Below are positions 1-64,000 of a DNA stretch of 64,000 nt, piece after piece. A program made the position numbers and the translations under genes. The notes beneath the pieces were generated by a model, which worked only from the letters and a program-made list of their open reading frames with translations, was not told the DNA's origin and did no database searches. Positions within the stretch are counted from its first letter, which is position 1. Each line of letters starts with the position of its first letter. The DNA is taken from assembly GCF_037042905.1 (NCBI RefSeq), contig NC_087251.1, forward strand, positions 15,874,001 through 15,938,000. The letters run 5' to 3'. Origin of the DNA: Lytechinus pictus. Lineage: Eukaryota.

Positions 1-264
1 CTCGTGTAGATCCCTCGATCCGTTTGTCAACAAAGCAAATACAATAGGTCTGACCCTTGAACCACTTTGTTATGACGTACCTTCGATTAGCGATGTTACA
101 AAATGCAGTTTTGAAGAAAAATCTATAGATAAAAATTATTAATTAACAAATAATAAAATTTAATACGTGATTATGAATAATTATTATAATGTTGCAAGGG
201 GAACTATGCAGACTTGGGGGAACTTGCATACATCAAATTCAGTAGTCCAATGTTTTTAAAAAAT

Positions 265-1075
265 TATTTATTTACCACTTGTGGGATGGAACACTCTATC
301 AGCAAATGCTGATTTCGTAGGGGTCCATACACACAAAAATAAAAAGTACAATAAACAATCAAACATAGTACTGACAAAAGCACAAAATCATGACATAAAT
401 CATAAAAAATACAATATTGGTAAAAGAAACAAGATACAATATGATAATAAAAGCAAAATGTAATTAAAAGCAATAGGGGGACTAAAAGAAAACTGAAAAA
501 ATGTAAACAATAAAGAGAAATAACTTACAGATATAACCTAAACTCAAGCAGGGCCTAAGGGATTGATTGAGGGGGGAATGATGCAGGTGTTGCTAACAAC
601 AATAATCAGGATGAGGGGGGATGAGCATGTTTTAAGATTTGTTAATATAAAGTGATACAAGGGGGAATTTTCTTTTCCAATAGAGTTCCATATTTGGTCA
701 CCTCGGTAGACAAATCATCTTACCATAATTCGTCTTTGGATGCGTTTACCATAATTACTGATGCAGCCAATTGCGATCATTTACATTTAAACTATTTACA
801 GGAAAGAAATATCTTAATTATTCACAAAAATCTTTATACAGAAATATTTGTTATAATTCAGGCAGTATTTACCATACCAAATTAAATATAATCTTCCAGT
901 AGCATTAGTTTTAATGATTTTCTAAATATCTTGTGACTGGGGGTGTTTCTAATATTACTTGGCAGATTCATAAAGTAGGACCAGAAAATGAAATTTTCCC
1001 AAATTGGTGTTATTTTGGGCAAGATTCACATTTCGCCTTTCTGTTTCTTGTATTGTAAGGATGGTTCTATGAATG
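265..1075 (-). mobile_element. Decayed LINE 3' end (ORF2 tail and 3' UTR)
   Basis: Minus strand about 890-1010 reads FSFSGPTL..NLPSNIRNTPSHKIFRKSLKLML, typical of CR1/L2-group ORF2 C-termini; boundaries approximate. Confidence 0.55.
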
Positions 1076-1543
1076 AAAAATAATAAAAGTAGACCCTATG
1101 CGGCAACCGATTATTAATTAAATTGTGCATAAATACTCTTCTATAAAAAATTGGTATTGTTTTGAAAATAAATTTGTTATTTGTTATCGGATTTTGATCA
1201 AATTTTCACCTTTTGCTCTGAATTTTACTCTATTTATTGGGATATAAATATCTCCAGTCTGGACCATCCCTTTAAACTGTTATTGCATATAAGTTACACA
1301 TTTGCTATTACAAGTTTTATGAACGAGGGGCCCCTATTCATGCATGGATGATCACCATCTAAAATATTTCTATAAACGGTGCCCATTTTACTGTCAATTT
1401 TTTTTTTACTTATAAATTGATAAGTAAATTCATAAATTGTCAAATTATGAGATCTTTGAACTAAAGATACTATTTATTTGTTAGTGCAAATACTGTATTT
1501 CTACTTCATTAATGTTTGTTTCTTTAATTTTTTTTTCGTACAG

Positions 1544-7091
<5,548 letters not shown>

Positions 7092-9224
7092 GAACTGTTT
7101 TCAAGGTCTTTCATTATTCACGTGCGTGCCACCTCCTATTTCAACGTTGCCACCTGTCATGGACTTCTCAACTATATCCCCTTCTCATATGGACAGACCT
7201 ACATTGTAAACCTGCCATCTTTTCTACAATGCATGTAGCATGGCTGTATTGTCTTCTCTTCACTTAAGTCAAGTTTATATGCTTTGAAACTGCGCATTCC
7301 ATGCCAAGGATATTTCCCAGCTTTCCCTACCCGCAGCCATCTACCTATTAAACTTGTTACTCTTTCTCACCATGGAAATGTTCCTGGATGCTGTTTAGTG
7401 CTTATTGAGTACTCCACTCTGTCTCTTGGACCACTATCTTAGATGCTTTCCCTTGTGCCTTGTAGCAATCCATATAAAACCCTCAAACAATGCACGCGCA
7501 CCTTGTACAATTCAATTGGCAGCAATATCAATATTTAGGTTTTTTGTAAGTATACTCTCCTGTATATAGAGAGCTCTATGATTGTGTAGAGTGATTTGGT
7601 AATTTCTTTTTAATTATTCATGATATTGACTGTTCTGAAGAGTAAACTTTAACAGGGTTTGTTTTGTGTTTTATTTCTGGTTGTTGCTCTGGCAATTGCA
7701 AGAACCTATTTTTCCCTGCAATTTATGTTTTTTCGCAAGAATGTGTGAGTTGCTTAAGGCAGAATTTTTTGCATTCCATAATTTCATGTTTTATGTTTTC
7801 CATCATTTTTTGCAATCTTTCAATCTTGTTTACTGCATAAACCTTGAATTGGAGAAAAAAAAATGAAATATATATGTTGCAAGCCTTTTGATGGGCCTTT
7901 TGCAGAAAGTTTTTCAAGTATGCAAAGTACAGTGATCATGTGGATTGTTCATGTAGATAAACTTCTGTATCATTTGTAAGAGAAGACGTTCCCTTTGGGC
8001 TAAATCTCTGAACGAAGTGATTTTATATTAAAACGTGCCATAATGACATGAAATGCATGTTATGCAATGGAGCTGATATACAAAAGGAAAAAAAGCATGA
8101 TGAATCCATTTTTGAATGACAGCATTTGGTTTTCATGGGGAAACAGTTGAGCTCAACTAAAAATTTGATTTATCTTTTTGTACTTATTTACTTCTTGATG
8201 TCTCCTGATAGTGCTTTTTTTCAAGACTTCCTAAACAGTCTTTCCTTGATTACATTGCTTATAACATATTACCTACATATGTTTACATATCAACCGATAA
8301 TGTGTTCGTCAACAAACATGCATATAATACAGTAGTTGTATATATATAATAGCTGTATGTGATTTCTTTGAGTCATATAAATTGGGCTCAGCTCATATTT
8401 ATAGATACGGAAGATGTACTGTATTCTACTCATAGATTAACTTAAGACGATTCCTAGCAAACTATTTAACAAAAGTTCATTGATATCATTTATGCATGAA
8501 TATCAATTATGTCTGGATTAATCAGTGTTCACTGTTTCGTTACCAGTTTTCAAATATAACATAATATTGGTATTATCATACAGGTACATGTACAATTAGA
8601 AGCAGCTCAACAATACTAATCATATACTATTGACATGTAAAAAAATGTTGTTCTTGTCTCTTTTGTTAGCTGTGATCCATTCTTGTTATCACTGAGTATG
8701 TGCAGCAAGTGCAGTTAAAGTCCACAATGCTATCAAACATACACCCATCATGACCCATGGAATTCAGTTCAATTTGTTCGCTTGCCAAACATCGTAAAAT
8801 TTACTATATGAGCTTCAGAAATATAGATACTACCATGATGAATTTGGTATCAAATGAAAGAGCATATTAAGCTATTTCACATGATAGGGATTCCGTTGGG
8901 ATTAAAGTATATTTCAGGTGGAATTTTCTTTGAAGAAAAAAAGGAATATTCATGCCGAATGTATTCTGTTATATTTTCAAACATCGTTTCATAGAAATAT
9001 ATAAATGTCAAATCTATGATTTATATTACATTTTCTATCATATGTCACCACTGAACAAAAAAGGTGTAAACTGAAATGTTTGTGTTGAGAAGTAACTAGC
9101 ACAAATTTTTTTGGGGTCAAGTTTCTATTTTTGATTTGTCTAAAATATGAAGATTTTTTGGGGAGAAATGACACCTAGATATTTTTTATTTTTAAATGAC
9201 GAAGCAATGTGATGAAGGGGCATG

Positions 9225-10492
9225 CAGAGCTGCCAAATAGTACGATTTTGTCGTATTCCGTACGATTTTTCACTTAAAATACGACACTAGGATTTTTACA
9301 AATAAAATACGATTTTTTGAAAATATAGCTATGGTAAGGCTCGACATAACAGAAATCCACCTCGGGCAATCATTATTGAAAAATGTTAAGTTTTGGTGGC
9401 CCGAATCGGGCAACCAATAATTTTCAAAGTAGCGCAATTTTTCTCCCGATTTTGCACCATTTATCAACTTTATACAGTTCAAATTGCAACCAATTCGTCA
9501 TGCGCCCTTTTTGTTGATCTACACACAAATACACACACACATGACAGTACATAGGCTTACCGCTCTAGCATACAGTAGCTATTATCCAGCCGGCCGGCTG
9601 GCGTGCGTGAGCTTTGCATGAAACCACTGCAGCTACATGTAGCTATCTGTGCGCTATCAGCCTATTCAGACTCGGGGAGCTACGATACGAAATGTTGCTG
9701 CTAAGATATCTTCCACAGAACTTTGAAAATCTATTTGCAAGCATTAAAAACAGGAATTATGACCTCTCTTTTGACTCAAAAAGACCGATTTCCAAATGTA
9801 TTAATACACATAAAAACACATAGGTGAGTACATCACAGTCCCATATGTGCATTTGTATGTATGTTGATACTTGGTTTCTTTCGAAGCTGTGTCTTTTCTA
9901 GCAAAAAATAAGCAGACAGTTTTTTCCTTTTTGTCTCACCTGCATAGCAGAGTGAGACTATAGGCGCCGCTTTTCCGACGGCGACGGCGGCGGCGACGAC
10001 GGCGGCGGCGGCGTCAACACCAAATCTTAACCTGAGGTTAAGTTTTTGAAATGACAGCATAACTTAGAAAGTATATGGACCTAGTTCATGAAACTTGGCC
10101 ATAAGGTTAATCAAGTATTACTGAACATCCTGCCTGAGTTTCATGTCACATGACTAAGGTCAAAGGTCATTTAGGGTCAATGAACTTAGACCATGTTGGG
10201 GGAATCAACATCAAAATCTTAACCTAAGGTTAAGTTTTTGAAATGTCATCATAACTTAGAAAATATATGGACCTAGTTCATGAAACTTATACATAAGGTT
10301 AATCAAGTATCACTGAACATCCTGCATGAGTTTCACGTCACATGACCAAGGTCAAATTACAGTGAGCACAACAAAATAATGAGATGTATAGTAGGAAAGT
10401 ACACGACGGGTATGAATAGGATTTTTTGTCTAAAAATAGGATTTTTTGGGTGAAATAATAGGATTTTTTGTCAAGTGTGGTTGGCAGCTCTG
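9225..10492. mobile_element. Non-autonomous DNA transposon with 12-bp TIRs and 6-bp TSD
   Basis: CAGAGCTGCCAA...TTGGCAGCTCTG flanked by GGCATG at 9219-9224 and 10493-10498. Confidence 0.88.
9933..10356 (+). mobile_element. Truncated Helentron-associated (DINE/HINE-like) element, family A
   Basis: Near-identical to the 5' part of 50811-51794: subTIR gtctcacctgca, (GGC/GAC)n microsatellite, two core repeats. Confidence 0.85.
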
Positions 10493-11024
10493 GGCATGGT
10501 TTATACTCATTTGTTAATTACCAAATTCGTCATGATACACTGTAGCACAAATATTTTATTAGATGCAGGAAATTTGAAGGTGTTGGCAAGTGTCAACTTT
10601 ACTTTGAATTCCATGGGTGTATGTAAACTTCTGGCCCCAACTGTATATTGAATGTTTGACAAATCCATCAAAGTTGTGAATTTTAAGTTTTGATATTGTG
10701 TTAGAAATGAGAGCAGCACCAATATAAATTCCATTAAAAGTATTGCCTTGTTCTCAGTTGAAATTTGTTATTCAGCGGTCCGTATGAAACCGGTAGTCAC
10801 ACATTTTTGTGTATGCTTGAATTGTTCAATCATGATCCAGTAAATGGAAATTTTTAGTGGAATTTACATGACATATATGGGAAAACTGCTCACATTTGAC
10901 TTAAAATCAAAACTTTGATGTAAAAAAGCTAATTAAAAAGGAGTACATGTGTATCTGCCTCGGTCAAATCTTATGGAACCTCAAAAATATATTCAAATTA
11001 GGCAAAATTCGACTTGAAATTTAC

Positions 11025-11610
11025 TTAAAGGTCAAGTCCACCCCAGCAAAATGTTGATTTGAATAAATAGAGAAAAATCAAACTAGCATAACACTGAAAA
11101 TTTCATCAAAATCGGATGTAAAATAAGAAAGTTATGGCATTTTAAAGTTTCGCTTATTTTTCACAAAATAGTGATATGCACAACTCAGTGACATGCAAAT
11201 GAGTCATTCGATGATGTCCATCACTCACTATTTCTTTTATTTTTTATTGTTTGAATTATACAATATTTCATTTTTTTAAGATTTGACCATAGGGACCGAC
11301 TCAACTGAACCATATATTAAACAATGCTAATTCTACATATTCGGGGAGGAATTAATCACTGTTTCACTTGACAATGAGAAAATAAGAATATTTCATACAA
11401 TAAAATACAAAAGAAATAGTGAGTGGATGACGTCATCCGTCTCATTTGCATACCAACCAGGATGTGCGTATAAATGTTCTGTGAATTAATCGAAATTTTA
11501 AAATGTCATAACTTATTTTACATCCGATTTTGATGAAATTTTCAGTGTTATGCTTGTAGGATTCTTCTCTTTTCAAATCAATTTTTTGTTGGGGTGGACT
11601 TGTCCTTGAA
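11025..11610. mobile_element. TTAA-target MITE (Kolobok/piggyBac-type ends)
   Basis: TTAA-AGGTCAAGTCCACCCC...GGGGTGGACTTGTCCT-TGAA with long imperfect TIRs; second copy at 59541. Confidence 0.88.
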
Positions 11611-13399
11611 AAGTAAATCAAATATTTTTCACATTCTGTTCTTAAAAATATGCTTTTCAACTTATAAACGTCAACTTCAGTAGATTCCCCATGATTTTTG
11701 GCAATGTTTCATAGTAAGAGGCCAACTTCAGTATTTCTAGTAAGCTGCAAACTGCATTGAAATGTATACATGACATATATATCAATAGCATGTATATATT
11801 AGTCTAGGTGAGGGGTGAAAAAATGTTCAGATTGTGCTGCACACATCAAAATGACATTCTAAAAGTTATCAGGGGTCTTGCCAAAAATGAATTCAAATTA
11901 TTCGAATTCACTTTATTCACATCCATTAAAAAGGTACAACACATCCAATAATTACATAAACAATGATAAAATCAATCAATACATTAAAAATTAATGACAA
12001 AGAAAAGGGTAAAACCAAGGAGGTTTCAAATGAGATGGAGTAACAGCAAATAAAATCTCTTTGAACAAGGTTAAGAGCCGCCAGCAGAAAGTATGTCAGG
12101 CATGCACTTTGCTCAACATCTCTCGCAATTGTGTAGACAAATGATTCCCGCATGACTCGCAGCTATAGGTCATACATAAAGGGAAATATGCTTTTGTGAT
12201 GATAATTACTTTTTCGCCGCATCAGATATCTCGGCGTAATAGTGCTTGGTTATTGATGTCTTCTAATCCGATCAAATTTCAGTTAGTTTATTAATATGAA
12301 AGATGGAAAATTTATACAAATGGATATTCGTAAAGTTTCACTCCTCTGATTTTTTCACTGAAACTGGCGGCTTCGAAGGCGGACATCAAAAAGGTCCTGA
12401 CTGCCGTTCTTTCTTTTGTGCTTCTTTAGAAATGAACAGCTGCTTGAATTAATTTGTTACCTGTAACTGTTGGAACTCCAGTCATAAAATCTTGGTAAAA
12501 CCAATATGCAGTGGATGTAGGGGATTGGCAAAGACCTATCGAGGCCAATCCCCCTTAATTCTGCGCAATGGTTAAAAACAAAATTATACAAAATAAAACA
12601 AATGAAGTCCATAGCATAGCAATGGTTGCTAGGAAACAAGATATCAACCAATACATAGGATGGCTATGGACCGACATTCAATAGTTATCCGTTTGAGCAT
12701 TTGTAACTTCAAATTTCCTATGAACACTATTTTGAAACGGTGTTGCCATGGTAACGGCATATTACAACAATTAATGTGTAAATATCTTGCGGATGGAACT
12801 ACTTCTTCATTTTACAACATATGCTTACAAAATTTGGCCGACACAAAGGTCTTGAGCTAAAGATGTGCCAGACACATTTTTCGCATTTCTCAGAAATTGT
12901 GTTGCCATGATTACCACAAAATTCAGTATAAAAAAAAAGCCAGGAAAACCCGTTGCAGATCAAACTACTTCCCTAGTTTTTACCCAGTGCTCATGGAAGT
13001 TGGCACACTTATTCATCTTAGTGTTTAAGACGTGCAAGATTCATTATCCAAATGTTTTGGAAAATACATTACCATGGTAACGCCATAGGGCGGGGGTATT
13101 ACTTACCTTCAGTTATGTTTCTAGTGTCCTTCGCAACCGGCACCTTTGGGGAGGGGAATAGTTTGTAAGTAAAGGCGTACCCCATAGTTCAGTGAAATTT
13201 ACAATGAGATACTCATACTAATGACACTGGCGTACAGATGGGGGGGGGGGGGGGTGGAGCCCCCCAAAATTAACAAATAACAAAAACAAGGAGACGGGTG
13301 GAACGCCTCTGGCAGTCTTGTCTGTATTACGTCATTCAATATAACGGTAGTGCTGACTGAAAACATGAATAATTCACAAATAGCACCATTCATATGATA

Positions 13400-13750
13400 A
13401 TGAAAGACTAACTTCATCGACCCCAAAAGACCTTTGACCTTGATCATGTGACCTGAAATCCGTGCAAAATGATCGGTCATACTTGATTTCCCTTATAACT
13501 TTGAAAGTTATGATGGCATTTCAAAAACTTAACCTATAGGTTAACATGTCAATGTTGATTCCCCAAACCTGGTCAAAGTTTATTGACCCTAAATGACATT
13601 TGACCTTGCTCTCAGGCAGGATCTTCAGTGATACGTTTTTCTACTATGTACGTCCAAATTTCATGAAATAGGTCCATATACTTAAGTCATGACATTTCAA
13701 GAACTTAACCTTGGTTAAGATTTCAAAACGCTGCCGTCGCCACCGCCGTT
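13400..13750 (-). mobile_element. Decayed copy related to HINE family A
   Basis: Reverse complement of the aaggtcaaaggtc / aacctgaggttaag core and the GGC microsatellite. Confidence 0.7.
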
Positions 13751-16700
13751 TTCGTCAGCGAAGAAAACGAGAGAAAAGTAAGGGAGAAGGATGAAACATG
13801 ATATCATCTGAAAATATTCTGTCAAAACCTATTACAAAATTAGATTTTTGTATGAGAAAGGTAACAGAATTTTGCTCGCGCGCTTCGTTCGCTCGCAGCT
13901 TTCTTAAAATGTTGCCTCATACACTATGTCTGCCTCTCAAAATGTTTGACTTATTGCGCTAGTCATTGATCAAATTAATTCCGTTGCTAAAATAAAAGAA
14001 CAGTATTTCCCGTATCTGTACGATTTATCCATTAATAACTTTTATTAGCGAAACAGTGTACTAAGTATTTCAAATATGAATTCAGTTTTGTTTACAATTT
14101 TTAATGTTCAATTTTTGAATATATTTTTCAAAAACTGTTAAAAATATTTCCATTCAGCAAATATATCTTATTTCATTTGCATTAATGTACTATTTTCCAT
14201 GGTTTGTGAAGTTTATATTGTGGTCTGGGATGGCATATTAATTTTTCTTAAGGCACCCAATTCCTAATAATTATAATGACAACTTTTCCATTCTTATTTC
14301 AACTGTAACCAATGAGTAAATTATTTTTTTTCATTGAACACATTTCAAATATTTAATCTCCATTTTCTCCTCTTTAAAAAACAACAACATGGTTTTAGAC
14401 ACCATTCAGTCTTCCGGCAACTGAAAATTTGCTCGCTCGCTTCGTTCGCTCGCATATTAATATGCGTGGTCAGCCCAACTGTAATTTAGTAGTTTATGTC
14501 ACACTTAAAACCGTTAAAACAGGCTTCCTAAAAGAAATCACTACATATAGGCCTTCACTGTCACCACCAAATGTGATAGATGATGAAATAATGTACATAT
14601 TGATTATTTACCCCCATATACAGTACCTAGAAAAATTATGTGGATGCCCCCGAAATTTGGAATTTCCAGTTTAACAATATCCCCCATTTCCCCCACTGCT
14701 CGGACCATATTTCACTACTGGTTTTTATGTTGCTATAGTGTACATGACAAGGGAATACTATCATGGAACTAATTATTTGGTAGCCATCTGGAAGCGATAT
14801 TCTTTGGGCCATTATTTATTTATTATTATTTTTTTTTTGGGGGTGGGTTCATCTTGGTTGTGTCTTTGGGATATCTAGGACACTATAAAGTTGGTTTGGT
14901 TTACAGGGTGGTAGCTGCCCTCAAAATGTCTGTTGTTAGGGTAATTTTGTTACTTAGCAACCGTTGCTGAAGAAAGTGTCGTTAATTTTTTGCACCACCC
15001 TTGAAAATCACCAGTATGAATTGAAGAATGATTGTGCCAAATTTCATGCTTTTAGCATTTTCTGAGCAAAAGTCGTTATTTTCCATCCCTCGCCGAGTCT
15101 ACATGAGAGTATTCTAAAGAGAGAAGAGATATAGTGAACATGAGAACAAAAAAGAAAGTGATTGGGAGTGGCTTAGGTCTTTATAAAGACAATGCTTTGA
15201 ATGATCTTCAAGATTCCAAAACAAATTGTACATGAATATATAAAATATAAAAATGTATAAAGCATGTTAATATCAAATTTTATACAGACATCTATTCGTG
15301 TATAAAGTGTCTTTGGATCATATTCACTTGGTCTACACGCATTTGGTCTAGTCAGATAGAAAACATACATGAGCTACATGGGATATTGGTTTTACACTGC
15401 ACTTGGTCTAATACCCTCTTGGTCCAATTACTAAATGAAAATTTGGTTCGTAAACAGTTAATTTAATTCATCCATATTGAATTATTCTGTATGATCAAGT
15501 GGATAATAGACGAATTGGTTGTAGCTTTAATGAAATTGGGGGGGGGGGGGGGCTTAGATCTTGACAAGAAGGGCAATGCATTGAATATTCGATGTTCTGT
15601 ATATGTTCTATAATCATGTCTGATGAAGTATTTTAACATACAATGTCAATGGTTTATACCCACTTGGTCTACTCATAAAGTCTAATACCACATTAACTAC
15701 TCAGGTATACACTGGTCTAATGTCAGATTACTAAATGAGAATTTGGTTCATAGACAGTAAAATGTACATGTAATTCAACCATAATTTTATACAGAGCTAT
15801 AGGGTAGGCAAACTTGGCTACATAATTTATTTATTACCTCGTCTAATAGATTTATAGTACCGCGTGGCACGTATGAAATTATGACTTTTAACTAAAAATT
15901 ATGACTTTTGAGTTGCTGGATTAATAATAATTACTTTATAGGTTGGCAGCTCTGCATATAGACTAAATGCTGCAGGATCAAGTTGATTATACGAAACGGG
16001 TGAAGCGACTGTAGACGAATTGAAAATTAGACGAAATGGTAAATGATCTAAACGGAAATAAGACCAAATGGCTAGCAGAAGAATTCGGATTAGACCATGT
16101 GGGATGAGTATACTTAAGTAGAGGAAGAGGAATTAGACCAAACGACAAAATGCTGACATGATAGTTTGCGAGTTCGAAAATGGAGAGGAGAGTGGAATTT
16201 GTCCTGTTAGTGCAAAGGAAAAAATAATCGTATATTTAAAGTGACAAACAACTACAAATACAACTATCAAAGAAGGAAAAAGCAGGGGCTTTTATTTTGG
16301 AAGAGAAGGTTACAACGTTATAATGCGCAATAATCACAAAAAATGTATTTATTGCATTTGAAATGTGAGACAGGAAAAGGACAATAAATATGGGACGAAA
16401 GTGAAAGATTTACTGAGAAAATTGGACACTCATTCATAATATGTGAAAAGGAATTAAAGGGAAAAATTGAATAAACCGTTTACTTTAATTGAAAATTGTA
16501 CTTATTGAAAGTTAATTTAGTACGATAATCGGGAACCACTTTCATATCAAGGTATAAATTCTAGTCCACAAGAAGTACGGAAAACGGGTTGTTTTTCACG
16601 ACCGGTTGTGATACGCACGTACAGTGAAAAGGGTAAATAATTACTAGAATCAAAATGCCCTTTTTCAAAATGAAAAATGTCCTTTTTCCAAAGTGAAATG

Positions 16701-17939
16701 TGCTCTTTTTCGAAATTAAACACCGGCCCTTTTTTAAGTACAACATAATACATTTTATTTAAGGAAATCACTTTTTTGCGCTTGCCTCAGTTATTGTGTA
16801 GTAAGGGGAGTAAGGTACCCTGCATGTTTCTGGTTAGAAAAATGCTATCCAGTTTTCAGGTTGGAATATCATTAATTTTCAGCTCGTGCTTCGTGCTCAC
16901 ATTATTCGATTGGTTAAATATGTATCCTATTCATGAGTCACTAAATGTCGTTAGTGTATTACAAATTGCAGCTCGCGCTTCGCGCTCCGATCGCGTTAAT
17001 TCTTTTAGATACACATCTTTTTCATGATTACAAGAATTGCTTGGAATGTTTAATTTTCATTTCTTATTGAAATGTCCAAAAGTTTGAGCTTGCGATTAGC
17101 ACTGGCAACATCTCGCGAGGATGCCCTTTTCACAGTAGGGTCTAATAAGCCCCATAAATGACCAAAATTGAATTTTTAACGTCAGATTAGAAAAAAATCC
17201 AAACCGTGTAAAAAGGCCTAGATTAATATATCTTATAATAATACTCAGAAATCAATTTAAGAAACGCCACAAATGATTAACGAACAATATTTTTCATTTT
17301 CTGATTAACAAACATCGAGGTATAGGCAATTTACGTGTTTCGGAATACGAACCTTCGGAATTACGAAGTGTAACTGCAATGTCTACCCCCCCCCATTTTC
17401 TGTTTACCTATTAGGCCACCCCCACCGATTCGATACAAAAAAGAGAACACCAATCTAAAAGGGCACAACGATGAAGAGGACACTTTGATTGTTCGTAAAA
17501 TGCTTGGATGTTATGGACCCCCCCCCCCCACGTAAAACATGAATACGGCTACATCTGTTATGACGTTGTAAATGTTGGTACTACTTTTTTATGAAGAGGA
17601 AGAATACTATCCGACGAGGTACTTCGGTCACGACTCCAATCGCGAAATAAAAAAAAGATATGGGTTCATAATGGTAGAATTAAGTCGACCAGCATTATTA
17701 CGTTAGGTCCCTGGTTGCACTGCACGCGTTTACACTCGGAGTTGTTATCCAAGCCATATCAAATTTCGCGCTTAGATGGGGATACAGACTTCTACCAGGT
17801 TGACCCTGGCGGCCCTGGGAACATTTTACTGGGGTGCTGATGTAAATTTGGCAAGCAAAAAAAAAATCACTAACAAAATTGAGGTCATTTTGGTTAAAAT
17901 TGTCCATTTATTCACACCTACCAGACTCGATAATGAGTA

Positions 17940-19445
17940 CATGAAATTAAACTCTTGGTTGATTGTTCATAAGCTTATTTTGAACATGAAAAAATACATT
18001 AAATGATTGTTACAAACAAGTTAATTATTATGACAGAATAAATGTTTTTCTAGGTAACACCCCTATTACTAGATCATTGAAATTCTTAGGTGTAATAATC
18101 GATAGTAAATTATCATGGAATAATCATATCAATATTCGTACTGAAATATCTAGAAACATCGGTATATTATACAAACTCAATTATTCCTTCGACAATATTA
18201 TTAAAGGAGAATGAAACCCTTGAAACCAGCTAAATCCATATCAAAGAGAAAAATCAAAGAAACATATTGCTAAAAGTTTGAGGAAGATTGAATGAATAAT
18301 AAGAAAGTTATGAGCATTTGAATATTGAGATCACTAATGCCATGTAGATCCTCCTATTGGCAATGCGACCAAGATCTGTGATGTCACACACGTACAACTC
18401 CCTCATTACTTTAGTACTTATTTCACCTATATTCTCACTTTTATAGTCTATCACAATGTGAGGTGTTCTCTTTATGAGAGGACAAGTACAGAGGTTTCAC
18501 AACATTATATCATTGATGAATCGTTTGACATAATTATGATAAGAATGAGCAAAAAGAGATGTTTTGGGGTATATTTTCAGTGTCCAAAAGGGGAGAGTTG
18601 TTCATCTGTGACATCATAGATCTTGGTCGCATTGCCAATGGGAGGATCTCCATAGCACTAGTGATCTCGACATTCAAATGCTCATAACTCTTCTATTGCT
18701 AGTCCTATTTTACTCAAACTTTTGTTGATCTTATTCTTTGATTTTTCTGCTTTCACAATAGCTTACTTGCTCCAAGAGTTTCATTCTCCTGTAATGATTT
18801 ATAACGCCTTAATCTTACCTCCAATACTGCAATTTTACATGGGGTGCTTCTAATAAGTATTCCATGTATAGATTAATACGATTACAAAAAAGGCTATTAG
18901 AATTTTTTTTCATTCCGATTACCTTGCTCAAACTAAACCATTATATTTTCTCACTTAAAAATCTTGAACATATTTGATCTATACTACTTCAACTTGGCTA
19001 TTTTCATGGACCTGTGTTATAAAAATATAATATTCCACCAAGTCTTCCTGATAAGTTTTCTCTTACTGACGATTTCTATTCATTATAGTACAGGCAGTTC
19101 CTCTCATTTTCACTTACCATTGAAGAGAACTATAATGTTGCTAAAAATCTTTTTTTTCCCAAAAGTCCAATTCATTTGGAATAACCTTCCTTTATATTTA
19201 AAACATAGCCCTTCCCTTTCCGTTTTCGAAAGGAGACTAAAAACATATTTAATTCTACACAGGCTTTTCGTTACTTTGATTAGATTTTTTAGGTGTTATA
19301 ATTGTAAGGATGTTTGTATAATTTGTATTTTGTTCTTTTGATGGCAGCACCAATAAAGCTTCTCTGCCTTCTAGGCTGTCAATATGTTTGTAAATGTTAT
19401 TTTTAATCTATGAACGAAATAAATGCATATGAATGAAAAAATGAA
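17940..19445 (+). mobile_element. Decayed LINE (L2/CR1 group) ORF2 3' part, interrupted by a MITE
   Basis: Frameshifted motifs KFLGVIIDSKLSWNNHI...SRNIGILYKL before 18200; LQK(K)AIR and IWNNLPLYLKHSPSLSVFERRLK after 18795; AATAAA plus tgaa-rich tail near 19420. Confidence 0.75.
18201..18794. mobile_element. TTAA-target MITE with ~190-bp TIRs
   Basis: TTAA-AGGAGAATGAAAC...GTTTCATTCTCCT-GTAA; internal inverted block attggcaatgcgaccaagatct / agatcttggtcgcattgccaat. Confidence 0.9.
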
Positions 19446-21135
19446 CTTCCAGGGCCGCTGCCTACAATACACGCAGCACCCCCAGGAAAATCCTTCAGCA
19501 CCCCGCTTCCCAGGGTCAATGGCTGACCTGGGAAAATTATGAATTTAAGAATAGCAGACAGTAGCGTCTTTGGTCTCTCCGGTCTATATTAATAATCTTT
19601 TCAAAATCGATGGGCTCTCCACCAATCCAGGGGAGGGGGCATGGGGGCAACTTCCATTTGCTAGTGGATACCATTCGTGTCTATGGGGTTTCAAATAGCA
19701 CACTAAACACGTATTTCAATGATCTGAAAACAAATCTTTATAGATACGCTTTACAAGTATACGATAAGAAACCTCCTGTGCATGATTTGCAAGGAGGTTC
19801 AGCCGGGGTAGATCGGATCCGAAACAGGAAATGTAATTGGCGCAAAATTATTCCTTTTAGAAAATAGTCATATATATAACCCCTCAAAGAATGAGTTTGG
19901 CCATTTATTTCTCCCAACTCCCAATTTTACGCAATGCACATTTGATATCATTCAAAAGATCATTTAATTCTTTTTAAAATTATACCATGTTTGTTATTAT
20001 CATGCCATCACGAAAAGAGCAGGATTCAAAAGTGTTGGATGAGGTTTGAATTTAAAAGCTGCAAAAGGCGAGCAGAAATAGTCATGAGGGTCAATACAGA
20101 ACATAATTCTTTTGTCTGTGTCAATGGAGATGAAAATCTATTCAAATCAAGCCCCTGCTTCATTTTTAATGTTTTGTTGTGGTTTATGTAGTGATGGTTC
20201 TGTGAGATAACATGGTTTGAGTCGTGGTTTGAAATACTCACGCATGTTTGTTTGTTATGTGTTTGCTTGTGCAGAGGTGTGTTTGATTCCATGTTAACTT
20301 ATGTTAAGGTGCATGAAAACAATTAAAAGAAACCGCTGAGAAACTCACTCATCACCACGGAACAAAGAACAGTGACTTTCAATATTGTGTCATTTGGCAC
20401 CTTTTAATTTTGACCTTGCCCCACATTTCAAGGTACGGCACCTCCATGTGAACCATAATTATATCATGTTGGGTATCATTTTAAAGAGAATTAAATGATC
20501 TATTCACTAAATTAATTACACATTGATATTGACTAAAAATGAGGATGGATATATCGATCGATATATATATAAATAAATATATATAATATATATATAAATA
20601 TATATATATATTTATACCTTTATTACGTTAAGTACGTAACGTGTCACATCTTGAAATAGATACCCTTTTATCCACTTGTCAATGGAAGTCCCTCCTTATC
20701 CCATTTTCCATGTTGTTGATATGTCGGGCAAGTCTCAGACAAGCTCTCAGGTTGTCAAGAACAAGCTTTGTCTAAAAGTATGAAAATTTAATAGGTTATA
20801 GGAGACATCAAGCTTCAGATCTATAAGAGGGTGATTCCGTTGGCGGTAGCAATTTTCATATCGGGACGTCTGTAAGCGCAATACAAAATGTGACCTCAGT
20901 AATGCGAGGTTCCTCTTTTCTTTTCTCATATTTCTCTTTGCCACTTCTTGAAAAATCAAAGGACAAGCTTATATACCCATTATGCCATATTCCTTGAAGC
21001 TTTTTTTTTTATAAAGAAAAATATATTCCAAGTATCATTACAAATGGTTTTGTTTATACATGAAACATGCATATTCAATCAATTTTGGGCCCAAATTTCA
21101 ATATGTTATATTCAGGCAAGGTCGTCCGATCAATA

Positions 21136-21965
21136 TCAAGTTCAAGTTCAAGTTCATGTTTATTTAAACCAATCAAAACAAGAGACATATTACATAGTTT
21201 AACAAAAATGAGAATACATGATAGGTTTGGGACCCCATGGAAGCAGAGCTTGTGAGAGGGGCCCCTTATAAAGTACATTACAACAATAATGAGATGAAAA
21301 ATATTTACAATGATAATCTAGAGAGTAAATAAGAAAATACATACAAACACACACGCACACACACACACACATATGGTTTATCAAGAATCAATTTAAGATA
21401 TTTTGTAATCTTTCAAATAAATATTTTCGACATGAATTTTTAAATATTGGCAGTGTTGGACTGGATCTAAAGCTTTGTGGTAACTTATTCCATTCTTTTG
21501 TACAAGCTATCATAAAAGAATTCAAAGCAGTATTTGTTCTTCTAAGTAGTTGGTGGATAAGATTTTTCTGCCGTGTATTGTACAAATGGACATTTGAGTT
21601 AACAACGAATGCATCTTTAAAAATGAACAGTTTTGAGAGGATTGTGATTTGTACATAAATATCAAACAATTGAAGGAGACTAAATCATCAAGAGGCAAAA
21701 TCTTCAATTGCAGAAATAGAGGAATACTTGGACATCTGTAATTCGAATATGTTATGAGCCTCATAACTTTCTTCTGAAGAACTAGCAGTTTGTTTAGATG
21801 GTTCCTATATGTATTTTAATAAAAGCTTGTTACAGCAAAACCATTTAAATATATTTTTAATTTCATTATTAGTTGAGAATATGAGAGCTTGCATATCTTT
21901 GTGATGGGAAAGTAAGCAAGTGTCATCTGCGAATAGTGAATAAGTAAGCAATTTCGATGAATTTA
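21136..21965 (-). mobile_element. Decayed LINE 3' fragment with internal deletion
   Basis: Minus strand: SLFADDTCLL...KWFCCNKLLL, then LQKKVMRLIT...KEWNKLPQSFRSSPTLPIFKN; (TTCAAG)n tail at about 21136-21157. Confidence 0.8.
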
Positions 21966-22446
21966 TAATATAGAAACAGTCAAACAATGCGAGCATGCAG
22001 CGCAAGCTGAAAAACAGGATATTTTGCTTCGCATTTAAACAAATAAATTTGTAAATCAAACAAAGTAATAAAAGCTCGATAGTTAGATTGATTTGATAGA
22101 TTGACTTCAAAACTTGAAATTTTAAGCTCCACTAAACCATTTTAGCAAGATTATTATATATTCAATTCAATTCACTTCTTTATTTCCATTTAAAATATAA
22201 TACAGTTATATAAGTTATAGTTACTAAAACATAACTTATTTATACAAGTTATATAAATCAGATACAATTTTACAGATGAACATTATTACTTCATAAAATT
22301 GAGCATAAATGAAAATGAGGGGGGGGGGTCCACTAAAAGCAAAGCTTGTAAAGTGTGGATCCCCCTTGGAAATAAAAAAATATTGTATAAAAATATATAT
22401 ATATATATATATTTAAAAAAATATACATATATATATATATATATAT

Positions 22447-23265
22447 TAAGAGCTCACTTGCAAAAGAGGTTAGGTCAATTTTTCATCAAATTTGATTTTT
22501 ATGTCTCAATGTATAGATTTTTAGGAGCTCTGTAAGATGATTACAAAGAAAAGTTGACATTCCTATTAAAAAGTGAACTAAAATGGCAAAGAAAAATCAC
22601 TTATTTTTTCCCAAAAGGGGTTAGGTCCATTTCAGTTTAGTTGCAAAAGGGGTTAGGTCCACACAGAATCATTTGGAAAAGAATATCTTAAAAAATATGA
22701 AGACAGGTAGATTTCGTTTATACTCAATTTTATGTTCTCATGGTAGGGTATGATGAAATTTCAGTTTCGCATAAGAATATTGCAATATGGGAGGATAAAA
22801 AAAATGATTTTCTTAGAGTTGACCTAACCCCTTTTGCAACTAAACTCTTCTGAAGAACTCATTTGTCAAAAGGGGTTAGGTCCATTTTTTTCATAAATTT
22901 TAGTTTTTTCTGTCTCTAAACCTATACATTTTTAGTCACTCTGATGATACCAAAGAAAATTTGAAATTCAAATGAAAACGTGAATGGAAGTGGCAAAGAA
23001 AAATCACTTTTTTTAATCAAAAGAGATTGGATTCATTTCACTAGTTTGCTTGCAAAAGGGGTTAGGTCCACAATGATTTTTTTAATAAATATATAGAAAA
23101 ATTTGAAGACAGGTAGATTTCTTTTATACCCGATTTTATGTTCACATTAAAAGGTAGTACATAATGACAATTTAGTTTCTCATAAGAATATTGCAATAAG
23201 TGAGAATAAAAAACATGGTTTTTCTCGGAATGGTCCACCTAACCCCTTTTGCAACTAAACTCTTC
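22447..23265. mobile_element. Dimer of a ~400-bp MITE with GAG...CTC ends
   Basis: Two units (about 22447-22850 and 22852-23265), each bounded by aagag..ttgcaaaaggggttaggtc / gacctaaccccttttgcaa..ctcttc. Confidence 0.85.
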
Positions 23266-23437
23266 ATATATATTATATATATATATATGTGTAAAGTTAT
23301 ACATGTACAACAGCTTTGGCAACTCTTTTATTTAAATATTGTAAAGAAATGGATGAAGAGAACAATGGTAGGCGTAGCTTAAATCAAGGTTCCCCAGAGC
23401 TATCTACCCTTTGGAAAAATTGGTGATGCCGAAAAAA

Positions 23438-23509
23438 TGTCTCTGCCGGGAATCGAACCCGGGCCCCCAGCTTTGAACGCCGGTGCCTTAACCACTAGAC
23501 CACAGAGAC
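23438..23509 (-). tRNA. tRNA-like gene with UCA anticodon (repeat-borne; copy 1)
   Basis: Exact reverse complement of the 24097-24168 copy; T6 directly downstream on the minus strand. Confidence 0.6.
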
Positions 23510-23948
23510 GGGTTAGTGGCTAGGGCGACCCCGATCCGATTGACCGTCAGATAGACAGATTTTCGACACTATACCAATTATAATTTCCTTTGTCGGGTGA
23601 AGGTGGGTTTCGAACAATGACAAGCCGCCATGCTTCAGCTGGATCAAAGCTATTGCTTTGATACAGTACACGAGAAAGTATACAAATGTGTAAAGTTATA
23701 CATGTACAACAGCTTTGGCAACTCTTTTATTTAAATATTGTAAAGAAATGGATGAAGAGAACAATGGTAGGCGTAGCTTAAATCAAGGTTCCCCAGAGCT
23801 ATCTACCCTTTGGAAAAAATATATATATATATATATATTATATATAGTGTGAAAGAAATGGATGAAGAGAACAATGGTAGGCGTAGCTTAAATCAAGGTT
23901 CCCCAGAGCTATATACCCTTTTTGGAAAAATTGGTGATGCCGAAAAAA

Positions 23949-24021
23949 TGTATCTGCTGGGAATCGAACCCGGGCCCCCCGGCTTTGAACGCCGGTGCCT
24001 TAACCACTAGACCACAGAGAC
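23949..24021 (-). pseudogene. tRNA-like gene with UCA anticodon (copy 2, mutated)
   Basis: Same sequence with substitutions in the acceptor and T stems and one extra variable-loop base; anticodon loop unchanged. Confidence 0.55.
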
Positions 24022-24096
24022 GGGTTAGTGGCTAGGGCGACCCCGATCCAATTGACCGTCAGATAGACAGATTTTCGACAACATAGCCACTAACCC

Positions 24097-24168
24097 GTCT
24101 CTGTGGTCTAGTGGTTAAGGCACCGGCGTTCAAAGCTGGGGGCCCGGGTTCGATTCCCGGCAGAGACA
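24097..24168 (+). tRNA. tRNA-like gene with UCA anticodon (repeat-borne; copy 3)
   Basis: GTCTCTG-TG-GTCT-AGTGGTTA-AGGC-A-CCGGC-GTTCAAA-GCTGG-GGGC-CCGGG-TTCGATT-CCCGG-CAGAGAC-A. All four stems pair; A box and B box present; anticodon TCA at 24130-24132; TTTTTT at 24169-24174. Confidence 0.62.
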
Positions 24169-24589
24169 TTTTTTCGGCATCACCAATTTTTCCAAAAAGG
24201 GTAGATAGCTCTGGGGAACCTTGATTTAAGCTACGCCTACCATTGTTCTCTTCATCCATTTCTTTCACACAATATTTAAATATAAAAGAGTTGCCAAAGC
24301 TGTAGTACATGTATAACTTCACACATTTATATATTATATATATATGTGTATATATATATATTATATCTCATTAAACAGGGAATACGAGTGCGGAGCCACT
24401 CGCGAAAATTTTACACTTTACATAATGACGTGACATATTTTTTTTTCAAGTCTTTTCTCTTCTCTTCTCTTCTCTTCTCCTTTCCCTTTCCTTCTTCTTT
24501 GTTTTTTCTTTCCCCTTTCACCCTTTTCGCCTCCAATAGGGGGGGGGGGGGGGGCGGCGCTCAGGCCCCCAATATCCGCCTATGCTCAG

Positions 24590-25800
24590 GTCACATAAAA
24601 TAAAATCATGTGACCTAGATCCTCTTCCAGCGCTAATTCTTAGCCAGTGTCTCGAGCTCCTGGTACCGGCCATCACGGACATTACCAACGATTCACTAGA
24701 ATGCGGAGTCTTCCCTTCGGCGCTCAAATCTGCTTTGGTCATTCCCACCCTAAAGAGACCGTCACTGGATGCAGAAAGTTTAAGGAACTACAGACCAATT
24801 TCAAATTTACCTTTTTTGGGTAAGGTAATAGAACGAGTTGTCTCAAATCAATTTACTGAATACCTTACTGCAAACTCCCTTCTCGCATCCCGACAGTCTG
24901 CATATCGAAAAGATCATAGTGTGGAAACGGCGCTACTTCGTGTTCAAGATGATATTCTACAAGCTTTGGATACCGGAGATGATGCTATTCTCATACTTTT
25001 GGACCTAACATCAGCCTTCGACACAGTTGATCACGATGTTCTTCTTTCCAGGCTGAAAACACGATTTGGTGTCTCTGGGACTGTAGCAAAGTGGTTTGAC
25101 TCTTACATCACTGGACGATATCAACAGGTGATCATTGATGGCTCACGATCTGAACCAACTCTACTTAAATGGGGGGTGCCGCAAGGTTCGGTTATCGGGC
25201 CTGTACTCTTTACATGCTACACGACACCGTTGGAAGATCTTATTCATTCCTATGGATTCTCGTCTATGATATATGCTGATGACACACAATTATATATATC
25301 TCATTCAAGTCTGGACAAGCTCTCCGAATGTTGCAGAAACTGGAAGATTGTCTTGGTGCCATTCGTTCCTGGATGACTGTGAACTATCTACTCCTTAATG
25401 ACAACAAGATGGAAGTTCTGCATATCTCTTCCCATCGTAGACATACCCCTGAGCTACCTCCAATTCAAATTGCAAATGTTCATATACATCCCTCTAAAAC
25501 GGTTACTAACTTAGGTGTTTTGTTTGATAAAAACTTTTCAATGCGTCCCCATGTCAACAGCATCTGTCGTAAAGCATCCTTCGCCCTAAGAAAAATTGGT
25601 AAAATTCGAAAATATCTCTCAAAGTCATCCACTGAAGTCCTCATTCATGCATTTATTAGCTCACTTCTTGACAGTTGCAATAGCCTGCTCCTTGGAATTC
25701 CAGAAAAGGATATTTCTAAGCTGCAGAGAATTCAAAACTCTGCAGCCCGTCTAGTTTCCCTCACAAAAAAAACATGACCATGTAACCCCTACTCTTTGGA
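24590..25800 (+). mobile_element. L2-clade LINE reverse transcriptase fragment (frameshifted, truncated at both ends)
   Basis: NYRPISNLPFLGKVIERVV, QSAYRKDHSVETALL, LLDLTSAFDTVDH, GVPQGSVIGP, YADDTQLY; frameshift near 25300-25330; LQRIQNSAARLV. Confidence 0.95.
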
Positions 25801-27631
25801 AGGGGGGGGGGGGGGAGGGAATGAAACACAGAGAAAACTGATGACTAGAAAAAGAAAAGGAAATGGTGAATAACGCAGAAGGCACCCTCTCCCATCCCAA
25901 CCCCATAAAGAGAGAGAGTGGGGTGGGAGTGAGGAGGGGAAGGGATGGAGAGAGAGAGAATGAATGGAAGGGGAGGAAACGTAGACGGCGGATATCGTAC
26001 TATATTACGTTGAATCGCAACTTGTCTGATTTTTTCCCTCGCTCGCAGGCCATCAACTCCTGACTCGGCGATTGGCTCGATGCTCTGTTAGCTTTTGGAC
26101 CTCTGCCTAACTTCATGCTTCACCAAACTCCAATTCATAAGATCCATTCATTAACTGTGAGATTACTTTATTCAATTAGTACTGCGACAGGATGATTTGT
26201 ATACATGTAGGTTTGTGGCGTAACGATATGCCGCAATGCGCAACAGTGACGTGTCAACCCTATTGATTAGCGGTAAAATGTACTTGGAGTAAAGTAAGTA
26301 TAAGGTCCCGAACAGGTGGTATCCCATCGGGGGGGGGGGGGGGGTGTAGGGACAGACACCTCATTTTCTTTTTGCTGGTCCTTTTTTTTTTCTGGAGACC
26401 ATATGCCCTTCATTTTTGGTTCATGACCCTTTCAGTTTGCCAATTTGTTTTGTTTTATTTTTCTGGTGGCTAAACGTCCTTAATGTTGGCGTGATTACTT
26501 TTTTCTGTTAATTACTTTTGTGATTAAACGCAACACCTTAAAAAAATAATGGATCTGCCACGCCCCCTCCCTTTTCTCTTCCTTTTAAATAGTGTGTTTA
26601 ATTGATGAATGATATATCAGTCCGATGGTCATTAGACATGTGGATGGGAATAATTCACCCCTTTCTAAATTATTAGAATCCATTCATGATTATAAATATA
26701 TATAATTATATGTATAAAACTGATACAAAGGCTCCAATCTCTCAAGTCGGGTAACCTCTTGCAAAGCGCATACCATATCCCACTGTATTGTATTATAATA
26801 GTTTTTGCTTTGCATTTATTGCACCCCCCCCCCAGAATGAAATCGGTTGCAATTTTCTTATGTTAATATCAAATCCATTATTCAGGGGCCATAGTATGAT
26901 TTGGCGTATGTGGGGGAAAATTTTGCCTGTTTTTAAATGAAATTCTAATTTTGTGAAAGATTTTTACATAGTAGTCAACAAATACTACAACCTTTCACCA
27001 TTTTCCTTTTTTCTTAATTGGGGGAAGAGCCAATATGCCCTCATCCGTATGCCAGTGAGTCAGGTGAGTAGCGGATGAAATTAGTTTTAAATAGCTAATT
27101 AAGATTTTGTCTTTGAAGCTGGTTCTCATGACATTGGTTGGGAAGAGTGTAATGTCAAACATACTGGTATAAAATTTTAGAGTGGTTGCCGTCGTTTGTG
27201 CTTCACACCCTGCTTCACAGAAACAAATCGTGATTAAATTGTATTCCTTGCTATTTTCTACATCTTAAATCATGAAAATGTTTGATTACTTCTTCAGCGC
27301 GCCAATCGTTTTGGTGCAATGCGCATTGCGGCTGATGAATAATTGATGAATATCCTTTCTGTTGAAACAGAGAGTGGATGTTGAATGGAGTGAAGAGGGT
27401 TGAACACAATATCGATTGTTCAGCTATTCAGGGTGGGTCAACATGGTCAATACGGTGAGTGTTCAGGACCTTCGCTATCGGGTTATACCGGGTAACCCTC
27501 TGCATGACTACCGTTAGTTTCAGAGACGCTGTTGGTGAGACGACTCGCATTTCCACACCTTTGCAGGGCCGCCACACAGACGGATAGTAAATTCTCCTTC
27601 CCGTCTATCTCATATTGTACTTCACACAAAA

Positions 27632-33035
<5,404 letters not shown>

Positions 33036-34871
33036 GATATTATCGCTATAAGGATTTTCTGTGAAGACTATGAAGAACAAATTTTCATCACCTTGAAATC
33101 ATGTTATTTGAGCTGCTCTAAATAGTAACGTTATGGGAGTTCCATGTGGTGCTCCTTTTTTACATCTTGACTTAAGCGATTCCTGCCCTGATTTCGACAC
33201 GCAGAGTATTATTATTCATTTTGGATCTGTTTGACAGATGCCCGTGGAAATTTGAAGCGACAGGCGACACCACTGCATTCCGTGTGAAAGAAAGAAAGGA
33301 TAAAATGCAAAACGAACATTAATAGAGGCATATTCCATCGGAAAATAATGAACATCTTTCATGATTATTCCACGGCCTCTCTGAAAACCCGCCATTGGCT
33401 GATCGAGGGCTTTTTACCGTGTTTAAATAAAATGAATCAAATCAAAATACATTTAACCCCTCCTCCGCCACAAGGGTGCGATATATTATATAGCCGTCAG
33501 CAAAGGGTCCCTTTTATAACCTGCTGTATCCAACTGAATCTGTAGTGTCTTTGCGACTATAGTCCATAATATTTTGAAATATAGATCTCCAAGGTGCGTT
33601 CTACGGGCCGTTAGATCATAATTCTTAAGCTTGTCCATGATCCTTATAACCTTGTTATAAAAGAAACATGATCTTTTATCCTTGTTCGGACAATCGGGCC
33701 ACAGGAGATCGCAACAGCACAGGCCATCATTTGTCTTCAAAACATTGCATTATGAACAACGTGCATGCCCACAAAATTAATGATATAAAATGTGAGCAAT
33801 AATGTTTTGGTACGAGTGTATGCGGGTTCTACAGCGCTATGATGATTACGATCTGCCATAAAGACACTTTTATTTTTGTTCATGTATTTTTTTGAAAAGT
33901 CATGATTGATTGGTTCAGCAGCATACATTAAAGTAAAATAAAATTGAAGTTCGTCTACCCAGCAATGTCCGATAGAGTATATAGGACTCCGTATATAGTC
34001 GAAGAACGAATAACTTGAAAGATTAATGATTATGATCTATGCCATCAGTCATAAAATAGTAATGATTTTTTGTTTTTCGTAGGGGGCTTTATGCGGAAGT
34101 TTCAAAGCGTGTGTGAGTGCTGAGTTAGTAATAAAACGAATAGAAACAACAGCAACAAAAATCATACGAATAATGAAAAGAGGAGAGTTCTAAACAGTTT
34201 TGCGAGAATTGTAAGCTTTGTGTAAAGGGGTTCGTATTGATATTATGTCGATAATCATTTTCCAAATACAATATAAGACAATCGTGGAACAATCTTTGTA
34301 TTTGTAGATGCAGAACGATGATCATAATTTAAAAGTATCTTGTTGGCCAAATTAACTATGCAGAAGATAGAAGCTATATACAGTTTTTCACTGAGAAGTT
34401 AGTGAATTTTATTAGTTTTATGTGCTCGATATAGTTTTTTTCGTAGAAACCTACGTAAATTAGAATCTTATCAGTTCTTCCCACCTTAGTTCTTGGCGAT
34501 TCGTGTCGTATATGCTATCCCAAATATACTTTACTACATTAAGCTTTCTTTTCATGTATTATGTATTTAAATAATAAAATATGTACAAACATCGAATTTG
34601 TGTCCAATTTCATTTTACTTAGTCTTCTTTCCTATGACTTGTATAAATTTATATTATATATAAATTTATACTCTTTCCATCGAATTTTATTTGTATTTTA
34701 ATCTATATTCAAACTATTTGTTTATTGAATATAATTATATAAATCCTTTTTAATTTATTCCATGATGTTATTTTGTTATTTAAGAATATTCTGCTTCGAA
34801 CGTAATGTTTATAAACACATTAATGAGCGGTAAAAATGAATCACCTGCAATTTTAAAACATACTAAACAAT

Positions 34872-34995
34872 CAGGGGCGTCGATCCATTTTTCAGATTGG
34901 GGGGGGGGCAAAATCAGGAATCAATACGTTCCAAAGGCGCTCCATCACACAAAACAAACTCATCCACCCACACATATTAGTATATATATATTATG

Positions 34996-35031
<36 letters not shown>

Positions 35032-35727
35032 TCATGAGTAAACAAGTAATGCGAGCGCGAAGCGCGAGCTGAAATTTTTTAGTATACTGACCTGAAAACG
35101 GGAAGAAGGTACCTGTTTAGGACTGTTTGTAGTAACTCGTGAGTCATGAGGAGACACAGATAATGCGAGTGCCGAGAGCGAGCTGAAATTTTTTTCATTC
35201 TGACCTGAAAGCTTGATATTCTAAGCATTTTTAGGAACCAATTATAAGAACAATAGATGCGAGCGCGAAGCACGCGAGCTGAAAATTTTTTATATTTCGA
35301 TCTGAAAAAAATTGACAGTTTAATGGACGTTTCTAATAAAAAAACAAATGTATCCAACAAAAGATTATTGCAAATCAAAGCGCGAATTCTTTTAAGGTTA
35401 TCAGAACTGAAAACGGGGCATTCTATTCACCTATTTAATCGTGAAACGTATGGGTATTTGCTTAAGAAATGATGCGAGCGCGAAGCGCGAGCTGAAAATT
35501 TTTATATTCCATTCTTAAAAGCGGACATTTTGAGCACGATTTTAAATAAAGAACGAGTTGTGTATCTCAATCTCGCTTGCCGATTGGCTGTGTAACTTTA
35601 CAATCTTATTTTATTTTTGCACATCCGAAATTATTGGGGGGGGGGGGCAAAATGATATGTTTGCCCCCCATATTTTCATTGGTGGGGCGATCGCCCCCTG
35701 CCCCCCCCCCCAGAATCGACGCCTCTG
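34872..35727. mobile_element. hAT-type MITE with 8-bp TSD
   Basis: CAGGGGCGTCGAT...ATCGACGCCTCTG flanked by TAAACAAT at 34864-34871 and 35728-35735; internal gcgagcgcgaagcgcgagctgaaa repeats. Confidence 0.9.
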
Positions 35728-37721
35728 TAAACAATTGCGTTCAGTAATGCTTTTTCAAACGCTATAAAAACTTTTAAAAAGCGACGAGGTCGCCAAATTT
35801 CAAATTGTTAGATTATACTTTGAACATTTTAGATTGAACACAATATGGTTAGACGTAAGACAGTGTTAATCTAACGCTTCGGAGGGGTGGTATATACTCG
35901 TAATCCTCTAGAATGGTGATTTTATTTTTACATTTGATATTATAGAATGTAGCACTGGCGTTAATCCGGTCCGAGCAGTGGGGGGTGGGGGCGATAGCAA
36001 TATATTGACCTGAAAATTCAAAATTTTGAGGACACCCCCACACTAAGGGCTATGTGTACTGAGGTATATTACCGTCAACATAATAATACAATCTTTCAGT
36101 AAAAGGCCTATAACGATTTTTTTCCATGGCTGTACTGCAATGGATTTGTTGAGATATAAAGTAATGAATTGCAGTTGATATCAATATGCGAGAGAGCAAA
36201 ACGAATGAGCAAATTAATTTTTGAGTCATTGGAAAACGGGGTGGTGTCCAAATCTCTTTCAAATGGCGTGTAATTAGCACATCATGGGCAATGTATACGT
36301 AGGTATATATATATTATTATAAATATCTTTCTGTTAAAGGCTTATCAAGATTTTGTTCGATGGCTATAAAGGATTTGTTGGTATCATTAATTAATGAATT
36401 ACAGTAAATATCAAAATGCGAGCGAGCGAAATGAGCGAACAAATTAGTGGAAGACAGAATGATTACCAAAATCGTATTTCAAGGCGTGTGAAATTATCGG
36501 AGAAATACAGCGAGTCAGCGTAATGAGTGAGTCTTGAAAAAATTGCTTCAGTTTTTGTTTAAGTGAAATGCATCAATATTAATAAGGGTAAATTATAAAT
36601 AACTTAATCTTTAGAAGAAAAAGAGATATGAATATGAAAAGCAAATAAGGATTAAACATTCTAGAATTTGTTCAATGAAAACGCATTTGTTCAATGGTTT
36701 AAAGGTGCACATGAGATGAGAATTAAAAAAAATGGGATCATGATTTTCGGGACTAAGCAGTGGCGCAATGAGCCAAAATTTTGAGTGGGCTATATTTAGC
36801 GTATCGGGCAAAATTTATTAAACAAGTTGCGAGTGAGCGGAGCAAGTTGGCCCCCCCCCCAAAAAAAAAAAAAAAAATCTAAATTTTCATAACAAAAATC
36901 CAATTTTGTGATAGATTTCAGCATAATACTCAGAAAATAATATCATATTTCACCCTTTCAAACTATTTCTATGTTTCCTGGGGCCCGTTGGAGACAGAGT
37001 TGCGTTTAAACGCAAGCCAAAAAATAAATCGCAAGTCCCAAATGCGCGTTGCTGATTGGTTGAAAATCAAGTTGCGCATGATTTCTAGAGTTGCGATTGA
37101 TTGCAACTCTTTCTGCAACTGGCCACTTTCTCTTTTTTTTTTTTTGTCGTGAAAACTTTTTTTGGGGGGGTAAGCACCCATGAAATAATTATAGGCCATC
37201 ACAGGCGACAATATAAACTTTTAAAAAAAAACGTGGAAATAGCACAATAATGCAAATTAAAAGGAAACTATTGCAGAAATACATGATAATATATGGAAGG
37301 TTTTCTACCTAAGCAATTAAATTTATATAATTGTTTTTACCCACAAGCAGAATACTTGATGTTGTGGTGAAGATATGATATCAAACACAATCCAATATAT
37401 TTGGATTTGATATTCTTCTGATTAGATAAAATCAATTTGCCTCATTCGTTTGATTTTTCGCAACCCTTTCAACAAGACCCCGATCGTGTGTATGCCTATA
37501 GTTTAAAGTCCACGTTCTCAAATGCATTGCAGTATTATCCCTTTTTCTTACTTAGCTCCCCCCTACAAAAAAAATGAATTCATCACATTGCACTGAGTTC
37601 AATAGAACTGCATTTCTTCATTAAGGCGATTGAGGCAGCGTATATATAACAATAAGCTGCAATGTGTCATCTAGCGAGGCAATATTGATTAGGTGCGCAT
37701 AGAAAATCGTTGAAGTGAGTA

Positions 37722-37973
37722 CACTGTAAAAAATATTGGGTGAAATTTTAACCAGCACGAGGGTAATTATGAGTCCAACCAATTTTGGGCAGTATATTAC
37801 CCAATGCGGGAAGCATATTGTCCAGTAAGGTAACAAAATAAGCAGCAGTTACTTTTGAATGGGCAAAACTTTCATCACACTTGATAAATAAAAATGCCCA
37901 AAAGAAATGCCCAATGTTGGTTGGACACATAATTACCATCATAGAGCATTTTTACCCAATATTTTTTAGAGTG
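37722..37973. mobile_element. MITE with CAC...GTG ends and TA flanks
   Basis: ta-cactgtaaaaaatattgggtgaaa / tttacccaatattttttagagtg-ta. Confidence 0.85.
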
Positions 37974-40479
37974 TATATAGAAGAAAGTAATAATGAAAAT
38001 TGCATCCAAATCATCATCCATTCATTCTCTGCCTCGAATCGAACAGTGTTGTATAGGCCTAAGCAGGGGAGTTGTTCCATGTTTGAGGTGAAAAAATGTC
38101 CAAAGTTTTATGCCCCATATTAAAATGGGCTTACAATATTTTGCGCGCTTGTATATATAGTGCCGAAAAACCTTTTTGGGGGTAATAATAGTATAATTAT
38201 GCTAAGTTTAATGCCTAATTTTACGGTGCTTTCCCATGCTTTTTAAAACACAGGGGCCTATATTTGCATTGCATATTGCGATTTTTTTTCTTCAAGTTTT
38301 TAAAGTTATCGGGGTGGGGGCAAGTCGAATTGCCCCCCAAGTAGTTTCATTAGGAATGACAGGGATGACCCCCAGATCAACGCCTTTGGGTCTAAATGAT
38401 TGTGGAAGGGTTAATTCAGAAATCCCAACACAATGGACCGACTTCACCAAAAAAAAAAGACCCCATGTAGTTTTCCCTGGAGTGATGCATTGAATTTTCA
38501 ACATCTTTGGAATTATCATTTTCTTGATCTTTCAAGGTTTAGATGGTGGTAAGTGGCGTCAATCTCGTTCGAGCAGTGGGGACTGGGAGGGGTTGTATCA
38601 CAATATATTGAGATGAAAGGAAGGAAGGAAGGAAAGAAAGAAAGAAAGAGAGAAAAGAAGGAAAAGAGGAAAGGGAAGGGGAAAAAAACATTGAAAGGGA
38701 AAACGGAAGGGAAGCGGAAAAGTAAGGAAAGAAGAACGTGAAAAAGAATAAATCATTCCGAAATACTAATACATTAGCATGATTAGTAAGAAAGGGAAAT
38801 AAAATGGCAAAATGGCAAACAAAAGCGGAAAATGAAGGTAAAATGGAATGAGCGAAAATCTAAATAAAAAAATGAAGAAAAGAGACAATAAAAAAAGGAA
38901 CTCAATATATAGATTGAAAATAACGAACGGGAAGAGAGATGGACGTCATTATCTAGCTTGCTAAATTTTATGCAATAACCGTCGCAATGAGGACAAAAAA
39001 AGTCCTTAGCCACAATTTGTCCCTAAATAAGTAAGTAAAGATTTACGCTGCATGGTTAAGAGTTACCGAAAAAGTCTTGGCTGGTGATCTCAAGGGGCTC
39101 TGCCCCAACCCCATGCAGAATATAGGTGCTCTTCATCTGTATCCTTCAAAGGCTCTATAACGGGCCCTCTGTATGGACCATTCCGTACGGGGGGGGGGTC
39201 CCTAGCCAAGAAGAAATAAAAGAAAATAGAGGAGGCAACGAAATGAATGGAAAACAAAGAAATATATGAAATATTAGAATTTCATTTCAAAAGGCCAATT
39301 TTTTTCTGACTCCCTTCGCTCGCTGATGACTTTTTTTTTCAAAATTTGCTATTTCTTGTGCCCCCTCAAAAAAAAATTGGTTTATTATTACGCAACTGCG
39401 TTGAATTAATGTGATTAAAAATAGCGGCCATCTGTAAGGTTTAAAATGTCTTTAATATCAAGAGGTTCCAGGGGCTCTGCCTCCAGACTCCAGTCGCATG
39501 GCACTGGCGTACATGAAAGGGTTTGCTGGGCCATAGCCCCTAAAAGTTCTACAACCAAGAACAAAAAAAAAGGATGAAATAATATATCAAAGGAAAAGTG
39601 AAAGATATGATGTTATTTTCTGAATATCATCTCAAAATCTGTCTCAAAGTTAGATTCTCATGAAAGCTTTTTTTCTTGCTCGCTTTGCTCGCTCGGGACT
39701 TATATTAAGCAGCTTTTTGCCAAAATGCGCCATACTTTGCCCCCTCTCTTTTTTTTTACTCATCCTGCTACTGCCGCATAAAGTTTCGCCCTAATGCTCG
39801 CACACAATCATAAACAATATCCTGTTCACAGTGGCGTATAGATAAAAAAAAGAAAAAAAAAGAAAGGAAAACAAAAGGAAAGAGAGAATGGTGAAAACAC
39901 AATATTATTTTCTGAATACTATGTAAAATATATTTTAAAAAATTGATTATTGTAATATCAAAATTTTTGCTCGCTCGCTTCGCTCACTCGCAACTTTTAT
40001 ATATATATTTTTTAATTATAAATCCTGCCCGATACATGCACCATACCTGCCCCCTCAAAATTTTGCCCCATTGCCTGTTTATCCCATGATTTTGACCGGA
40101 TATTTTTTTGGCTCCCCCCCTGGCCACCGACCCCTGTTACGTCCCTGCTAAAAATAGGGTTAATAACACATGCATTTATAATGCACAAGCGAGAAAAAGG
40201 CAACCGTATTTTTTTTTGGGGGGGGGGGGGGTGTTTGTTGGAAGACTAAGCAGTATCAAGAAATGTCTTGGAAGGGAGAGACTGAAAAATGTTTCAAATC
40301 TGACTATAGCGAGAAAGTGAACAATGCGACAGCCTAAGTTGCATTCATTAAGTTAATGTGCACATAGGTCTAAAGTCCTTTATCAGAATGTTATTGAGCA
40401 AATTCGTTTTATTAAACTGAGCGAATGAGAATGAAACTCTTAACATTTTTTTTATCATTCAACAATCACTAGTTTCCAA

Positions 40480-41046
40480 CTCATCACTGGTACTCTTAAT
40501 AATACTATCAAAGATTCCCCAAGTCTAAATTCTTTTAAATTTAAGTTCAAAAAGTTTCTCCAAGATACTCGTTAGTTTGTTTAACTCTTCATCACTCATA
40601 CATTATATTTTTCATATATACTTAGCACTACTAAGTGTGAAATATGATAATTTTCGTTTTCCTGTTGATCCGTAATATTCGCTGTGAGTGCCGGGGCAAG
40701 AATCTGGAAACCATTGATCTCGTTTTTTCTCTCATTTTCTATTTCTTTCTTCTTTTCTTTTTTTCTTTTAAACTATTCATTTAAATAGATTTAAGCTCAA
40801 CTTCTACATGTTGTATTTGTGTTTTGTTTACATTGTTCATACAAATATGTAATAGGAGGCTGCATTCTACAAGTTCGCTTTTTTAGTAGCCTCCTCCGTT
40901 TCCGACATGTTATCTTAATTATTACATATAATAAGTTTCTTTGTTTTATTGATTATATCAAGATGTATGTAACAAACTTATTGTAAATGATTGTAAATGA
41001 TTGTTGGAAATGGAAAAATAAATGAAATGAAATGAAATGAAATGAA
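40480..41046 (+). mobile_element. Decayed LINE 3' tail
   Basis: IKDSPSLNSFKFKFKKFL-like ORF end, then a 3' UTR ending AATAAA(TGAAA)n. Confidence 0.6.
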
Positions 41047-41102
41047 AGGAGAGATGAAATCATGAAAGTGCTATAGATGTCAGTTCGCGCTTCACACTAA
41101 TT

Positions 41103-41822
41103 GAAGAGTTTGTTTGCAAAAGGAGGTAGATCCACTTTAGGCAATTCCGAGAAAATTACATGTTTTTTTTTAATTCTCCGATACCGCAATATTCTTATGC
41201 GAAACTGAGTTGTCATGATACCCTACCATGTGAACATAAGATTGGTTATACAAGAAATCTTGGTTTCAAATTGTCATTGTGGATCTAGCCCCTATTGCAA
41301 ACAAACTGAAATGGATCCAATCCCTTTTTGATAAAAAAGTAATTTTTCTTTGCCATTTTTATGCACGTGATAATGGGAATTTCAACTTTTCTTTGATATC
41401 ATCAGAGCGACTAAAAACATATACATTGAGACCAAAATAAAAATCAAATTTTATGAAAAATGGATCTAACCCCTTTTGCAAATGAGCTCTTCGGGATAGT
41501 TTGTTTGCAAAAGGGGTTAGATCCACTTACACCATTCCAAGAAAATCATTTTTTTTATTCTCCCATTATGTTTCAATATTCTTATGCGAAATTAAGTTGT
41601 CATGATTCCCTACAACATGGTATATGAACATAAAATTGGGTATTGAAGAATCTGCTTGTCTTCATATTTTTATTTTTCCCCAAAAAATTACCTTTGTGGA
41701 TCTGGCCCCTTTTGCAAACAAACTGAAATGATATTATCTTAAAGAGCTACTAAAATCTATACACTGAGACAAACATTTTTTTATGAACAATGGATCTAAC
41801 CCCCTTTGCAATTGAGCTCTTC
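41103..41822. mobile_element. Second dimer of the GAG...CTC MITE family, opposite orientation to 22447-23265
   Basis: gaagagtttgtttgcaaaagg...ccccttttgcaaatgagctcttc occurs twice. Confidence 0.82.
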
Positions 41823-42134
41823 AACTATTATTGTTAAATCACACCCTGTTTATATTCAACCGTTGCTTAAAAATAACGATCCTTTTCAAGTCAATGCAAA
41901 GAGATTTTTAGTTCGCGCTCGAATGTTGTTTAATGGGATTTCCTATTTACCACTTGGTTACAAAATATGCTAGAATGTTCAATTTTTTTCGCTTGGTAAG
42001 TATAGGGAGATAGGCCTAAGATCTTTATTGAAAGCAAAATTTGCGCAGGAGCCATAGAGACATGTAGAAGTCCTTAATTCAACGATTTACCAACAGAAAT
42101 CCTGCATTAGCCGACCCTGTTGCCCTCACTGATC

Positions 42135-42340
42135 TGATGATGATGGTGGTGATGATGATGATGATGATGATGATGGTAATGATGATGATTATGGTGATGG
42201 TGATGATGATGATGATGTCATGGTGGTGGTGGTGATGATGATGATGCCTGATGCATGCAGTGATGATTTCCGATACGATAGTTCTAAGATACATAAGAAG
42301 ATAATGATAATAATAATGACAAAAACAACAGTAATGATGA
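42135..42340. repeat. (GAT/GGT)n and (AAT)n microsatellite
   Basis: Directly visible; explains the poly-His/poly-Ile ORF. Confidence 0.9.
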
Positions 42341-42479
42341 TACTTAAATTATAATGCTATAAATGTTGAAATGAAAGAAAAATATATATTATTCGAATGA
42401 AAACAAGTTATTTTTAATTTTTCTTAATGTATTGAACCGGGTATTGAAGAATTATTCACTCCTTAAAATTCAGTATGAT

Positions 42480-42612
42480 CGGCCACCGTGACGGCCAGCC
42501 GGCCAATTTGGTTGGCAAAAATCAAAGCGGGTGATTTCGATTTGATGCCAACCGGCAACCTGACGACACTAGCAACAAATTTGTTGTCAAACAACTACAT
42601 GTAAATTACAAG
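42480..42612 (+). promoter_or_regulatory. Probable promoter/5' UTR of the Ly6/uPAR gene
   Basis: Abrupt switch from AT-rich to GC/CpG-rich DNA with a CCAAT motif (ggccaat, about 42501) just upstream of the ATG; CpG richness continues into intron 1. Confidence 0.45.
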
Positions 42613-42676
42613 ATGTATCTTGAGCCCTGTATGCTCACTGTGGTATTGCTGTACTGTGTCGGTGTGTACAATTTAG
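42613..42676 (+). CDS. Ly6/uPAR gene exon 1 (signal peptide)
   Basis: aagATG...TTAG|gtaagt; hydrophobic 21-aa stretch, phase compatible with the next exon; lies in a CpG-rich segment. Confidence 0.82.
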
Positions 42677-45600
42677 GTAAGTTTGATAAAAGTCCTAGGA
42701 AAAAGACTTGACATGTTGAATTCTTCACTTGCTACTGCGCGCCCCTGCTACTCTGCCGAAGTTGACACCGGTACCGTGACGGTACGGTACAGCAGCAAAG
42801 CGCAGGCCGCCCCGGCGCGGCACTTGGTGAGTGTCCGGATGCCTGGCCTACCCAGGAGGCTTCTACTAGAGAGTAAAAATCATTTAGGCCCTACTAACAT
42901 ATGCTTACTCTCAACGAAGCCAGGGATTCGGGCCTTATCGTGATTGCTGACTCCAGAGTCATAAAGTAGTACCGGACCTGAATTTCGCTAAGCACTACCA
43001 CTACAGTACCACGCCTTGGCCTTGTTGATTTTCAATAGATGATGCGAGAAATTCAGCTAGCTCTCTCACCGGACAAGACTCTCGCACATGGGACAATTTC
43101 TGCGTTGACATGACATTGCACAGCAACTTAACTCTCGCATCATCACACTCCCCCCAATCATAATGCCAAGGCAATGGATCATTCGAGATGATATCATATG
43201 CATATCACCATGAATCATGATCACACACAGCTCACAGTCACACATTAATTTTCAACGTCCTATTACTTTATCTTCCTTTTTGACTCCAGTGCGTGTTATC
43301 GCGTTGTCAAAACCCATTGACGGAGCCACAAAGGAGGATACAACCTAGAATCTTAACTTTATCGTTCTTTTTGGCTCTGTCTATGGGTTTTGGCCACGCA
43401 ATAACGTGCTGGAGTCAAAAAGGAAGATAAATAATAAGCTTGTTGAAATTGTATTGATAGCTAACTGTCTAAAAGTGGCAGAGTGGTCTTGAGGAGAAGG
43501 GAAAAGAGGGGTTGATGGAATAGACAGGTTAATTACTGTGCGAAATTTCGTTGGAAAAGTGGAGTAAAAAAGAACAATAAAGATATAGACAGTTTGAATT
43601 GATTTATTTAGTGGATATCCTATACTGTCTAAAAGTGGCAGAGTGGTTTGAAGAGAAGGGAAAAGAGGGGTTGATGGAATATACAGTTAATTACCGTGCG
43701 TAATTTCGTTGGAAAAGTGGAGTAAAAAAGAATGATAAATATATAGACAGTTGATACTGTGACTTATTTTGTGGACAGTAAAAAGTTGCAGAGTGAAGAG
43801 GAGACAAACGATGGGTTACTTAAATGACAGTGAAATTTCTTTGAAAACAGTGGAGTAAAAAATGTAAACTTGGCTGAATTATCGCTGACTAAATAAAATG
43901 TAAGATTGATATATGACAGGGTTATTTTATAATTAGATTTTTTTCCCTTTGTAACATTTAAGAGAGATTAACAAAATTTGTGGCACTGACTAAATAAATT
44001 GGCCGATCATTTTATTCAGATTTCGTCAGTTAAGTCAGTCAGTCATGAGAGGCCTTTATAGATTCCCACTTGGCTGACAAAATAAGACAGAACTTTGAAT
44101 TGGGAAGATCATCAATCTGATTGTCGATCACTGACTAAATAAATTTAGGCCGATTTTGATTCTATCAACTTTCAGAAGACAGATGCAAATTCTGCTTTCT
44201 GTCAATCAACAGGTGTGAGAAATTAACAAGCATGTGGCACCCGCTGGGTACTCCTACATAACAAGCCATGAAATGTACATATGTCTATTGAATTAAGCAT
44301 TCCTGCACACTTGTAATAAAAGTCCTTTACTTTCAAAGGGGGGGGCACACTTCTGTTTTAACAGCATTTTTACATGTCATTCTCAAATGGGGGGGGGGGG
44401 GCACGGGCCGGCCCGTGCCCCCCCCCCCCCCCTGGATCCGCCAGTGGATTAGTGGATATTATTTACACATGATTTGGGGGCCTAACGTTAGATCTACTGG
44501 CTTAGAAGGTTGGTAGGACATTGAAAAAAGCAAAACGGCATTTCTAATCAAATTAAAACTAAGCATTATTAACGTTAGGCCTAATGTCAAAATTTCCTAA
44601 ATAGTGAAAAATAAGGCTATATTGGTCCATCCATATATGCTATACTGTGTGGGTTAGTGGCTACAAATAGGCATTTTAAAGTCTTTATGCTGACCTAGGA
44701 CTGTTTTAGCCTCTGAGAGGAGCTGTGGAATAGATAATCAACTTGGCTGCCATAACATGTGAAGATGTCGCTAAGCTAAGTTTAACTATACATTGTTCAT
44801 TCAAAATAAAGAAATAAAATTTGAGGCCAACTCACCTATTGACTTTTTGGACACATGTCTACAGCACAAACCCACTCTGTGACATCCGGTAATTAGCTAG
44901 ATCTAACGTTAGGCCTAGATCTATATGATGTTTATATTAGGCCAGGATCTATATGATGTTTATATTAGGCCTACAAGATCTATATGATGTTTTGTCTGAC
45001 TTTTCATTACAGAAGGTCAGATCCTAACTTAACTTGCTAGGCTAGAAAAATGGACCGTACAGACCTGCATGTCGAAGGAAGTAAACGATGGATTTCCCTC
45101 GAAAATCCACATTTACCAAGTGATGCAATTTGCCAAAAAACATGTAGATCTGATAGACTGTCTAGATCTATATTTAGATCTAGATCTTGTTTTTTATACT
45201 TTAATAGACCCTAGTTTAGCGATGCCTAGGCCTAATGTTAAATCTTTTCAATTTTGTATAATAATGGACCTACTACAACTGGACATTCAACGAGAGCATT
45301 TTATGACCATCACCTATTTCCAGCTGTCATATACTTAACTTTCTCTTTTCGCTGTTTTTACGACTACTGCCTTGGGCGATTGTTTACACAAGCTCCTTTC
45401 GGCCTATGACGGTCACCGATCGATCACTGGCCCTCTTTCGACCAAAGACGGTCATGTTTTAGCCCCGATTGCTAATAGGGAAAGTCCCTACATTACCTAG
45501 AATGCACTGCACAATTTATTTCCAGTTTTCAGTGCATTATTTCACACTACGTTGACAGACATAATAGTAATAATGATAATAATAATAATAATGATAATAA

Positions 45601-48600
45601 TGATAATGGTATACTTACCCAGGATAGCCACTTCACTTCCAAAAACTGTTCTCCCAGCGGGCCCTGCATTATTATTACACCGGCTAAGCTAGGCTACCTA
45701 TTCCGGAGCACACAGCTTTTTGAGGAATTACTTTCTGCCGCATTGACCTTTCCGAACTAGGAAGCGATTGATAATTCATCTTTTAAGAGTCATTCATTTA
45801 CCAGATTAAACTAGTTTTAAAAGAATATGGACTAGTTTTTATACGCCCGTCTCGACGGGACGTATTATGGTATCACGCTCGGTGTCTGTCCGTCCGTCCG
45901 TTAACTTTTCCTTGTAAACGTGATAACTTCAGTTTAACTTAACCTAGGCTCATACAAATTGGTGTGTATGATACTAGCATGGATCCTAGGAAGCCTATTG
46001 ATTTTGAGGTCAAAGGTCAAGGTTACAGGGACGTATTTTCATCGTACCCTTCTGCAGTCCTTGTAAACGCGATAACTTCAGTTTAACTTAACCTAGGTTC
46101 ATATAATTTGGTGTGGATGATAACTAGCATGGGTCCCAGGAAGTCTATTGATTTTGAGGTCCAAAGGTCAAGGTCACAGGGACGTATTTTCATCGTACCC
46201 TTCTGCAGTCCTTGTAAACGCGATAACTTCAGTTTAACTTACATGTAAACCTAGGCTCATACAATTTGTTGTGTATGATACTAGCATGAATCCCAGGAAG
46301 CCTATCGATTTTGAGGTCAAAAGGTCAAAGGTCAAGGTCACAGTGACATGTTTTCCTCTTACTCTTCTGCAGTCCTTTTAAATGCAATAAATTCAGTTTA
46401 ACTTAACCTAGGCTCATATAATTGTGTGTATATGATACTAGCATGGATCCCAGAAAGCCTATTGATTTTGAGGTCAAAGATCAAGGTCACAGTGACATGT
46501 TTCATCTTTTCCTTCTAAGTCCTTTTCAACACAATAACTTTAGCTTAACTTAACCTTTAGGCTCATATAATTTGATGTGTATGATACTAGCAAAGATCTC
46601 AGGAATTCTATTGATATTGAGGTCAGACAGTCATAGGTGAAGTCGCCACCTTCCACTTTTCTTGCTTGACCGATAACCCCATTTTCCGCTTTACGGGCGT
46701 ATTATGTGCTCGCCTTAGCGAAACTCTTGTTCTGGTATAATAGCAGGTGAGTGGAGATCAATTGTTTATCTTGTTTATTTTTGTCGGAAAATAAATAAAA
46801 ATAATTTATTAAACAGTTTTTATAACCATTCCTTTTAAAAACGAAATTTTTCAAAGTACATTGCAGACCCTTGTTAAAATAAATGTTTTGTTTGCTCAGT
46901 CCTGGCAATCTTTTATCTGTATTTGATAATTTATTTAATGGTAGTAATACATTGTCAAACCTGCACCAAATCAAAATTTTGAAAAAACTCTAACAGGCCA
47001 TCACACTTGCAGCACTAACATGTGTGCAGTGCAGTTGAGTGCCCTGGCCTTGAAATTCATGAAAATGATAAAATAAAAGAAGGCTCTAAATCTATACCTA
47101 CTTCCTTTTTCCCCTTTATCCTCTCCTTTCTCAAGCTGAAGGTCTGCAGTGTTACCGATGTTCAAGTGAGGACACCAATGATAACTGCATCGGATCCAAC
47201 AACATTCAGACATGCTCGATCACCCAAGATAGATGTCTTACCCAAGTTACTTACTCAAGTAAGCCACAGATCTGAGAAATTAATTTAATGATTTGTGAAC
47301 TTTCACATTCTTAATGTCACTCAGAAAAAAGTAGTGAAGATTGCTCTTTAAATATAGTCGTGGGTATGCGTACCATGTATATTTTTTAAATTATTATTTA
47401 ACACCATTAAGAAATACTTTTATCTATTTGGCCAAACCTATTAAGCCTTGTGTATATGTAAACTTGCTTTGTTGTGCAGTGCAACTTCTTGTGGTGAAAG
47501 GAATTGCATTTCACCCCCAAAATATCACACAAGACACATGCTAGGCCTATGTGTTTATAATTATAAAGCAATTAAACTCTCATGATCTTCTTCTAGGCTG
47601 TATCAGTAATGCTGATTTATTAAAGTTTATTACCTTTCTTCATTTCCAACACATTGTGAAAAGGATATGTTCATAGGGAATTATGGAAATTGTATACATA
47701 TAATCTTACATTGAATTAACCAGTTATATACAGTGTAATGCAAGTTATCCATGACATGTATTGTGATTAATTAGATGAGACTTGATCAATCACTTTTGAA
47801 AACTCCTTACTTGAATGAAGATTATTGTGTCAAGGAGTCGTGTGATTATAAATTTATTTTCTCTATACCTACAATACTCAGTTATTCTATATTGCTTTTG
47901 TAAATTCTGTTTTATTCATTATTTTTTTTAAACAATTAAAACACGGTTTGAACTAAACTGCATGTATTATCATTCAATTTTCACAATTGTGACCATGATC
48001 ATCCCATAGTGAGAATTTTACCCTTATATTTAGCAGTATTTTATTTCCAATACAGCCATTTAATAATGGTTTACCCCAAAAACCTACCCCCATTATCACA
48101 TGCCAAGTACATTTTCCACTAAACCACCCTCATTTTTGTAATTTTCAAATTCACATTAACTAAGTCAAACAAATCGATTGTAAACAAGAATGAAGAGTTA
48201 AAAACCCACCCTCTTTCCGAAGTATTGATTGTAAGTTTAAAAAATGCACAACTCTTTTCCCCTCCAAAATTATGTTGATAAACATTCCTTAAAATCTAAA
48301 TTTCGAAAATCCATATTTTATTGTTTGAAACAGAAATCCTCTGAAAATTTGTTTTGCCCAATTGATCATTGGCTCTGCAGCCTCCATGCAGCTCCAGATC
48401 GATGTAGCGCTATCCCTTGTATTGTTAACAACCCTTTACAAACATTTTTACACAAAATTTGGATTGATCATGATTGATTACATAAGTATGTACACCTTCA
48501 ATGAGATTCACCTGCCCTTTATTTCTTTGGTTTTATCCCATTGCTTATTTTCATTTGTTTGTGGAGGAGAGCGAGGAAAGTTGGGGATTGATAAATCTTG

Positions 48601-48805
48601 TGCCTCTGTGCAAGGATGCAGTGCAGCTATTGAACAGTTGTCCAAGTACTACTTCTGTGACAAGTCCCGAGCTGGATGGGGATGTGTAGAATGCTGCCAA
48701 GAGGACAGATGCAATGAAAGTAGAGGGGTTAACATTCACCAGCAGTCCTGGATTCCTTTGATAACCAGCATAGGTATTATTTTCTATTATGAGTTGTGTA
48801 GATGA
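42613..48805 (+). CDS. Ly6/uPAR (three-finger, LU-domain) protein, LYPD1/LYPD6-like, predicted signal peptide and GPI tail, about 141 aa
   Basis: join(42613-42676,47136-47258,48567-48805), both introns phase 1: MYLEPCMLTVVLLYCVGVYNLAEG-LQCYRCSSEDTNDNCIGSNNIQTCSITQDRCLTQVTYSRERGKLGIDKSCASVQGCSAAIEQLSKYYFCDKSRAGWGCVECCQEDRCN-ESRGVNIHQQSWIPLITSIGIIFYYELCR*. LxCYxC start, CCxxxxCN end, hydrophobic N- and C-termini. Confidence 0.9.
43464..43862. repeat. ~160-bp direct repeat, about 2.5 copies, Ly6 intron 1
   Basis: actgtctaaaagtggcagagtgg at 43464 and 43624; third decayed copy from about 43775. Confidence 0.85.
45841..46731 (+). mobile_element. Helentron-associated (DINE-1/HINE-like) element, family B, with ~150-bp internal tandem repeats
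   Basis: T-run, subTIR atacgcccgt, inner palindrome, (GTCC)n, about 5 core repeats (starts 45910, 46059, 46210...), 3' subTIR acgggcgtat at 46693-46702, hairpin tcgc-ctta-gcga, then TT. Confidence 0.9.
47136..47258 (+). CDS. Ly6/uPAR gene exon 2 (Cys 1-5)
   Basis: Long pyrimidine tract, caag|CTGAAGGT...TCAA|gtaagc; EGLQCYRC...RCLTQVTYS. Confidence 0.92.
48567..48805 (+). CDS. Ly6/uPAR gene exon 3 (Cys 6-12 and hydrophobic tail)
   Basis: KSCASVQGC...FC...GCVECCQEDRCN; exon start is 48567 or 48570 (GAG/GAG tandem acceptor). Confidence 0.88.
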
Positions 48806-50748
48806 TGGATGGATTTTTTTCCTCCAAATTGTTTTCTTCAGTGTAATAAAAATAAAATGAGGAATTATTTTCATTTTCAATGCGTTCACTTGACCATACA
48901 GATTAATTGAAAGATACTAAAAGAGCGGATACCAGTTTATGCCAATGAATAATGATGTACATGTATCTGATTCTTAGCATCTTTACAAGTGATGATCACT
49001 TTGCATAGTATTGGCTTTCTGTATCTTGTACTGTCAAGAAAGAAAGAAATATCTGTAAGTGATGCACATATTACAGTGTACATACTGAATTTTGTGTTTT
49101 CACTGAAAAGAGATAAAAAATACATAAACTTTTGACTAAACTACAAAAAACATTGTAAAATAGTGAATGGAAATTTGCAAGTCAAGATTTTTAAATGTTA
49201 AGCTGCTGTCAAATGTAGCAGTTTGATATGCTAGAACTGATGAAAATAGCTTTAATAGAATTTGAGCTTGAATGAATATTCTAAAGAACAATACTTTACA
49301 ATAAGTGAAGAGAGGTCTTGTGAATACATTTGCCTTGCAATATCAGATTCATAGCCCCAAAAATATCAAGGGAATCAAACCTTTGTAATGAAATGATGGA
49401 GTGGGAAGAGGAGAATAATTTTTTTAAAATTGTTATGGTGGAAGTTTAAAAGAAATTATTCCAAGGAATGAGAAGATTATTGCTGTTTAGGAAACAAGAT
49501 CTCAAACATAAATTAAATCTCAAATTGACAATTTGACGAGTAGACTCACTGGAACAAGTGGTTAGTGCAACTCTTCCATTAATTTATTTAAATATGACTT
49601 ACTGTAATGGTTTTCCCTTAAGCCAGGCAGTAAACCATTACAACCATAAAGGAAATGATGAATAAAATCTTGAGAAAAAAGGGTAAATTTGTATACTCGA
49701 GCAATTCAAATAGAAGTCCCTATGCTCCATTACAATGACACTACCTGCATAATATGTTGCCAATTTCAAGTCTCTACAGGTACAGTGATTAACCTTTTAC
49801 AGTCTAAAAATTCTTAACTCTCTCATAATTTGTCAGATTTCCCCCAAAATCTTTCACCAATCAGCTTCTCTTATTATTCTCTATGGGTTTGATTCTCCAT
49901 TCAGCATACCATGTAAAACAGGTGCACTTGTGCCAATCCAATGGGTATGCCTTTGTGTGCAGTATTACTCACTATATGCAATATGTTCCATGATCTACTG
50001 GTTTGTCTTCCTTATGAGAGAGGAGGTACACTTGCCGACTCTGGTGCTGTGCATAAAACTAACCATTGAATGGCATCTGTGACCTTTCCAATTTAATCCA
50101 GAAGAAATTTGATGTAGAATATTTTTCATGTACTGTATCAGGCATGTGAGACTTCTGCATTTCTGCGTTGTTGTTTCATTTTTTTTGGTGGGGGGGGGGG
50201 GGGGGGTTTGTTCTCAGTTGTAGAGTTGGTGCTATTCTGAATTTCTCCTTCACCACCTTACCTTTTTCCTGTTTGACTTTTACTGTGGAAAGAAACAATC
50301 ACAGTAAGCACATTTCAAGTCCGGTTCAGTTGTGCATCAAAAACGTTTATTATCATAATGCACATGACCATAACATTTTTTTCTTTTGTTTTAGATCACT
50401 TGTGTAAAATGTGTCATTCAGAGCAGACTCCCACATTTGTAGTTTACATGCAACTTTGTATCGACTGGGCTAGAAACTAATGTTAGGCCTTGTAATATAA
50501 ATCAAGATCTATACTTTTAGGGCCCTGCCTAACTCTTGATTTTGGAACTGTTGATGTGTGGTGGTATTTTTCACTTCTAAACCAGTCATGTGATATATGG
50601 ATATTGACGGAAGATGGAGTGAAACCACTCCAATGAGTCATGCTGGACATTTATCGGGCTAATAGTGGTACCAGTGTATGACCCAAATCCCTGGACTGTT
50701 ACAGTGGTTGTGATGTCTATCATCCAACAGTGTTGGATGTCCACCAAA

Positions 50749-52154
50749 CAGTCTAAATATATTGCTGTACACATGCGTGACAAAAAAAACGTGTTTAAAG
50801 GGGTGTTTTTGTCTCACCTGCATAGCAGAGTGAGACTATAGGCGCCGCTTTTCCGACGGCGACGGCGACGGCGGCGGCGACGGCGGCGGCGACGGCGGCG
50901 GCGGCGTCAACTCCAAATCTTAACCTGAGGTTAAGTTTTTGAAATGACAGCATAACTTAGAAAGTATATGGACCTAGTTCATGAAACTTGGCCATAAGGT
51001 TAATCAAGTATTACTGAACATCCTGCCTGAGTTTCATGTCACATGGCCAAGGTCAAAGGTCATTTAGGGTCAATGAACTTAGACCATGTTGGGGGAATCA
51101 ACATCAAAATCTTAACCTAAGGTTAAGTTTTTGAAATGTCATCATAACTTAGAAAATATATGGACCTAGTTCATGAAACTTATACATAAGGTTAATCAAG
51201 TATCACTGAACATCCTGCATGAGTTTCACGTCACATGACCAAGGTCAAAGGTCATTTAGGGTCAATGAACTTTGGCCGAATTGGGGGTATCTGTTGAATT
51301 ACCATCATAACTTTGAAAGTTTATGGATCTGATTCATGAAACTTGGACATAATAGTAATCAAGTATTACTGAACATCCTGTGCAAGTTTCAGGTCACATG
51401 ATCAAGGTCAAAGGTCATTTAGGGTCAATGAACTTTGGCCAAATTGGGGTATTTGTTGAATTACAGCCATAAATTTGAAAGTGTGTTGGTCTAGTTCATA
51501 AAACTTGGACATAATAGTAATCAAGTATCACTGAACATCCTGTGCGAGTTTCAGGTCACATGATCAAGGTCAAAGGTCATGTAAGGTCAAAGAACTTTGG
51601 CCATGTTGGGGGTATTTGTTGAATTGCCATCATATCTCTATAAGTGTATTGGTCTAGTTCATAAAACGTGGAAATAAGAGTAACCAAGTATCACTGAACA
51701 TCTTGTGCGAGTTATAGTAGTTTTCAAAATCAGCACTGCTGCTATATTGAATCGCGTGATGCAGGTGAGACGGCCAGAGGCATTCCACTTGTTTCAGTTT
51801 TGGATGAGGGCTGCACGTGCACTCATTAAGGATATAAGAAAACACAGATTTTCAAGAAAAAGGGTGGTTTGAAAGACTGGTCAATGGTCGATTGCAGGGT
51901 CAAACGTATTTAAGGTATTTTTTTTTCAAGATTAGCCAAACGTGTTTAGGGTATGTTTTTTCCCAAAGCTTTTTCCCCGGGGTCATATTCTGGCGACAAC
52001 TTGTTTAGGGGCCAAAATGTGTAAACAAAGCCCACAAAAAACTTGTTTAGGGGGTTATTTTGCACACAGAGAAAAAACTTGTTTAGGGGGTGTTTGGAAA
52101 TAATTTGGTCATGCATGTGTTCAGCAATATATTTGACTGCCCCCCCCCCCCCGG
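50749..52154. mobile_element. MITE hosting the HINE family A insertion
   Basis: cagtctaaatatattgctgtacacatgcgtgac at 50749 is the inverted repeat of gtcatgcatgtgttcagcaatatatttgactg ending at 52139. Confidence 0.8.
50811..51794 (+). mobile_element. Complete Helentron-associated (DINE/HINE-like) element, family A
   Basis: subTIRs gtctcacctgca (50811) and tgcaggtgagac (51760-51771), (GGC/GAC)n, about 5 core repeats of 162-192 bp, inserted in a T-run. Confidence 0.9.
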
Positions 52155-52169
52155 ATTGCGGGCTGTGTG

Positions 52170-53420
52170 AAACCGTCTGCCGTTTGCTTGAGTCTGTCAG
52201 CTTGCGCTGCCAACTACGACCTCTTTGGTTGGCTTGAACTTGTGTAGTCAGCTGTGCAAACTACGCATAGAGTTGGTTGACTTTCGTATCATGCTGGCAT
52301 GTGAGGAAGTTGCGATGGCGGCAACCTAGATTGTATTTTAAAATACTAGACGGGCTGGCAACATCAACAATTTTATCTGCCAGTGCTGCTAGATCCACCA
52401 AACTTACCTCATTGCTTGTCGCAGCTAGGATGAGTTGGATAGTGATGATGGGCAAGAGCTGAAAAATAATTGCCTAAAAATGGAATCCATCATGCTAGTC
52501 CTCATCAGCTGAGCTGCATTTGCTGATTGAGGCACATCTGCTCGGAGACGGTTGTTTGCTTGACCAGTGCAGCTTTCAGTTTCTGATTATTGCCCAGGAC
52601 AGCAGTGATGATATCCCTCACCTTTGTGGCCCTTGCTGTAGGGAGGCAACCACATTATTAAATTTAGTTATCTCCTGAATTTCCAAGTCGTTCTATGAGG
52701 CCTCTGTGATTTCATCTTGCCTCAAAGCTTGTTCGTTTCATTATTGTGTCTACATACTCCTGCGTGATAGCTCGTTCTTTCACTCTTGATGGGCAACTGG
52801 AAGTCTTGGCAGAAAATCTTCAGGATTTGTATTCAGTGTCAAAAGTTCAAGTGAATAGCTATTTCCTTTCCGAGGAGGCATCCACCTTCCCCCTCGACAA
52901 TTTTTTTGACACCAACTGATTCTCCCTTTAAATACATGATTCCTATTTACTCTCTTCTCAATGGTAAAGCTTTTGTGTTTCCATATCCGGTTAGACATGG
53001 CTGGGATCTAGTTGTAGTTGTTCATCTCGGGCTGCCATGCAGTCCAAAGTTACAGAATCAGTGATGTTGGTTGTCTCCCCTGAATCATCAATCTTGGAGA
53101 TTTGATGACCATTTAACTCAACATTCCCCTGAGTGTGAATGCCTTTAGCTGAATAAATGTGGAAAGAGTACTCGACTAATCATCATCTGATGAGTATGAA
53201 TACACTTGCTCAGCATCCACTGTATGAATAATTCCTGGTCGAGTTCGAGAGGGCTTGCCACTCCGACAAAAGCAAGCAAAATGTTCAATCTTGCTGAACT
53301 TGTTTCATTTTTCCCTCTTGCTGGGCATGCTGGGTCTCTGGAAATATGGTCTTTCACACCACAATTCCAACATGTTTTGTCTGGAGGTGTCTTCGTGAAC
53401 TGCTGCTGGCCATGCTAGGA
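52170..53420 (-). mobile_element. Ty3/Gypsy LTR-retrotransposon remnants (gag/protease)
   Basis: Minus strand: TCWNCGVKDHISRDPACPARGK zinc knuckle (about 53310-53390), DSGETTNI protease-like motif (about 53070), and IQLILAATSNEVSLVDLAALADKI gag-like segment (52360-52440); many stops. Confidence 0.72.
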
Positions 53421-55529
53421 ACGTCGAGGATTGCCACTATTTCTGAATATACCATTTAGCTCCTCTGCTTGATCACTATTTGCCCACTTCCATCACTTCT
53501 ACTTGTCGAACTGCTGCCTCACTTTCCCAAGCAATGTGAAGGAGGGACTGCTGAGTCAGACTGGTCTTCCTTAGCAAACAACGTCAGAGAAACAGTGATC
53601 CGCACTGGTCAATGGATTGATCATGATCATGATCTTTCATGGACGTCTCCTCAAAACTGCATGTTAATTGAACAGGGTTTTAACAAAATATCTGGATATT
53701 TATCCAAAATCATGAAAGTAGTTGAGTAATTAGCTAATTTTCACCTTTTTTTTTCTCAAGGGATGAAAAATAATTAGTGTTTTTTTTCCTTCTTCCATCC
53801 ATCCGATCCGTGACCTTATTGCAGCACGTTTACATTCATAACTTCCCTAACTTTTCTTTATTAACTTGATTGTACTTTTCTTTTGATGTATTATTATTTT
53901 GATTGTCTAAATCACATTCACAGATTACAATCCTTGTATACTTTTTGGATACTATCAATTTTTTTTGAAGTTTTCTAAAATATTAATTTTTTTTCTTCTC
54001 CGTTGGAGCATACAAATTCATCAAACAATAATTAAAACAGTTCTTCATGAATTTTATCACTAATACTCTTCCAGTGTTGACAAATAAAACATGATGTATT
54101 GCAATTTCAAAACAGACAGTGTATTAATAATTCTATATCAATGTGATGTCCATATTATCCTTGGAAAAAACAAAAGTAAACAACAACACTCTACAATTAT
54201 ATACATGTATCACTACTCCAACTGATTGCTTATTCTACTAATGTCAAATTGACAGTCTGTTCATTTTCCCCACGCTCAATTAATTGGGAGTTCGTCATAG
54301 TCAAGACCAAAATCTTCCCTACATGTTATTGCAGTTTCCTCCCCACTTTTGAAGATAATTTCCATAGGAAATCTATTACAAAAAAGAAAAAAAAATCTTA
54401 GTGTAAAAATAATACTTTAATATAAATCAGAACACAATATCAATTATAATAATAATTGTATATTACTTTGCACAATATACTTAACTGCACAATACAAGAC
54501 TTGAATGGTGAAATAGTTAACATGATAAGTAAACAAAAGTACAATAACATGTAAGTTATAATTATAGCAAACAGGAACCTACTGCTCTACAAATTACATG
54601 ACAAAAAGTGACTTATTTATTGAAATTCTGGTGAAAAAGTTATGTTTTAAGTTTAGTATTGAACAAGATAAGAGATACATGTAATGCATTTCTTATAAAG
54701 AAAGGAGATTATTCTACAGTTTTGATGGAGCACAACAAAGGCACAATCATGATCAATATCTTTACAATACCTTTAATTTAGTACTATGCTCTTCAACCCT
54801 TTCAACCTCAAAAGCCAGAATAATGGCTATACAATGAAAGCACATATACCAGAAAAACCAGAATACCAGTTTCAAGTTGTGTGACTTGAAAAGCAAGGGT
54901 ATAAGATCAGGGAACCTTTTGGAACTTGTTTATAATTTCATCAATAAAAACTTTTCATTTTGTAAGTTTTTGGCCAAAATGTTCTACCCCACCAAGGAGG
55001 TTCATGTAATGATACACAGCATGTCGAATATGGACTCCGCGTAAGCTATAAGTGAATTTTACTTTTGTTAAAGCAAAACAATTAATAATTAATGCTGTTT
55101 CAAGAATGTGGAAAACCAGTCCACACCCGCCATCTCATTATCTGTCCAAGCAGATGGAAATTTCAGGGTGTTTGCTTTAGCAAATTAATTGCCAGCTTTC
55201 TATATTGAAACAAAATTTGAGATTATCATTAGTACAGGAAAGTACAGAACATCAGCTGAGCCAGGCTTTTAAGTAGGGGAACTGTGTATCTATAATTGGC
55301 ACTCATACACATGTACATGTAGCTCGTCCCTCCAGCTGTACATTATGTATGGGACCATCCTGAGTAAATACTTTCTTTTACAACTTTCAAGAAAACAACT
55401 ACCGTAATTGTTACTTTAAGGGTTTAACTAAGTAACAACTTGTCTATTTAAACAATAAACTCAGTTTGCAACACCTGAAATACAGCTTAAATGTCTCTTT
55501 ATGATAAATTCCAAAATTAAGTCACTGTT

Positions 55530-57010
55530 TCCATCATTTGGCACTCATCACACATGTAGCTCTTCTCTCCCTCTGTGCATTCTGTATGGGACCATCCTAA
55601 GCAGCCCATGCACTGTACCCATTGCTCCCATGGTGCTGAGTTGGAATACAAGACACCTGGGTCCCGTTCATCTCTGGGGTCTTCTGGATACCTTCTGGAA
55701 GACTGCTAACGCCAGTTGGTCCAGCCTCGTTTTCAGATGCACTGCTGTAAATGCTAGAGCATCAGGTGGATTCTGCTTGGACTCTGAATTCTGATGCGGA
55801 AGGTCTACTTGATTTTTATTCGTACTTTGTGCATGATCTGCCTGATCAGGTTGGTTCTCTGTGGAAAGTGTGTTATTGTCTTGTGAATTGTCCAGGTTGG
55901 CTTGATCTGAATGTTAACCAGTGGCATTTGCTTGCTCCAGAGGGCGATCAGCAAAAAATCCAGGAAGAAACTCATGATCGCCAAAAATATGCCGGTTGAA
56001 AGAGTAGATACCACAAACATTTAAGCCTCTCTGGATGTTAGATGCTGTAGCTGCCAGTGGCAAGGCTTGCTTTACAATTCTTGGAATGTCGTAAATGGAC
56101 ATATATAGTCTTCCCGGGATTTGACTTCATCCAAGCATCACAAGCTGAGTTGATATATTGCTTTAGCAGCCCATAGACACTGTGATCTAATGGTTGGAGC
56201 CTATGGGAAGCAGTGTGGAGGCAATGTGAGAAGTACTACACCATTTTCGCGGCCCAGATCAATGATGGAGATCGATACATGCGAATCATGATTGTAGAGA
56301 ATGAGAAGAACAGGTCGCTCTTTGTACATTTTGTGGCCTTCATGAAGTGCTGTAGGAAGATCAAGAAATCATTGGATTTCATCCACCTGCTTGGTTTTGC
56401 AGACCCTATGCATCCCACTGGTCCATCCCTGATGAAATGTTCACGGAAATGCACACGTGGGAATATGAAGATGGGTGGTATTGCATTCCCTGATGCACTC
56501 ACAGCAACACACATTGTGACAAGGGTACCCTGCTCTGCAGATGTGATAGCTCCAACCTGTTCTACCCCCAACCTGTTCTACCCCCTTTCTTGCAACTATA
56601 GGTCAGGCTTCTGTACTGTTGTTATTCCTGTTTCATGTTTTCAAATGTAGATTTCATGAGGCTCAAAGTGGTGGTTTTTCAAGCACTCTGGCTTAATTGT
56701 CAAAGAAATCCCCAACATTCTTACGGTTAAAGCTGGAAGCTCTGCTCAAACTGGTAGCTTCTTGTAATCTAATGGAGAGGTCTTTATGCTTTTTCAAGAA
56801 TGTGGAAAACCAGTTCACAGCCGCCATCTCATTATCTGTCCAAGCAGATGGAAACTTCACGGTGTTTGCTTCAGCAAATTCATTGCCAGCTTTCTAACTT
56901 CTTTTGGCAAAAGGCCATTGTACATTTCAAACGAGCTTCTTGATCTTCATTAAAAACAAGCTTGCCAGACACGTAACCAATTCTGGGTTTACGTTAACAT
57001 GAATTTCTTT
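55530..57010 (-). mobile_element. Decayed pogo/Tigger-like (DDE-1) transposase with CENP-B-type HTH and C-terminal PHD-like finger
   Basis: WFSTFLKKHKDLSIR..ATSLSRASSFN; VGAITSAEQGTLVTMCVAVSASGNAIPPIFIFPR; SHRLQPLDHSVYG; EQWVQCMGCLGWSHTEC...YMCDEC; multiple frameshifts. Confidence 0.88.
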
Positions 57011-59117
57011 ATAATCCATAGGGGCTGGGGGTGATTTAATGCCTGAAATGATCAAAAGAGCCCTGAAAGCTAAAAATGTAGCTGTGGAAAATCCACATTC
57101 ATAGCATTGCACGTTATTAGCTCATGCAATATTGCAGATTCATGTAGCAAGGCTGTAAGCTGGGTAAAGTAACCCCAGTGCCCAGATTAAAAAAAAATAT
57201 CCTTGTTCCTTCCATTCTAAAATATCTGCTATGGACTCCCATCAAAATTTCTTACAAATAACCATGCCATGGCCATCATTTCATTTTTTTTAAACGGTCC
57301 CAAGACACAATCATTCAAATTACAAATGATTTTGCGAAGTAGGGGCACTGTGCCTGTGCAAATTTTGCGCACCATACGATGGCCTAGATACATTGAAATA
57401 TTTTGGTGGCACAAACAGCATTGATCTTCTAAAGGGTTAGGATTAGGGTTAGGGTGGCTGTCGCAAAAGGAATTCTTTCCAAATGTAACTTACCACGGGT
57501 TCTTGCCCTACGCCAAGATGGTCATCGACATGATGTGTATAGCTGCCATTGTTGTCTCTGTCCGACTCATGTAGATGCCCAACTTTAGATCTCGATCTTC
57601 TTGGTCATCTAGATTTATGCTTGCACTGTCGTCAGCAACTCCTTGAACCCCAGATGATTCTAATATTGATCCACCTGGAGGATACACACTTGGTTTTCCT
57701 CCTAAAACTCTGCAATCAGAACTTCATGGTTCTGCAATGTAGGGTAATGTAACATTCAAACTCTATGTAACAGAATGATGCTGCGACACTATAACCAACA
57801 ATACATATTCGCCTTTGCTATGAAGCGATTTACTTTTAAATAGATTTGTTTCAGTATTTTTTAATCTGAAACTCATCAATTTGACAGAGTTAACGAAAAT
57901 ACTGCAAAGGTCTTGGCTCAAATGGTGCCAAAATCCCCCCACCCCCACCTTTAAGTTTAGTCCCTGAATTATAAAGAGCCAAAAGGACACCAAATTTCAA
58001 TCCTAGAAAATCACCATAAAGACTACCTCTCTGTATAAAGTTTTCAAGTATAATATTTTACCACCTCTACAAGTCCAAGTACAACTGAATATGATCTTTT
58101 TCTAATGTGGTAGCTCGTTGTAGAATTTCTTGTAGTCTGGGTGTGCAGGGGTAATCCCGGAGCAAAGTGCCATTAAGTCCTTTATTTTCCCTGAGACAGC
58201 TTAGGAAGCCTGGACTCATATGCACCTAGCGTTGGATCTTCTTCTAGTCCATTTGAGCCTCGTCTTGTTCCCAGAAGTCTGATATGACAAAAGGCATCCA
58301 TTGTATGGGTGGTTTTGAAGAAGATGCTGTCTTCAACCATTTTCATGACTTTAATGGCCTAGAACTTAGTCCAGTCTACGGGTGTGCCATCATCTGCACT
58401 CGAAGGATACCCTTCTTTTGGCTGTATGTCTTCCAATCTTGGATGTCTGCAGATGTTACAGAAGCAACCTTGTATCTTGGTGGTGTTTCCTTTGCCATTT
58501 GACAAATGGTAGCCAACTGAGCTGGAAGACTAACCACGGCCCATTTCATTTTTCTTTTCAAAACCAAAAACTGCTGAAATATAACAAAGCCATAACTCTT
58601 AAGTGCATGGCAAAAACACTACACATATCATCTAAACTGAGGCAATAGATAATGCCCTCTCTTCAGTGTTCTATTAAAAATTAGTGGATCAATACACATT
58701 TGATTTTCCCAATGGGTTTCTGTACTTTTACCAGGCTTGACACCCATTCAGTTGGTTGTACAACAGGCACAATGTAACCCTTTTTCTCTAATGTGGTTAA
58801 TTCATCCTTTAACCTATCCTTTACTGGAAGAGGAACCCTCCTTGGTGGCATCACTACTGGTGACACTGTTTCATCTACCTGCAAGTGTACTTTTCCTGGC
58901 ATTTCCCTCTTCCACTAAAGACTTCAGGGTTTTCCTTAATCATCTTTAGTAGTAACATAGCTTTCATTATTTCTATCAGTAACTGAATCTACCTGAGAGT
59001 TATCTCTACACACTTTGATTGTTTCCATGAGCTGGGCTGTTTTGAGCCCATTCACAGGAATAGCATGATCCACATCTACAACTACAAAGTGAACATCATA
59101 TTACTAAAGGCCCTAGC

Positions 59118-59361
59118 TGTCACATCATTCCGTGAGAGCCTTGCGAGTAATCACTCGCAACTCACTTGCAAGGCTTGCATGGAACGCAACAAAGTTTTGA
59201 GCATGTTCAAAACTTTTCTGCGTGCAAATCAGACTTGCGTGCGCTTCTGCGGTCATCTGCGTGTGAGATGTGTGCGAGATACTGTCAATGCGGGCAACCT
59301 GCGAGTAGCAAAAATAGTTACCCGCAAGTCACACGCAAGGCTTGCACGGAACGATGTGACA
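59118..59361. mobile_element. Palindromic MITE
   Basis: tgtcacatcattccgtgagagccttgcg / cgcaaggcttgcacggaacgatgtgaca; internal palindrome aaagttttgagcatgttcaaaacttt. Confidence 0.85.
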
Positions 59362-59540
59362 TTTTTTACATTCTTCATTGTTTGAGTGCACTCACCAACA
59401 GTTGTGATTTTGGCTTTACCCCTGTACAGAGAAAGCTTCTCCTAATACATTTATGCATTTTAGCATTACCTGGAAATTTCTTCTTGGGCAAAACATTGCA
59501 AGTTGCCCCACTATCAGTTTGCATCTGCATCTTTTCCCCT

Positions 59541-60052
59541 TTAAAGGTCAAGTCCACCCCTTGAAAATATTGATTTGAATAAATAGAGAAAAATCAAACC
59601 AGCATATTGCTGAAAATTTCATCAAAATCGGATGTAAAATAAGAAAGTTATGGCATTTTAAAGTTTCGCTTATTTTTCACAAAACAGTGATATGCACAAC
59701 TCATTCACATGCAAATGGGTCAGTCAATGATGTCCATCACTCACTATTTCTTTTATTTTTTATTGTTTGAATTATACAATATTTCAATTTTTACAGATTT
59801 GACAATAACGACCCACTTGACTGAACCATATAGTATCAAACAATGCCAATTCCACATGTTCAGGGAGGAATAATCGTTTCATTTGACAATGAGGAAAAAA
59901 TTAGAATATTTCATATCTCATATAATATAAAAATACAAAGCAAATAGTGAGTGGATGACGTCATCAGTCTCCTCCTTTGCATACCAACCAGTATGTTCAT
60001 TTATAACTGTTTTGTGATATTAAGCGAAACTCTAAAATGTTATAACTTTCTT
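59541..60052. mobile_element. Truncated second copy of the 11025-11610 MITE
   Basis: Same left end and collinear body; right TIR mostly missing. Confidence 0.88.
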
Positions 60053-60749
60053 GCTTAACAATGCTATGACCTTACTATCAATGTCAGCCTTATACACTTC
60101 TTTATTATCACTACATGCTTAATATTCATCTTATACCAATTTTGCTACATGCTTCTTAGCCTTTGATTGTGTATGTTTCTTGTACCACTTTAGACTAAAA
60201 AACTTATTTTCCCACACTTCGCACACACTTTCCCATAAGCTGGGCATTTCCTTAACTCGTGCTTCCCAGCACAGAATTTGCAATTTTTAATAAGTCAACA
60301 AACTCCTTCGTCGAATCTGAGGACATTGTGTCAGCAGTGTTGCCAGGATAGCACAATGTCACAGCATTTATAGTTCCATGGTCACAGCAACACTCACTGT
60401 CTCATCACAGCCTACCTATCCAGTCATCTGATGATTGAACATTCAGGCCAGTTTGTTACCGTAACAGATTTGTTTGATGAGGATGGCAATCAACGCTCAA
60501 ACCACACCTGTTGGAATTGACATAGCACTGATAATTCGGTGTTGAACCAGACTCTCATTTTTTGTGTTGTATATATATAGGTTGATCAACATGTTTATGA
60601 TGACCCTTGGGTAGTAACATACAGTATTGTGGTGTATACATAACTACATACTTTATGAGACTGGCAATATGTTATTATCCTGTCACTTGCAGGTCCTTTC
60701 AATGTGATTTTGGTGATAACAAAGGTAATATTGCATCATTTTCCGTGTA

Positions 60750-61510
60750 CACTGTTAGAAAAATTTCCGTTTTTTAACGGAAAAAGTCCGGCAGCAAAAT
60801 TTCCGGACTTTTTTTTTTTTTCCGTAAATTTACAGAAAGTGGTAATTTATGGAAAAGTTCTGTAAAATATACAAGATTCCGTAAATTACAATTCTTGAAA
60901 ATACGGACTTTATTTACGGAAACTTTACAGAAAATTTACATAAATTAACATGATTCCGTATAAATAATTAACGGAAAAAAAAAATTTGTCCGGAAATTTT
61001 GCTGCCGGAATTTTTTTTTTTTTGTCCGTAATTTTACGGATTCCTTTTCCGTAAAATTACCGTACTTTTACAAAATTCCCATGTAAAATACGGATTTTAT
61101 TTACGGAAATTTTACAGAAAATTTACGTGAATTAACATGATTCCGTATAAATAATTAACGGAAAAAAAAAATTTGTCCGGAAATTTTGCTGCCGGAATTT
61201 TTTTTTTTTGTCCGTAATTTTACGGATTCCTTTTCCATAAAATTACCGTACTTTTACAAATTCCCATGTAAAATACGGATATTATATACGGAAATTTTAC
61301 AGAAAATTTACGTGAATTAACATGATTCCGTATAAATAATTAACGGGGAAAAAAAATTTGTCCGGAAATTTTGGTGCCGGAATTTTTTTTTAAAATCCGT
61401 AATTTTACGGATTCCTTTCCGTAAAATTACCGTACTTTTACAAAATTCCCATGTAAATTTACACATTTCCGTAAAAAAACAAGTTTACAGAATTCTTAAA
61501 TTTTTAACAG
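60750..61510. repeat. TIR-bounded element with ~186-bp internal tandem array
   Basis: cactgttagaaaaattt...aaatttttaacag; tgattccgtataaataattaacgg recurs at 60951, 61138 and 61323. Confidence 0.85.
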
Positions 61511-62568
61511 ATATTTTTTAATCAGTAGATACCTTACAATAGGAACGCTGATTTGCTATTTAAACATGTACTCCCAAACACATGGTAGATTGTATGAATG
61601 CATTCACTTAAGGCCTGAACAAAAATTGTGTTGCCCTTTTCTGACCTGGACGAATCGGGCCAGCTTTTTTCAATAATTTTTATCATACTAAGCTTACTAT
61701 TTCTAGAAGAAAACATGGCAACAGTGATTGTGTCTCGCCCACTCATGAAAATAACCAGAAATATCGTGATTTGCGAGGGCACACAACATAATTGTATTGA
61801 AACTTCATTGTGAAATGACTGGGATGGAATAACACATAAACTTTAATGTTGACCTGTAAATTCAATTCAATTCAAAATGGTTTATTAAAAAAGGCAAAAG
61901 CCGAATTGCGAAAATTTACATTTCAAACAAAATCATCAATAACAAGGTAAAAAAACGTATAGTACTACGAACAAATTTCAATATAGACATATGTAACAAA
62001 GTTTATCATAAATAAATTTAAATCGATACTGATCAATAAAAAAAATTGAAAAATATTCAAAATACATGTAAATATGAGTGGATAGAGGAAATGAATTGGA
62101 AAGCAGAAAGGAATAGAAATAGTGGAGGAGAGAAGAGAGGCAGAGAGAGAGAGAGAGAAGAGAAGAAATTTATGGTGGAAGGGAAACAGAGAGAAAAGGG
62201 CGAAGAAGCAATTAGGTCACATTTTTTCATACATGCTGCAATAATACATATTTTGGCAATTTTTGTGACTTCAATTCAAATATTAAGTTTACGACTAGAT
62301 ATCAGTGAATAATTGCTCATATGAAAGAAAAATATTTTGATTAACAAAGTAAAATGAAATGAAATGAAATGAAATGAAACTTGAGTTCGCCAAACATAAA
62401 GAGAACTCAACATTAGAATTAGTATGTAATCTGCATTTTATAAAAAACAATCGTTTAATGATATCACATTTTAAGAGTCCAATGAATGATGAGTTTTTTA
62501 ATTCTCAGCCATTCGTAGTTTGATATTATTATACATGTAACGATAGGGGAAGATATATAAAAAAAAAA

Positions 62569-63490
62569 CTACTCCTTGTAATCAATTCTTTTAGAGTTAA
62601 AGGTAAATGCTAGTTTTGGTAACGATATCAAAATGAGTTCGTACAGAATCCAATGAAATGACCACCAAAGTGTCTGTTTGTATAAATAAAACATATGTGC
62701 CAAAGGATTCTGGAAGAAATTGTGTAATTGCTGAGAAATCAGCAAATAAGCACAGGATTCGGGTAGAGCGTCGGGCCCGACATTCAAAGCAATAATTATA
62801 CACTGTCCCACGTGCGCTTATCTGTGTTGGGGATCTTCAGCCTGAACATTTTTCAGCGTAGATTTCAAGATTTCACAAAGTTCAGTTTATGTAACTGTAC
62901 CAGATCTAGATCCTCGATGATATACTGACAATTAAGCCTTGTTTTACAGACTTTCTCATGAAATCAGTGTTTACTGCAACTACTGGAATTTCTCTTTAAG
63001 GTGCCAAATCAACGAGGGCAAGGGGCTATTTCTATATCGTGAAGTTCGACATCGCATCTCTACTGTTCCGGCCAAGCTTCTAGTCTGATATTGACAAGTC
63101 CTATTTTGAGGTAGAAGGTGATACAGTTTAGACGTGGGGATTTGCATAGACTTCGCAAACGCAAGACAAGAGTTTGATCCATCTATCTTCAAGAGACATC
63201 AGTTCTGACTGGAGTAAAGCATGCTCATATGAAGAATATGCTGCTCCAAAAATGATTCTAAGGGCACGTTTCTGAAAACGTTCGATGACTTGTACTTGTT
63301 GTTTTGTTAGTGCTCCTGACCATACAGGTACAGCATATTCAACAACTGGTCTCACGAAACTAGTATATACAACTATAAGGTCCTGAAATTACAGACTATG
63401 ATATTTCAAAGTGTGAAGAACATATAAACGACTATTTGCGCGCTTGACCATATATCCAACATGTGTAGACCATTTCAAATCTGACTGGAT
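62569..63490 (-). mobile_element. Decayed LINE ORF2 C-terminal fragment
   Basis: SDLKWSTHV...RANSRLY; RPVVEYAVPVWSG...ERFQKRALRII; CRTSRYRNSPLP. Confidence 0.85.
62597..62999. mobile_element. TTAA-flanked MITE inserted in a LINE ORF
   Basis: TTAA-AGGTAAATGCTAGT...ACTGGAATTTCTCT-TTAA; removing it rejoins the LINE reading frame. Confidence 0.8.
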
Positions 63491-64000
63491 TGCTACGATG
63501 AAGTGACACATCATGGAGTGAGAGCACCGTCGGGTTTGGTACATTTCTACAAAAACTTATGTCCATTGTGGAACACTTTGACCTTACCATGTGACCTCCG
63601 ACTGCAGCATAACATGCAGGTCGCCTAAGTACATCTACCATCCAAGTTTGGTTGAAAAGTGACTTACAGTTGCGGAGTTAGGTGTGCTGCCAGGCCATCT
63701 GGCAACGATGCTTGTTATTTTCCCAGCCTGATCACAAACAACCTAGCAGAAGACAAAAGAGGAATATCAAATCTTACATTCATAACTGTCTCTATATCGT
63801 TCTGGGCACTTAATTTTCAATTTTCTTTGGGACATCCAATGGGAGCACACAACAATTGAGTTTTGCAAGTTTATCACATATTTGGAATGCAATTTTAACA
63901 TGCATGCACATAAAAATTATTGGTGTGCTTTCCATGTTAGGTTGATTTATCCAACAATCACCCCACCCATCCACTGCTTCCATTGCTCAGTACTTGGAAA

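What the first reader, a model, noticed from the sequence alone, without database searches (positions are those of the whole stretch)
24097..24174. Repeat-borne tRNA cloverleaf with a UCA (opal/UGA-reading) anticodon and its own Pol III terminator
Seen: a 72-nt sequence folds with a 7/7 Watson-Crick acceptor stem, 4-bp D stem, 5-bp anticodon stem, 4-nt variable loop, 5/5 T stem with TTCGATT, discriminator A, then TTTTTT. The 7-nt loop GTTCAAA places TCA at positions 34-36. Two copies are identical (23438-23509 minus, 24097-24168 plus) and a third is mutated. Established: tRNA-Sec has a long variable arm and an extended acceptor/T helix, so this is not tRNA-Sec; SINE heads usually lose acceptor pairing and read on into a body instead of terminating at once. 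The D-arm and T-arm resemble tRNA-Glu-type genes. Inference: a mobile element may carry a discrete, transcribable opal-suppressor-like tRNA, which could matter for UGA read-through or for elements whose ORFs contain in-frame UGA. Caveat: G32 is non-canonical and the loop could be a slipped Glu(TTC) loop in a non-functional tRNA mimic.
Basis: partly seen in the sequence, partly recalled or inferred. Interest (0 to 1): 0.8.

Follow-up and report, generated by a model that had tools for sequence, protein, structure and literature searches.

The report
tRNA-carrying Penelope-type selfish repeat
The stop-codon-reading tRNA shape is real, but it is one built-in module of a 405-base jumping repeat with about 1,900 copies, its anticodon differs between repeat subfamilies, and it likely serves the repeat's own RNA life cycle rather than reading stop codons.

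Summary
In detail: a 72-nt cloverleaf, 21/21 pairs, TCA at 34-36, G32, then T6. It lies in the middle of a ~405-bp repeat unit. The genome has 1,165 exact copies plus T5 and about 1,900 heads. Insertions look Penelope-like: (TA)n flanks 40/40, 5' truncation 39/40, inversions 23/40, arrays up to 42 full units. Intact Neptune-type elements are present and their ORFs have no in-frame TGA.

The suppressor reading is weak. The most diverged subfamily has TCC (Gly), TCT is common in a run of another organism, and G32 is near-fixed. The unit RNA is predicted to fold into a rod (z -7.8) that masks all but the anticodon arm. The stems differ from host Gly/Glu tRNAs by 17-19 substitutions, yet every pair holds.

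Best reading: a ribozyme-less, retrozyme-like non-autonomous Penelope derivative whose tRNA module gives a promoter and a handle for host tRNA-processing enzymes. One untested route is TSEN/RtcB circularisation through a G32:C35' bulge-helix-bulge. This scan found the same repeat before on other pieces of this genome.

The parts
24097..24168 (+). tRNA-like module (72 nt, loop GTTCAAA) in the inverted, 5'-truncated copy (unit positions 169-400)
24169..24174 (+). T6 run: Pol III terminator-like, also predicted to pair with an upstream GUCGAAAA in a full unit
24084..24322 (+). Inverted 5'-truncated copy of the unit with the ~40-nt 3' extension, ending in (TA)n
   Evidence: 96% to unit 169-400
23836..24080 (-). 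5'-truncated copy (unit 123-362) ending at the inner 3' end in (TA)n; holds the mutated third tRNA 23949-24021
   Evidence: 95%
23690..23818 (-). 5'-truncated upstream partial unit (272-400) forming a partial tandem (pseudo-LTR-like)
   Evidence: 100%
23291..23690 (-). Complete ~400-bp unit, predicted rod-like RNA
   Evidence: (z -7.8)
23438..23509 (-). tRNA-like module of the complete unit, identical to 24097-24168
23510..23569 (-). Antisense leader predicted to pair with the D arm, T arm, 3' acceptor strand and T run (41 of 72 tRNA nt pair upstream)
23266..23290 (.). (TA)n target microsatellite and the last bases of the element at its 3' end

Best explanation
The tRNA cloverleaf is an internal module of a young ~405-bp repeat that inserts like a Penelope-like retroelement, is likely mobilised in trans by Neptune-type elements, and likely keeps the tRNA shape for its own RNA life cycle rather than for decoding UGA. 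Shown: unit, copy number, insertion anatomy, subfamilies, intact fold, variable position 36, no intact hammerhead found. Predicted: full-length RNA folds as a rod in which a leader masks the acceptor, D and T arms and leaves the anticodon hairpin. Inferred: the A/B boxes give a Pol III promoter in the upstream copy of a tandem, and host tRNA-processing enzymes take the place of the retrozyme hammerhead. The route I favour, untested (about 0.25): in a transcript with two heads the anticodon arms swap strands. G32:C35' and C35:G32' then close a 4-position helix with two U.U in the middle, flanked by 3-nt bulges (36-38). TSEN would cut after 37 in both heads, RtcB would close the exactly unit-length piece into a circle, the rod would shield it from RNase P/Z, and Penelope RT would roll round it to give the tandem arrays. 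TCA most likely arose from TCC by a C36A change at a position that the element does not constrain.
For: 1,221 candidates and full units 95-100% identical in the listed matches; 1,896 heads with A36 against 27 with no A at 34-36: 17 TCC, 6 TCT, 3 TCG, 1 TTC. In 40 loci taken in order along contig C1: TA flank 40, truncated piece 39, both strands 23, head-to-tail 19; two fixed 3' ends about 40 nt apart. This matches the anatomy given for PLEs in PMC8557442 section 6. One insertion has 42 full units, 28 identical and the rest one edit away, with PLE-type ends. Intact RT + C-terminal GIY-YIG families are in the genome, several ending in (TA)n. Rod z -7.8; without the tRNA z -4.0; acceptor stem probability ~0 in the unit against 0.997 in tRNA+U6. 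21/21 pairs kept despite 19 (vs Gly) or 17 (vs Glu) stem substitutions; random control 7 and 26 of 200,000. TCC group most diverged, 6.1% vs 4.5% and 1.3%. G32 changed in only 21 pattern matches, 14 of them to A at a CpG. In flies a G-C proximal pair works as well as C-G (PMC6614914 section 20). RtcB circularises animal retrozyme RNAs in vitro (PMC7229834 passages).
Against: No autonomous partner with clear 3' identity was found: best match 30 of 2,000 shuffles, among 8 families tested. The strand-swapped duplex is less stable than two hairpins, -10.4 vs -13.0 kcal/mol. The rod masks the mature domain that eukaryotic TSEN reads. In flies, unpairing helix positions 2-3 inhibited tricRNA formation, and these are U.U here. 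No relative with 32/35 covariation was found. No truncation peak at position 38. Subfamily changes in the rod show no compensatory pairs, and several break predicted pairs. The T6 and a second T5 should stop most Pol III. The parent tRNA may be an isotype I did not sample, which would weaken the compensatory-change argument. Long arrays can also grow by unequal exchange after insertion.
Confidence: 0.68

Rival explanations
1. Promoter plus passenger: a tRNA gene with its terminator was captured into the rod tip and only supplies Pol III A/B boxes; read-through of T6 in tandems makes the template, and the intact stems reflect an unsampled parent tRNA and the family's youth.
For: A and B boxes are perfect. 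All subfamilies lie within about 6% of each other, so little decay is expected. About 11 5' ends fall at tRNA positions 3-14 after removing host-tRNA hits, against about 5 per 10-nt bin. RNA-type contigs run through the T6. This overlaps with the best explanation and differs only in giving the fold no role.
Against: None of the host tRNAs sampled (Gly, Glu, Ser, Asn, Ala, Lys, Sec) is closer than 49/72. An ordinary SINE found shows the usual loss of stem pairing. An antisense leader that masks the fold is unexplained.
Confidence: 0.25
2. Real or accidental opal suppressor: Pol III makes a discrete pre-tRNA from many of the 1,165 perfect copies, which is trimmed, given CCA, charged and reads UGA.
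For: The +1 to U6 transcript lacks the masking leader and forms the acceptor stem. TCA groups vastly outnumber TCC and need at least two separate rises or a reversal (4 changes on a poorly resolved tree). Six loci (five insertions) have a canonical pyrimidine 32, TCA and 21/21 pairs.
Against: G32 is non-canonical. The acceptor stem differs from host Gly at pairs 2-71 and 3-70, which from recalled identity rules should hinder GlyRS. Position 36 varies. No UGA-containing partner ORF was found. Copies decay with pair-breaking changes.
Confidence: 0.1
3. Ribosome or translation-factor docking: the tRNA mimic (or the exposed anticodon hairpin) brings the RNA to ribosomes making Penelope RT, possibly at a UGA stop, to capture the nascent protein.
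For: The anticodon hairpin is the one tRNA part kept in the rod (probability 0.99). TCA groups expanded most. The most abundant young Neptune-type family ends its ORF with TGA.
Against: That family has a different 3' end and did not show (TA)n ends; the TA-ending families examined stop at TAG or TAA. TCC and TCT forms were also mobile. No direct test.
Confidence: 0.07

Closest known systems
Animal non-LTR retrozymes (PMC7229834, passages read; bioRxiv 10.64898/2026.07.22.740005, first fifth and passages read)
   Same: Non-coding 170-400-nt class unit, dispersed and tandem copies, strongly self-paired RNA, link to Penelope-like elements, RtcB as candidate ligase.
   Different: No intact type I hammerhead found in the unit (Rfam; by-eye check). 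Carries a complete tRNA cloverleaf; the 2026 preprint has no occurrence of 'tRNA' in its main text. Circular RNA not shown here.
Penelope-like elements and non-autonomous derivatives: Neptune, Naiad, Chlamys MRC1 (PMC8557442, abstract, section 6 and passages read)
   Same: 5' truncation, partial tandems, inverted 5' copy, 30-40-bp one-sided tail, (TA)n targets, multicopy head-to-tail insertions.
   Different: No ORF; internal tRNA module; no clear 3' sequence identity to any autonomous family found. Naiad selenoproteins use SECIS and host tRNA-Sec, not their own tRNA.
tRNA-derived SINEs
   Same: tRNA-related A/B boxes in a non-autonomous retroelement.
   Different: The tRNA is internal, about 180 nt from the unit start, fully paired and followed by T6; insertion anatomy is PLE-like, not LINE-like.
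tricRNAs and circularly permuted tRNA genes (PMC6614914 section 20 and passages; PMC3978253 passages)
   Same: A unit read from position 38 of one head to 37 of the next has the layout of a type II (37/38) permuted tRNA with a ~330-nt intervening sequence.
   Different: Known intervening sequences are 1-74 nt and the product is a working tRNA; the helix here would hold two U.U mismatches; not shown to be cut.
tRNA-Sec and opal suppressor tRNAs
   Same: UCA anticodon, A37-A38.
   Different: 72 nt, short variable loop, 7/5 fold, G32; the host has its own tRNA-Sec.

Membership tests
tRNA-Sec | Long variable arm, 9/4 acceptor/T fold, ~87 nt | tested here: not met
   72 nt, 4-nt variable loop; true tRNA-Sec found elsewhere
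Functional opal suppressor tRNA | Complete cloverleaf with UCA at 34-36 | tested here: met
Functional opal suppressor tRNA | Canonical pyrimidine at 32 | tested here: not met
   G32 in all three consensuses; 7 pattern matches with C or T
Functional opal suppressor tRNA | Anticodon conserved across the family | tested here: not met
   TCC subfamily, TCT and TCG copies; TCT 200.7 of 395.1 depth in run X16
Functional opal suppressor tRNA | Processed, CCA-added, charged, reads UGA | not testable with these tools
   only assembled contigs of long-RNA-type runs were available
Non-autonomous Penelope-like element | 5' truncation, partial tandems, inverted 5' copy, one-sided tail | tested here: met
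   against PMC8557442 section 6
Non-autonomous Penelope-like element | (TA)n microsatellite targeting as in Neptune/Naiad | tested here: met
   40 of 40 loci
Non-autonomous Penelope-like element | 3' sequence shared with an autonomous PLE | tested here: inconclusive
   only a CTACG-type motif in 4 of 8 families; best alignment 30 of 2,000 shuffles
Non-LTR retrozyme | Type I hammerhead in each unit | tested here: not met
   no hammerhead family among Rfam matches to E 10 on two tandem units; Neptune hammerhead cores were found by a pattern, the unit shows only partial look-alikes by eye
Non-LTR retrozyme | Tandem units of a few hundred nt with self-paired RNA | tested here: met
Non-LTR retrozyme | Abundant unit-length circular RNA | not testable with these tools
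   contigs cannot show circles or ends
tRNA-derived SINE | tRNA head at the 5' end running into a body, LINE-type 3' tail | tested here: not met
   head is internal, T6 follows, PLE-type ends
TSEN substrate (BHB-like) | Strong proximal pair at 32 and 3-nt bulge in a dimer | tested here: inconclusive
   geometry fits on paper, energy 2.6 kcal/mol worse than two hairpins; middle positions U.U; no covariation data

The most novel reading that the evidence does not exclude
A retrozyme-like selfish RNA that replaced its hammerhead ribozyme with a tRNA: tandem heads form a bulge-helix-bulge, the host tRNA-splicing endonuclease and RtcB make a unit-length circle, an antisense leader hides the circle from RNase P/Z, and Penelope RT rolls on it; as a by-product the genome carries over a thousand UCA-anticodon tRNA genes.
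Probability: 0.22. Interest if true: 0.85.

Novelty: new variant of a known kind. Interest (0 to 1): 0.5.

Why it matters
If the tRNA module replaces the ribozyme, it shows a new way for a selfish RNA to be cut and circularised, by borrowing the host's tRNA-splicing machinery. It would also give a small natural substrate for the poorly understood Penelope insertion mechanism. Even in the plain case, an animal that tolerates more than a thousand perfect UCA-anticodon tRNA genes is a test case for how cells avoid stop-codon suppression. Such copies will be mis-annotated as tRNA-Sec or suppressors, as ARAGORN does here.

Tried and rejected
Selenoprotein-Naiad partner: prompted by PMC8557442; the PLE ORFs found all have a C-terminal endonuclease and no in-frame TGA; a protein search for an N-terminal-endonuclease query gave none among 8 of 150 hits inspected, so Naiads in this genome remain untested. 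Other G32 families in the genome: none (33 matches were all this family by matched sequence; 5 matches at or below control). tRNA-Arg(TCT) as parent, a recalled likeness: two pattern searches found no such gene. Marks of tRNA modification in inserted copies: A58 0 of 118, G9 2 of 118 changed. A mobile C32 subfamily: L457/L458 are one duplicated insertion. An intact-hammerhead relative from a loose contig end: one unrelated hit. L031-type Neptune as partner: 3' likeness not above shuffles. RNA level and ends: template-switch adapters show cDNA libraries and one run gives summed contig depth up to 3e5, but contigs cannot give level, strand or ends and no silent control was laid; the depth step at the tRNA start coincides with an indel in that sample and was not used. 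The Rfam tRNA search of the genome returned only Lys-type genes. Supplementary files of the papers were not opened; repeat libraries such as Repbase or Dfam were not available, so the family may be catalogued there.

Full report
Observation. The 72-mer at 24097-24168 and its twin at 23438-23509 are identical and each is followed by T6; a third copy is mutated. ARAGORN labels them tRNA-SeC by anticodon and Rfam scores them as ordinary tRNA at 60.9 bits. All 21 pairs form. The host's true tRNA-Sec is a different 87-nt gene at two loci.

What carries it. The head occupies about positions 182-253 of a ~400-bp unit (window 23291-23690, minus). In the window the insertion is a full unit, a truncated partial upstream, a second truncated copy and an inverted truncated copy, all set in (TA)n. 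A genome search gave 1,221 candidates. Exact patterns count 1,896 heads with A36 and 1,165 perfect 72-mers plus T5; many of these sit in arrays. In 40 loci taken in order from the first matches on contig C1, 40 have TA flanks, 39 a truncated piece, 23 both strands and 19 head-to-tail joins. 3' ends fall at two fixed points about 40 nt apart. PMC8557442 (abstract, section 6, passages) lists these features for Penelope-like elements, including non-autonomous head-to-tail derivatives. One insertion holds 42 full units, 28 identical and the others one edit away, with a truncated start, an inverted piece and TA ends. Near-identical sequence occurs in runs labelled as four organisms.

Possible mobiliser. 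[quoted passage not shown] Five full ORFs of 896-1026 aa have no internal stop, and each family has a hammerhead-type core shortly before its 3' end. The repeat lies next to 5 of the 30 such loci, which shared TA targets can explain. No family shares clear 3' sequence with the repeat; a CTACG motif occurs in 4 of 8, and the best alignment is reached by 30 of 2,000 shuffles. The partner is therefore inferred, not found. Naiads were not testable.

Anticodon history. Copies without A at 34-36 number 27: 17 TCC, 6 TCT, 3 TCG, 1 TTC. From 146 distinct long copies, a set enriched for variants by my searches, three groups emerge: TCC (24 copies, 6.1% from their consensus), an older TCA group (12, 4.5%) and a young TCA group (110, 1.3%). 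Position 36 is the only tRNA position that differs between their consensuses, against 13-26 differences elsewhere. With that column removed the groups still cluster (4 changes against 28.8 shuffled), but the tree is poorly resolved and unrooted. TCC-first rests on divergence and on the match of GTTCCAA to the host Gly(TCC) loop CTTCCAA. In run X16 of organism D the A36T change has 200.7 of 395.1 depth. Against a pure accident: TCA groups are far more numerous than TCC.

Fold. The head matches host Gly(TCC) at 49/72 and Glu(TTC) at 48/72. The differences are mostly in stems (8 and 7 pairs changed on both sides), yet all pairs hold; random substitution at the same sites does this in 7 and 26 of 200,000 trials. 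Only some host isotypes were sampled. After insertion copies decay: 31 pair-breaking against 16 pair-keeping stem changes in 44 copies. So any selection acts on the mobile master, not on the copies. The whole unit folds as a rod at z -7.8, z -4.0 without the tRNA. A leader pairs with 41 of the 72 tRNA bases, the T6 pairs with an upstream A run, and only the anticodon hairpin survives. Forcing the cloverleaf in a circular unit costs about 23 kcal/mol. These are predictions; subfamily changes give no compensatory support.

Mechanism. Animal retrozymes are tandem units cut by hammerheads and closed by RtcB (PMC7229834 passages), and a preprint ties them to PLEs. This repeat has their build but no intact hammerhead. 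The tRNA can supply a promoter, and its fold suggests an enzyme reads it. The oddest base, G32, would pair with C35 of the next head if two anticodon arms swap strands. That leaves 36-38 as bulges and an 'intron' of exactly one unit, the layout of a 37/38 permuted tRNA (PMC3978253 passages). A G-C proximal pair is tolerated in flies, but unpaired middle positions are not (PMC6614914 section 20), the duplex is 2.6 kcal/mol less stable than two hairpins, and no covariation could be found. I noted this idea in my notebook before consulting earlier findings; two earlier notes propose the same, which is not independent support. RNA evidence is thin: cDNA-type contigs cover the unit and run through the T6, one begins inside the element and continues into flank, but contigs cannot show ends or level.

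Suppressor question. A Pol III transcript from +1 lacks the masking leader, so discrete tRNA-like RNA is plausible. G32, the changed acceptor stem, the variable position 36 and the absence of UGA-containing partner ORFs argue against a selected decoder. Six loci from five insertions have C32 or U32 with TCA and 21/21 pairs and are the best candidates for accidental read-through.

Novelty. Nine full-text searches, of which searches were aimed at it, listed no paper whose title or abstract start describes a tRNA-bearing, ribozyme-less PLE derivative; most listed papers were seen only as listings, and repeat databases were not available. Verdict: real feature, a new variant of non-autonomous Penelope-like/retrozyme elements; suppressor function unlikely; interest 0.5.

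Noticed in passing
L377-L404 (G000:C4:9.70-9.74 Mb): In a tandem tRNA-Lys(TTT) cluster some copies read as anticodon TTA (ochre), with extra changes in the D and anticodon arms; 8 calls in overlapping loci, a few distinct copies. Probably amplified pseudogenes.
   Followed up: partly
L454, L455, L457, L458, L460, L462: Copies of the element with canonical C32 or T32, TCA and 21/21 pairs; five are followed by T6; L462 is truncated almost exactly at the tRNA start.
   Followed up: partly
L305-L309 and over 100 further places: A very young, abundant Neptune-type family with a 909-aa ORF and a hammerhead core about 20 nt from its 3' end; unlike its relatives it did not show (TA)n ends.
   Followed up: partly
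L438-L440 (G000:C2:8.866-8.884 Mb); L444, L468-L470 (C28, C317): Long arrays of the element; those on small contigs C28 and C317 look like satellites with higher-order periodicity.
   Followed up: partly
window:22450-23265: Two ~410-bp related repeats with the terminal motif TTGCAAAAGGGGTTAGG in inverted arrangement, MITE-like.
   Followed up: no
window:24561-25400: Frameshifted LINE-type reverse transcriptase fragment (Pfam RVT_1, E 6e-26), not part of the element.
   Followed up: partly
L154-L274 (metagenome contigs): An abundant ordinary tRNA-headed SINE in two metagenome data sets, with weak stem pairing and no T run after the head.
   Followed up: no
L085, L086, L092, L100: Several older copies have truncation or inversion junctions at tRNA position 27-30, the base of the anticodon hairpin.
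   Followed up: partly
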